In this document: positions 1-32,968 of the stretch, piece by piece
How the letters are laid out: each line of letters opens with the position of its first letter
How positions within the stretch are numbered: the first letter of the stretch is position 1
Made by a program: the position numbers and the translations under genes
Sequence record: NZ_CP081909.1
DNA length: 32,968 bases
Origin: a plasmid
Reading direction: 5' to 3' (one strand)
Notes under the pieces: generated by a model
Databases searched by the model: none
What the model was told of the DNA's origin: nothing
The model's input: only the letters and a program-made list of their open reading frames with translations

Positions 1-104
1 AACAGCTTAGGAGTGTTTGACAAGCAGTTTAGGGACTGTTTTCGCTGTGTCTTTTCCATTGCTATAAGGATTTCGCTTGTGCCCTACACCAAGCCAATAA
101 ACAT

Positions 105-305
105 AAAAAAAGCGGAAGGGCATTCGCCTATCCGCAAGCGAGGGAGTCCAAGCCCTATACACACAAACAGGAGATACCCCCCGCATATCACGGGGAGCAT
201 TTATCTGTTTCTCTGTGTATAATGCAATTTTTGGACTTTTCGCTTGCACAGAAATTAGCTAAACGCTTTTTTTCTCAAAATGTAAAAACACGGTCGGTTT
301 ACGAC
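105..305 (-). ncRNA. Candidate small RNA of about 200 nt transcribed leftwards from the B promoter module
   Basis: Minus-strand TATCTTTG (plus-strand 310-317) matches the Bacteroides -7 consensus TAnnTTTG exactly. A hairpin lies at 179-195. A minus-strand intrinsic terminator has a GC stem at 112-135 followed by a U7 tail at 105-111. Confidence 0.3.
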
Positions 306-345
306 CGCACAAAGATAACAAATTGTTGGCTAAAAGGGTTTACGA
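297..345 (-). promoter_or_regulatory. Promoter module B, left copy, containing a consensus Bacteroides -7 element
   Basis: About 50-nt block ACGACCGCAcAAAGATAACAAaTTGTTGGCTAAAAGGGTTTA, repeated at 31636-31690 in the same orientation relative to a downstream minus-strand transcript. Confidence 0.45.
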
Positions 346-461
346 ATCTTTTATTTTTTTGCCCTATTATCTTAAATTCAGTGTTTATGAAATACCAAGT
401 TCTTTTTGAACATCCTTGTTTGCAGATGAAAAGATACTTTTGCAGTACCTTAATGTTGTCC

Positions 462-566
462 GCATGGTGGGAGAACCGTACCGATCAGCCGGGTGCGCAA
501 TATCATTTTATAATAACCGATAGGTTGTTTTTATGGTGTAACGCCCCGATATCGCTTTCTTTTTTT
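462..566 (+). repeat. Non-coding element A, left copy (about 105 nt, ends in a T-run)
   Basis: About 85% identical to 30451-30554. Both copies are in direct orientation upstream of plus-strand genes. Preceded by TACTTTTG at 435-442, a perfect Bacteroides -7 match. Confidence 0.5.
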
Positions 567-693
567 GTATCTTTATGTAGAAAATATTGCGTATTAACTG
601 TTAATTTCGAAAAATGATGTATCTTTGCAGCTTTCAAAATTGTAAGTATAGAATTTATAATTAAAATATTAGGTTTCAAAAGTATAAAGGTTT

Positions 694-2103
694 TTGGTTA
701 GTTGCTCTTTCTGGGGTAGCAGATATTTTATAGTAAGTTATATGCAAAAAAAACAGAAAAAAGTTGGAAATATTGATTTTTTTTATAAACACACACACAC
801 ACACACGAGTGTGTGTAGAAACCTATATTTAAGACTTTTCAAGGTAATTCTCCTTTCTTTTTTATCGTGTTCCGTTCTTTTCGTTTCCGCTCAAGAGACA
901 CGGGATTCCGTGAAAATATATTTCCACAAGGGTAGAACGGAAATAGATCTCTCTTTACGGGATAACAGGCGGTCGTTAGAGAAGATCAGCCGCCGGATAT
1001 TGGAATACAGGCCGGACACGGCTTTCTCTATCTGCAAGATTATGGTGGTCGGTGCGGCGTCCCCCGAGGGGAGCATCGAACTGAACAGGCGTTTGTCTGA
1101 ACTAAGGGCGAAACGTTTGTTCGATCACGTGTGCGGTTACTCGCCGCTACCCGACACGCTGAAAACGTCGGTATTCGTGGGGCGTGACTGGAGGGGATTG
1201 CTGCGTTTGGTGGAGAATGATCCCGGAATGCCCGGTAAATCGGAAACGGTGGAGCTTCTGCAAGGTATTGTTTCCGAGGTGGAAGCAAGTGGAAACGGGG
1301 AGAACAAGATAAATGAATTGAAACGCTTGCGGTACGGCATCCCATATCGGTACATGTATCGGAATTTGTTTCCGGATCTTCGTGCATCTTGTTTGTATAT
1401 TTGGTATGAATCGAAACGGAAGTCGTTCCCTGCCATGCAGGTTATCTCCCACCTGCATGATACATTGTACTTACCTTGTAAGCTTTCTCCGTTCGGTGGA
1501 GAAACGGGCGGTTTCCAGTCTGGGGAAAAACATGGGCCTTTTTACATGGCCGTGAAAACGAACATGCTTTATGATGCGTTGCTTGTGCCGAATATAGGGG
1601 TGGAGTTTTACGTCGGAAAGAACTGGTCCTTGGCCGGGAATTGGATGTATGCCTGGTGGAAAAGCGACCGGCACCATAACTACTGGCGGCTCTATGGCGG
1701 GGATCTGGAAGTGCGCCGCTGGTTTGGCAGGAAAGCGTCGGAAAAACCGCTTGCAGGGCATCACATCGGTCTCTACGGTCGGATATTCACCTACGACTTC
1801 GAGACCGGGGGGACGGGCTACATGGGCGGCAAGCCTGGCGGTACGCTTTGGGATAAGATGAACTATTCGGTAGGTCTGGAGTATGGTTATTCGCTGCCCG
1901 TCGCCCGTCGTCTGAATCTGGATTTCGTCATCGGTGTGGGCTATTGGGGTGGAGAATACCATAAATATGCCCCTATCGACGGCCATTATGTCTGGAAGGA
2001 GACCCGACGGCGCCACTGGTTTGGTCTCACGGAGGCGGAGATTTCGCTCGTATGGCTCTTGGGCCGTGGCAACTACAACGAGAAGAAAGGAGGCAGGCAG
2101 TGA
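694..2103 (+). CDS. Fimbrial-locus outer-membrane protein (DUF3868-like N-terminal half plus DUF3575-like beta-barrel C-terminal half). Start is uncertain: TTG at 694, ATG at 742, or downstream.
   Basis: Hydrophobic signal-like segment LRLFKVILLSFLSCSVLFVSAQ. OmpA-like stretch VVGAASPEGSIELNRRLSELRAKRL. C-terminal aromatic- and glycine-rich beta-strand pattern (YGYSLPVARRLNLDFVIGVGYWGG). First gene of a three-gene fimbrial-type operon. Confidence 0.5.
   Translation: MVSCSFWGSRYFIVSYMQKKQKKVGNIDFFYKHTHTHTSVCRNLYLRLFKVILLSFLSCSVLFVSAQETRDSVKIYFHKGRTEIDLSLRDNRRSLEKISRRILEYRPDTAFSICKIMVVGAASPEGSIELNRRLSELRAKRLFDHVCGYSPLPDTLKTSVFVGRDWRGLLRLVENDPGMPGKSETVELLQGIVSEVEASGNGENKINELKRLRYGIPYRYMYRNLFPDLRASCLYIWYESKRKSFPAMQVISHLHDTLYLPCKLSPFGGETGGFQSGEKHGPFYMAVKTNMLYDALLVPNIGVEFYVGKNWSLAGNWMYAWWKSDRHHNYWRLYGGDLEVRRWFGRKASEKPLAGHHIGLYGRIFTYDFETGGTGYMGGKPGGTLWDKMNYSVGLEYGYSLPVARRLNLDFVIGVGYWGGEYHKYAPIDGHYVWKETRRRHWFGLTEAEISLVWLLGRGNYNEKKGGRQ
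789..816 (+). repeat. (AC)8-9 dinucleotide microsatellite followed by GAG and a (TG)3-4 tract, forming a potential hairpin
   Basis: Read directly from the sequence. Lies inside the predicted 5' end or leader of the first fimbrial-operon gene (encodes HTHTHT in the ORF-track frame). Confidence 0.7.
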
Positions 2104-3020
2104 TACGGATACGCTTTTGTCTGGTGTTCATATTTTTATGGATGGGACTGACGGCTTGTGAGCATAAGGATTTATGTTACGATCATCCGCACTTTGCCAC
2201 GGTGCGGGTAATATTCGACTGGACCAAGATTTCCAATCATGACAAGCCTGAAGGCATGAGGGTCGTATTTTATCCGACCGATGATGAAAGCAACACGTGG
2301 ATATTTGATTTCCCCGGAGGAGAGGGGGGGGAAGTGGAGCTCCCCGAGAATGATTACCGGGTAATTTGCTTCAACTACGATACCGACGGGATGGTTTGGA
2401 AAGGAAACGGCAGTTACACGCTTTTTACTGCCGATACGCGTGATGTTCAGTCGCCGGATAACCGGACAATGGCTGTCACCCCACCCTGGCTGTGTGGCGA
2501 CCATATAGACGGAGTTATCCTCAAGGACATTCCGGGAGGAAGCGCGAAGATAGTACGGCTAACTCCCGTAAACATGGTATGTCACTACACGTATGAGGTG
2601 AACGGTCTTCGGGGACTGGATAGGGTGGCGGATTTGCGGGCCGCTCTTTCCGGCATGTCCGGCTCGCTTAACATGTCCGGCGACAGTTTGCCCGCCGGTC
2701 TTTCGGAGAGCCTGCTCTTTGATGGAATGGTTTCACGGAATCAGATTATAGGCGGATTCTATACGTTTGGACATTCCGCACTTGAAGGAGAGCCCAATGT
2801 TTTCCGGCTGTATCTCAAGAACCGTTCCGGCAGCATGTCTGTATTGGAACAGGACGTGAGCGACCAAGTGCATGATGTCCCGGTAGCGGGGCATATCGGT
2901 GATGTGCATCTGGTGTTGAATTTTGATTATGAGGTACCATCCGAGCCGGGAAATGGCGGTCCGGGATTTGATGTGGACGTTGATGATTGGGATGATGTGA
3001 ATGTGGATATAGTGTTGTAA
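2100..3020 (+). CDS. FimB/Mfa2-family-like fimbrial anchor or assembly lipoprotein. Likely GTG start at 2100 overlapping the upstream stop; the ORF track gives ATG 2052 in the same frame.
   Basis: Lipoprotein signal with lipobox (FIFLWMGLTAC). About 300 aa. Lies between the DUF3575-like gene and the fimbrillin-like gene, the canonical type-V pilus order. Ends with an acidic DVDVDDWDDVNVD tail. Confidence 0.45.
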   Translation: MIRIRFCLVFIFLWMGLTACEHKDLCYDHPHFATVRVIFDWTKISNHDKPEGMRVVFYPTDDESNTWIFDFPGGEGGEVELPENDYRVICFNYDTDGMVWKGNGSYTLFTADTRDVQSPDNRTMAVTPPWLCGDHIDGVILKDIPGGSAKIVRLTPVNMVCHYTYEVNGLRGLDRVADLRAALSGMSGSLNMSGDSLPAGLSESLLFDGMVSRNQIIGGFYTFGHSALEGEPNVFRLYLKNRSGSMSVLEQDVSDQVHDVPVAGHIGDVHLVLNFDYEVPSEPGNGGPGFDVDVDDWDDVNVDIVL

Positions 3021-3128
3021 ACGGATATTTGAGTTTTCAGTGCGGATTGGATGCCGGGTAAACGCTATGTCAACTATTAAGTAATCGAGTTTATTAATTA
3101 TATGTATCAATTTGATTTGTTTTTATTT

Positions 3129-4247
3129 ATGAAAAAAAGTACAGTAATGCTTTGGGCAATCTTTGGAGCGCTACTCATGGGTTGCTCAGACGAGGAGATT
3201 GCGAATGTGGAAACCTCCTCGCGGAATGCGATTGGTTTTAACGTGTTAAGTAATGCGGCGGAAACGAGGGCTACCCCTACTACCCCCTCCAACTTGACGA
3301 GCACCGATTTCGACGTGTTCGCTTTTACGGCGGATGGTACTGCCTTCATGGGAAAGGTCGACACGGATTTTGAACATGACGGAGTGAAGATCGTGTACAA
3401 AGATGGTAAGTGGGATTATGACGATGCGAACGACCTTCGTTATTGGCCTTCCGAGGCTTTGGACTTTTACGCGTTCAATCCCGGAACGGTTAGTGACGAC
3501 ATGTTGACGTTTTATATGTGGGAAGCCTCCGGGACTGTCCAAAAGATAAGTTATACCTGCATTGATGAGTATGGAGCCGGTACTCATGCAAACTACGACG
3601 TGATGTATGCCATAGCCAAAGGCCAGACAAAAGCCACAAACAACGGAGTAGTGAAATTTAACTTCAAACATATTCTGTCTCAGGTCGTATTCAAAGCAAA
3701 GACCCAATACGATAACATGCAGGTGGACATCAAGGAGATCAAGATTCATAATATCAAATTTGCCGGCGTCTTCACATTGCCTGCGACAGCCGATGGAACG
3801 GGAAGTTGGAGTTCGCCTGATTTAGCATTTCCACACGCATTTACCGTAGTGAAAAACGCAAACATCACGGTCAATAGCAATACCGCAGCTACCGATATTT
3901 CCACAAATACTCCTATGCTGAATATACCACAGACGCTGACTGCTTGGACTGTTTCCGCACCCAACAAAAGCAAGTTGGAGGCCGATAATGCGAAGCAATG
4001 TTATCTGGAGATCACCTGCAAAATCCGGCAGTCTGGAGTTTATCTGTTGGGTTCAGCAAGTGAATACAAAACAATTTATGTTCCGTTCGGAGATACATGG
4101 GGAGCGGGCAAGCGTCATATCTACACGTTGATTTTCGGTGGTGGTTATACTGATCAGGGAGAGGCTGTGTTGAATCCGATCCAGTTTGATGCAGAGACAA
4201 CAGACTGGGTTGAAGCAGCAAATAGCGACGTAAACGTTAAACCTTAA
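3129..4247 (+). CDS. Fimbrillin-family lipoprotein (FimA/Mfa1-like structural subunit)
   Basis: N-terminal lipoprotein signal MKKSTVMLWAIFGALLMGCSDE. About 370 aa, Thr/Asn-rich. Terminal gene of the fimbrial operon. Start chosen at the internal Met that gives a canonical signal peptide. Confidence 0.5.
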   Translation: MKKSTVMLWAIFGALLMGCSDEEIANVETSSRNAIGFNVLSNAAETRATPTTPSNLTSTDFDVFAFTADGTAFMGKVDTDFEHDGVKIVYKDGKWDYDDANDLRYWPSEALDFYAFNPGTVSDDMLTFYMWEASGTVQKISYTCIDEYGAGTHANYDVMYAIAKGQTKATNNGVVKFNFKHILSQVVFKAKTQYDNMQVDIKEIKIHNIKFAGVFTLPATADGTGSWSSPDLAFPHAFTVVKNANITVNSNTAATDISTNTPMLNIPQTLTAWTVSAPNKSKLEADNAKQCYLEITCKIRQSGVYLLGSASEYKTIYVPFGDTWGAGKRHIYTLIFGGGYTDQGEAVLNPIQFDAETTDWVEAANSDVNVKP

Positions 4248-4269
4248 ACCAAACGTTTATTAATATCGT

Positions 4270-4330
4270 ACCCGTTGGCAGGTTAAACATACGCAAGATT
4301 AATCCCGCCAACGGGTTCTTTATTGCTTTT
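4270..4330. terminator. Hairpin (CCCGTTGGC / GCCAACGGG) plus T-rich tail between the convergent fimbrial operon and the partition operon
   Basis: 9-bp GC-rich stem with a long loop, followed by TCTTTATTGCTTTTA. Placed between convergent transcription units. Confidence 0.35.
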
Positions 4331-4427
4331 ATCATCTATAATTTATGTGTAGGGTTGCTTTTTGCGTACCTTTTTCCGGGAGAATTTCTTTTGTGGCGTG
4401 TTTGCCCTGTATATTCCCGATACGCTG

Positions 4428-4685
4428 TTATAGCAGGGAACTGTTTTTATCCAAGTAGTCAGATATAGCCTCTTGCAATACCGATTTTAGCGAATTGCCT
4501 TTGCGGATCGCGATCAGCTTTAAGTTCTGGTGATAGGTTTCGTCCATGACAAAATTACAATGCACGGTTTTCACCTTCTTCGGCTTTTGAGCCTCTTTTT
4601 GCCCGGCCGTGGATTGGATCAGGCTGTCTAAGCCCCCGGTCAGCCCGGCCGACATACTGTTTTTTAAATCGTTCTTCTTTGCCAT
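4428..4685 (-). CDS. Small DNA-binding partner of ParA (putative centromere-binding or ParB-like adaptor)
   Basis: 85-aa basic protein immediately downstream of parA (5-nt gap) on the same strand, the classic two-gene partition operon arrangement. Confidence 0.4.
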   Translation of the reverse strand: MAKKNDLKNSMSAGLTGGLDSLIQSTAGQKEAQKPKKVKTVHCNFVMDETYHQNLKLIAIRKGNSLKSVLQEAISDYLDKNSSLL

Positions 4686-4689
4686 ATGG

Positions 4690-5448
4690 TTACTTTATTT
4701 CTGTTAGCAGTTCGTTACATACACCCTCGTAGTCCTCTGCCCCGGCAGATTTTGGGGCATAGTGAAAAATATCCTGCCCTTGTGTCGGGGCTTCGGCCAG
4801 CGCAATGGAGTTGCGTATATGGGTGCTGAACACTTTGCCCTGGAATGTTTCCTGTACCAGTTCCGAAACGCTCTTGTTCAGGTTCTTTCTTCCGTCGTAC
4901 TGGGTTATCAGGACCCCGGCGATCGAAAGATCCGAGTTCAAACGTTGCTGCACCTTGTGGACTACCTGCATAAGTTTGGCCATTCCACGCATTGCCAGGA
5001 ATTGAGCCTGAACCGGGATAATCAACCGATCCGAGGCCGTCAGTGCGTTAAGCGTGAGCAGCGACAGCGAGGGAGGACAGTCGATCAGGATATAATCGAA
5101 TTTCTCCTTTTGGCCTTTGATAAGGTGGGCTAAGATAAGCTCCCGTCCGGCCTCGTTGATTAACTCCGTTTCAACGGCCGAGAGATCCAGGCAGGAGGGA
5201 ACGACGCTAAGGCCGTCCTTATGCTCGTAGATCGGCAGGTCGTATTCGCCTTTCATCGCACCGTAGATCGTTTGGGGAAGCTCCGCAGAGAAGCCCAGCG
5301 ATTCGGTCAGGTTGGCCTGCCCGTCAAGGTCGATCAAAAGAACCTTGTACCCTTTTTGATGTAACGCACCGCCCAGGTTGATCGTGGTAGTGGTCTTTCC
5401 TACTCCCCCCTTGTGATTCAATACGGAGATTACTTTTGCTTTGCTCAT
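4690..5448 (-). CDS. parA: ParA/Soj-family partition ATPase
   Basis: Deviant Walker A motif KGGVGKTTT near the N-terminus. About 250 aa. Followed by the small partner gene. Confidence 0.9.
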   Translation of the reverse strand: MSKAKVISVLNHKGGVGKTTTTINLGGALHQKGYKVLLIDLDGQANLTESLGFSAELPQTIYGAMKGEYDLPIYEHKDGLSVVPSCLDLSAVETELINEAGRELILAHLIKGQKEKFDYILIDCPPSLSLLTLNALTASDRLIIPVQAQFLAMRGMAKLMQVVHKVQQRLNSDLSIAGVLITQYDGRKNLNKSVSELVQETFQGKVFSTHIRNSIALAEAPTQGQDIFHYAPKSAGAEDYEGVCNELLTEIK

Positions 5449-5492
5449 AAATTCAGTTTTTTAAATGATTGTCATGTCCGCAAATATAGTCA

Positions 5493-5530
5493 AAATACTA
5501 ATATACTAAAATACTAAAAGTAGTATTTTT
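5493..5530. promoter_or_regulatory. TAGTA/TACTA motif cluster (AATACTAATATACTAAAATACTAAAAGTAGTATTTTT) in the divergent parA / 5673 promoter region
   Basis: Member of a motif family recurring at about 9627-9664, 10296-10340, 12683-12730, 13262-13300, 13383-13400, 14215-14262 and 15527-15640. Confidence 0.45.
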
Positions 5531-5565
5531 CGCTTTTTGCGTGTTTTTTGTGCCGATCGGGGAAG

Positions 5566-5610
5566 CGTACCGAAATAAATCCGGTTTCCACCTTTCGGTA
5601 CGTTTTGTTT
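5566..5610 (+). terminator. Intrinsic terminator or attenuator hairpin in the leader upstream of the 5673 gene
   Basis: CGTACCGAAA...TTTCGGTACG, a 10-bp perfect stem, followed by TTTTGTTT. Lies between the TAGTA motif cluster and the 5673 start. Confidence 0.45.
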
Positions 5611-5672
5611 CTGTGCCGGAATTAATCAAAGAATTATTTCATTATCTTTGTGACTGAACAAGCTAATAAGAA

Positions 5673-5960
5673 ATGAACAACAAAGAAAAATCATACTATG
5701 CCAATATTACCAAGCATTTGAACAGTGTTTATAAAAGTGTTGAACTTGATATAGATAGCATATGTTCCATTTTGGAACATGTGGGTAATGACGGCAAACA
5801 AAGATATACTACTAATTATGCTATTCTGCCAATAGAATATTGGATTAAAGGTAAGAACGCAGCTTTTTCGGTAAAAAAGGCGAATGGCGTATCAGAACTT
5901 GAAAATCATTTTGCTACATTTGTTAACGCTAAGAGGATAAAAAGAAAAACCCGTTCTTGA
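5673..5960 (+). CDS. Hypothetical small protein, AT-rich, first gene of the accessory cassette
   Basis: 95-aa ORF with a basic C-terminus. Sits in a markedly AT-rich segment together with the downstream Abi-like gene. No recognisable motif. Confidence 0.3.
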   Translation: MNNKEKSYYANITKHLNSVYKSVELDIDSICSILEHVGNDGKQRYTTNYAILPIEYWIKGKNAAFSVKKANGVSELENHFATFVNAKRIKRKTRS

Positions 5961-6059
5961 TGAACGGGTATATCCTTAACTTGGTTACGTGTTTTGATAA
6001 CAGAGGCTTTACCAAGCATTACAATGCAAAGATAGTAATCTTATTCCAAATACCAAAAA

Positions 6060-6776
6060 ATGAAATATAAAAAAATAGTTAGGTTATATTCAAATTCACG
6101 TGTGGCTAAGTATTATCGGGCTACAAGTGGAGATAAAAATAAGGCGGTAATGCTTTATTTTGCCAATATGAAGATAGCGCAGGCTTTTCATCCGCTACTT
6201 TCTTCCTTTGAAGTTATCTTGCGGAATCAGTTACATTATGCCCTGGCGCATCATTTTTCGGACGGGAACTGGATCATAAATCAGAAAAACGGGTTTATGG
6301 TAGCTTCTTCCTTGACGCACACGAATAAGCGTACAAAGAAGCAAGTAACCAATAGATACTTGCTGACGGAAGTGCAAAAAGCTGAAAAGAAAATTTCCGA
6401 TCGTGGCGCGAGGATTACAGCAGGGAGGGTTATAGCGGAACAGACCTTGGGCTTCTGGAACAGTTTTTATGAGGTTCATCATTATATACTATTATCCGGT
6501 GTCCCTTGTACCATATTTAAGAAACTGCCTTCCGGATATGGACGGAAACAAGTCAATGATGTTATCACACAAGTTCGTGAATTGAGGAATCGCATTAATC
6601 ATAATGAGCCTATTTGCTTTGTAAATAAAAAATGTGATTTTTCTTATGTAAGGGAAATGTATAGGTTAATTAGCAAATTTCTTTCTTGGATAGATCCGGA
6701 AATAATGCCGTCCTTGAAAGAGGTGGATAAGGTGATTAAAACAATAGATAAGGAAGAGCAAAAGCAAAAGGGATGA
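6060..6776 (+). CDS. Abi_2-family (AbiD/AbiF-like) abortive-infection-type protein
   Basis: Signature-like motifs EVILRNQLHYALAHHF and VRELRNRINHNEPI, matching the conserved RN..AH. elements of the Abi_2 family. About 240 aa and AT-rich, as is typical. Confidence 0.6.
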   Translation: MKYKKIVRLYSNSRVAKYYRATSGDKNKAVMLYFANMKIAQAFHPLLSSFEVILRNQLHYALAHHFSDGNWIINQKNGFMVASSLTHTNKRTKKQVTNRYLLTEVQKAEKKISDRGARITAGRVIAEQTLGFWNSFYEVHHYILLSGVPCTIFKKLPSGYGRKQVNDVITQVRELRNRINHNEPICFVNKKCDFSYVREMYRLISKFLSWIDPEIMPSLKEVDKVIKTIDKEEQKQKG

Positions 6777-7411
6777 ATGTGGTTATCTATTCACGTGTAA
6801 GCTCGCAGTCGGCCAGGCAATCGACCGAACGGCAGGTTGTCGATCTGGAGAGGTTCGCAGCCGGACGGGGGTACGAGGTGACGGCGGTCTTTGAGGAAAA
6901 GATAAGCGGACGAAAGGCCAATATCGAACGCCCGGTTTTAAGCCGTTGCCTGGAATACTGCACAGATCCGCAGAACCGGGTGGATATGTTGTTGTTGACC
7001 GAGATCTCACGCCTGGGGCGTTCCACCCTGGAGATCCTAAAGGCACTCGATACGCTGCACACGCATAAAATATGCGTGTATATCCAAAACCTGAACCTGG
7101 AAACATTACGGTCGGACAAGACGGTAAACCCCTTGTCCTCTCTGATTACTACCCTATTGGGGGAACTGGCCGCAATCGAACGCCAGGGGATCATCGACCG
7201 CCTTAATAGCGGACGGGAGTTGTACATCCAGAAAGGGGGCAGGCTGGGACGGAAGCCGGGAAGCCGGAAAACGGCCGAGCAGAGGAAAGAGGAATACCGG
7301 GAGGCGATCGCCTTGTTAAAGAAAGGCTACTCGATCCGGAACGTGGCGAAGCTCACGGGAAAAGCCGTTTCGACGATACAACAAGTAAAAAAAGACTTCA
7401 TTAATAGCTGA
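6773..7411 (+). CDS. Small serine recombinase (resolvase/invertase family) with a C-terminal HTH
   Basis: N-terminal VVIYSRVSSQSARQ catalytic-serine motif. C-terminal HTH GYSIRNVAKLTGKAVSTI. Start ATG overlaps the Abi stop (ATGA). Confidence 0.8.
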   Translation: MNVVIYSRVSSQSARQSTERQVVDLERFAAGRGYEVTAVFEEKISGRKANIERPVLSRCLEYCTDPQNRVDMLLLTEISRLGRSTLEILKALDTLHTHKICVYIQNLNLETLRSDKTVNPLSSLITTLLGELAAIERQGIIDRLNSGRELYIQKGGRLGRKPGSRKTAEQRKEEYREAIALLKKGYSIRNVAKLTGKAVSTIQQVKKDFINS

Positions 7412-7441
7412 TTATCGGAACAAATATTGTATTTTTGCAAC

Positions 7442-7507
7442 AAATACGAGTAAATGCGCGAAATTAAAAACGAGTATTTGCACATGTCTAAAAACGAGTA
7501 TTTGCAC
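7442..7507 (+). promoter_or_regulatory. Three 24-bp-phased direct repeats (AAAtACGAGTAaaTGCgC / AAAAACGAGTATTTGCAC twice) upstream of fic
   Basis: Units at 7442-7459, 7466-7483 and 7490-7507, between the recombinase stop and the probable fic start. Confidence 0.45.
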
Positions 7508-7540
7508 GAAAATAATCAGAATCTAAATAAAAACGGTAGT

Positions 7541-9049
7541 ATGGCAACAATGGCGGAGAAAATGGTGGCTTCACTGGAGGAATTAAGAAAGCTCCAGGAG
7601 AAAGACCGCTGTGTCGTTCTACAAGGGACGGCCGAGATAGGGAGGACGCATTTAACCCGGCTGTTGGATAACGGCTGGTTGCAGGAAGTAATGAAAGGCT
7701 GGTATATTGCGGCCAGGCCGGGAACAGAGGGGGATACGACGGTCTGGTACACCTCATTCTGGTATTTTATTGCGAAATATGCGGCCGTCCGGCTGGGGGA
7801 ACGGTGGTGTTTGACGGCCGACCAGTCGCTGGATCTGTATTCGGGGAAAACGACCGTGCCCGTGCAGGTGGTTATCAAGTCGCCGAAAGGCCATAACAAC
7901 ACGCAAAAGCTGATGTATGATACCTCGCTTTTGGTGTTTCAAAGCGAGATTCCGGATCAGGTATATAAAGAGCCGGAATACGGCCTTAATCTCTATCCGC
8001 TTGCCGAAGCCCTGGTATATGCCACGCCGAGATATTTCCAAGTGGAGAAGATCGCAGCCCGCACCTGCCTGGCCATGATACGGGACGCTGCCGATATATT
8101 AAAGGTACTGACGAAAAACGGGGCTTCGCTTCGTGCCGGAAGAATAGCCGGGGCGTTCCGGAACATCGGGAACAGCGAAATCGCCGACAGCATCGTTTCC
8201 ACGATGCGGGGGTTCGGGTATGACGTGAGAGAAGAAGATCCGTTCGAGGATCAGCCACGAACGCCCCTTGTTTATGAGGTGTCGCCTTACGTCACACGCT
8301 TGCGCCTGATGTGGGAGAACATGAGGGATAAGGTTGTAGAACTGTTTCCCGAAGCCCCTGGAAAGATTGATGACGTGGAGGGGTATTTGAGATCCGTCGA
8401 TGAAAAGTATTCGGAGGACGCTTATCATTCTCTCTCGATCGAGGGATATAGGGTTTCCCCGGAACTGATCGAGAAAGTGCGTGTCGGGAACTGGAAGCCG
8501 GAGGAAGAAGATAAGGAGCATAAAAACGCACTGGTGGCACGTGGGTATTACCAGGCGTTCCAGGCTGTCAGGGGGACGATCTCCGATATACTGAAAGGAA
8601 AGAACGCAGGGGAAGCGGTAAGGGCGGATCATCCCCTCTGGTATATGCAGATGTGGATGCCGTTCGTTACGGTGGGGATCTTGCAAAGGGAGGATCTTGT
8701 GGGTTATCGTACCGGGCAGGTCTATATACGGGGATCGCAACATATCCCGTTGAACCCGAAAGCGGTCAGGGACGCTATGCCCGTCCTTTTCGATCTCTTG
8801 AAGAATGAGCCGCACCCGGCGGTAAGGGCTGTCCTGGGACACTTCTTTTTCGTGTATATTCACCCCTATATGGACGGGAACGGGAGAATGGGACGGTTCG
8901 TCTTGAACGCCATGCTTGCGTCTGGAGGCTATAACTGGACGGTTGTTCCGGTGGAGCGTAGAAAAGAATATATGAAAGCGTTGGAAAAGGCCAGCGTGGA
9001 GGGGGATATTTCCGAATTTGCCAAAGTGATAGCCTCGCTGGTCAAGTAA
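7541..9049 (+). CDS. fic: Fic/Doc-family protein (AMPylator-type) with an approximately 300-aa N-terminal extension
   Basis: Canonical Fic motif HPYMDGNGRMGR near the C-terminus. An upstream SLSIEG matches the [ST]xxxE[GN] inhibitory-helix pattern of class II Fic proteins. Start moved to an internal Met downstream of three phased direct repeats. Confidence 0.75.
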   Translation: MATMAEKMVASLEELRKLQEKDRCVVLQGTAEIGRTHLTRLLDNGWLQEVMKGWYIAARPGTEGDTTVWYTSFWYFIAKYAAVRLGERWCLTADQSLDLYSGKTTVPVQVVIKSPKGHNNTQKLMYDTSLLVFQSEIPDQVYKEPEYGLNLYPLAEALVYATPRYFQVEKIAARTCLAMIRDAADILKVLTKNGASLRAGRIAGAFRNIGNSEIADSIVSTMRGFGYDVREEDPFEDQPRTPLVYEVSPYVTRLRLMWENMRDKVVELFPEAPGKIDDVEGYLRSVDEKYSEDAYHSLSIEGYRVSPELIEKVRVGNWKPEEEDKEHKNALVARGYYQAFQAVRGTISDILKGKNAGEAVRADHPLWYMQMWMPFVTVGILQREDLVGYRTGQVYIRGSQHIPLNPKAVRDAMPVLFDLLKNEPHPAVRAVLGHFFFVYIHPYMDGNGRMGRFVLNAMLASGGYNWTVVPVERRKEYMKALEKASVEGDISEFAKVIASLVK

Positions 9050-9071
9050 TGATATTTATAATAATGACAAT

Positions 9072-9470
9072 ATGAAATCAACGGAATATATCGAATGGGA
9101 TAAACTGGAGCAGATCCCGTTCTGCCTTTGCCGGATCGCGGAGGATGAAGAAAACCAGGAAATAGATGTTTATTATCTGGATAAACGGGTTTGCCATGAT
9201 TACGATCATGTGGGGCATTATTTTCGTACTGCGATAATCATGTTTAGAAGGATCAGGAACATAACGGCCGATTGGGTGAACCTCAAAAACCTTTGGTTGC
9301 TAAGGGACTGTATCAGGGAGAATTTTAATCATGGCCTGGAGGTGGACGATCTGATCTTCGGGGAAACATTCGACGGTGAGGATCCGGAAACTATAAAGCC
9401 GCTAACCAAAGAACGGCTGTTCAAGATTAAAAAGGTGATTCAGGAAAAAGATCCATACGCTACCGTATAG
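9072..9470 (+). CDS. Hypothetical acidic protein, possible Fic partner
   Basis: 132-aa ORF starting 22 nt after the fic stop on the same strand. No recognisable motif. Confidence 0.35.
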   Translation: MKSTEYIEWDKLEQIPFCLCRIAEDEENQEIDVYYLDKRVCHDYDHVGHYFRTAIIMFRRIRNITADWVNLKNLWLLRDCIRENFNHGLEVDDLIFGETFDGEDPETIKPLTKERLFKIKKVIQEKDPYATV

Positions 9471-9665
9471 GGGGGAGTATATAAAAACAAAACCCTGGAG
9501 TTTGTCTTGCGACAGGGACAACAGGGGATTACTACGCAAATATAGGGAGTATATCTCGTTTATACAAGGATTTTATGGCTTTTCTGGATTGATTTTAAAA
9601 AGAATAGAGGCTTGTTCCCTGGAATGTAGTATTTACTACTTTTAGTATTTTAGTATATTAGTACG

Positions 9666-9767
9666 CTTTTCTTTTGGAGGATTTGGGCGTTCCCGTAAAC
9701 GGTCGGGCTTTCCGCCTCCAAGTCCTCGCCTAAAGGCTGTGGGCTTTCCACTGCAATCCCTAACGCA
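9666..9767 (+). repeat. Non-coding element C, copy 1 (5' part of the 1-kb structured region)
   Basis: About 90% identical to 30313-30407. Core: CTTTTCTTTTGG..GGGCGTTCCCGT...CGGTCGGGCTTT.CGC.TCCAAGTCCTCGCCTAAAGGCTGTGGGCTTT.C.CTGCAATCCCTAACGCA. Confidence 0.5.
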
Positions 9768-10295
9768 TGAATACCCCCACCCACCCGATTAAGGTAGGCT
9801 ATTTCCGGATAGAGCCGTTCGGTGAAGCCAGCCGGATAAAAGCCGCCTGACTTTTCACTGATCGGCACAATCCGGGTACTCCGGTAGCCGATTGTCGAAC
9901 CCGGTTTTAAACCCCCTTTCAGGGGAGAGAGGTATTTTAGTTTTTCCGGTGTGGCCGCCTTGCGTTTACCTTGACCGGGGTTTTTGTCTGCAAAGGTCAA
10001 ACGGCTTTTTCCATATCCCAAGTTGAGCCGCAAGCGGCTTTTAGAAAAAATCTCCAGCCTGGCTAAAGCCAGGTAGTATTTTTCCTAAAAAACTTGTGCT
10101 ATGGAAAAAACCGTTTGGGGTGTTCTCATACAAAAACCCCTCGGAACTCAAGGTAAACGCAAGGCGACCACACCGACAGCCCCGAAAAACCAAAATGAGG
10201 TTGTCTTGATACAAAAACATCGGAATCTTAGGCATCCGCAAGGTTTTTTGGGGGGGAGAGGGTGCGAGGTGGGGAGTTTACTATCGGAAAAAATC

Positions 10296-10340
10296 AGGTA
10301 GTAAATACTAAATTTAGTATATACTAAAATACTACTTTTT
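10296..10340. promoter_or_regulatory. TAGTA/TACTA motif cluster upstream of ardC (includes the perfect palindrome TAGTATATACTA)
   Basis: GTAGTAAATACTAAATTTAGTATATACTAAAATACTAC, about 150 nt upstream of the ardC start. Confidence 0.45.
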
Positions 10341-10487
10341 CATATAATTATCTGATAAATAGTTAGTTAAATGTTGTTTAAATACTTGCATATCTCAAAT
10401 AAAAGTGCTATATTAGAGGTATAGAAAAAGAGATAACAACCTTTAGAACTGGCTCACCCACCAGGATAAAGAACGGGGGACGTAGTT

Positions 10488-11504
10488 ATGAAAACTGATT
10501 ATTTCGACAAGGCAGCGCAACAGTTTGCAAATTTGATGATCGAGAAGATCCAGCAGGTAGAGGACAATTGGCAAAAGCCCTGGATCACCATTGCGGCGAA
10601 TACACGCAATTTCTTTCCGCAGAACCTCACAGGACGCAGGTACGCCGGAGGTAACGCCTTTTTACTTCTTTTCCTTTGCGAGAAATTCCAGTACCAGACA
10701 CCCGTATTTATGACATTCAACCAGGCGAAAGAGGCCGGGATCTCCGTGCTGAAAGGATCGAAATCGTTTCCGGTCTATTACTTCCTTTTCTACGTGTACC
10801 ACAAGGAAACACGCAAGAAAATAACCTTTGAGGAATACAAGGCGTTAAGCCGGGAGCAGCAACAGGAATACAACGTTATACCGACCTATAAATATTACTC
10901 GGTCTTTAACCTGGATCAGACCAATTTTTCGGACGTGAGGCCGGAAGAATGGGAAGCGTTAAGGGAGAAGTTCAGAGGGGGACAGGCAGAGCAGCCCGAC
11001 GGGACAACCGGAGAGGCGCACCCCGAAATAGACGCCATGCTGGAGGCGAAAAGCTGGTTTTGCCCGATACGGGAGCAGCAAGGCGACAGGGCTTTCTATT
11101 CTCCTTTAGCCGATTATATCGTAGTGCCGCTTCGCTCGCAGTTCGTCGATATGCAGAGCTTTTACGAAACGCTTCTGCATGAAATGGGACATTCCACGGG
11201 ACACCCCACCCGATTGAACCGGGATCTTGCGCACCCGTTCGGATCAGAGGAATACGGCAAGGAGGAATTAACGGCCGAGTTCGCCGCAGCCCTGGCAGGA
11301 ATGTTTTTCGGGATAGCCGAACATATACGCACTGAAAACGCAGCTTATCTGAAAAGCTGGATAAAGGCGATCCGGGAAGAACCCAAGTTCATTTTAAACG
11401 TACTGGCCGACGCTATGAAAATTGTCAAGATGATAGCCGGGAAACTGAATATCTCCGTAGAAAGCGAGGAAACGGCAGCAGATGAAGCGGAACAGGTGGC
11501 ATGA
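10488..11504 (+). CDS. ardC: ArdC-like antirestriction protein (N-terminal ssDNA-binding DUF1738-like domain plus C-terminal zincin metalloprotease)
   Basis: N-terminal RRYAGGNAFLL (Y.G.N...L motif). C-terminal HEMGHSTGH (HExxH). About 340 aa. Follows the large structured non-coding region. Confidence 0.7.
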   Translation: MKTDYFDKAAQQFANLMIEKIQQVEDNWQKPWITIAANTRNFFPQNLTGRRYAGGNAFLLLFLCEKFQYQTPVFMTFNQAKEAGISVLKGSKSFPVYYFLFYVYHKETRKKITFEEYKALSREQQQEYNVIPTYKYYSVFNLDQTNFSDVRPEEWEALREKFRGGQAEQPDGTTGEAHPEIDAMLEAKSWFCPIREQQGDRAFYSPLADYIVVPLRSQFVDMQSFYETLLHEMGHSTGHPTRLNRDLAHPFGSEEYGKEELTAEFAAALAGMFFGIAEHIRTENAAYLKSWIKAIREEPKFILNVLADAMKIVKMIAGKLNISVESEETAADEAEQVA

Positions 11505-11676
11505 TACAAGGAAGATCCCCCGAAAGGGGGACAGCCTTTCGGGGGGAGTTCTTTTTGGCACTCGCCCCAAAAAGAACCAAAAAACGCTTTGCCGCTACAC
11601 TCCGTTTCGCTTTCATAGCTCTGATAATGCGTTTTTTGATTGGATAGATATATATTTGTAGATAAAATAATGTAAT

Positions 11677-12204
11677 ATGAACAAACCGAAGATTATACAG
11701 ATTATTGATGTTGTTTCCAATGCGATAGCAGGAAACCGTATCGACGAGGATTTTATAAAGAGTTGTATTTACGGAAAAGTGGATGCGGAACTGTATGCGC
11801 ATCTTTTAGGCAAATACAGGGGGTATGACGGGGATTTCTTTCAGTTTTATTTGGGGACGGACGATCGGATAAACCGGGCTTTGCTGGAGAACCTGGGGAT
11901 TAAGGTCGAACCCGACAAATATCCGGACTATGATAGCCGGATTGTTGCGCAGGTCGTCCAGGGAAAGAAAAGGTTTGATATTTATCCTTTCGAGTTGGAA
12001 GCCTTTAACAGATATGCCATGTTTGGCAATAATAATGCGCTTTCATGCCTGAAAGGGATTTCCCCGACAGCCGGGCAGACCGTCCGGGAAAACGGTATTA
12101 ACGAGTATGGAAACGCCTTGAATTGGTCGCTGTTCTGGATAAAGGCAAATCCGGAGGACAAAGCCCTGTTAGTGGATCACGTTTTGAATATCCCCGAACG
12201 ATGA
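11677..12204 (+). CDS. Hypothetical protein (first of a translationally coupled pair)
   Basis: 175-aa ORF. Its stop overlaps the next start (ATGA at 12201-12204). Confidence 0.4.
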   Translation: MNKPKIIQIIDVVSNAIAGNRIDEDFIKSCIYGKVDAELYAHLLGKYRGYDGDFFQFYLGTDDRINRALLENLGIKVEPDKYPDYDSRIVAQVVQGKKRFDIYPFELEAFNRYAMFGNNNALSCLKGISPTAGQTVRENGINEYGNALNWSLFWIKANPEDKALLVDHVLNIPER

Positions 12205-12680
12205 TAGCGGAATATTTCATTTACCGGAGAAAGGGGGATAAAGAGCCGTTTATCTCCCTGGGGGAAATGCCGCAATACGGGTTAAGGCCGAAACAGAAGT
12301 TTACCGGGAAAAAACTTAAAATAGAGGTGATCCGCAGGCTTTCCGGTGTGGAAATCGAGCAGACGGCCACCACTCCGCAGATAAACGCCTATATCGAGGC
12401 GAATATCTATGATACCGAACGTTGGCCGGAGTACCGGAAGTTATACCGACAGGTGGCCGGAGAGGTGGAAACCGTGGCTGACATCTTTACGCTCCAGTAT
12501 ATTTTAGTGGCCGAACTGGAGGATCAGACCAGGACGGGAAAGGACTGCCAGCCGCAGCCGACAGATCCGAAAGACGAGAGGCTGATACACCTAATCCGGT
12601 GCGAGCTTATGGGTGAACCCCTGGAAATGTACAAGACGATGATAAACCCGATCATCGCCTTAAAGAAACGTTTCGTTTGA
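12201..12680 (+). CDS. Hypothetical protein (second of the coupled pair)
   Basis: Internal ATG at 12201 overlapping the upstream stop. About 160 aa. The ORF track gives a longer 12123 start. Confidence 0.4.
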   Translation: MIAEYFIYRRKGDKEPFISLGEMPQYGLRPKQKFTGKKLKIEVIRRLSGVEIEQTATTPQINAYIEANIYDTERWPEYRKLYRQVAGEVETVADIFTLQYILVAELEDQTRTGKDCQPQPTDPKDERLIHLIRCELMGEPLEMYKTMINPIIALKKRFV

Positions 12681-12752
12681 TACTACATCTACTAAAAATA
12701 GTAGATACTACTTTTAGTATTTTAGTTCGTACGCTCAATCCTGGGAGAAAAA

Positions 12753-13145
12753 CTAATCGGGATATTCATTGAGTTCCCGGTATGCCTTAGCTAACTCTTC
12801 TTGGGTGTGACGTTTGAACTTTTTACGGCTTATGATGAAAGGCAACCTCTGATTCATTTCATTCTCGTACTCGTCCAGGAGATGTTTACCCCTTCCGGTA
12901 AGGACGACATGGGTACGGTCGTCGGAAAAGCGGATCTCTTTTAAATCTTCCATTGTATCTAATATACGGAGGATGATTTTCTCGTAAATGGGGGTACGCA
13001 GTAACGGGTGTGCGAGCATGGGGGAATTGTATTTTATATCGAAATTCTCGATGATCTCCGTCTGCACTTCCTCTATATGCTTGGGAAGTGCTTTTCCCAG
13101 CGTGTAGTAAACAGCTATCTGAAAGTCTTTGTAATTTGGAAACAT
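12753..13145 (-). CDS. Putative winged-helix (MarR-like) transcriptional regulator, divergent from the sprT-like gene
   Basis: 130 aa. Segment DDRTHVVLTGRGKHLLDEY resembles the MarR wing/recognition region. Its upstream region carries two composite palindromic operators. Confidence 0.35.
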   Translation of the reverse strand: MFPNYKDFQIAVYYTLGKALPKHIEEVQTEIIENFDIKYNSPMLAHPLLRTPIYEKIILRILDTMEDLKEIRFSDDRTHVVLTGRGKHLLDEYENEMNQRLPFIISRKKFKRHTQEELAKAYRELNEYPD

Positions 13146-13275
13146 GGGCGTATATGGTTTATTGGGAACGTGGATATTTTTAATATTTCCGTTCCGGGAT
13201 TCTTCGGCCGAAAGATAAAAAAATCTCTCGAATAATCTTTGGGATAGATGCGCTTTTTTTAGTAAATACTAAAAA

Positions 13276-13300
13276 TAGTATTTTTGTAATGCGCATTACA
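13276..13300. promoter_or_regulatory. Composite operator 1: TAGTATTTTTG plus the 16-bp palindrome TGTAATGCGCATTACA
   Basis: Exact palindrome. Same composite at 13392-13416 and 14258-14282. Lies in the divergent regulator/sprT intergenic region. Confidence 0.5.
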
Positions 13301-13391
13301 GTAGTGTATTTTGTAAACGTAACGTGTACTTATTCAAGTATTTTAGTAAAATGGGTATCTTTTATATCCGGTTATACTAATATTAGTATTT

Positions 13392-13416
13392 TAGTATTTT
13401 TGTAATGTACATTACA
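13392..13416. promoter_or_regulatory. Composite operator 2: TAGTATTTTTG plus TGTAATGTACATTACA
   Basis: See operator 1. Lies 45 nt upstream of the sprT-like start. Confidence 0.5.
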
Positions 13417-13460
13417 AAAATATCCGTATCTTTGCATTCAGATTGAAAAACAAAAGGCTT

Positions 13461-14147
13461 ATGATAACGACGATCCAGTTTAAGACGTTGGACGACTTGT
13501 ATCAGTTTTACAACGACGCAATTTTTAACGGTGAGCTTTCGGAATGTATCGTGAATATGTCCCGTCACGGTGGGGCGTTCGGCTTTTTCGCCGCCAACCG
13601 TTGGAGAGGGGACGGGCAGGAAAAAAAGGTCGTTCACGAGATCAGCATCAACCCCGATTTTATGAACCGGGAAGATCGGGACTGGCATTCTACCCTGGTA
13701 CATGAAATGTGCCATTTGTGGCAGGAGGATTTCGGCAGGCCGAGCCGGGGAGGGTATCATAATTCGCAATGGGCTGACAAGATGATCCAGGTCGGACTGA
13801 TGCCGTCCGACACCGGGGAGGCCGGAGGCAAAAGGACAGGCCAGAGCATTACGCATTATATCATTCCGGGAGGGAAGTTCGAGCAGGTTTTCAATACGCT
13901 AAGCCGGGAGGATCTGCAAAACTTGCGGCTTAGGTACAAGCCGACTTTGGCGGCTGTACCTACCCGGCCGATCCGCATCGCCGGAGGCGACGGGGACGAA
14001 ACGGAAGAACCGGAAGATCCGGACGAGGGGGAGAGCAAAAGCGGAAAGCGGAAGAAATACACCTGTGGGTGCGGCTGTAACGTGTGGGGAAAATCCGGGC
14101 TGGTGTTAAGGTGCGGACTGTGCGACACTGATTTTACGGAACAATAG
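13461..14147 (+). CDS. SprT-like zinc metalloprotease with a C-terminal zinc ribbon
   Basis: HEMCHLWQ (HExxH in SprT-like context). C-terminal CGCGCN...RCGLCD cysteine cluster. Start placed at the ATG (MITTIQ) after the TTG that the ORF track uses. Confidence 0.6.
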   Translation: MITTIQFKTLDDLYQFYNDAIFNGELSECIVNMSRHGGAFGFFAANRWRGDGQEKKVVHEISINPDFMNREDRDWHSTLVHEMCHLWQEDFGRPSRGGYHNSQWADKMIQVGLMPSDTGEAGGKRTGQSITHYIIPGGKFEQVFNTLSREDLQNLRLRYKPTLAAVPTRPIRIAGGDGDETEEPEDPDEGESKSGKRKKYTCGCGCNVWGKSGLVLRCGLCDTDFTEQ

Positions 14148-14165
14148 GAAACAGTGCAAAGGTCA

Positions 14166-14195
14166 GAAGCCCCCAGTAAAAACCCCGCCGGAGGC
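14166..14195 (+). repeat. Core of element E (D motif) downstream of the sprT-like gene
   Basis: GAAGCCCCCAGTAAAAACCCCGCCGGAGGCA, 19 nt after the stop codon. Confidence 0.35.
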
Positions 14196-14257
14196 AGATT
14201 TCAAGCATACTCGTTTTACTAAAATACTAAGATTAGTATAGACTTATCTTAGTCTTT

Positions 14258-14282
14258 TAGTATTATTGTAATGTGCATTACA
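14258..14282. promoter_or_regulatory. Composite operator 3: TAGTATTATTG plus TGTAATGTGCATTACA
   Basis: See operator 1. Lies between the sprT-like stop and the bidirectional terminator. A half-site TGTAATGTGCATT recurs at about 15955-15967. Confidence 0.45.
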
Positions 14283-14297
14283 ATATAGGGGTATATG

Positions 14298-14340
14298 AAA
14301 AAGTGGGGATGTCGTAATACGTCAATTCGCCCCACTTTTA
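14298..14340. terminator. Bidirectional terminator between the convergent sprT-like and rep genes
   Basis: AAAAAGTGGGG...CCCCACTTTT, a 10-bp stem flanked by A-runs and T-runs on both strands. Confidence 0.55.
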
Positions 14341-14422
14341 AGGCTTGACGTGCAATAGCCGTCAGCCCCCAGACGGACGGGAACCACCCCGGCCGCACAC
14401 AAATATAGAAAATCTTCTGGAT

Positions 14423-15463
14423 TTAACCAAACAGGTCGGGATCTTTCTTTTTCCCCCTGGCCTTGATACCGAAATCCTCACGCAGCATCTTTGCCAGTGA
14501 ATTTTGTGCGTGGGCTGTACTCATTTCACCGCTGCAAACCTTATCGTCGTAATATGCACAACGGTCGTACACGTCTTTCAGCCGTCCGCTTTCCAGGATC
14601 TTGTCGAGTGCCCTTACCGGGGTGTTGTCGCTCGGATAGCTTAAAGCACCGTAAACCCAACGGTAAACGAACGAGTATTGTTGTTGCTGGTCGCCTCGTA
14701 GTTCTTGGGGATTTCTCGCATGGATGAACAGGATAATCGTGTCGGCTTTCGGTTTTTGCCCCTTTTTAGGCGTTTTGCAGATGAATTTGTAATCGAACCA
14801 TACATCGGCCTCGCTTTCCTTGATTCGTGTCTGTGCAGGCCTTAAAACCTTTTGGTCGATCTGTGCGTTCGAGTAGGAGGCCGGGATCTCCAGGTCTTTG
14901 CAGAATTGGTCGATCGAGTAATAATACTCCCGTCTGTCCCGTTGGCTGCAAATGATCTTGTAGAGCCGCTTGGTGTAATTGCCCCGGAGGGTTAAGGCGA
15001 TGTTCTTCCCGTACCTTGTACCGCCGACACCCGTACCGTAGTAGAGCAGGAAAGGGATCGCCCAGGGGTTGAGCGTCAGGGCTACCCGGTTTGTGCCTTT
15101 GATGTTGTGTACCGTCGTTATCACCACCCCGAACGTTTCCACCGTCTGGTGGATATTGGGATGCACCCAGCGAAAGGAAAAGTTTTTCCGCATCATGGCG
15201 ATAGCCTCTTTCAGAACTTTGCTCTTGTTGTTCTTCCCCCCGGCTTCGTCGCATTTGATCTCGACGACAGGCTGGTTAAAGAGGTCTTTAGGCAGTTGTT
15301 TTTCCCTGGTCATGTGTTGCTGGATCTGGTCGCTTATCAGCGTCAGGAGGTTTTCTTGCCACTCGGTCACAGAGTACTGGCCGAATGTTACGTTATTCGG
15401 CTGGATTAACATTACTTCTTCCTCCGTAGGAGGAATATAGAGGGTGATGTCGTTGGTCGCCAT
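14423..15463 (-). CDS. Putative replication initiator (Rep) protein
   Basis: Three 33-bp-phased iterons immediately upstream, and a bidirectional terminator downstream. About 345 aa, starting at the MATNDITLYIPP Met. The ORF-track N-terminus begins at a TTG inside the iteron region and is unlikely. Confidence 0.45.
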   Translation of the reverse strand: MATNDITLYIPPTEEEVMLIQPNNVTFGQYSVTEWQENLLTLISDQIQQHMTREKQLPKDLFNQPVVEIKCDEAGGKNNKSKVLKEAIAMMRKNFSFRWVHPNIHQTVETFGVVITTVHNIKGTNRVALTLNPWAIPFLLYYGTGVGGTRYGKNIALTLRGNYTKRLYKIICSQRDRREYYYSIDQFCKDLEIPASYSNAQIDQKVLRPAQTRIKESEADVWFDYKFICKTPKKGQKPKADTIILFIHARNPQELRGDQQQQYSFVYRWVYGALSYPSDNTPVRALDKILESGRLKDVYDRCAYYDDKVCSGEMSTAHAQNSLAKMLREDFGIKARGKKKDPDLFG

Positions 15464-15544
15464 AGGCTTTTTTTTTGAGTTCGGGACAAAGTTAAAGAAA
15501 TAAAAGATACCGCCAAAAAATACCAAGTATTTTTTATTGTAACC

Positions 15545-15630
15545 TTTAGTAAAATGGGTATTTATTGGAGGGGGTAATTTTAGTAAAATAAGTATTTTCC
15601 CCCTTCGGATTTTAGTAAAATGAGTATTTT
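15545..15630. promoter_or_regulatory. Three direct iterons TTTAGTAAAAT(G/A)(G/A)GTATTT(T) with exact 33-bp phasing (candidate oriV and rep autoregulation site)
   Basis: Copies at about 15545, 15578 and 15611, immediately upstream of rep. A fourth copy, TTTAGTAAAATGGGTAT, lies at about 13342-13358 upstream of the sprT-like gene. Confidence 0.55.
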
Positions 15631-16074
15631 AGGTTGTGTTTTTTCACTTATAACGATTTGTATTTCAGTTAATTATAAATGAAAAAACGCTTTCTTACAA
15701 AGAACCTCTACAAAGACTATTCTCACAAAGAAGGAAAATTTTAGGGAATCACAGGCTTCAAAAACGGCTGGAAAATGTGCATTTTGAAAACGGAAAATGA
15801 GAAGCGGAGAAAAAATGAGCGAAGCGTTTCTTTAGTGCGATTTTTCCGCGCGTTAAAATGTGTGAAATTTTGTTTTTGTGTTGTAAAATCTAAGGTGATC
15901 GGAACGATTGCCGCCGTTTTACAAATGTACACTTTTTTGGGGGGCGGTGTACATTTGTAATGTGCATTTTGGGGGCTGGGTGTCTGATGTATTGGAGCGA
16001 AGCCGTGCGGAGCGTTCCAGGAGCGACGAGCGAAGCAAGGAGAGAGAGAACGACGGTTTACCAAAGTGAGCAAG

Positions 16075-16200
16075 CAGTCATTGGACTTAGTCCAATGCTG
16101 ATTTTCTAAATCACTGATATATAACTGTTTACTTGTTTATATGTATGCGAATTGCATACATATTGCATACATTATTTTGATAATTCATTGAATTATAGTA
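16075..16200. promoter_or_regulatory. Candidate oriT (inverted repeats upstream of mobA)
   Basis: Perfect inverted repeat CATTGGACTTAGTCCAATG (about 16079-16097). ATGTATGCGAATTGCATACAT (about 16141-16161) followed by a repeated ATTGCATACAT. An 11-bp inverted repeat ACAAATGTACA/TGTACATTTGT lies at about 15921-15958. Confidence 0.4.
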
Positions 16201-16221
16201 TATTGTAGCCGATATTTATGT

Positions 16222-16842
16222 ATGCAAACCCCTATACGTGAAATTATGGCAACAACAAGTAAAGATACGTCTATCCGTATAAAGGAGAGTACAAGGTTTA
16301 GGCTTGATATGCTGAAAGGAAACAAATCGCACGATGCGTTCGTGGCCGAAATGTTACTCTATTTTGAAACAACGGGGATCACCCCGCAGTCGAATGTAAT
16401 GCCGCCGAACATTGCGGCCAAAGAGCAGGCAAGCCGGGTGATCGAAGTTGTCCGGGGCATTGAGAAATCCACTAACGTAAGGCTGAAAAACATCGAACAA
16501 CTCCTTTTGTCGCTTGTCGGGGAAGTGAAAACGCCGGGGGACAATCCGGACGAATATATGCACATCTCACAGGTACAGGAACTTTTGGAGCGTTCCAAGC
16601 AACTGGAACAGGAAGCCAGGGAAAACCGGGAGAAGGCCGGGAAACTGCAAACGGATCTCGAAATAGCCCGGCAGGAGAAAGGAACTCCGGCCGTCGGATG
16701 CAATACGCACAAGATCCTGGAGATCGTGGAGCGTATCGACGAGGTGAAGAAGATACCGACATTCAACGATACGGTTTATGAGATAGACCGTAATACGCTG
16801 GATATGTGGGTGAAAAGGTTAAAGGACGAACTAAAGAGATAA
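16222..16842 (+). CDS. mobA: MobA-like relaxosome accessory protein
   Basis: First gene downstream of the oriT-like inverted repeats, immediately upstream of the relaxase (5-nt gap). Coiled-coil, charged C-terminal half. Confidence 0.5.
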   Translation: MQTPIREIMATTSKDTSIRIKESTRFRLDMLKGNKSHDAFVAEMLLYFETTGITPQSNVMPPNIAAKEQASRVIEVVRGIEKSTNVRLKNIEQLLLSLVGEVKTPGDNPDEYMHISQVQELLERSKQLEQEARENREKAGKLQTDLEIARQEKGTPAVGCNTHKILEIVERIDEVKKIPTFNDTVYEIDRNTLDMWVKRLKDELKR

Positions 16843-16846
16843 GCCT

Positions 16847-19102
16847 ATGTTTGCCAAAGTACACCCGGCCGAGGACGTGAAAAGCGGAAATACGGGAAGC
16901 TGTCACGACCTGGTGCGTTATCTGGAAAAGGAAACGGGGGAGGGACAGCGTTTTTTCTCCCATACGGAGCAGGATATTTCACCCGAACGGGTAATTATGG
17001 ATATAGACGGGAACAAAAAGGCGTTAGGGGCTAACGACGCTAAATTCTTCATGCTTTCGCTCAATCCGTCGCAGTCGGAACAAATGCACCTTATCGGCCG
17101 GAAAGTGGACGATTTTAAGGAACTTACACCACAGGAGAAAAAAGAGGTTTTCCAAAAGCTGGAGGCGTTCACCCGTTCGGCTATGGATGAATACGCCTTG
17201 AACTTCGGACGGGACAATATTAGGGGAGGCCAGGATCTCATGTATTACGCACGTGTGGAAACGGAACGATCCTATCATCCGGAAGATGAAGAGGTGAAAC
17301 AGGGGATCGCCAGGATCGGAGAGCCTAAACCCGGTCTGAACTTACACGTTCACGTAATCGTTTCACGCAAGAGCCTGGACGGGAAAGTGAAACTTTCTCC
17401 GGGGGCTAAATCGGCCGGGAACACCTGGGAACTGGAGGGCAGGGGGACGGTGAAACGGGGTTTTTCACATGAGGGCTGGAAAGTCAGGGTACAGGAATGT
17501 TTTAACCGGAAATTCGATTACCAGGCCAAAGAGGGGGAAACTTATGTACGTCCGCAGGTATCGGCCGAGATCGGGAAGATCACGAACCCGGAGCTTAAAA
17601 GGATATTGCAGGACGAGCAGTTTACGGCGGCAAACCAGATCGTCGCAGCCATGAGGGAACAAGGTTACACGCACCAGGTAAGGAAGGGGGTGCATTCCTT
17701 TTCACGGGAGGGTGAAGTGTTCCAGGTTGAACACAGGCTCTTGAAAGCGTTCGAACAACCTCTGTCTGACGAGCAGCTAAAAAGCATAACGGAACGTTTC
17801 GACTTGACAAAGTACGAGGCGAACCCGGCCGGGTACAGGGAGAACGGTTTGCAGGTAAAGGATATAAGTTTCTCGACATATGTAAAAGATGAAGCACAGA
17901 AGGGGGAAAAGGCCTTGAAAGAGGTCGCTTATAAAGTGGTTTATGATGAACAAAACCATACGACGGTATCGTTCGCCACCGTCCGGCAGTTCGCATACGA
18001 GCATCAAATAAACCTGGTGAAAAGCGAACCGACGGCCGAAGCCGTCTTGAAGAAGATCAAGAACCCGGAGCTTAAAAACCTGTTGGAGAACTACCGTTTT
18101 ACGTCCGCTAACCAGATTGTCGTAGCCATGAAAGAACAAGGCTACACGCATAAGGTACGGAAAGGGGTACATTCCTTTTCACGGGAGGGTGAACGGGTGA
18201 GCATACGGCACAAGGATCTGAAAAAATTCGCCGATCCGAAACTGGAGAGCCGCCACATGGAGGGCATTATCGAACGGTTTAACCTGTACAAGTACAAGCA
18301 GGAGGGCGTGGCCTACCGGGAAAACGGCCTGGAAGCCAAGAATATTTCTTTCCTGACATACCAGAAAGTGCCGATCGAGCCGGAAGAGGATAAAAGCGTG
18401 ACCGGAAAGCCGGAAACAAAGGAGGAAGCGCAGCAGCCACAGCAGGAAACGCCGGGGAGCGAGGCACATCCGGAAGAAACGGAAAACGAAGCGGAAACGC
18501 CCATGCCTGAACCCGATCCGGTGAAATACAGGAAAGAGCTTAAAGAGGTGTCTTATGATGTACTGTTTGATAGGGAAACGAAAACCTATGTGCCGATTTC
18601 GGCGATCCGGAAATACGCATACGAGAATGAGATCAATCTGATAGACCGATACAAGCATGGGTACGCAGTCAGGAACGAGGATCTTAGGGAGTGCCTGGCA
18701 AATCCCGAATACCGGACGGTAAGGCAGATAAACAAGGCCATGAGGGAGAGGGGATATACGATCGAAAGGGACGAGGCCGGAAACTATACCTACATCAAGG
18801 GGGAAAGTTCTTTCTTTATGGAACGCCGGGATTTGCTTGCCTTTACCGGGTACGCCAAAGATACCGGAGGCCGGGAAAGGGAAAGGGGAACGCACCGAAG
18901 CGCAGACAAGACGGTCGGGTTTATCGGTGGTAAGGCCAAACAAAAGCTGATAAACGAGATCCTGGGGGATAGCTTCCGGACGGAAAGGATGCTTGTAGGC
19001 AACGTGAAAAAGGCCGTCAGCCTTATACAGAACCCGGCTAATATAAAAATGATGCTGATAAAACAGATCGGCAGTTTTCTAAACCCGTTTAAAGAGTTAT
19101 GA
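16847..19102 (+). CDS. mobB: MobB-type relaxase (MOB_P-like) with a triplicated C-terminal repeat domain
   Basis: N-terminal relaxase motifs (SGNTGSCHDLVRYLEKE, histidine triad NLHVHVIVSR). 751 aa. Internal repeats of about 160 aa: NPELK..ANQIV.AM.EQGYTH.VRKGVHSFSREGE occurs twice, plus a third degenerate copy. Confidence 0.75.
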   Translation: MFAKVHPAEDVKSGNTGSCHDLVRYLEKETGEGQRFFSHTEQDISPERVIMDIDGNKKALGANDAKFFMLSLNPSQSEQMHLIGRKVDDFKELTPQEKKEVFQKLEAFTRSAMDEYALNFGRDNIRGGQDLMYYARVETERSYHPEDEEVKQGIARIGEPKPGLNLHVHVIVSRKSLDGKVKLSPGAKSAGNTWELEGRGTVKRGFSHEGWKVRVQECFNRKFDYQAKEGETYVRPQVSAEIGKITNPELKRILQDEQFTAANQIVAAMREQGYTHQVRKGVHSFSREGEVFQVEHRLLKAFEQPLSDEQLKSITERFDLTKYEANPAGYRENGLQVKDISFSTYVKDEAQKGEKALKEVAYKVVYDEQNHTTVSFATVRQFAYEHQINLVKSEPTAEAVLKKIKNPELKNLLENYRFTSANQIVVAMKEQGYTHKVRKGVHSFSREGERVSIRHKDLKKFADPKLESRHMEGIIERFNLYKYKQEGVAYRENGLEAKNISFLTYQKVPIEPEEDKSVTGKPETKEEAQQPQQETPGSEAHPEETENEAETPMPEPDPVKYRKELKEVSYDVLFDRETKTYVPISAIRKYAYENEINLIDRYKHGYAVRNEDLRECLANPEYRTVRQINKAMRERGYTIERDEAGNYTYIKGESSFFMERRDLLAFTGYAKDTGGRERERGTHRSADKTVGFIGGKAKQKLINEILGDSFRTERMLVGNVKKAVSLIQNPANIKMMLIKQIGSFLNPFKEL

Positions 19103-19103
19103 T

Positions 19104-20543
19104 ATGATGATGTATATTATTATAGGGATCGCCTGCCTGGTGGGGATCATCGTTGTTGTGCTGTTGCTTCCAAATTCCGGGAAACAGCAGCAAAAAGGAC
19201 AGAAATACCGTTTTGAACTGTCGGCCGGGGGAGGGAGGAAAATAACCTTTGCCGATCCGTTCGATAATTTCCTGGTCTATGGTGGGGCGAACTCCGGAAA
19301 GACCAAAAGCATAGGAAAGCCCTTGTTAAGCCAGTATATACAGGCCGGGTTTGCCGGATTTGTCTATAATTACAAGGATTTCGATCTGGCAAGGACAGCC
19401 GTACACCTGGTAAAAAAACATAATTACCCTTATGGGTGCTTCCAGATCAGTTTCACGGATATGGAACGGACGCACCGGACAAATCCGATACGTCCTTCCG
19501 TGGTGAAGAATGAAACCTTGTTCTTGCAGCTAATGGATGATATGCTGACCGCCTACCAGGGAAAGGACGGCAAACGGGACGAGTGGTTTAACGGGGCGTT
19601 GGGGATATTAAGGGGCGTTTCGATCCGGTTTTATAACGATTATCCGCAGTTTTGCACGATACCCCATATCGTTAATTTCATTTGTTCGGCCGGAACTGTC
19701 CGGATAACGTCGTTCCTGGAGGGCAAGCACCAGAGCCGGGTACTGGCCGGGGCATTCCTGGACGCAAAGGACAGCCCCAAGACGCAAAGCAGCTATCTAA
19801 GCAGCCTTACCAACAGTCTAAGCACGCTCGCCAACGAAAAAAAGGTGTGTTATGTCCTTTCCGGAAATGATTTCGACTTTAACCTGATAGATCCGGAATG
19901 TCCGAAATTGGTTGTCGTATCGAACGCCTATCAGATCGAAAACCTGATTTCCCCGGTTATATCGCTCATGCTTTCCATTTCGTCCCGGCGTTTCACGCTG
20001 GCGAACAAAGTGCCGTTCTTCTACTTTCTGGATGAAGCGACCACGTTCCGGATCGCCGATTTCGAGAAACTGCCGTCCGTTCTAAGGGAATACCTTTGCA
20101 GTTTCGTTTTCCTCACGCAGTCGGCGGCGAAGATCGAGAAGATATACGGGAAATATGACCGCAGTTCGATAGAATCCAATTTCGGGAACCAGTTCTTTGG
20201 CCGGACAAAGGACATAGAGGCCTTGAAAAGCTACCCGCTTGTTTTTGGAAAAGAGGAGAGGCAGAGGGTTTCAAAGACCACCGGAAGCAGCCGGGGAGGG
20301 GAGAACCGCAGCCGTACAGTTTCCACGCAGAAAGAGGAAATATACGACACGAATTTCTTTACCAGCCTGAAATCGGGCGAGTTCGTGGGGAGTGCGGCAC
20401 ATTCCAACATGAGGAACTTTCATTTGAGGTTTGAAATGTACGAGGACAAGGAAGATCCGCTTCCGATCGTGCATCCCGTACTGGCCTCGGATATAGAGGA
20501 AAATTACCAGCAGATCATAAGGGATATACAAGGCATTGAATAA
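19104..20543 (+). CDS. mobC: MobC type IV coupling protein (VirD4/TraG-like ATPase)
   Basis: N-terminal transmembrane segment. Walker A GGANSGKT. Walker B-like FYFLDEATTF. Start overlaps the relaxase stop region. Confidence 0.75.
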   Translation: MMMYIIIGIACLVGIIVVVLLLPNSGKQQQKGQKYRFELSAGGGRKITFADPFDNFLVYGGANSGKTKSIGKPLLSQYIQAGFAGFVYNYKDFDLARTAVHLVKKHNYPYGCFQISFTDMERTHRTNPIRPSVVKNETLFLQLMDDMLTAYQGKDGKRDEWFNGALGILRGVSIRFYNDYPQFCTIPHIVNFICSAGTVRITSFLEGKHQSRVLAGAFLDAKDSPKTQSSYLSSLTNSLSTLANEKKVCYVLSGNDFDFNLIDPECPKLVVVSNAYQIENLISPVISLMLSISSRRFTLANKVPFFYFLDEATTFRIADFEKLPSVLREYLCSFVFLTQSAAKIEKIYGKYDRSSIESNFGNQFFGRTKDIEALKSYPLVFGKEERQRVSKTTGSSRGGENRSRTVSTQKEEIYDTNFFTSLKSGEFVGSAAHSNMRNFHLRFEMYEDKEDPLPIVHPVLASDIEENYQQIIRDIQGIE

Positions 20544-20569
20544 CAAGGGAAGTGTGGCGACATTCTACA

Positions 20570-20596
20570 AAGTGTGGGACAACTCCACACTTTTTT
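20570..20596 (+). terminator. Intrinsic terminator of the mob operon
   Basis: AGTGTGG-gacaact-CCACACT stem-loop followed by TTTTT, 27 nt after the mobC stop. Confidence 0.6.
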
Positions 20597-20806
20597 GTGG
20601 AATATAAAAAAGGGGTAAAATTATAAAAGTTTGATAATTAGTGTATTTATTAAAACAGTAGTGTATTATGTCAAATTGGAATGGATTTTGTACAATATAA
20701 TTGTATAAATACACTCCAGTTTGAAACTCCAGTGCAATAGCAAAGGTTGTTTTTGGATTGGCCGGATAAGAATTTATTTACTTAAATACTTAAAAATAAA
20801 CTCCTT

Positions 20807-21094
20807 ATGAAAACGCCTTTGTTTATCTTGCTCCAGGCTACTGGAGGTATCAGAAATGAAGTAAACACATTCCTTAGTGATTATGCCGTTCCGGTGATCG
20901 CCATGCTCCTGATCGTGGGAGTGGGGATCGGTGTGGTGATGAATTATGATAAGATTATAGACCGGGACGGACAGGGAACAAGAAAAGAGGGTATTGTAAA
21001 CTTACTCTGGGTAGTTGGTTACATCATCATCGGGCTTGCGATCATTGCAGCCGTTATCGCACTTATCAATAGCAAACTTAAAATGTCCCTCTAA
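20807..21094 (+). CDS. traE: TraE-like small membrane protein (VirB2/pilin-like position)
   Basis: 95 aa with two hydrophobic helices. First gene of the tra operon after a terminator and promoter region. Confidence 0.5.
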   Translation: MKTPLFILLQATGGIRNEVNTFLSDYAVPVIAMLLIVGVGIGVVMNYDKIIDRDGQGTRKEGIVNLLWVVGYIIIGLAIIAAVIALINSKLKMSL

Positions 21095-21396
21095 TGGACT
21101 TCCAGGTTAGAAAGGGGCTGGAAACACCCCTGAAAGTGCATGGAATGAGAACGAAGTTTTTTTGCATCTATTGTATTATCCTGGCTGTGATTGTTCTTTT
21201 TGTCGTGGGCTTCCTGACAAGTGCCATGAGTGGGGAGGGATCTTTTTTGGCCTTTATCGTTTCGCTGGTGGCCGGGGCGTTCGCCTCTGTGGTCTTGCGG
21301 ATCGTCTTTATCAACCTTTCCATGCAGCGCAAGTTCGGCAAGTTCAAAAGACAGGTATTTGTCATATCGAATAAGGATCTGTTAAACAGCCTGTAA
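21094..21396 (+). CDS. traF: TraF-like small membrane protein (VirB3-like)
   Basis: 100 aa with two transmembrane helices. Start overlaps the traE stop. Directly precedes the VirB4-like ATPase. Confidence 0.5.
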   Translation: MDFQVRKGLETPLKVHGMRTKFFCIYCIILAVIVLFVVGFLTSAMSGEGSFLAFIVSLVAGAFASVVLRIVFINLSMQRKFGKFKRQVFVISNKDLLNSL

Positions 21397-21407
21397 ACAC
21401 TCTTTTT

Positions 21408-23852
21408 ATGAAAATATCGGCAGCGCAAGCGTACTGTATCTTGGATACGGTAGGATCTTCCATACTTACCAAATCCGGCGAAATATCCGTTTCCTACCTG
21501 TTGGAATTGCCGGAGGCCTATTCGCTGGATCGCTCGGATCTGGAGGAAAGGCATAACGAGTTATTCCGGGCTTTCCAGTATGTCCGAACCGGGTTTATAC
21601 ATAAGCAGGACGTGTTTTTACGCAGGAAATTCAAGCCGGAATATGTGATCGAGGGGGAGGGCTATATACAGACGGCCGAAAGGAAGTATTTCGACGGACG
21701 GGAATACCTGCATCACTTCTGCATATTGTCCTTTACGCTTTCGGGACTGCAAAGCCTTGAAAAAGCGTACCAGGCCAACCCGTTGGCGTATAGCGAGAAA
21801 CTGGCGAAGGCAGACCGGGACAGGCTGGCCGAGTTTCTGGAATCGGTGGAGAGTGCAGTTTCCATTATCCGGAATATCCGTGGCACGCAGATCCGGCCGT
21901 TGAACGTGGCCGAGGTGAAACAGCACCTTTTTCGGTACGTGAACGGTTTCCATGACGACGAGGGACTAAGGGATATACAGTGTTCCGATATGATAAGGAT
22001 CGGGCAGAAGAAAGGGATATTCTTTGCCGTTTGTGATGAAAGGTATCTGCCCGACAGGATGAAAGTATATGTTACGGACAGCACTTTGCAGGAGGCAAAC
22101 AGCCAGCTTTATATGTCGATGCTGGAAAGGATCGGCGTTCATGTGCCCTGTTCCCATGTGGTAAACCAGATATGGAAATTCGCCGGGGGAAGCTACCGGG
22201 AGGAACTGGCCGAGAGGGTGAAGCTGTTCGGCCGTTACCGGGAGTTTGACAAGGCCATAAAAAGCCGTTATGACGGCCTGGCCTCGTATGAGCAGGAGAT
22301 CATCAACGAGGAAAACGTGCTTTGCAAAACGCACCTGAACGTGTTGCTGTTGGAGGATGACGAAACGATCCTGAACCGACAGACGGAACAGGTAAAAATG
22401 ATTTTCACGAACGCCGGGTTTAAATATTACATTCCAAGTTACGAGGGGCTTTATAATATCTTTATAGGCTCGATCATCGGCCGGGAAAACAACCTGAATC
22501 CGGACTACCTGTTTCTTTCGGATCTGCATTCGTCGCTCTGCATGGGGATCAATTACTCTACGTTCCGCAGCGACAAGGAGGGGATCTTGTTTAACGAACG
22601 GCTGTATCAAACACCGATTCGAAAGGACGTTTGGGACGCAGATAAGAAACGCATTCCGGCACGTAACATGATTATCGTCGCATCGACGGGTGGGGGAAAG
22701 TCGGTTACGTCGTTGAACATCATCCAGCAGAACATCGAGCAGAATTATAAACAGATCGTCGTCGAGTTCGGAAAGAGCTTTTACCAGCTTTCGCAGTTGT
22801 ACCCGGACAGGTCGCTGCATATTGATTATGACGGCAGCAGCCCGTTGGGGATCAATCCGTTCTATACGGCCGGGAAGCAGCCGGACAACGAGAAGATAAA
22901 GACGCTTGTAAACCTGGTGCTTAAATTCTGGCGGTCTAAGGCGATCATGGAGGACACGAAACAAGTTGTTTCGCTGACAAAGATCATTTGCCGTTATTAC
23001 GAGGATATTCCCGACGGCCATTGTTTCCCGGACTTTTACAGGTACGTCCAAAGAGAGGGGAAAAAACTGTATGAGCGTTTGAATATCCTGCCGGAATACT
23101 TCGATATAGACAGCTTCCTGCACGTGTGTTCGGAATTTATGCCGGGGGGATTTTATGAGAACGTGTGCAAGCCGTCCCCACTGGAGAACGATATGCAGAA
23201 CCGGGATTTTATCGTCTTTGAGCTGACGAAGATAAAGAAAGATCCGTTCCTGATTTCCGTCATTATGACAATCCTTTTCGATACGATAGAGAACAAGATC
23301 CTTTCGGATCGTTCCGTCAGGGGGATGCTGATCTTTGACGAGTACGCAGAAAGCCAGTCTATAAAGGACACCTTTTCAGGTGCGGACATACATTCGACGG
23401 TGGCGTTCTGTTACCAGAAACTCCGCAAGGAAAACGGGGCGGTGGGTACGATCGTCCAGTCATTGGCGCAGCTTCCCGATAACGAGTACACGAAAGGCAT
23501 TATCGCCAATACGCAACTCTTATACGTGCTTCCGGCCAACGAGATCGTTTACGACCAGACGGTAGAGGCGTTCCATATCAAGAACCGGAGCCACGTAAAC
23601 CTGATGAAGTCGATCCGTAACGACTTTTCAGGGGTACGGCCGTATTCGGAGATATTCATCCGGTTTATGGATAGTTATGCAACGGTGGTACGCCTGGAGC
23701 TTTCACCGGAAAAATTGCTTGCGTTCCAGACCGACGGCGAGAAATGGAACAAATTGCAGGAGATTTACAAGGAGGCCGGAAGCATGGAAACGGCCATAGA
23801 GAAGTATAAACAATTAAAACAGAAAAGTTATGAAACGGAAATGTCTATGTAG
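21408..23852 (+). CDS. traG: TraG VirB4-like conjugation ATPase
   Basis: 814 aa. Walker A IVASTGGGKSVTS in mid-protein. Position after the small TraE/TraF genes. Confidence 0.8.
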   Translation: MKISAAQAYCILDTVGSSILTKSGEISVSYLLELPEAYSLDRSDLEERHNELFRAFQYVRTGFIHKQDVFLRRKFKPEYVIEGEGYIQTAERKYFDGREYLHHFCILSFTLSGLQSLEKAYQANPLAYSEKLAKADRDRLAEFLESVESAVSIIRNIRGTQIRPLNVAEVKQHLFRYVNGFHDDEGLRDIQCSDMIRIGQKKGIFFAVCDERYLPDRMKVYVTDSTLQEANSQLYMSMLERIGVHVPCSHVVNQIWKFAGGSYREELAERVKLFGRYREFDKAIKSRYDGLASYEQEIINEENVLCKTHLNVLLLEDDETILNRQTEQVKMIFTNAGFKYYIPSYEGLYNIFIGSIIGRENNLNPDYLFLSDLHSSLCMGINYSTFRSDKEGILFNERLYQTPIRKDVWDADKKRIPARNMIIVASTGGGKSVTSLNIIQQNIEQNYKQIVVEFGKSFYQLSQLYPDRSLHIDYDGSSPLGINPFYTAGKQPDNEKIKTLVNLVLKFWRSKAIMEDTKQVVSLTKIICRYYEDIPDGHCFPDFYRYVQREGKKLYERLNILPEYFDIDSFLHVCSEFMPGGFYENVCKPSPLENDMQNRDFIVFELTKIKKDPFLISVIMTILFDTIENKILSDRSVRGMLIFDEYAESQSIKDTFSGADIHSTVAFCYQKLRKENGAVGTIVQSLAQLPDNEYTKGIIANTQLLYVLPANEIVYDQTVEAFHIKNRSHVNLMKSIRNDFSGVRPYSEIFIRFMDSYATVVRLELSPEKLLAFQTDGEKWNKLQEIYKEAGSMETAIEKYKQLKQKSYETEMSM

Positions 23853-24399
23853 TTTGCTTGTGATGATGTGCTTTTACTGTACGGCGTTCGGCCAGTGGGT
23901 GGTGTCCGATCCGGCCTTGACGCAGCTATCGCAGATAACCTGGGCGAAAGAACTTAAACAGGCATACGAACAGTTTCAAGTGCTGGGGGAATCCAGGGAC
24001 ATATTGACTAAGAGCCTGGATCTGTACCGGCAGGTGAACGGGGTTATCAAAAACTCCAAAATGGTGTTGCAGGTGCTTTCCATGCAGGGGGAAATGTTGG
24101 AACTGGCGGCGAAAGAGTGCACCCGGTCGGACGTGTTTACCGGACAGGAGGCATACGGGGAATATACGAACGTGCTGAACAGGATCATGGAGGAAAGCGT
24201 GCTTTCCTTTGACCTGATCCGGACGATCATATCGCCCTCGGTGAGCATGACCGACGGGGAGAGGATAAAGATTATCGTGGATCTGGATAACAAGCTGAAA
24301 GAGAACCGGGACAAGATGCTCGACGAGAGAGCGAGGTTTAATACGGTCAATGACGCTATAAAGCGGATCGCAGCCCTGAAATCAACCGCCAAGAAGTGA
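23830..24399 (+). CDS. traI: TraI-like secreted protein (DUF4141-like)
   Basis: Signal peptide followed by QWVVSDP, matching the conserved mature N-terminus of Bacteroides TraI proteins. Start overlaps the traG end. Confidence 0.6.
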   Translation: MKRKCLCSLLVMMCFYCTAFGQWVVSDPALTQLSQITWAKELKQAYEQFQVLGESRDILTKSLDLYRQVNGVIKNSKMVLQVLSMQGEMLELAAKECTRSDVFTGQEAYGEYTNVLNRIMEESVLSFDLIRTIISPSVSMTDGERIKIIVDLDNKLKENRDKMLDERARFNTVNDAIKRIAALKSTAKK

Positions 24400-24403
24400 G
24401 CCT

Positions 24404-25177
24404 ATGGAAGTGATCGACAATGTGATTAGCGCATACGAGGCCGTCAAGATGAACGGTGTCAGCCAGGGGATTATCGCACTTTGTTCCTTTATCGCCGTTA
24501 TCATCGTGATACAAAAGTTCGTGACGGCATGGAAAGAGGCCTTTAGCGAGGGGGACAAGCCCGTCGATATGAAACAGTTCTTCAAACTGTTCTATATCTA
24601 TATTTATGTGTTCGCCATTATCATGGTCGCACCGTTCGCCTTTACGATCGTGGAAACGGCACTTGGGAATATTCAGAACGAATTGATAAGCCGTTATCAG
24701 GAGGACGTGGATCTAAGCATTGACGAGGCGATCGTAACCTTTACAAAGGACTATATCGAGGACGTGCAAAGGCGGCATAACTGGGTAGGGCAGCAGATTC
24801 AGGAGGTTATCATGCTGCCGTTCAATATTGCGGCTTATACGATACTCCTGTACGCAACGAAATATATATTTTTCTTCTTTGCCGCCGCCAGGTATCTGTA
24901 TCTTATACTCCTGGAGATCGTCACGCCGATAGCCGTAATACTCTACATGGACGAGAAAACGAGGCATTATACGCACGCATACCTGAAAAACCTGTTTGTC
25001 TGTTACATGACGATCCCGGCGTTCCTGATAGCCAACGCCCTGGGGTCTATCATTGCGGAGAATATCATGCACATGTGCGGACAGAATAAATATACCATGC
25101 TGGGACTTCTTTTCGCTTTCGTGTTCAAACTTTTCCTGTTTGCCAAAAGCGTGAAATTTTGTCGTGAACTGTTTTAA
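24404..25177 (+). CDS. traJ: TraJ-like polytopic membrane protein (VirB6-like)
   Basis: 257 aa with multiple hydrophobic helices. Position between traI and traK. Confidence 0.55.
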   Translation: MEVIDNVISAYEAVKMNGVSQGIIALCSFIAVIIVIQKFVTAWKEAFSEGDKPVDMKQFFKLFYIYIYVFAIIMVAPFAFTIVETALGNIQNELISRYQEDVDLSIDEAIVTFTKDYIEDVQRRHNWVGQQIQEVIMLPFNIAAYTILLYATKYIFFFFAAARYLYLILLEIVTPIAVILYMDEKTRHYTHAYLKNLFVCYMTIPAFLIANALGSIIAENIMHMCGQNKYTMLGLLFAFVFKLFLFAKSVKFCRELF

Positions 25178-25188
25178 ATCCTGATCTT

Positions 25189-25833
25189 ATGAATAAAGAC
25201 GATATACTGAAAGATTTTGATACACTGGCCGAGGCCAAGCGCAAAGGAGCGGTAAACTTAAAATTGTGCCTGGGCTTTGCCCTGGTGGTGGTTGTCCTGG
25301 TGCTGGCCTGGGGACTGGTGGTGAATTTTACGGCATTGGATAAGGTGGTCGTGGTGGAGCGATCCGGCGAGTACCTGAAAACGCACGCCGAGGATAGCGA
25401 GGCTCTGTTTCTTGCTCTGGTGAAAAAGACGTGCGCCGAGGCGACCGGGTACGCTAACAGTTTTGATCGCCTGAACCTGAAAAAAAATCAGGCGCACGCC
25501 GCTTTTTATGTCAATAAGAACGATCTGAACGCCGTGTTCTCAAAGTATTATAATGATAAGGCCTATTTTGATGCGGTGCAGAACGGGGCGGTCTATAAAT
25601 GCGAGATAGACAGCATCCAGACGATCGCCGGGGACAATGAGCCGTACAAGGTGGCTTTCACTTCCACCCTGACGATTTACGGCGTTTCGGGGCAGAAGCT
25701 AAGGTTTCTTATCAGGACGAAAGGGGAGATCGTGAGAACCACGCCGCAATTTCCGGAGAACGTGACGGGATTTTTCTTTAACCAGTTTATACAGCAGATT
25801 GTCCGGATAGAACAAGAACCTGAAAAAAAGTAA
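25189..25833 (+). CDS. traK: TraK-like protein (VirB8/VirB9-like position)
   Basis: 214 aa. A single N-terminal transmembrane helix followed by a periplasmic domain. Position in the operon. Confidence 0.55.
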   Translation: MNKDDILKDFDTLAEAKRKGAVNLKLCLGFALVVVVLVLAWGLVVNFTALDKVVVVERSGEYLKTHAEDSEALFLALVKKTCAEATGYANSFDRLNLKKNQAHAAFYVNKNDLNAVFSKYYNDKAYFDAVQNGAVYKCEIDSIQTIAGDNEPYKVAFTSTLTIYGVSGQKLRFLIRTKGEIVRTTPQFPENVTGFFFNQFIQQIVRIEQEPEKK

Positions 25834-25837
25834 CACT

Positions 25838-26728
25838 ATGGATAAGGCCACGAAAACAAAAATAATCCTGTTCGCATCCCTGGGGATCTTCGTGCTGGTG
25901 GTGCTGGCCGTTACGCTGGCACTGACCGGGAAAGGGGACAACCGGGAAGAGGACGGGAGCGTGAACACTTCGCTTAGGGCACAGCAGCAAAGCGATTTTA
26001 CCCTGGACGATATGATGAATACGGACGGACGGCCGGAGTACGAGAATTTTACCGATGAAGTGTACCGGGAACGTTCGGGGGCTATGTACCGGGAAGATCC
26101 GGAAGTGATAGCCTTGCAGGAACAGTTAAGGCAGAACCAGAGAGCCGACAGTATGAAAGCGGCCGCAGCCATGAAACGGAGAACGGCGAAAGCCCGGCCG
26201 AAAAAGGAAACGCCGAAGAAGGAAGAGCCTGAAAGGACAGTAGGACGTTTCTTTTCGGGGGAAGAACCGGAGAACAAGGGGAACACGATAGAGGCCATTG
26301 TGTCGGGCGATCAGAAGATCACGAACGGGAGCGTGATAAAACTTGTCACGCTCCAGGAAATGCAACTGCCCGGCGGCATGGTGATTAACAAGGGGACGGC
26401 CGTTTTCGGGGTGGTGAAGCTCGCACAGGACAGGATCAATATAACGGTTGAATCCGTCCGGATCGGGAACAGCATCTATGAGATGCAAAAGACCGTGTAC
26501 GACAGGGACGGACTGCCCGGTATATATGTCCCCTTGAACATCAAGGCGGAAGCGACAAAGGAGGCGGCCGACGAGGTGGTTAGCGATATGAACGTTACCT
26601 CTTACGGGACGGACGTCCTAAGTACGGGGGTTAATGCGGTGAGCAATGCGGCAAAGAGCGTGTTCCGGAAGAAGAACAACCAGGTCGTTGTCACCGTGAA
26701 GTCGAACTATAAACTATATCTGAAATGA
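25838..26728 (+). CDS. traM: TraM-like protein (VirB10-like)
   Basis: N-terminal transmembrane helix, a charged low-complexity linker and a conserved C-terminal domain. Shorter than CTnDOT TraM. No traL-sized ORF lies between traK and this gene. Confidence 0.5.
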   Translation: MDKATKTKIILFASLGIFVLVVLAVTLALTGKGDNREEDGSVNTSLRAQQQSDFTLDDMMNTDGRPEYENFTDEVYRERSGAMYREDPEVIALQEQLRQNQRADSMKAAAAMKRRTAKARPKKETPKKEEPERTVGRFFSGEEPENKGNTIEAIVSGDQKITNGSVIKLVTLQEMQLPGGMVINKGTAVFGVVKLAQDRINITVESVRIGNSIYEMQKTVYDRDGLPGIYVPLNIKAEATKEAADEVVSDMNVTSYGTDVLSTGVNAVSNAAKSVFRKKNNQVVVTVKSNYKLYLK

Positions 26729-27822
26729 AAGCTATTTGTTCTTTTATCCTGGCGTTGGCCGTTTCCTCGGCCGGGGCGCAGATCCGCCCGGTGGAAAGCC
26801 TGCCTATCGCAGTGAATTATTCCAAGACGATACATCTTGTATTCCCCTCGGCCGTGAAGTATAACCAGGCCGTTACGGACTTCGTGGCCGTCGATAACCC
26901 GGAGAGCGTGCCTAATATCTTGCGCATAAAGGCCAACCGGAAAAGTTTCAGCAAGCAGACGACCGTCAGCGTGGCGACCGAGGGAGGTTTTTTCTATTCG
27001 TTTAACGTGGCCTATGCCGACAGCCTGGAGCATACGAACTATTTCCTGCCCGATATGTCGAGCATACGGCCGGACACTATCTATCTGAATGAGGTGTCGC
27101 AAACGCACCTGATCGCACCGGAAAAGGTGATTTATATAGATTACGGCGATACCTGCATACAGGTAAGCAAGGCCGAGAATACCGAGAATATCGTGCGAAT
27201 GATCGCAGCCACGGGAAAGGTGGAGGAATTTCCCAGGCAGACAAACGTGTCGCTGGCGACCGAAGGGGGGAAGTTCTACACGTTCAACGTGGATTATCGG
27301 CAGGAGCCGGAGGCGTTCGTCTATGAGATAGGGGAGAAACGGCCGGAGAAAAAGGCGAACGTGATCCTGACCGACAACATTATCCCGGCCGGGGAAAGGG
27401 ATCAGGTCATGAGCCGGGTGTATAACGCAAAAAGGGGGATATTCAACAAGGGGATCGTTCGCAACAAGATCGTTTTCTCCGTGAACAACCTGCATATATA
27501 TGATAACTTGCTCCTGTTTACCTTTGAGATCGAGAACAAAAGCAAACTGCCTTATGATATAGATTATATCCGGTATTACATCATCGACAAGAAAACGGCC
27601 AAGCTGACCGCATCCCAGGAAGTGGATCAGCAGGCTTTGTTCTCGGAGAATTATTCGCCCAGGATAGAGGGGAACGGCCGGATGAAATACGTGATCGCTT
27701 TCGATAAGTTCACCATTCCGGACGAGAAAGTTTTCCGTATCGAGATTAACGAGAAGAACGGAGGCCGTCACGTTCTTTTTGACCTGGAGAACAGCGACAT
27801 CGTGAATGTGGAGGATATTTAG
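26725..27822 (+). CDS. traN: TraN-like secreted protein (DUF4138-like) with an internal duplicated module
   Basis: Signal peptide. Internal repeat QTTVSVATEGGFFYSFNVAY / QTNVSLATEGGKFYTFNVDY. Confidence 0.6.
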   Translation: MKAICSFILALAVSSAGAQIRPVESLPIAVNYSKTIHLVFPSAVKYNQAVTDFVAVDNPESVPNILRIKANRKSFSKQTTVSVATEGGFFYSFNVAYADSLEHTNYFLPDMSSIRPDTIYLNEVSQTHLIAPEKVIYIDYGDTCIQVSKAENTENIVRMIAATGKVEEFPRQTNVSLATEGGKFYTFNVDYRQEPEAFVYEIGEKRPEKKANVILTDNIIPAGERDQVMSRVYNAKRGIFNKGIVRNKIVFSVNNLHIYDNLLLFTFEIENKSKLPYDIDYIRYYIIDKKTAKLTASQEVDQQALFSENYSPRIEGNGRMKYVIAFDKFTIPDEKVFRIEINEKNGGRHVLFDLENSDIVNVEDI

Positions 27823-28372
27823 CCTTGCGATCCTTGCGCTGATCCCTGTCGGCCGGGTGGGGGCGCAGGACAAACGTTCGCTGATCGTGGAGGTGTTGCA
27901 GACCGCAGGGGATTACGGGGACATCGCCCCGGTGTGGGGGATCGTCCAAAAGGACGGGGATATTTACCGTTTCGTCCCCTCTGTCGCACCCCTGAAAGAG
28001 AAATACCGGATCTCCGACCGTTACGGCTACCGGACGCATCCGATAAGCGGTGAAAGGCAGTTTCACGCAGGCCTGGATATGGCGGCGGTGTATGCGGCTA
28101 CCGTACACGCCGCAGCCAGTGGGACGGTGACGTTCGCAGGTGAAACGCCCGGATATGGGAAAACGGTAGTCGTTACGCACCGTTTCGGATTTCAGACCAG
28201 ATACGCACACCTGACACTCATTTACACCCGGAAAGGTGCGGAGGTGGAAAAGGGGGACGTGATCGGGTTCGTGGGAAGCACCGGGATAAGTACCGGGAAT
28301 CATTTGCATTATGAGGTGATAAAAAACCAAAAGAGAATAAACCCTTTAAATTTCATTTATGGAACTAAGTAA
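27806..28372 (+). CDS. Secreted M23-family (LytM-like) peptidoglycan endopeptidase
   Basis: Signal peptide. HxxxD-like GLDMAA and HLHYEV motifs characteristic of M23 peptidases. Embedded directly after traN. Confidence 0.8.
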   Translation: MWRIFSLAILALIPVGRVGAQDKRSLIVEVLQTAGDYGDIAPVWGIVQKDGDIYRFVPSVAPLKEKYRISDRYGYRTHPISGERQFHAGLDMAAVYAATVHAAASGTVTFAGETPGYGKTVVVTHRFGFQTRYAHLTLIYTRKGAEVEKGDVIGFVGSTGISTGNHLHYEVIKNQKRINPLNFIYGTK

Positions 28373-28568
28373 TGAATTGAAAGTAGAAAGGATCAGGCTA
28401 AGCCTGACGGCGAAAAGCGTTGCCGAGGAAATGGGGATCAGCCGCCAGCAGCTTTGCAACATCGAGCAGTCGGAAACCGCCCCCGTGGTGGTGAAATACA
28501 TCGCTTTTCTAAGGAGCAAAGGGGTGGATCTGAACGCTCTGTTTGACCGTATTATCGTGAACAAATAA
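28359..28568 (+). CDS. Small XRE-family helix-turn-helix protein
   Basis: 69 aa. LTAKSVAEEMGISRQQLCNIEQ matches the Cro/C1-type HTH pattern. Overlaps the M23 gene end by 14 nt. Confidence 0.6.
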   Translation: MELSNELKVERIRLSLTAKSVAEEMGISRQQLCNIEQSETAPVVVKYIAFLRSKGVDLNALFDRIIVNK

Positions 28569-28578
28569 AATAAATCGT

Positions 28579-29286
28579 ATGAGAAAATTAGTTACCGCCT
28601 TGTGCGCTTTGGTCTTTTTGTCGTCTTGCGACGACGAACTGAAACTTGTCAGCCGGGATTTTTCCGTGACGCTGAAAAGTATAGACGTGGGTACGGCCGT
28701 AGTGGGGAAGCCCGTTAATTGCACCCTTACGATCTCGGATCTCGATCCGGACAACGGGGATCAGATATTGACACGCTTTGAGGTCAGGGACGGGGACGGC
28801 GTTATCCTGGTGGATAACAACGAATACAGCCCCGGAGAAACGTTTGAATATGATTTCAAGGCAAACAATCGGCTGGATTTCGATTTTATCCCGGCAACCG
28901 AGGGAGAGGCGTATATCGTCATGGGGGTAGCCAGCGAACTGGTGACACGATCCGACAGCATCAAGCTGAAAGTTTCCAGCCCGGAGATAAACATACGTTT
29001 CCAGAACGTGCCGGATCTTATGCTGGTATCGGAGGAAGCGGAATTTTATTTGCAGCTTGATACGGAACTTTACGGGGTGAAAGCGTCGGCCAGGTTCGTA
29101 AAGGGAAGCGGCCGGGTGTATATTTCCGGGTATGATGCGACAAGGGGCGAGGGCGTGGCACTGGAAAAAAACAACCTGGTGACGTTCCGGCCGGATGCGA
29201 CCGGGCAGGCGGTGATCGAGTTTACCGTTTCAAGCCGTTACGGTCTGCCAGTGAAAGAGAATGTAACGATACAAGTAAATCAATGA
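28579..29286 (+). CDS. Lipoprotein (possible TraO/TraQ-like late tra-operon component)
   Basis: Lipobox LVFLSSCDD. 235 aa, acidic and beta-rich. Confidence 0.45.
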   Translation: MRKLVTALCALVFLSSCDDELKLVSRDFSVTLKSIDVGTAVVGKPVNCTLTISDLDPDNGDQILTRFEVRDGDGVILVDNNEYSPGETFEYDFKANNRLDFDFIPATEGEAYIVMGVASELVTRSDSIKLKVSSPEINIRFQNVPDLMLVSEEAEFYLQLDTELYGVKASARFVKGSGRVYISGYDATRGEGVALEKNNLVTFRPDATGQAVIEFTVSSRYGLPVKENVTIQVNQ

Positions 29287-29290
29287 GGTT

Positions 29291-29797
29291 ATGAGAAAAA
29301 TTGCCGTATTATCGCTCTTTTTGTGCCTGGTGGCCGTGTGCAGGGCACAATATATCGGAAGCCAGTATATGAACGTGAAGCTGGGCTATATCGTGGATGA
29401 AAGTCAGGTGCAGGGGACGTTCGGTTTTGGAAAGGTGTACAAGGCTTTCAAGGTGGGGGCAAACCTTAATTACCGGAATCTAAACCGGGATCTGGTAAAG
29501 GCAAACACCGTGACGGTCGGCCCGGAGCTGGCCTATTACGCCCTGAAAGGACGGAAATTCTCGCTCCTGGGGATCGCAGCCGGGACGATCGGCTACCAGA
29601 AAGCCAAGGCGAAAAGCGATCTTGTGTACCTGGAGAAAAGCAAGGCTTTCGTGTATGGGTACGAGGTCGGGATAAGGCCGGAAATGTTGCTAAGCCCGAA
29701 AGTGGCTCTTTTTGCCGAATACAGGTTTGAAATGTTGTTTAACTCCATTCTCCGGAATAACAACCATGTCGGCCTGGGGTGCGTGATCTATTTATAA
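29291..29797 (+). CDS. Secreted outer-membrane beta-barrel-like protein
   Basis: Signal peptide MRKIAVLSLFLCLVAVCRAQ. Alternating amphipathic beta-strand pattern. C-terminal aromatic-rich terminus. Confidence 0.4.
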   Translation: MRKIAVLSLFLCLVAVCRAQYIGSQYMNVKLGYIVDESQVQGTFGFGKVYKAFKVGANLNYRNLNRDLVKANTVTVGPELAYYALKGRKFSLLGIAAGTIGYQKAKAKSDLVYLEKSKAFVYGYEVGIRPEMLLSPKVALFAEYRFEMLFNSILRNNNHVGLGCVIYL

Positions 29798-29815
29798 ACT
29801 TAAATAATTGAAGGT

Positions 29816-30271
29816 ATGAGAAAGTATTTGTATTTGTCAGCCGTATGCGTGTGCATGGCATTGTGTTTCGTCGGTTGCAGCAAGGACGACGACGAACCGG
29901 GAGGAAAAGGGGCGATGTATGAGGTAACGATCGAGCAGTCGGGAGATTTCCGCAGCTTCATTAAGTCGGTCGTGGTAGTCGCCAACGGTACGCAGTTGAA
30001 AGACGGGGCGACGGGGGAAAGCCTCGCAAGCCCGGTGATTCTAAGCGATGAAGAACTGGCCGTCGAAAAGGTGACGTTAAGCACGACGGGAAAGGCGATC
30101 GAGTTTGCCGTTTCCGGTGGTGTCGTGGACGGAGAGGACGGCGTTGTGAACGAGCCGATGCAGTGGGTAGTGACCGTTTACAAAAACGGAAAGGAGATCG
30201 AGAAAAAGAGCCTTGTTTTCCGGGACGGGAAGGAGATAAGTACGGATGATCTTAATCTGTATTATAATTGA
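29816..30271 (+). CDS. Lipoprotein, last gene of the tra-associated operon
   Basis: Lipobox CFVGCSKDDDE. 151 aa. Confidence 0.4.
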   Translation: MRKYLYLSAVCVCMALCFVGCSKDDDEPGGKGAMYEVTIEQSGDFRSFIKSVVVVANGTQLKDGATGESLASPVILSDEELAVEKVTLSTTGKAIEFAVSGGVVDGEDGVVNEPMQWVVTVYKNGKEIEKKSLVFRDGKEISTDDLNLYYN

Positions 30272-30312
30272 CGTGACGGCCTGAATGTCCCCCGGATGAA
30301 TGTTCGGGGGAT

Positions 30313-30407
30313 TCTTTTTCTTTTGGGCGTTCCCGTGGGACGGTCGGGCTTTACGCTCCAAGTCCTCGCCTAAAGGCTGTGGGCTTTACTCTGCAATCCC
30401 TAACGCA
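30313..30407 (+). repeat. Non-coding element C, copy 2 (immediately 3' of the tra operon)
   Basis: Same as above. Followed within 45 nt by element A and then element E. Confidence 0.5.
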
Positions 30408-30450
30408 ATTTTGGGTGTCCGCTTTGTCATTCTGTTACCGGGATTTGTCT

Positions 30451-30554
30451 GCATGGTGGGAGAACCGCACCGATCAGCCAGGCACGCAATATCATTTTGT
30501 CATTGCCAGCAGGCTGTTTTTATGGTGTAACGCTCCGATATTGCTTTCTTTTTG
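30451..30554 (+). repeat. Non-coding element A, right copy
   Basis: GCATGGTGGGAGAACCG.ACCGATCAGCC...TGTTTTTATGGTGTAACGC.CCGATAT.GCTTTCTTTTT, shared with the left copy. Confidence 0.5.
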
Positions 30555-30557
30555 ATA

Positions 30558-30606
30558 GATATGCAAATGCAAGAAGCCCCCCGGCGAAAACCCCGCCGGA
30601 GGCAAT
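30558..30606 (+). repeat. Element E (ATATGCAAATGCArGAAGCCCCC.GCGAAAACCCCGCCGGrGGCAAT), copy 1
   Basis: Near-identical copy at 31904-31950. The core GAAGCCCCC..AAAACCCCGCCGGAGGCA also occurs at 14166-14195 just past the sprT-like stop. CCGGCG/CGCCGG can form a short hairpin. Confidence 0.45.
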
Positions 30607-30615
30607 TATAGAAAG

Positions 30616-30656
30616 TCTGTGTATCATTTCCACAAAATGTGGAAATGATACACAGA
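30616..30656. promoter_or_regulatory. Perfect 19-bp-arm palindrome TCTGTGTATCATTTCCACA-aaa-TGTGGAAATGATACACAGA
   Basis: Read directly from the sequence. 41 nt with no mismatches. Lies between element E and the promoter region of the 30795 gene. Confidence 0.6.
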
Positions 30657-30794
30657 TAACAGTTCTTCAATAAATATATGTGTTTTTTGTATGCTTTTGA
30701 TTATCAGGTATATATGACTTGCTTATTTGTTTGGCACAATGTTTGTTCTTTGTCTTTCAGAAACCATATGTTAAATATTTAAATAGATTGGATT

Positions 30795-31100
30795 ATGAAA
30801 AAGGTATTATTTGCAGTAGCACTTGTTATGGGATTGGGTAGTTCAGTGGCATTCGCCGGCAACATGGTATCGGATGTTGAGATTGTGGTAATGGTGAACG
30901 ATTATAAGCCAATCGAGGTAAAGGATCTGCCGCAGGCGGTTCAGGACACGATCAAGAAGGATTTCGCAGACCTGACAATCAAGGAAGCCGCAGTTGAGGA
31001 AAGCGAGGAAGGCACAAAGACCTACAAGGTGACATTTACCGATGCAGAAGGCACGGACAGCGAAGTGTTCTTCAACGAGAAGGGCGAAGTCCTGAAATAA
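30795..31100 (+). CDS. Small secreted protein (PepSY-like fold suspected)
   Basis: Signal peptide. 101 aa. Ends at a strong bidirectional terminator. Confidence 0.4.
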   Translation: MKKVLFAVALVMGLGSSVAFAGNMVSDVEIVVMVNDYKPIEVKDLPQAVQDTIKKDFADLTIKEAAVEESEEGTKTYKVTFTDAEGTDSEVFFNEKGEVLK

Positions 31101-31131
31101 AGCAAATGAACAGCAAAAAGAGAATTCAATT

Positions 31132-31184
31132 AAACTGTGTCAGCAAAATTAATATTTTATTGCTTTGCTGACACAGTTTGTTTT
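31132..31184. terminator. Bidirectional terminator between convergent genes
   Basis: 16-bp perfect stem AAACTGTGTCAGCAAA / TTTGCTGACACAGTTT with an AT loop, followed by a T-run. Lies between 30795-31100 (+) and 31183-31626 (-). Confidence 0.65.
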
Positions 31185-31626
31185 ACAGCCCCTCCGGTTC
31201 CGGTGACTTGTAAGGCTTGAAAGCAACCCGAACTTCCTTATGCTCATCGATGACGAAAGTCTGCTCCGGCTCCACAGAACGAATAATGACGCCATTGACT
31301 TTCCAATACATGATTGTCCATGATTTGGAATGGGTAGCACGAAAATGCACCGTTGTGCCTTTCGCTATTTCAGCCGGAGAGATCAATTCTCCTATCTTTT
31401 CCGCAGCCGTATTTTCCAACTCCGGTTTAGCCGAAAGCTGACCTTCACCCTGATCCACACCAAATGCCAGCACTACTTTTTCCACTGCGGGAGGAAGAGG
31501 AGGATCTTCATCATTGTCACAAGAAACCGCAAATAGCGTAAGCCCATACAACAAAACAACGACAAAAGAGAGATAACCGATCTGTCTCATTAAGCCGATT
31601 TCTTTTTTTTCCATAGCAGTTTTCAT
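31183..31626 (-). CDS. Lipoprotein of unknown function
   Basis: Lipobox LFAVSCDNDED. Driven by the B promoter module with a near-consensus Bacteroides -7 element. Convergent with the previous gene. Confidence 0.45.
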   Translation of the reverse strand: MKTAMEKKEIGLMRQIGYLSFVVVLLYGLTLFAVSCDNDEDPPLPPAVEKVVLAFGVDQGEGQLSAKPELENTAAEKIGELISPAEIAKGTTVHFRATHSKSWTIMYWKVNGVIIRSVEPEQTFVIDEHKEVRVAFKPYKSPEPEGL

Positions 31627-31635
31627 AAGCTTATT

Positions 31636-31690
31636 TTTTGTTTACGACCGCATAAAGATAACAATTTGTTGGCTAAAAGGGTTTATTAAA
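31636..31690 (-). promoter_or_regulatory. Promoter module B, right copy, driving the 31183-31626 lipoprotein gene
   Basis: Same approximately 50-nt block. -7 element TATCTTTA lies 27 nt upstream of the ATG. Confidence 0.45.
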
Positions 31691-31903
31691 TATAGTGTTT
31701 ATCACTTAATGATTTAAGGTTAATATCCTGTAGGTTGCAGGGAGAACAAACGGGAACAGCCGTTCCCGCCCCTTTCGGATTGTATGCCAGCACCCCTAAA
31801 AAATGCCTTGTCAAAGACAAGTAGTAACACGCCTGTGTTACGTTTTCGACTTTTCAGCCGTCCGACCGCCACCCCGTCCGATTTGACTTGCCTTTGAGGT
31901 TAT

Positions 31904-31950
31904 ATATGCAAATGCAGGAAGCCCCCAGCGAAAACCCCGCCGGGGGCAAT
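31904..31950 (+). repeat. Element E, copy 2
   Basis: See copy 1. Confidence 0.45.
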
Positions 31951-31965
31951 ATTTTTAAACAGGCT

Positions 31966-32202
31966 TTAAAAATACACGTTCAGCATAAGGTATAAAAAGA
32001 CGTTCTTATCCTTAGTGCTGTGGTGTTCAAGTTCGAATTGGATTTTGTCCTCACGTGCGAGCCAACCTATTGCGCTGGCAGCTTCCAGGTCATTGAACCC
32101 TGTTGCATCCTTGACTTCTTGTAACGTCCATTTTCGGTGTACGTCTGTGCTTAATAAGCGCCAGAGTTTCCCTGCGTTCTCTCCGATGATGTGCTTATCC
32201 AT
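31966..32202 (-). CDS. Small winged-helix DNA-binding-like protein (paralog 1)
   Basis: 78 aa. Shares an AxGWLARExKIxxE core with the 32327-32527 protein. Confidence 0.4.
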   Translation of the reverse strand: MDKHIIGENAGKLWRLLSTDVHRKWTLQEVKDATGFNDLEAASAIGWLAREDKIQFELEHHSTKDKNVFLYLMLNVYF

Positions 32203-32326
32203 ACTTTGTTATTTGTTATAAATTGATAAATGGTTTCAAATGGATAATGAAAAGCACTTTTACATCAATAGTGTTACGCACTGCAAACATTCCAGCGTTT
32301 ATCGTTTATCCTTTTGATACGTTGTA

Positions 32327-32527
32327 TCACTCTTTCCTGATATACAGCAAACCGTTTCGCCGTTCGATGTATATCTTATTCTCACGTGCGAGCCACCCGG
32401 CGGCGAGTGCGGTTTCATCAGCCGCAAAATTTAGCCTTCTCGCAAGCTCGGCAATGGTTATAAGTCCGGTTTCTCCTAATTTTTCAAAGATGATCCCGGC
32501 TTTAAATCCTATATTTGCTTTTTCCAT
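32327..32527 (-). CDS. Small winged-helix DNA-binding-like protein (paralog 2)
   Basis: 66 aa. ITIAELARRLN..ADETALAAGWLARENKI. Paralogous to the adjacent gene. Confidence 0.4.
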   Translation of the reverse strand: MEKANIGFKAGIIFEKLGETGLITIAELARRLNFAADETALAAGWLARENKIYIERRNGLLYIRKE

Positions 32528-32700
32528 GATAAAGTTTATATTTTAATGGTTCAAAAATATGTATATATTTTATTATTCAAAGCGTGTAGAAATACAAATT
32601 AGAATTTACCCCGTTAATAAATTTTAACAATATAGATATTACGTTCTATTCATTTCATTTTGCGGATGAAAAGAACTTTACAACTCTATCTTATAGGGGG

Positions 32701-32922
32701 TTAATTTAGTAATACCTTACTGAAAAACAACGCTCTGAAACATTCCCTGTCACCGTTAAACAGGCACAAATATCTCCCCTTTACATCCTCAAAGAAGATA
32801 TAATACAGGCAGGAATTAATGCCGAATCTATTTGTTCCGATGATCTTTGCATGGCTTAATTTTTGGCGTACTTGTTTTTCCGTCAGCCCTTCGATGTATA
32901 TCAACCCTTTCATGTTTCCCAT
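32701..32922 (-). CDS. Hypothetical protein, possibly 5'-truncated by the window edge
   Basis: ORF-track entry only. AT-rich flank. Confidence 0.2.
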   Translation of the reverse strand: MGNMKGLIYIEGLTEKQVRQKLSHAKIIGTNRFGINSCLYYIFFEDVKGRYLCLFNGDRECFRALFFSKVLLN

Positions 32923-32968
32923 TTGTCCGGGGGTGATCTTAAGCGAACTAAGTAGTTCTTTGAGGTCA

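Follow-up and report, generated by a model that had tools for sequence, protein, structure and literature searches.

The genes between the partition genes and ardC of the plasmid studied here raise a question: do they travel together as one mobile cassette? All five open reading frames (5673-5960, 6060-6776, 6773-7411, 7454-9049 and 9072-9470) lie on the plus strand of the window, the 32,968-nt stretch that was analysed, as do the other features described below except the repeats, to which no strand is assigned. An earlier note had taken the five genes for a cassette put together through recombination, resembling a defence or addiction island on a CTnDOT-like element, with cassette mobility or an inversion switch as candidate roles for its serine recombinase. 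Much of its description was borne out: the co-orientation, the ATGA overlap, the step in GC content (0.326 in the small ORF and 0.379 in the Abi gene; 0.534 in the recombinase gene and 0.531 in fic) and the Fic motifs were all found as claimed, and the domain calls were right, with Abi_2, Resolvase and Fic all scoring in Pfam. The element was misnamed: plasmid comparison places the window, a complete plasmid of ~33 kb, in the Bacteroides p5482 family rather than among CTnDOT-like ICEs. A B. faecis plasmid is 99.4% identical to it, and the p5482-family host is a common gut Bacteroides plasmid.

The comparison with relatives gives the answer: the locus is a decaying, variable patch of defence-type genes around a conserved recombinase, not one mobile cassette. 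Our best explanation, which we hold with a probability of roughly 70%, is that this is a variable accessory and defence region of the plasmid, built around a small serine recombinase that is probably a multimer resolvase. Its anatomy and evolutionary history can be read from the comparisons, and the biochemical functions proposed here are predictions from family membership. Relative to p5482, sequence variation is restricted to 5633-6772, and the recombinase gene (rec), fic and ORF5 do not vary across the 33-kb family, so the five genes do not form a single cassette. Across relatives, the small ORF with Abi, RhuM, and Fic with ORF5 come and go independently. Metagenomes hold full arrays (ParA / hyp109-RhuM-Abi-Rec-Fic-ORF5-ArdC; L016, L014 and L023), an intermediate array (L020) and window-type arrays (L015 and L017-L019); in another locus, L101, Fic and ORF5 are missing as a single 2047-bp block. 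Individual relatives have shed or acquired different pieces via indels, the usual pattern for defence genes when selection fluctuates.

A mobile island driven by its own recombinase would be in keeping with the tight packing of the co-oriented genes, the GC step at the Abi/Rec junction, the defence-type HMM matches and a ΔRhuM-Abi-Rec block (~5705-7494) that is ~94% identical in two plasmids of different backbone (L021 and L022). However, besides the independent variation of its parts, Abi homologues mostly occur without Rec; Rec occurs without Abi in L100, L005 and L099; diverged backbones have no conserved flanking sequence around Rec; and the junctions share no site motif, being just a 7-bp repeat or plain deletions, which argues against Rec as a mobility or inversion enzyme. 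We regard such an island as highly unlikely.

The defence-type accessory character of the partition-to-ardC region did stand, with PADLOC matches to PD-T4-5 (Abi), the SoFic core (Fic) and PDC-S05 (small ORF). Defence loci in which RhuM-like, Abi2/HEPN and Fic/Doc genes travel as a group have been described before (PMC3710099). The same three families cluster here as in the RhuM-HEPN-Fic/Doc sets of restriction-modification loci (Anantharaman et al. 2013); unlike those sets, the present locus lies on a plasmid, lacks R-M genes, surrounds a resolvase between partition genes and ardC, and has RhuM as a fragment that is full-length in relatives. It is an ordinary kind of locus, with a few new details.

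The fragment is the 95-aa small ORF (5673-5960), most of which lies at the left edge of the variable slot, in a rearranged junction (5633-5939); the homology of p5482 and pMMCAT to the window ends at 5632. Positions 5705-5892 match the 5' portion of the p5482 rhuM at 79% identity, and the small-ORF protein, equivalent to about residues 44-109 of RhuM, is 67% identical to it across 65% of the small-ORF length. Both score in the same PADLOC family, PDC-S05 (1.5e-8 for the small ORF, 5e-133 for full RhuM), and L020 carries a longer, intermediate form of the fragment. The small ORF is a leftover piece of rhuM, and it is probably a pseudogene remnant. In our best explanation, the older arrangement was hyp109-RhuM-Rec, and a later rearrangement in the window took away hyp109 and most of rhuM, leaving the fragment. 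Transcription of this upstream operon probably comes from a promoter region shared divergently with parA.

The Abi gene (6060-6776) encodes an intact Abi_2 protein of 238 aa that is AbiD/F-like and PD-T4-5-like (Pfam, PADLOC). How does it come to overlap rec? Positions 6766-6785 read AAAAGGGATGAATGTGGTTA in a sequence check; because the recombinase ATG (6773-6775) and the Abi TGA (6774-6776) share bases there, the overlap is real. Abi is an indel of ~849 bp with a 7-bp direct repeat, ATGAATG, at its ends. The right copy (6773-6779) doubles as the opening 7 nt of rec and provides the Abi stop. In Abi-less plasmids, ATGAATGTGGTT comes after the spacer; where a full RhuM is accompanied by Abi, or where a remnant of Abi is left, first ATGAATG and then the cassette stand between the spacer and ATGAATGTGGTT. 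The repeat stands on both sides of the indel in six loci and as one copy in four Abi-less plasmids, and the RhuM-13 nt-Rec junction of the diverged L100 is identical to that of the Abi-less plasmids. The repeat explains why the breakpoint falls exactly at the recombinase ATG and why the two genes overlap. Insertion and deletion fit this indel alike. In the arrangement that we propose, the ~849-bp cassette would sit at nucleotide 7 of rec, flanked by the 7-bp duplication, so that Abi would end in rec's ATGA with the start of rec intact.

The cassette includes a 5' non-coding part (5940-6059, with a hairpin at 5949-5969) that is kept along with Abi at 75-86% DNA identity in diverged loci (L024, L027, L085 and others). 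In pMMCAT, both ends of the cassette are present and 6040-6659 is absent, and the 5' non-coding part lies beside a 3' remnant of Abi.

Could Abi and the recombinase nevertheless be a functional two-gene unit, for example through translational coupling of Abi dosage or Abi-enforced retention of the resolvase operon? The ATGA overlap is found in every Abi-Rec pair (L021, L022, L024, L025, L027, L064, L069 and L101), down to 75% DNA identity and in at least two backbone families; it is this persistence in diverged pairs and other backbones that leaves some room for a functional link. The retention of the overlap in pairs that are only 75-86% identical also argues against reading the GC step as a recent junction. 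On the other hand, most close Abi homologues (~84% identity) have no Rec nearby; Rec lacks Abi in most plasmids, with Abi in just one of 50 PLSDB relatives; in L066 the two genes are separated by an insert of 326 nt; and the placement of the cassette in the first 7 nt of rec accounts for the overlap. A functional unit is therefore doubtful, though we would grant it a small chance.

By its family, Abi would be a single-gene abortive-infection protein of the HEPN type that cleaves RNA upon phage infection. Its Abi_2 score in Pfam (28.5 bits) is barely over the cut-off of 25.6; in PADLOC, the PD-T4-5 model (1.4e-14) covers residues 2-222, and AbiD matches at 1.4e-4. There are 766 homologues, of ~238-240 aa, and all 24 sequences compared share E51, R55, N56, R176, N177, R178 and H181; R176 and H181 make up the R-x4-H motif of HEPN type (6585-6602). 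PD-T4-5 is a plasmid-borne AbiF/D relative that confers Abi-type defence (PMC9519451), and the present Abi resembles PD-T4-5 and AbiD-AbiF (Abi_2; Abi2 HEPN family) in being a single plasmid-borne gene of similar size (PMC9519451, PMC3710099). The relationship is only distant (52 bits for PD-T4-5, 19.6 bits for AbiD), the present host belongs to the Bacteroidales, and, unlike those genes, this one is inserted into the 5' end of a recombinase gene.

The small serine recombinase itself (6773-7411, 212 aa) has a Resolvase catalytic domain (105.9 bits) and a C-terminal HTH_7 (24.9 bits). It is at least 97% identical in p5482 and pMMCAT plasmids and 80-94% identical in a second backbone family, and is a conserved backbone gene in both plasmid families. 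It holds its place while the neighbouring genes change on both sides; these are almost all of defence type: RhuM, Abi_2, an ATPase_2/DUF234 protein (PDC-S27), a TOTE system (PDC-M16A/B), SIR2-STAND, Schlafen/AlbA_2, DUF2971 (PDC-S31) and a second Abi_2. In its length and its pairing of Resolvase with HTH_7, Rec is like the Sin, gamma-delta and Tn3 resolvases and the Gin, Hin and Mpi invertases; like plasmid and transposon resolvases, it is a backbone gene near partition genes. Unlike known small serine recombinases, it has an unusual N-terminus (YSRVSSQSARQSTERQ) and is always the last gene, behind interchangeable defence genes. Rec is probably the plasmid's multimer resolvase and would most likely act by resolving plasmid multimers. 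Neither a res site nor a hix site was found for it, and directly upstream of the gene there is no room for one.

Rec is also enclosed by a perfect 30-nt inverted repeat (left arm 5496-5525, right arm 9634-9663). In the PDB, Rec matches Gin best, with Sin and gamma-delta resolvase also among the top matches, and in NCBIfam the Mpi invertase family scores highest; a Hin/Gin-like invertible element of 4.1 kb, with the arms as crossover sites that switch expression of the enclosed genes, would fit these observations. The Mpi score, however, reaches 64.9 bits, far short of the cut-off of 272. The arms lie inside clusters of 8-bp-spaced ATACTAA/TTAGTAT repeats, the left one (5492-5526) in the divergent parA/cassette promoter region and the right one (9627-9663) in backbone sequence that is retained in L101, without Fic and ORF5. 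This motif, with 12 matches in the window versus 0.18 expected, occurs in six clusters over 5.5-14.3 kb; it is present in 11 of 11 ParG/ParA-type backbones and in none of 10 other backbones bearing the same recombinase family. The inverted repeat tracks the ParA/ParG backbone. No inversion between the arms was seen in the 16 PLSDB plasmids that cover both of them or in the 17 fetched loci that contain ParA together with Rec, all of which have one orientation. We consider an inversion switch, which had also been suggested for Rec, extremely improbable.

Downstream of the probable resolvase lies fic. The start given for it in the earlier note, 7454, falls within the Rec-Fic intergenic region (7412-7540) and gives way to 7541: the family consensus begins there with Met-Ala, RefSeq agrees, and the ATG at 7454 is out of frame in p5482, which lacks a 24-nt tandem duplication (7466-7489 and 7490-7513; window versus L002). 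The resulting protein (7541-9049) has 502 aa and a Pfam Fic match of 51.4 bits. Both motifs named before, HPYMDGNGRMGR at the active site (8861-8896) and SLSIEG from S297 (8429-8446), are in the translation and belong to the class II core, and SLSIEG aligns with the inhibitory TVAIEG of human FICD. Judged by its sequence, Fic is of class II, its core resembles FICD, and it would be an AMP-transferase that acts independently and inhibits itself, with the inhibitory glutamate in cis, within SLSIEG.

Unlike FICD/HYPE and other class II Fic AMP-transferases, Fic has no TPR or membrane anchor; residues 1-248 instead make up a winged-helix and alpha/beta module whose resemblance to AbiEi/Rv2827c is confined to the fold, with no sequence-level similarity between these AbiEi or MenA-type antitoxins and the Fic N-terminus. 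Type IV AbiE/MenAT systems differ further: here a Fic domain is attached to the module, and there is no AbiEii/MenT nucleotidyltransferase partner gene. The PADLOC model of the anti-phage gene SoFic covers the core (72.9 bits, residues 321-529 of the 531-aa call), but Fic falls far below the cut-off of the NCBIfam SoFic equivalog (25.5 against 550 bits), and the winged helix of SoFic is C-terminal. The N-terminal module may regulate or target Fic, which, once released from inhibition, would arrest growth for defence or plasmid retention.

Is Fic then one half of a toxin-immunity or toxin-antitoxin pair, with ORF5 (9072-9470, 132 aa) as its partner in a plasmid addiction module? ORF5 does begin 22 nt past the Fic stop on the same strand and is acidic (pI 5.0), as had been pointed out; the two genes always co-occur in p5482-type plasmids and are absent as one block from L101. 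Elsewhere they part company: Fic homologues (57-69% identity) have no ORF5-like neighbour, and ORF5 homologues (56-66%) are found on Fic-less plasmids, behind an HTH_3 gene, a different resolvase or an ORF6N gene. Moreover, because the inhibitory motif lies in cis, as in FICD, Fic has no need of a partner supplied in trans. Such a pair is unlikely, and ORF5, which has no recognisable fold or domain, is instead an acidic orphan of Bacteroidales plasmids, unrelated to Fic.

The five same-strand ORFs described in an earlier note are present: a small ORF (5673–5960), Abi (6060–6776), a small serine recombinase, Rec (6773–7411), Fic (7541–9049) and ORF5 (9072–9470). The note had read them as a defence or addiction island riding on a conjugative element, and had pointed to CTnDOT-like elements as its relatives. 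A CTnDOT-like integrative element was not borne out. Judged by sequence comparison, the window is essentially the whole of a 33-kb plasmid that belongs to the p5482 family of Bacteroides thetaiotaomicron. The B. faecis BFG-108 plasmid unnamed2, which carries Rep, ParA, mobilisation and Tra genes of its own, is 99.4% identical to it over 7.2 kb. p5482 itself is described as a cryptic plasmid that showed no transfer under the conditions tested (PMC1976400). Few mobile elements of human gut Bacteroidales are shared as widely as plasmids of the p5482 and pMMCAT types.

The block is not of one piece. Similarity between the window and p5482 ends at 5632 and restarts precisely at 6773, the recombinase ATG; the intervening slot in p5482 holds a 109-aa hypothetical gene (hyp109) and a 276-aa rhuM. 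Abi was found in only one of 50 related PLSDB plasmids, namely the B. faecis one, and Rec, Fic, ORF5 and ArdC are all constant in the 33-kb family. The 98-kb pMMCAT plasmids have ParG-ParA, hyp109-RhuM and Rec in common with this family and diverge ~277 nt past the rec stop. Three metagenome contigs (L016, L014 and L023) carry the full array, ParA / hyp109-RhuM-Abi-Rec-Fic-ORF5-ArdC, and in L023 the RhuM is of the p5482 type. We had considered a cassette swap of RhuM for Abi; comparison with pMMCAT and the full arrays led us to drop it in favor of differential indels. Such a variable defence patch from par to ardC, with Abi in a small minority of plasmids and Fic constant, would help to explain why strains differ in their sensitivity to phages and in plasmid fitness. 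An Rfam scan of 5300–10600 returned no matches; a sigma-70 promoter scan is uninformative for Bacteroides.

The small ORF is, as its alignments indicate, the leftover of a rhuM gene and not a novel small gene. At the DNA level, window positions 5705–5892 match the 5′ part of p5482 rhuM with 79% identity, and the 95-aa product covers RhuM residues ~44–109 only. The full-length architecture of about 275–290 aa is absent from it: relatives encode a RhuM of 276 aa with a Virulence_RhuM match, and the 95-aa ORF has no match in Pfam, including PF13310 (RhuM). Its matches to PADLOC family PDC-S05 are partial, and full RhuM scores 5e-133 in that same family. Locus L020 is an intermediate, in which hyp109 is followed by a longer, C-terminally truncated rhuM that ends in the window's 5705–5939, and then by Abi. 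The RhuM alignment, the PDC-S05 matches and this intermediate together identify the ORF as a remnant. In p5482 (L002 2837–4000) and at L116 719–1873, a hypothetical gene of ~104–109 aa with no domain match lies 3–4 nt ahead of rhuM. Plasmids of the p5482/pMMCAT type and one unrelated plasmid share this pairing; the two may form a two-gene unit.

In full-array loci and in plasmids with an Abi remnant, rhuM is followed by TTATAATATCCTTTGTCTT-ATGAATG-GGCTGTCGC…, and the cassette ends in …GCAAAAGGG-ATGAATG-TGGTT; plasmids without Abi read TTATAATATCCCTTGTCTT-ATGAATG-TGGTT. On this alignment, the difference between the two states is a clean indel of ~849 bp bounded by a 7-bp direct repeat. The repeat, ATGAATG, is nucleotides 1–7 of rec, and the TGA within the ATGAAT of rec serves as the stop codon of Abi. 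The breakpoint at the ATG is thereby accounted for, as is the ATGA overlap that the earlier note had reported, in which the recombinase ATG (6773–6775) runs over the Abi TGA (6774–6776) within GGGATGAATG. The same RhuM-13 nt-Rec junction occurs in L100, a diverged plasmid with 73% DNA identity, suggesting that RhuM-Rec is probably the older state and that Abi was inserted into it later. Loss of Abi through slippage between the 7-bp repeats would look the same as insertion. The indel offers a simple marker with which to follow variants in metagenomes.

The GC step at this junction is also as first described, with values of 0.33–0.38 for the small ORF and Abi and of 0.53 for the recombinase and Fic; it does not mark recent assembly. 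Abi-Rec pairs from another backbone family (L021, L022, L024, L025, L027, L064 and L069), at 75–94% DNA identity, keep the ATGA junction with a far weaker GC contrast (e.g., 0.36 vs. 0.42), which argues that the junction is old rather than recently assembled. In pMMCAT, window positions 5940–6039 and 6660–6772, both ends of the Abi cassette, are adjacent, and 6040–6659 is missing; the junction of this 620-bp deletion has no site motif and no useful microhomology. An integron-like cassette mobilized by site-specific recombination is not what the boundaries describe: they share no site motif, and consist either of the 7-bp direct repeat taken from the start of rec or of deletions with neither motif nor microhomology. 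The same 620-bp Abi deletion is found in a remnant upstream of a 97%-identical recombinase in Parabacteroides massiliensis SN4 (L099 2772–8639). The two genes of a TOTE conflict system (PDC-M16A/B) come directly before that recombinase, and the large contig that bears them (470 kb) may be chromosomal.

Abi is full-length, belonging to a family of about 238–240 aa with 766 matches, and its Abi_2 domain was confirmed over residues 15–185 (PF07751, 28.5 bits; cut-off 25.6). R176-N-R-I-N-H181 forms the HEPN motif R-x4-6-H and is invariant in 24 family members, as are E51, R55 and N56; this E/R/N plus R-x4-H set characterizes the Abi2/AbiD/AbiF HEPN family (PMC3710099). The nearest defence model is PD-T4-5 (PADLOC, 1.4e-14; AbiD also matched), a plasmid-borne AbiF/D relative that confers Abi-type protection in E. 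coli (PMC9519451). Family membership would predict phage-triggered RNA cleavage. Most close homologues (84% identity) have no recombinase nearby (some are found within ICE tra operons, others beside R-M genes), and distant homologues are spread over 84 plasmids from many phyla. These varied contexts mark Abi as a self-contained, one-gene module.

On the constant side of the patch, the Fic domain (Pfam, 51.4 bits) and the active-site motif HPYMDGNGRMGR were both confirmed. The motif fits HxFx(D/E)GNGRxxR with Tyr replacing Phe, and 27 sequences show no variation at H441, P442, Y443, D445, G446, N447, G448, R449 and R452. The inhibitory motif SLSIEG (S297-L-S-I-E301-G302) is likewise invariant; it is N-terminal to the Fic core in the same chain, lies in a predicted helix and aligns on the TVAIEG of FICD, as befits class II. 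Relatives of the protein number more than 8000, most of them from Bacteroidota, and their length is conserved at about 502 aa. The family consensus begins at the Met-Ala encoded at 7541, which is also the RefSeq start; the earlier proposal of 7454 falls on an intergenic ATG that is out of frame in p5482. The repeated KNEYLH in that extended ORF arises from a 24-nt tandem duplication at 7466–7513 (AAAAACGAGTATTTGCAC…) in the Rec-Fic intergenic region, which is single-copy in p5482.

Residues 1–248 of Fic resemble AbiEi by fold only. This N-terminal domain had no match in the PDB at E up to 10 and none in PHROGs; in Pfam, one of 14 members touches AbiEi_4 (E 0.14). We put at roughly one in five the probability that this ~500-aa Fic family is a single-chain counterpart of AbiE-type toxin-antitoxin/abortive-infection systems. 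A FICD-like AMP-transferase would then be regulated or triggered by the winged-helix plus alpha/beta module, AbiEi-like in fold, to which it is fused in cis. AbiE systems employ a separate nucleotidyltransferase toxin, whereas here the AMP-transferase would sit in the same chain. An AbiE or MenAT type IV system proper was rejected: the partner gene, for an AbiEii/MenT nucleotidyltransferase, is absent, and comparison of sequences gave no match. A class I FicT/FicA toxin-antitoxin pair was set aside as well, with the inhibitory motif in cis and no conserved neighbouring antitoxin. Nor is the protein a full-length SoFic defence protein, scoring 25.5 bits against the equivalog NF046030 (cut-off 550); the PADLOC SoFic match is limited to the Fic core. 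Fic homologues at 57–69% identity occupy unrelated chromosomal and mobile-element settings.

ORF5 indeed begins 22 nt past Fic and is acidic (pI 5.0). The suggestion that it is a partner of Fic was not supported: Fic homologues lack it as a conserved neighbour, relatives of ORF5 are found where Fic is absent, and no Fic-ORF5 co-occurrence was found among homologues. Those of ORF5 (56–66% identity) are on other Bacteroidales plasmids, where the gene in front is HTH_3, ORF6N or another resolvase. In a p5482-type plasmid on a P. distasonis NM39_I3 contig (L101), Fic and ORF5 are absent as one 2047-bp block and the last 22 nt of ORF5 remain; this joint loss is a deletion and provides no evidence of partnership. 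The same contig has a second, distant Abi_2-like gene (8800–9468; 27% identical to the window's Abi, with a PD-T4-5 match) between the equivalents of window positions 9547 and 9621. ORF5 has no domain in four libraries and no structural neighbour. Its family and the Fic architecture, an AbiEi-like module with a FICD-like core, are concrete targets for testing.

Between the variable and constant parts lies the recombinase, a 212-aa protein whose identification was upheld: a catalytic domain with an N-terminal serine (Resolvase, PF00239, 105.9 bits) precedes a C-terminal HTH (HTH_7, PF02796, 24.9 bits). The catalytic serine is either Ser10 in YSRVS (Pfam alignment) or Ser17 on the Gin catalytic motif (phmmer); the N-terminus encoded at 6773–6835, MNVVIYSRVSSQSARQSTERQ, holds both contexts and is conserved across the Rec family. 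Rec is about equidistant from Gin, Sin and gamma-delta resolvase. A master DNA invertase of the Mpi type was not supported (NCBIfam NF009949, 64.9 bits vs. a cut-off of 272; no inverted variants among relatives). No res or inversion site was identified beside rec, which the upstream gene abuts, and diverged backbones have no conserved res-like flank around it: homology stops at the gene ends.

Rec is constant in two backbone families, p5482/pMMCAT (ParG/ParA … Rec … ArdC) and pBUN1-like (relaxase-coupling protein … Rec … primase), while genes change on both sides of it. Upstream neighbours are RhuM, Abi_2, an ATPase_2/DUF234 protein (PDC-S27) or the TOTE system (PDC-M16A/B); downstream ones are Fic plus ORF5, the second Abi_2-like gene of L101, a DUF2971 protein (PDC-S31), a SIR2-STAND protein or a Schlafen/AlbA_2 protein. 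In all contexts examined, rec overlaps the preceding gene or follows it after 13–38 nt, except at L066 (326 nt). Rec is probably a plasmid multimer resolvase inside a defence hotspot. The rec 5′ end and flanks may be a recurrent landing pad for defence genes in at least two Bacteroidales plasmid backbones, a proposal weaker than our AbiE reading of Fic.

RefSeq already names the Abi, recombinase and Fic families on a near-identical plasmid; in PADLOC, Abi matched PD-T4-5 and AbiD, Fic matched the SoFic core, and the small ORF matched PDC-S05. The pMMCAT paper discusses neither this recombinase nor RhuM nor Fic. RhuM, Abi2/HEPN and Fic are a known gene association in defence loci (PMC3710099); the known sets lie inside an R-M operon, whereas that of the window surrounds a resolvase on a plasmid. 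New here are an Abi indel flanked by 7-bp repeats where rec begins, a recombinase that anchors a variable defence patch in two backbones, the AbiEi-like front half in this Fic family, and an ORF5 family without a fold. None of these findings overturns current understanding.

A perfect 30-nt inverted repeat (5496–5525 / 9634–9663) brackets the five-gene block. Hin-like inversion of the bracketed segment was considered and rejected: the motif occurs in multiple copies and goes with the ParG/ParA backbone, and no relative is inverted. A single orientation was observed in all 16 plasmids spanning both arms and in 17 of 17 fetched loci with ParA and Rec. The repeat is built of an 8-bp-spaced ATACTAA/TTAGTAT motif (12 found vs. 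0.18 expected), and TAGTATTTTAGTAT-type repeats form six clusters, all intergenic, spanning 5.5–14.3 kb (5495–5516, 9643–9664, 10321–10334, 12715–12728, 13276–13405 and 14216–14263). The motif is present in 11/11 ParG/ParA-type backbones and in 0/10 other backbones carrying the same recombinase family. The omega protein of pSM19035 and ParG are ribbon-helix-helix partition/regulator proteins. The dispersed repeats are likely an operator, centromere or iteron set, and most likely operator/centromere sites for the 85-aa ParG-like protein encoded at 4428–4685, whose ParG/RHH matches are weak. In one pMMCAT-like B. uniformis record (L006, CP054201.1), an insertion of ~1.3 kb (3221–4545) interrupts the left cluster (window 5513–5521).

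Farther right, an imperfect inverted repeat (9940–10185, ~250 nt) that ends ~300 nt short of ardC, on its upstream side, folds into one long ssDNA hairpin (−80 kcal/mol on the plus strand and −88 on the minus strand; z of −12.4 and −14.3 vs. shuffles). It overlaps an annotated minus-strand hypothetical ORF (9650–10033) and may act in a conjugative leading region, as a single-strand promoter or as a priming site.

Follow-up and report, generated by a model that had tools for sequence, protein, structure and literature searches.

What occupies the kilobase of DNA immediately ahead of ardC in this plasmid? The window (the whole stretch analysed here, 32,968 nt of sequence record NZ_CP081909.1) is a plasmid of the conjugative Bacteroides p5482 family, and its positions convert to those of p5482 (NC_004703) with an offset of 21362, such that p5482 30833-31849 corresponds to window 9471-10487. 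This gap, bordered on the left by a 132-aa ORF that ends at 9470 and on the right by ardC, is the largest ORF-poor gap of the window. A preliminary description had regarded it as one protein-free, hairpin-dense element of 1 kb, possibly a single-strand promoter of the Frpo type or a large structured non-coding RNA. That 9471-10487 contains no conserved ORF was confirmed, as was the density of hairpins: when both strands were folded, a check the description had proposed, 9620-10345 folded far better than shuffled sequence (z = -12.2 for the plus strand and -13.9 for the minus strand; 0 of 20 shuffles as good). The idea of a single element was not confirmed, because the left end is the published sRNA gene BTnc273 and the right end is an ordinary ardC promoter and leader.

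We are confident that the gap is a mosaic intergenic control region rather than a single element. From left to right, it very probably consists of BTnc273 (leftward), a TAGTA cluster, a ~600-nt hairpin array, a G-rich tail, an inverted TAGTA cluster, and the ardC promoter and leader (rightward). The array can be divided with good assurance into three portable hairpin units (an 85-nt module, a C-box plus H2, and a 263-nt quasi-palindrome), which are in all likelihood members of families shuffled among Bacteroidales plasmids. The anatomy of the region, the conservation of the H2 fold, and the portability and orientation of the units are established by our analysis. The features are listed here, with strand where one was assigned.

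BTnc273, 9441-9532, minus strand: published 91-nt p5482 sRNA that lies antisense to the 132-aa ORF at its 3' end.
TAGTA cluster 1, 9623-9664: 8-bp repeats with units TAGTATTT / TAGTATAT, from repeat comparison.
Spurious ORF, 9650-10033, minus strand: RefSeq hypothetical protein BT_RS24285, with no Pfam match and a broken frame.
85-nt module copy 1, 9682-9767: GCGTT...AACGC closing helix and a variable P1 hairpin.
C-box, 9774-9796: CCCCCACCCACCC + GAT + TAAGGTA, a conserved leader that precedes sequence-unrelated hairpins in different plasmids.
H2, 9797-9889: hairpin closed by GGCTAT/GGTAGCC, Y-shaped in relatives.
Small hairpin CCCCCTTTCAGGGG, 9912-9925: conserved in the family except for a length polymorphism of the adjacent A/C run at 9911.
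263-nt quasi-palindrome, 9934-10196: arms 9934-10024 and 10091-10196, with an apical segment (10025-10090) that holds two small hairpins.
G-rich tail, 10197-10295: ends in GGGGAGTTTA; part of the BTnc273 region is repeated here in direct orientation, with divergence.
TAGTA cluster 2, 10296-10340: inverted relative to cluster 1.
ardC promoter and 67-nt leader, 10385-10487, plus strand: ordinary promoter with -33 CTTG at 10385-10388, -7 TATATTAG at 10409-10416 and TSS at 10421.
ardC, 10488-11504, plus strand: Pfam PF08401 (ArdcN) 8e-33 and PF18818 (MPTase-PolyVal) 6e-34.
85-nt module copy 2, 30322-30407: same orientation as copy 1, directly after a terminator-like hairpin 3' of the tra operon.
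Further TAGTA clusters, 5496-5526, 12691-12726, 13260-13404, 14197-14261 and ~15545-15630: intergenic.

BTnc273 is placed at NC_004703 30803-30894 (minus strand), with a TSS at 30894, in Suppl. Data 2 of Ryan et al. 2020 (PMC7366714). Window 9471-9620 is 100% identical to p5482, and both the coordinates and the sequence of BTnc273 match the annotated sRNA. The gene and its promoter, which is canonical for Bacteroides (-7 box TATATTTG at 9544-9537), make up the left 60-70 nt of the gap, and 9477-9547 is 88-91% conserved in other Bacteroidales plasmids. BTnc273 is limited to its 9441-9532 interval and transcribed away from the hairpin core, and it accounts for none of that core. At the other end, the ardC TSS is plasmid position 31783 (= window 10421) in the primary-TSS list of the same study (PMC7366714). 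This start belongs to a double-strand promoter 225 nt past the 263-nt hairpin, and the ardC leader hairpin is kept in pBF9343 with its bases changed. ArdC itself has an N-terminal ssDNA-binding domain and a zincin metallopeptidase domain (Pfam). We found no description in the literature of ArdC-linked elements in Bacteroides plasmids, and we rejected the array as a general ardC-linked element: in genome contigs, ArdC homologues at 42-52% identity lie in tight operons, with no similar region upstream. Judged by sequence comparison, the association of the array with ardC is limited to plasmid families.

The ORF at 9650-10033 was rejected as a protein gene, because Pfam gave no match and the frame does not stay open across near-identical plasmids. 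In plasmids at least 98.7% identical, it is annotated as 351 nt, as 219 nt or not at all, and it is disrupted by 1-nt, 5-nt and 78-nt indels. Two other ORFs of at least 60 aa, at 10041-10241 (minus strand) and 10101-10301 (plus strand), overlap the palindrome. A conserved protein in homologous elements, which the preliminary description had named as evidence against its proposal, is not encoded.

H2 occurs in four lineages, the fourth of which was found by covariance model R1. In alignment A5, 97.3% of the cells of its 64 pairs are paired and 13 of these pairs are changed on both sides, while 0 of 500 shuffles reached the observed covariation and slid controls gave at most 2. In the window, the second arm has shrunk to the CCGGGTACTCCGG loop. 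A search for covariation among homologues, as suggested earlier, therefore succeeded for H2 but returned only 1 of 19 pairs changed on both sides for the 85-nt module; the divergence of the 263-nt hairpin is too low for covariation. The C-box is found before H2, both pBF9343 hairpins and the 'CATC'-class hairpins, and this rule of a box ahead of unrelated hairpins extends over at least five sequence classes. The upstream cassette remains constant while the cargo genes differ (L073, L116). Ahead of the H2 hairpin lies a GTAG-like motif, which we take to be reminiscent of REP elements.

The 85-nt module was found in more than 50 PLSDB plasmids and 17 IMG/VR contigs, and its invariant boxes are CGGGCTTTCCG, AAGTCCTCGC, GCTGTGGGCTTT and CCCTAACG (alignment A3). 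The duplication noted previously is real (92% over 87 nt), but the duplicated segment is 9682-9767/30322-30407 and not the 5' 100 nt of the interval. The module usually lies just 3' of a co-directional gene, as seen for copies 1 and 2 of p5482, at the stop codon of the pBF9343 recombinase, in pBUN2, and in phage contigs L040 and L046. Plasmids of the pBUN2 type have the identical arrangement, a terminator plus module cassette, and in a phage contig the module sits between the prohead protease and capsid genes, within the structural-gene cluster. A res site of the nearby serine recombinase was rejected as the main reading of the module on two grounds: the plasmid has two direct copies separated by 20.6 kb, and the module occurs in a phage contig. 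In both H2 and the module, certain unpaired boxes do not vary from lineage to lineage, a sign that something may recognise them. Between p5482 and pBF9343, the module and C-box are ~78% identical, while the adjacent ArdC proteins are only ~52% identical.

On the minus strand, both module copies match the Flavo-1 RNA motif (RF01705; Weinberg et al. 2010, PMC2864571) over its full length (1-76), and GAUUG.AG.GGAAA boxes occur twice in both. However, the scores of 23.8 bits (9697-9771) and 24.5 bits (30338-30411) are far under the gathering score of 42, and the G-U pattern of the module favours the opposite strand (31 G-U versus 2 A-C cells on the plus strand). In Flavobacterium, Flavo-1 copies are sense or antisense to transcripts, with many outside them (PMC9723704), a placement that also suggests a repeat.

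All four short stem-loops quoted in the preliminary description are present (CCGGGTACTCCGG at 9872-9884, CCCCCTTTCAGGGG at 9912-9925, GAGCCGCAAGCGGCT at 10027-10041 and CCTGGCTAAAGCCAGG at 10059-10074), but the dominant structure, the nested 263-nt hairpin at 9934-10196, had been overlooked. Its nested arms are 96% complementary at 9947-9974/10148-10175 and 89% complementary at 9998-10024/10091-10117. With ~109 pairs and a DNA-parameter energy of -91.5 kcal/mol on the minus strand and -81.6 on the plus strand, this is a long imperfect stem-loop formed from one strand, as is expected of a Frpo/ssi-type promoter. The DNA ddG of -10 favours the minus strand (null -0.7 +/- 4.5; p ~0.02-0.04 with a mutation null), and the palindrome is more stable on this strand, the putative transferred one, in 12 of 12 variants. 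With RNA parameters, the asymmetry is not significant.

The palindrome is also a mutation hotspot, with 4 substitutions as well as indels between flanks that are 100% identical. Pairing has been regained by independent routes at 10004/10005 versus 10110/10111, one complete plasmid lacks the central 150 nt, a 78-nt hairpin insertion is tolerated alongside, and whole hairpins have been gained or lost between close plasmids (at least 96% identical over the region). The pairing-restoring changes and the palindrome-type central deletion are what would be expected if this DNA were extruded as a hairpin in vivo. The hairpin inserted in P. dorei has a hammerhead-like CTGATGAG, but this resemblance was rejected because the inserted sequence has no GAAA core element. 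No homologue of the long palindrome turned up beyond the p5482 family in PLSDB, the fetched ArdC-anchored genome contigs or the C-box-anchored metagenome loci. The single IMG/VR match to an 18-mer of the arm (L029) was rejected as a chance hit. L145 was rejected as a diverged relative without the right arm, because its assembly is noisy, contains homopolymer errors and garbles ardC, and the missing right arm of L050 may reflect an assembly break.

At 15.5-16.2 kb, ahead of a BtgA/BtgB-type mob operon, are the oriV iterons and a probable oriT; a 14-bp perfect inverted repeat is found upstream of this operon at 15919-15960, and ardC and a SprT-like gene point toward the probable oriT region. Since the probable oriT is upstream of the mob operon, and since relaxase operons are, as a rule, the last to enter, we infer that the minus strand is the transferred strand and the template of ardC. 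Gene order in pBF9343 is the same as in p5482 despite a different Rep and a different relaxase, of the MOBP type. In 4 of 4 independent backbones (p5482, pBF9343-like L052, the L104 class and the CP103219 class), the units and the relaxase gene run in the same direction, which corresponds to a p-value of only ~0.06. In CP103219, the neighbouring genes run opposite to the hairpin units, which are thus antisense to both, and H2 lies ~26 kb behind the leading end (late entry). Several unit copies are located after intrinsic-terminator-like hairpins and before promoters, sites that may be poorly transcribed. It should also be noted that p5482 itself did not transfer in the one published test (PMC1976400).

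We tentatively favour a reading in which the units are fold-back signals in the single-stranded DNA of the putative transferred strand. The minus strand would enter the recipient 5'->3' from ~16 kb toward lower coordinates, and ardC would therefore enter before the array. Once inside the recipient, the array would fold back, and its duplex-like structure would let host enzymes begin transcription, the synthesis of primer RNA, or both. From there, extension would head back across ardC toward oriT, making the leading 6 kb duplex early so that the normal ardC promoter could fire; alternatively, array-driven extension might transcribe ardC directly. A broader form of this proposal is possible but doubtful: that Bacteroidales conjugative plasmids carry a family of strand-specific ssDNA signals, in which a conserved leader box, CCCACCCACCC-N3-TAAGGTA, is followed by a hairpin (for instance H2 or the 263-nt palindrome) and always oriented like the relaxase gene.

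Comparable folded, non-coding ssDNA of 150-300 nt is found in the sso of rolling-circle plasmids, an orientation-specific sequence at which RNA polymerase makes a primer. The array is likewise non-coding, extensively folded and orientation-specific. Unlike those plasmids, this one carries a theta-type Rep_3 iteron replicon, and single strands would therefore be expected chiefly during conjugation. Among signals that act in conjugation, the single-strand promoters and priming sites Frpo and ssi have been described for F and ColIb-P9 (Masai & Arai 1997; Couturier et al. 2023, PMC9849209; Samuel et al. 2024, PMC11541004). As in Frpo/ssi, the array has a non-coding, long imperfect stem-loop in what is probably the leading region, ahead of an anti-defence gene. 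The putative transferred strand would serve as the template of that gene, and the hairpin is more stable on this strand. At ~260 nt, the hairpin falls inside the 50-350 bp search window for Frpo/ssi of Samuel et al. 2024 (PMC11541004), the main text of which contains 0 occurrences of Bacteroid*.

The putative leading-region geometry fits a Frpo/ssi-like role on the putative transferred strand, and the earlier suggestion of a Frpo-like promoter is supported insofar as the region is protein-free and hairpin-dense and carries the H2 fold with its compensatory changes. It is not supported by the mapped double-strand promoter that ardC possesses, by the presence of the palindrome only in the p5482 family, with its centre deleted in one plasmid, or by the occurrence of the module in a phage cluster. 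Unlike Frpo/ssi, the stem has no reconstituted promoter boxes beyond chance. The candidate CTTG-N21-GACCTTTG (CTTG 10022-10019, GACCTTTG 9998-9991) lies on the non-template arm at a mismatch-rich spot, and it does not exceed chance because the same scan returned 19 one-mismatch -7 boxes in 1.1 kb; inspection of the pBF9343 hairpin arms showed no promoter boxes. Host sigma factor and promoter grammar are different as well (Bacteroides -33/-7), and the array hairpin, with its putative ssDNA activity, is restricted to one plasmid family and partly dispensable.

The lack of a core TSS among those listed and the terminator-flanked placement were counted in favour of the ssDNA reading. We counted against it the phage structural cluster, a context without a transferred strand, the late entry of H2 in CP103219, the restriction, hypervariability and partial deletion of the palindrome, and the distant ardC genes (42-52% identity) that lack the region. 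The strand tests (G-U/A-C counts, both-strand alifold energies and the mutation null) conflict across the three units, and the H2 energies are ambiguous (-67 plus versus -71 minus). Nor can the loops tell RNA from DNA, because a C(UNCG)G loop on the plus strand is at the same time a C(GNA)G-type DNA mini-hairpin on the minus strand.

Were the units to act as RNA, they might serve as punctuation, the plus-strand copies forming 3'-end or intercistronic structures and the C-box plus hairpins a Rho-entry and pause/stability cassette. We regard this as rather unlikely, as we do its corollary that the cassette insulates ardC from read-through of the upstream Fic operon and shields upstream mRNAs. 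It would explain why the module usually comes right after a co-directional gene, why G-U pairs and C(UNCG)G-type loops occur on the plus strand, and why the array lies between two transcription units; the C-box is also C-rich and G-poor, as rut sites are. However, the CP103219 units are antisense to both neighbours, several copies stand behind an intrinsic-terminator-like hairpin where little RNA is expected, the hairpins lack a trailing U-tract, the UNCG loops can equally be read as C(GNA)G DNA loops on the opposite strand, and 600 nt is too long for a terminator. To a single large structured non-coding RNA of ~500-700 nt spanning the core, the other proposal of the preliminary description, we give very little credence. 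H2 covaries and the global fold, in which C-rich 9774-9790 closes on G-rich 10250-10275, has a very low energy, but nothing favours one large RNA over separate units, which are indeed separate and reordered elsewhere. The suggested Rfam search gave no match above the gathering threshold for the whole window and five related loci, and at E <= 10 returned only miRNA-type hairpin noise and the sub-threshold Flavo-1. Among the listed plasmid TSSs read from the B. thetaiotaomicron dRNA-seq data of Ryan et al. 2020 (PMC7366714), which cover rich-medium growth phases only, none falls between p5482 30895 and 31782 (window 9533-10420). Furthermore, the 263-nt hairpin is near-perfect Watson-Crick, hypervariable and limited to one plasmid family, and entire hairpins are present in some and missing from others of a set of plasmids at least 96% identical over the region.

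At the DNA level, the units could be selfish or neutral. The REP/BIME elements of enterobacteria and the BOX elements of pneumococci are short, modular intergenic hairpin units of variable order and number, with hundreds of copies per chromosome. The array units are similarly short and hairpin-forming, and are found at unrelated intergenic loci in variable combinations, often just after genes. We think it rather improbable that they are REP/BIME-, BOX- or MITE-like palindromic repeats spread by recombination or an unlinked enzyme, and as improbable that the 263-nt hairpin is merely a recent inverted duplication and that no unit serves the plasmid. The mosaic distribution with its shuffled unit order, the greater identity of module and C-box than of ArdC (~78% versus ~52%), the REP-like GTAG motif (a likeness we presume), the resemblance of tail and arms to duplicated neighbouring sequence, and a palindrome that is lineage-restricted, the most variable segment, and tolerant of a 150-nt deletion and an adjacent 78-nt hairpin insertion are all in keeping with such repeats. 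Unlike REP/BIME and BOX, however, the units reside on plasmids and phage-like contigs at just one to three copies per replicon. In addition, no RAYT- or IS200-type gene or other associated transposase is present among the scanned window ORFs, orientation relative to the relaxase seems constant, the unpaired boxes of H2 and the module are invariant across lineages, and the upstream cassette is unchanged before different cargo genes (L073, L116). A role of the core in replication, copy control or partition, as a secondary origin, an incompatibility/handcuffing locus or a centromere-associated structure, is highly improbable. This reading starts from the TAGTA clusters, which do bracket the region, as had been reported, lie in mutually inverted orientation (9623-9664 and 10296-10340) and resemble Rep iterons and likely sites of a ParG-like protein. 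Three 22-nt iterons, TTTTAGTAAAATNAGTATTT, at 15543-15630 adjoin the Rep_3 gene and have the TAGTA core in common with the clusters; the cluster at 5496-5526, of which 5496-5525 is repeated as a perfect 30-nt inverted copy at 9634-9663, lies directly upstream of parA; an 85-aa protein with weak ParG/RHH matches follows ParA; and a stretch of 28% GC lies past cluster 2. However, the clusters are not specific to the gap, as they occur in 5-6 other intergenic regions of the window that lack the hairpin core, while pBF9343 and CP103219 have hairpin units without TAGTA clusters, and the hairpins as such show no connection with Rep or Par.

Plasmids and conjugative transposons of Bacteroides spread resistance and fitness genes through the human gut. 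To our knowledge, the establishment of Bacteroides plasmids in a new cell is almost unstudied, and the only plasmids from which we know single-strand promoters and priming signals are those of enterobacteria and a few others. The already-published BTnc273 and the ordinary ardC promoter temper any claim of a novel 1-kb element in the gap. Whatever its function, each of H2, the C-box rule and the 85-nt module is a conserved motif of common gut plasmids that lacks an annotation, and the RefSeq 'hypothetical protein' BT_RS24285 of the gap is spurious. If the units do act on the transferred strand, they would provide a route by which ardC is switched on before host restriction, and the hairpin units would be an easily recognised marker of the leading region in this phylum. 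If there is indeed a family of such ssDNA signals, it would be the first Frpo/ssi analogue outside the Proteobacteria-type promoter grammar, read by the transcription or priming machinery of Bacteroides.

The gap upstream of ardC (9480-10487) had been read in the preliminary description as a single 1-kb element, possibly a single-strand (Frpo-like) promoter or a large ncRNA. It is instead securely a mosaic of known parts and an array of portable hairpin units. No Rfam family describes these units, and a literature search found no description of them. Positions 9471-10487 (1017 bases) are 99.2-99.5% identical to the Bacteroides thetaiotaomicron plasmid p5482 (NC_004703 30833-31849), and about 17 sister plasmids from Bacteroides, Parabacteroides and Phocaeicola match at the same level. 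This near-identity indicates that the window holds all or nearly all of a conjugative plasmid of the p5482 family.

Features of the window in gene order, from Pfam scans and the RefSeq table, followed by repeats
Fimbrial genes, first in the order
ParA and a small downstream protein, minus strand
Abi_2-like gene, resolvase, Fic gene and 132-aa ORF (ends 9470), plus-strand block before the gap
10488-11504, plus strand, ardC, directly after the gap
Two hypothetical genes, a minus-strand gene and an SprT-like gene, after ardC
Rep_3 initiator, minus strand
BfmA/BtgA-type mobilisation gene, DUF5712 (BtgB-type) relaxase, coupling protein and tra genes, all plus strand
5496-5526, 9623-9664, 10296-10340, 12691-12726, 13260-13404, 14197-14261 and 15543-15630, TAGTA clusters
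9682-9767, 85-nt module, copy 1
30322-30407, 85-nt module, copy 2, after the tra operon

A perfect 30-nt inverted repeat (5496-5525 and 9634-9663) surrounds a 4.1-kb segment holding the Abi_2-like gene, a serine recombinase (6773-7411), the Fic gene and the 132-aa ORF. This segment could be invertible or exchangeable cargo; p5482 has a RhuM gene at the Abi_2 position. Within the relaxase gene (DUF5712/BtgB-like), a 142-nt direct repeat (17575-17716 and 18052-18193, 83% identical) points to an internal repeat in the predicted protein. Long-range direct repeats join the two end regions of the window (456-564 with 30445-30553, 86%; 297-342 with 31640-31685, 96%), and p5482 BTnc270 and BTnc271 map near them. 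A G+C-rich hairpin repeat (..GAAGCCCCC.G..AAAACCCCGCCGG.GGCA) is present three times at gene ends (14155-14196, 30563-30604 and 31907-31948), and its copies look like shared terminators.

The dRNA-seq atlas of B. thetaiotaomicron lists the sRNA BTnc273 at p5482 30803-30894 on the minus strand and places the TSS of this RNA at 30894 (Ryan et al. 2020, PMC7366714). As listed, it occupies 9441-9532 of the window and is preceded by a perfect Bacteroides -7 box, TATATTTG, at 9544-9537. Position 31783 of p5482, window 10421, is in the primary-TSS list of the same study. Because a TATATTAG box (10409-10416) and a CTTG (10385-10388) lie upstream of this listed start, it marks ardC's ordinary promoter, with a 67-nt leader. 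Among the TSSs listed, none falls between the BTnc273 start and 10421. The leader contains a hairpin, CTGGCTCACCCACCAG in the p5482 family (10445-10470) and CTGGTTTGGCTGCCAG in the pBF9343 locus (L009 1105-1128), with the stem kept, the loop changed and ATAAAGAAC following in both; this hairpin may control ardC translation.

All four stem-loops quoted in the preliminary description are present, and folding across 9620-10345 is strong (z = -12.2 for the plus and -13.9 for the minus strand; 0 of 20 dinucleotide shuffles folded as well). That the gap encodes no conserved protein was also borne out. A 127-aa minus-strand ORF had no match in a Pfam search, is interrupted by indels of 1, 5 and 78 nt, and is annotated as 351 nt, 219 nt or nothing among plasmids at least 98.7% identical. 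A nested 263-nt hairpin at 9934-10196, which is the principal feature of the gap, had been overlooked.

The TAGTA clusters said to bracket the element do exist, each 45-80 nt upstream of one outward-facing promoter (BTnc273 or ardC), but they are not specific to the gap, as five other intergenic regions carry them. Clusters of this 8-bp repeat, TAGTAT(T/A)T, thus occupy seven intergenic regions, all in the half of the plasmid that holds the maintenance and leading functions. One (5496-5526) is directly upstream of parA, and the set adjoining rep (15543-15630) corresponds to the three 22-nt iterons (TTTTAGTAAAATNAGTATTT). A global regulator or a centromere protein, and/or Rep, probably binds these repeats; weak ParG/RHH matches were obtained for the 85-aa protein that follows ParA (4428-4685, minus strand). 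Beside TAGTA repeats, TAGTATTTTTGTAATGYRCATTACA occurs three times (13276-13300, 13392-13416 and 14258-14282) and contains a TGTAATG.GCATTACA palindrome, making up a second operator-like motif; a similar TTTGTAATGTGCATTTTGG lies at 15953-15971.

The duplication noted earlier is real, but what is repeated is the 85-nt module (copies 92% identical) rather than the interval's initial 100 nt. The module is found in more than 50 other Bacteroidales plasmids, adjoining recombinase or LuxR-type genes, and in 17 IMG/VR contigs. It is not confined to plasmids, since the phage-like IMG/VR contig L040 carries it (4161-4185) between the prohead protease and major capsid genes, co-directional with them. 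Across 20 distinct copies, long invariant boxes are shared and the first hairpin varies. Rfam's Flavo-1 matched both window copies over its full length on the minus strand, below threshold (23.8 and 24.5 bits; gathering score 42). The G-U pattern favours the opposite, plus strand (31 G-U versus 2 A-C cells). The 30440-30800 region adjoining copy 2 includes a 19-bp perfect hairpin (30616-30656; L011, a comparison locus, 2215-2255). CP103219 has this whole region in the opposite orientation with respect to the module, suggesting a rearrangement with a breakpoint at the module.

The second unit is a C-rich box, made up of CCCACCCACCC, a spacer of three or four bases and TAAGGTA, with a hairpin after it. 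In a metagenome scan, the hairpins that follow the box differed between plasmid families and were unrelated in sequence. The window hairpin, H2 (9797-9889), is Y-shaped in relatives. Aligning the p5482 type, the CP103219 type and comparison locus L099 gave 64 pairs, with 97.3% of cells paired and 13 pairs changed on both sides, a value reached by 0 of 500 shuffles (slid controls, at most 2). A covariance model extended H2 to a fourth lineage, where the closing stem and second arm are rewritten and the junction boxes retained. Together these results argue that H2 is a genuinely conserved fold. Consensus energies are -67 (plus) and -71 (minus), and conserved wobble positions occur on both strands. 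P. dorei-type variants (L003 about 2000-2080, L013, L015, L050-L059) carry a 78-nt perfect-stem hairpin exactly inside the CCGGGTACTCCGG loop (window 9872-9884). This insertion restores the second arm of the Y as in CP103219, and the window holds the short allele.

The third unit, the 263-nt quasi-palindrome, was found only in the p5482 family, and no other segment of the locus varies as much. Four sister plasmids are 100% identical to the window in ardC (1017 nt), its promoter, both TAGTA clusters and the sRNA region; between these identical flanks, their hairpin differs by 4 substitutions and 2-3 indels. At 10004/10005 versus 10110/10111 the majority state is two mismatches; p5482 restores two pairs by left-arm changes and the window restores one by a right-arm change. 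The complete B. xylanisolvens plasmid CP072217 lacks the central 150 nt; in the shorter hairpin that remains, the right arm is a copy of the left one. Such variation would be the mark of a DNA palindrome extruding and switching template, with possible assembly error in a palindrome as a caveat. In each of the 12 variants the minus-strand fold is the more stable one, by ~9 kcal/mol under DNA parameters and ~15 under RNA parameters; against a null of random substitution in a perfect palindrome, p is ~0.02-0.04 and ~0.1-0.2, respectively.

In the folded minus strand, the putative non-template arm has CTTG-N21-GACCTTTG in a mismatch-rich part of the stem, which would direct transcription from about 10131-10136 toward ardC. 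Because the same scan found 19 one-mismatch -7 boxes in 1.1 kb, this motif alone is no evidence of a single-strand promoter. Arm sequences of the pBF9343 hairpins, read by eye, contained no comparable box. ArdC homologues of 42-52% identity in other elements sit in tight operons with no such upstream region. In two gut metagenome contigs (L073 and L116), another ORF stands where ardC would be, behind a pBF9343-type upstream region (module, C-rich box, two hairpins, promoter and ardC leader) that appears to be a portable regulatory cassette kept while its cargo was swapped.

Two features are candidates for the oriT region: at 15919-15960 a perfect inverted repeat of 14 bp (TTACAAATGTACAC / GTGTACATTTGTAA), which precedes the BtgA/BtgB-type operon, and at 16139-16227 ATGTATGCAA palindromes, which precede the btgA-like gene. 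The relaxase is BtgB-like, and in pBFTM10 oriT is located upstream of btgA. Assuming that the relaxase operon is the last part to reach the recipient, as is usual (PMC11541004), the minus strand would be the one transferred, and ardC and the SprT-like gene would be transcribed from it as template. The position of ardC would then be 4.5-5.5 kb into the leading region, with the hairpin array following it directly on entry. Despite its MOBP relaxase and different Rep, pBF9343 follows the gene order of the window: recombinase, module with C-rich box and two 65-nt hairpins, ardC, a further C-rich box with hairpin, small genes, Rep, mobC and relaxase, which in pBF9343 are all on a single strand. Among loci holding both, unit and relaxase gene are co-directional in four of four independent backbones (p ~0.06), which is no more than suggestive. 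In CP103219 the unit follows the relaxase rather than its neighbours, because the neighbouring genes run the other way.

Several readings of the units were weighed. One large ncRNA is very improbable, and a DNA structure linked to replication or partition scarcely less so. RNA-level insulation or 3'-end structures, and selfish or neutral palindromic repeats, are each unlikely but deserve serious consideration. The module's phage context and plus-strand G-U pattern, and the restricted, unstable palindrome, were counted against a role in the transferred single strand. We nevertheless rank that role first, since the leading-region geometry is alike in two unrelated backbones, unit and relaxase keep a constant orientation (in one case against the neighbours), copies lie after terminators and before promoters with no core TSS among those listed, and the palindrome leans to the minus strand. 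Tentatively, then, the hairpin units may act in single-stranded DNA of the transferred strand, as signals for priming or for early transcription.

Follow-up and report, generated by a model that had tools for sequence, protein, structure and literature searches.

Introduction

In plasmid TP228, the boxes of the parH/OF partition locus recur every 8 bp, some direct and some inverted, ahead of the par operon, and the centromere is at the same time the auto-operator. The omega protein of pSM19035 links partition to genes for copy number and stability.

Here, we analysed a stretch of plasmid DNA of 32,968 nucleotides (sequence record NZ_CP081909.1), which at its full length is referred to as the window. 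The window belongs to the p5482-type conjugative plasmids of Bacteroides. Plasmids of this type (44 PLSDB records in three genera, and also dozens of metagenome contigs) rank among the commonest conjugative plasmids in human-gut Bacteroidales; in laboratory tests p5482 itself seemed non-transmissible under the conditions used. According to the original prediction, a composite operator consisting of a TAGTATTWTTG prefix and an exact palindrome occurs three times within a wider TAGTA/TACTA regulon that is served by a single system. Comparison of the sequences suggests instead that the composite consists of two adjacent, independent cis elements: arrays that a ParG-like partition protein would bind, and a palindrome, distinct from the arrays, that would be a conserved operator of sprT-like genes. 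We assign a probability of roughly 0.6 to this explanation as a whole. The genes concerned are the following.

4428..4685, minus strand: ParG-like gene, directly after parA, encoding an 85-aa ribbon-helix-helix protein, the candidate array reader
4690..5448, minus strand: parA, encoding a 252-aa Walker-type ATPase with no N-terminal HTH (type Ib)
6773-7411: resolvase gene, 6 kb from the palindromes
12753..13145, minus strand: 130-aa hypothetical gene, TSS 13205 (-)
13427..14147, plus strand: sprT-like gene with its promoter (-7 box 13427-13434, TSS 13440, CDS 13461-14147)
14423-15463, minus strand: Rep3 gene

The locus resembles TP228 ParF-ParG in that behind a small Walker-type ParA devoid of HTH comes a protein of about 80 aa whose N-terminal tail is flexible and whose fold is ribbon-helix-helix, and in that local boxes of 8-bp period, direct and inverted, are found 5′ of the par operon. 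It differs in its weak similarity to ParG (below the Pfam cut-off, and E = 3e-5 against 1P94 with a family profile), in its unit, which is TTAGTA and not ACTC, in its six further dispersed arrays and in its Bacteroidota host. A ribbon-helix-helix protein, contiguous direct and inverted repeats, several promoters and multiple arrays per plasmid are shared with omega (pSM19035/inc18), but omega uses a 7-bp heptad where the period here is 8 bp, the array-linked genes here are ardC, sprT and antisense RNAs, and no omega structure was among the matches when the PDB was searched with a profile of the ParG-like family. By analogy, the arrays resemble omega (pSM19035) and ParG (TP228) in that they may combine partition with repression.

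Comparable systems are the plasmid-encoded global repressors KorA/ArdK of IncP, IncW and IncN plasmids, including the CUP-controlled leading region of pKM101, whose operators recur at establishment and anti-restriction promoters (ardC, ssb), with negative feedback; in IncN plasmids sprT adjoins ardK. ArdK, however, recognises direct TTGACA repeats that cover the -35 box, whereas the palindrome described here is built as 7+2+7 with TGTA..TACA arms; KorA uses a 12-bp inverted repeat at -10, and no KorA/TrfB-like protein was detected in the window. A TetR-type operator of Chitinophaga and Taibaiella, TGTAATGATCATTACA, has the same 16-bp geometry and the same arms, but its centre is AT and not YR, it is chromosomal and accompanied by neither sprT nor arrays, and the plasmid carries no TetR gene.

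Results

The intergenic DNA of the window (4.8 kb) contains 37 TAGTA/TACTA units, against 11.4 ± 3.2 and a maximum of 23 in 1000 dinucleotide shuffles of the identical intergenic segments, and the predicted enrichment over intergenic background is thereby established. Seven arrays of at least three units were found in the window and none in the 1000 shuffles. Neighbouring units of the same orientation are spaced 8 bp apart, TAGTA to TACTA 7 bp and TACTA to TAGTA 9 bp, and this rule, which 20 of the 22 close unit pairs satisfy, is equivalent to a constant 8-bp period of one asymmetric TTAGTA unit. The arrays are confined to 5.4-14.3 kb; the tra module is free of them, as originally stated, and other AT-rich intergenic regions (20544-20806, 30272-30794 and 32203-32700) hold zero units. 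TSS positions are those of p5482 from dRNA-seq of VPI-5482 (primary, secondary, orphan and antisense lists).

5496-5525: array A, 4 units, between the divergent TSSs 5475(-) (parA; array at -21 to -50) and 5543(+)
9627-9663: array B, 5 units, -95 to -131 from the TSS (9532, -) of the antisense sRNA BTnc273
10299-10334: array C, 5 units, -87 to -122 from the ardC TSS (10421)
12681-12719: array D, 5 units in a gap between convergent genes, -23 to -61 from the antisense TSS 12658(-)
13260-13280: array E, 3 units, adjoining palindrome 1, -55 to -75 from the TSS of the 130-aa gene (13205, -)
13375-13396: array F, 3 units, adjoining palindrome 2, -44 to -65 from the sprT TSS
14217-14262: array G, adjoining palindrome 3, with 3 in-phase units, degenerate units and a last TAGTA

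Array A covers about -20 to -50 of both divergent TSSs and is the probable par centromere and operator; an exact 30-bp copy of it, in inverse orientation, is contained in array B. Arrays A and D fall over -20 to -60 of mapped TSSs, while for B and C the nearest mapped TSS is about 90-130 bp away and G is without a known promoter, so that repression is not obvious at every array. The coordinates of the arrays agree with the regions listed in the original prediction, with the exception of 15527-15640. This last region is made up of Rep iterons, a separate element, and does not belong to the proposed regulon.

15545, 15579 and 15611 (15545..15629), plus strand: three Rep iterons of about 19 nt each, TTTAGTAAAATGGGTATTT

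A fourth iteron copy, at 13342-13360, is situated between palindromes 1 and 2. Rep3-family loci are known for iterons and inverted-repeat Rep operators, and iterons, four in number, are present here too; their spacing is 32-34 bp, however, and their sequence is unrelated to that of the palindrome. As a shared regulon would have it, arrays mark intergenic regions across the plasmid, namely those of parA, ardC, sprT, the 130-aa gene and one hypothetical gene; the palindrome, however, stands apart from this set.

Related plasmids carry arrays at equivalent places, the dispersed ones included, as for example before ardC in the locus designated L027, and every related plasmid has arrays ahead of parA; those with the same core were counted in 7-8 of them (pBACSA02, L022, L023, L024, L027, L029, L031 and pMMCAT). 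One seemingly diverged plasmid (L002) has intergenic DNA nearly identical to that of the window, and comparison with it adds little.

ParA matches AAA_31 (3.7e-56) and CbiA (1e-27) along the whole protein and has no HTH domain. The 85-aa ORF, situated 4 nt past parA, bears a ribbon-helix-helix signature, and the profile of its family matched PDB entries 2KEL (2e-8), 2K9I (3e-5) and ParG itself, 1P94 (3e-5). With the Pfam ParG model (PF09274) the window protein scores 18.6 bits, below the cut-off of 21.4, and five of eight family members are matched at E <= 0.1 (best 2e-5); no NCBIfam match was obtained for the window protein. ParG-annotated homologues have 61% and 31% identity. The flavour of the array unit, given by the base 5′ of ACTA, follows the ParG clade. 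With proteins of the 'VHCNF' clade this base is T in 30/33, 17/20 and 18/22 units, and more weakly in L022 (7/14), and with those of the 'YKTCNY' clade in 0/29 and 3/39, two less clean members giving 3/12 and 5/20. Judged by these sequence features, the best candidate for binding the arrays, and most likely their reader, is the 85-aa ParG-like protein.

The palindrome TGTAATGNNCATTACA is found at 13285, 13401 and 14267, and zero additional matches occur in the window even with two mismatches.

13285..13300: palindrome copy 1, TGTAATG-CG-CATTACA, -80 to -95 from the TSS of the 130-aa gene
13401..13416: palindrome copy 2, TGTAATG-TA-CATTACA, -39 to -24 of the mapped sprT-like promoter
14267..14282: palindrome copy 3, TGTAATG-TG-CATTACA, downstream of sprT

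Three copies of TGTAATG-NN-CATTACA compare with a mean of 0.05 in dinucleotide shuffles, none of 100 of which reached three, and occurrence beyond chance was correctly predicted, as was the location of copies 1 and 2 between the 130-aa gene and the sprT-like gene and of copy 3 after sprT. The T-rich prefix, TAGTATT(T/A)T, is likewise present directly 5′ of every copy, but when written as TAGTATTWTTG before TGTAATG its TG is counted twice; the corrected composite string is TAGTATTWT+TGTAATG. Each of the three copies is part of a 45-nt direct-repeat cassette. Copy 1 is located 116 bp upstream of copy 2, which extends to a perfect 28-bp palindrome (13395-13422) and includes TTTG at the position of the -33 element of the sprT-like promoter; the 20-bp form of the site is TTGTAATGTACATTACAA. 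Copy 3 is 16 nt from the 3′ end of the sRNA BTnc268, and L025 has an equivalent copy, likewise after sprT. Against the operator reading stands that sprT is transcribed in culture in VPI-5482, a strain whose palindrome 2 carries a G2A change.

The mapped sprT-like TSS at 13440 is served by the -7 box TATCTTTG at 13427-13434. Since the promoter-proximal copy covers the -33 element and the spacer, its occupancy should repress sprT. The composite could also be a promoter in its own right, with TATTTTTG as -7 box (TAnnTTTG) over part of the left arm and the palindrome as operator at +1, silent in established cells until zygotic induction in a new host. Matches to TAnnTTTG at 13279 and 13395, and at 15950 before the partial site at oriT, are in keeping with such an arrangement, as are the -7 box fused with the left arm of the palindrome in L034 and the transient overshoot of leading-region genes after transfer of other plasmids described in PMC9723621. 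However, no TSS is found at the composite boxes in the primary, secondary, orphan and antisense dRNA-seq lists, which cover the p5482 TSSs other than 19 internal ones, and the observed sprT TSS relies on the downstream box at 13427. Furthermore, copy 3 has TATTATTG, an imperfect -7 box, and the overlapping box is not kept in the cassettes of L027, L029, L031 and pBACSA02, in which T-richness alone persists. A promoter within the composite is for these reasons improbable.

The palindrome is kept upstream of sprT-like genes whose proteins have as little as 53% identity, array-less loci included, and in all Bacteroidota relatives the proximal palindrome ends 5-11 nt before the -7 box. Among 114 distinct palindrome sites positions 1-7 and 10-16 are almost invariant and the centre is always YR (TG 39, TA 26, CA 25, CG 21). 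The arms differ symmetrically among lineages (TGTAGTG/CACTACA, TGGAGTG/CACTCCA, TGTAAGG/CCTTACA), and specificity appears to be switched via mirrored single-base changes. Palindromes of matching geometry also precede sprT-like genes on some proteobacterial plasmids, where TGTATTG-CA-CAATACA and TGTATCG-TA-CGATACA are found upstream. Four extra proteobacterial loci were considered, two of which are uninformative (an IS insertion and an operon-internal gene) and a third of which, L126 from Acinetobacter, gives a weak match with a 4-of-7 arm. A full-text literature search for six palindrome variants returned no match. The conservation of the palindrome and its fixed place at the promoter are consistent with an operator of the sprT-like gene.

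The symmetric changes of the arms preserve Watson-Crick pairing, as they would if the palindrome acted as a single-strand hairpin, be it in RNA or, as an ssDNA promoter or priming signal, on the transferred DNA strand, and copy 2 folds as a DNA hairpin of -8.0 kcal/mol (z -5.7). The hairpin of copy 1 is nevertheless weak (-2.5 kcal/mol, z -1.2), the arm sequence itself is almost invariant across the 114 sites beyond what pairing would ask for, and the 'loop' is restricted to YR. In addition, the mapped sprT TSS is downstream of the palindrome, which therefore lies outside the sprT mRNA, and neither Rfam nor tRNA scans over the window gave a match. We find a hairpin function hardly credible.

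The 7+2+7 geometry with a variable central dinucleotide would also suit crossover sites of the plasmid's serine recombinase in which two inverted half-sites flank a 2-bp overlap, sprT then being a mobile or invertible cassette. Most of these plasmids have resolvase genes, palindrome copies flank sprT in the window and in L025, and a variant, L049, breaks directly after the palindrome. Against this, the centres CG, TA and TG differ on one plasmid, which would block serine-recombinase exchange, and the resolvase gene at 6773-7411 is not adjacent to the palindromes. An operator accounts better for the fixed spacing to the -7 box and for the occurrence in loci with no resolvase nearby, whether phage-like, ICE-like or proteobacterial, and recombination at these sites is accordingly a very improbable explanation.

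That one system governs the whole composite is not borne out by the distribution of its parts. The palindrome occurs without arrays in L032, L112, L033 and L034, and an array without palindrome on pMMCAT. This plasmid has the same ParG-like protein and one array, and dispersed arrays hence do not follow automatically from the protein. In a genome-wide scan the composite was carried by p5482-type plasmids only, single matches being coding or chance, save the TetR-linked Chitinophagaceae site.

The original prediction had further taken 12753-13145 for a MarR-like regulator. As the sole regulator it would bind the whole composite of TAGTATT.. and palindrome together with the arrays as a single regulon. 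The 130-aa gene is indeed divergent from sprT with two palindromes between them, a homologue of 36% identity is placed equivalently in the 77% lineage (L081), and the helix-helix-helix-strand-strand order of an AF2 model made from the single sequence could be a winged helix. That model has a pLDDT of 48.5, however, and is unusable; searches of the 130-aa protein against Pfam, NCBIfam and PDB profiles gave neither a MarR nor an HTH family match, and the protein is missing from pBACSA02, L027, L029 and L031, all of which retain the cassette of array and palindrome. Its family is narrow (about 30 members), its homologues in L003-L005 have no palindrome nearby, and arrays and palindromes are found apart. 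Control of everything by this protein is thus very unlikely.

A half-site near oriT, which had also been predicted, does exist.

15956..15968, plus strand: partial palindrome TGTAATGTGCATT, in the rep-mob (oriT) intergenic region

It belongs to a four-copy 20-nt family. The oriT-region site of L032 and of L112, aligned about 30 nt further upstream, varies together with the type of the sprT palindrome. The small ORFs between rep and mob show no conservation.

Discussion

The statistics of the motifs, their phase rule, their placement with respect to mapped TSSs and their conservation and covariation are observed or computed, and on these we base the proposal that arrays and palindromes are separate elements that lie side by side. 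In this proposal, the ParG-like protein would bind the arrays with one dimer per TTAGTA unit, on 3-5 contiguous units of mixed orientation in an 8-bp lattice. The array at the parA promoter would be partition site and auto-operator in one, and the six remaining arrays would place ardC, the 130-aa gene, sprT and two promoters of antisense or small RNAs under the same protein.

For the palindrome, we propose that TTGTAATG-YR-CATTACAA is the operator of a symmetric protein that binds double-stranded DNA and may read the central pyrimidine-purine step indirectly, as a deformable step. Cooperative or looped binding would be permitted by the additional copies, those about 100 bp upstream and those that L025 and the p5482 lineage have past the gene. 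Which proteins bind, and with what sign they regulate, is inferred.

We find neither the 130-aa neighbour nor Rep nor the ParG-like protein to be the palindrome reader. Rep had been named earlier as a candidate binder, but the same palindrome accompanies three unrelated Rep families: TGTAATG occurs with types I, II and III alike, and type I with TGGAGTG as well.

Several other proteins were considered and rejected. The BfmA-like Mob is missing in pBACSA02 and L029 and cannot be a universal reader, and the plasmid XRE and DUF2582 wHTH proteins are not common to pBACSA02. ArdK/KorA has different operators, and no homologue was found on the plasmid. Among host regulators, the phylum motifs of LexA (CTAA-N5-TTAG and GGA-N5-TCC) do not match, and B. 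thetaiotaomicron is without LexA homologues. The motif of the Crp-like Cur/BT4338, wwwTATGTTnTAnAACATAwww (TATGTTnTAnAACATA; PMC6989115), differs from the palindrome arms.

A host-encoded factor, whether TetR-like, Crp/Fnr-like or a DNA-damage regulator, could in principle read the palindrome and wire sprT into host physiology. In Taibaiella and two Chitinophaga genomes TGTAATGATCATTACA, of identical geometry, stands directly before a TetR-family gene, in L033 the gene of a cNMP-binding regulator is located just 5′ of sprT, and the arms of a Pseudomonas plasmid palindrome are those of the SOS box, CTGTAT..ATACAG. The SOS-like arms of the proteobacterial variants are, however, spaced by N10 rather than N8, and the Bacteroidetes LexA-like and Cur/BT4338 motifs are both unlike the palindrome. 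The palindrome moreover spans Bacteroidota, Alpha- and Gammaproteobacteria, which have no such factor in common. One mirrored base sets all sites of L032 apart from those of the close plasmid L112, that of the oriT region included, which argues for a reader encoded by the element itself. We consider a host factor unlikely.

The only gene constantly linked to the palindrome is that of the SprT-like protein, and on this linkage the SprT-like protein, acting by negative autoregulation, appears as the leading candidate for an element-encoded reader. Its AF2 model (14 sequences; pLDDT 66.6) consists of a protease domain, a disordered linker and a zinc ribbon, with no classical DNA-reading fold, and Foldseek against the PDB returned nothing at E < 1, so that the fold gives no hint of a DNA-reading surface. 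No segment of the SprT alignment obviously follows the specificity type of the palindrome.

One may speculate further that the SprT-like metalloproteases of plasmids, ICEs and phages are sequence-specific DNA binders that repress themselves, that also act at oriT and whose operator has become fused to arrays; taken together, these proposals are tentative and we hold them to be doubtful. The protein would recognise TGTAnnG-YR-CnnTACA from Bacteroidota to Proteobacteria and repress its own promoter through palindromic sites, and on conjugative plasmids it would also dock at the covarying half-site beside oriT. In Bacteroidales plasmids with ParA and ParG, an ancient auto-operator would have been fused to the arrays of the partition protein, always on the same side. 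If the protein docks at oriT, a DNA-dependent protease would sit next to the site at which the relaxase is covalently joined to DNA.

For the p5482-type plasmids, the seven candidate arrays for one small partition protein, including those at the parA promoter and upstream of ardC, offer a testable wiring diagram. The sprT-like genes are present on more than 2600 plasmid records, often next to anti-restriction genes, and the palindrome, as what appears to be a new and deeply conserved operator, would provide a direct handle on the regulator of sprT and on the timing of its expression.

Results

The window represents a complete conjugative plasmid of the p5482 type from gut Bacteroidales (32,968 bp). 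It shares 99% identity with B. faecis, B. thetaiotaomicron and Parabacteroides plasmids and 98-99% with the B. thetaiotaomicron VPI-5482 plasmid p5482. An Mfa-like fimbrial locus lies at 694-4247.

Genes, arrays (A-G) and palindromes (1-3) in the 4.4-16.2 kb segment
4428-4685 (-), parG-like gene
4690-5448 (-), parA
5496-5525, array A
Between parA and ardC, Abi_2, resolvase and Fic genes
9627-9663, array B
10299-10334, array C
10488-11504, ardC
Between ardC and the 130-aa gene, two hypothetical genes
12681-12719, array D
12753-13145 (-), 130-aa hypothetical gene
13260-13280 and 13285, array E and palindrome 1
13375-13396 and 13401, array F and palindrome 2
13461-14147, sprT-like metalloprotease gene
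14217-14262 and 14267, array G and palindrome 3
14423-15463 (-), Rep3 initiator gene, then iterons, then a BfmA-like mob gene

The palindrome TGTAATGNNCATTACA is present at 13285, 13401 and 14267, three copies against 0.05 expected from shuffles, and no further copy was found in the window with up to two mismatches allowed. Intergenic DNA totalling 4.8 kb contains 37 TAGTA/TACTA units, whereas dinucleotide-shuffled versions of these segments contain 11.4 +/- 3.2; the three-copy palindrome and non-random units of the original prediction are confirmed. The units form seven arrays under one spacing rule (like units 8 bp, head-to-head 7 bp, tail-to-tail 9 bp), as a constant 8-bp lattice with an asymmetric TTAGTA unit would give. 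No rule-obeying array arose in 1000 shuffles, and the other AT-rich intergenic regions of the plasmid lack the units altogether. All three palindromes are the terminal part of a 45-nt direct-repeat cassette. The composite had been written as TAGTATTWTTG plus palindrome, counting TG twice; TAGTATT(T/A)T is in fact directly followed by TGTAATG. The half-site noted near oriT is present as a partial copy, TGTAATGTGCATT at 15956, while 15527-15640 was wrongly placed in the regulon and consists of three Rep iterons (~19 nt each, 32-34 bp spacing), not arrays.

Other repeats accompany these elements. A fourth iteron copy, TTTAGTAAAATGGGTATCT at 13342-13360 between palindromes 1 and 2, is 95% identical to the oriV iterons, lies 2.2 kb away from oriV and is confined to the p5482 lineage. 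An exact 30-bp repeat, TACTACTTTTAGTATTTTAGTATATTAGTA, runs in opposite directions in array A (copy at 5496-5525, -) and array B (copy at 9634-9663, +). Array G, palindrome 3 and a terminator are bracketed by an imperfect direct repeat of 23 nt (14154-14176 and 14350-14372, 74% identical), which may be a remnant of cassette insertion or a coincidence. Back-to-back -7 boxes lie in an inverted repeat with 14-bp arms at 15919-15960, TTACAAATGTACAC-N14-GTGTACATTTGTAA, with a DNA hairpin energy of -11.7 kcal/mol. Transcription of rep probably begins at the orphan TSS 15917(-), which would give the mRNA a ~390-nt leader across the iterons.

The p5482 primary, secondary, orphan and antisense TSSs in VPI-5482, published from dRNA-seq (PMC7366714), were transferred onto window coordinates. 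The sprT-like TSS falls at 13440, with a canonical Bacteroides -7 box TATCTTTG at 13427, so that palindrome 2 occupies -39 to -24 of this promoter, over TTTG in the -33 element position, and array F -44 to -65. Relative to the 130-aa gene TSS, 13205(-), array E and palindrome 1 span -55 to -95. Array A covers about -20 to -50 of both the parA TSS 5475(-) and the divergent TSS 5543(+), array D is 23 nt from antisense TSS 12658(-), and the TSSs closest to arrays B and C (BTnc273, ardC) are about 90-130 bp away. No TSS in the four dRNA-seq lists lies just after the TATTTTTG boxes of the composite, nor are these boxes kept in relatives; the TAGTATTWTTG prefix therefore consists of the final unit of the array and a T-rich joint, and is no separate motif.

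In type-strain p5482 (L001 7389; NC_004703 about 1725) palindrome 2 is TATAATGTACATTACA; this G2A change also abolishes the TTTG at the -33 element position, and the sprT TSS is still detected in VPI-5482. A p5482-like metagenome variant (L049, sprT at 1147) is a natural operator-less sprT promoter: unrelated DNA replaces everything beyond ~10 nt upstream of the -7 box, and both cassettes are gone. Two published p5482 sRNAs map to this segment. BTnc268 (98 nt; 14298-14396, -), between the rep 3' end and the third cassette, has its own -7 box TATATTTG at 14407-14400. It terminates at a bidirectional hairpin (14300-14338), which leaves 16 nt to palindrome 3. The antisense BTnc273 (9441-9532, -) has the same box, TATATTTG, at 9544-9537 and overlaps the 3' end of a 132-aa gene (9072-9470).

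PLSDB, metagenomes and viral contigs were the sources of the sprT-like loci compared here. Where a plasmid's SprT shares 58-80% identity with that of the window, two or three palindromes, 89-116 bp apart, stand 5' of sprT; an array comes before each, and the palindrome nearest the gene stops 5-11 nt short of the -7 box. The arms hardly vary over 114 distinct sites, and the centre is always pyrimidine-purine, with about equal use of TG (39), TA (26), CA (25) and CG (21). This pattern agrees with a deformable duplex-DNA step that is read indirectly, and not with a recombination overlap or a hairpin loop. Array units lie within 30 nt on the 5' side of 94 palindromes and on the 3' side of only one.

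Palindrome variants before sprT-like genes
L032, TGTAGTG-TA-CACTACA, mirrored arm change
L112, TGGAGTG-TA-CACTCCA, mirrored arm change
L033 (ICE-like), TGTAAGG-TA-CCTTACA, mirrored arm change
L034 (phage-like), TGTAGTG-TA-CTTTACA, listed with the mirrored changes
IncN-like E. coli plasmid, TGTATTG-CA-CAATACA
Pseudochrobactrum and Thalassobaculum plasmids, TGTTTCG-TA-CGATACA
Pseudomonas plasmid, TGTATCG-TA-CGATACA, within a 30-bp palindrome

Adjacent arrays are absent in the first four. The rep-mob (oriT) intergenic site varies in step with the sprT palindromes (TTGTAGTGTAC in L032, TTGGAGTGTAC in L112); the window and L025, another related locus, have TTGTAATGTGCATT ~30 nt downstream of the aligned site. 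On proteobacterial plasmids a palindrome of the same geometry precedes the sprT-like gene in three of four loci with an intact promoter region. Such palindromes were seen in L121 (1158-1181), L122, L123 and L127, and the arms in the Pseudomonas plasmid equal SOS-box arms (CTGTAT..ATACAG) at a spacing of N10, not N8.

Discussion

The palindrome is best read as a putative sprT operator for a dimeric protein, with a probability of about 0.75. No published description was found in the full-text literature for six sequence variants. Its logic recalls that of the operators of the plasmid global repressors KorA and ArdK, but its sequence and reader are different. The predicted coordinated motif set proved real, conserved and regulon-like, but it is not a single system: L032, L112, L033 and L034 have palindromes without arrays, and the 98-kb plasmid pMMCAT, whose ParG-like protein is 97.6% identical, has the parA array only and no palindrome. 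We somewhat favour two distinct elements.

For the arrays, the 85-aa ParG-like protein is a likely candidate binder. Its N-terminal tail is disordered and its C-terminal part follows a strand-helix-helix pattern, and a profile of eight family members matches the ribbon-helix-helix repressors 2KEL and 2K9I and ParG 1P94 (E = 3e-5). Pfam ParG matches five of the eight, the window's protein falling under the curated cut-off, and RefSeq labels homologues of 61% and 31% identity as ParG. An array with a common ACTA/TAGT core stands 5' of parA in all plasmids that carry this ParA/ParG-like pair, and unit flavour tracks protein clade. With a 'VHCNF' strand, T precedes ACTA in 30/33, 17/20 and 18/22 units (weaker, 7/14, in a fourth member, L022); with 'YKTCNY', two members have T there in 0/29 and 3/39 units and the other two, less cleanly, in 3/12 and 5/20, the following base being A. 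Dispersed arrays also occur in related plasmids, including one ~180 bp before ardC in L027, so the wider array regulon is conserved in this plasmid group. TP228 ParG/parH-OF has the same architecture as parA, the ParG-like gene and the arrays, and omega of pSM19035 is a functional counterpart. The arrays appear to add a new member or variant to the type Ib ParG/omega-like theme of a centromere-binding protein as global repressor, set in Bacteroidota and built on an 8-bp TTAGTA unit.

Because palindromes exist without arrays, the ParG-like protein is unlikely to read them as well. The 130-aa protein, originally proposed as a MarR-like regulator, is unsupported in that role and excluded as the palindrome reader, having no DNA-binding signature and being missing from plasmids that keep the cassette; in L003, L004 and L005 its homologues (67-85% identity) neighbour Mfa-type fimbrial gene clusters, with no palindrome or array there. 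Rep, also suggested, is ruled out, since TGTAATG is found with three unrelated Rep families and one family occurs with two palindrome types. The plasmid pBACSA02 and the window have in common only SprT, ParA, the ParG-like protein and Abi_2, and the BfmA-like Mob, XRE and DUF2582 winged-helix proteins are not among them. The motifs of host LexA-like proteins and Cur do not match the palindrome. In Chitinophagaceae, namely Taibaiella and two Chitinophaga genomes (L010 2991, L011 7885, L013 2713), TATTTTTGTAATGATCATTACA stands directly 5' of TetR-family and SDR genes and is probably the auto-operator of the adjacent TetR; its geometry is identical to that of the palindrome, and it serves as an analogy only.

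The sister plasmids L032 and L112 differ in specificity by one base, which favours a reader encoded by the element. The sprT-like gene alone is constantly linked to the palindrome, which makes SprT autoregulation the leading hypothesis, albeit a tentative one: direct reading by the SprT-like protein is rather unlikely. Its structure model contains nothing beyond a protease domain, a disordered acidic linker and a zinc ribbon at the C-terminus, and no fold match for the model was found. A reader intrinsic to SprT would be the potentially surprising element of this system.
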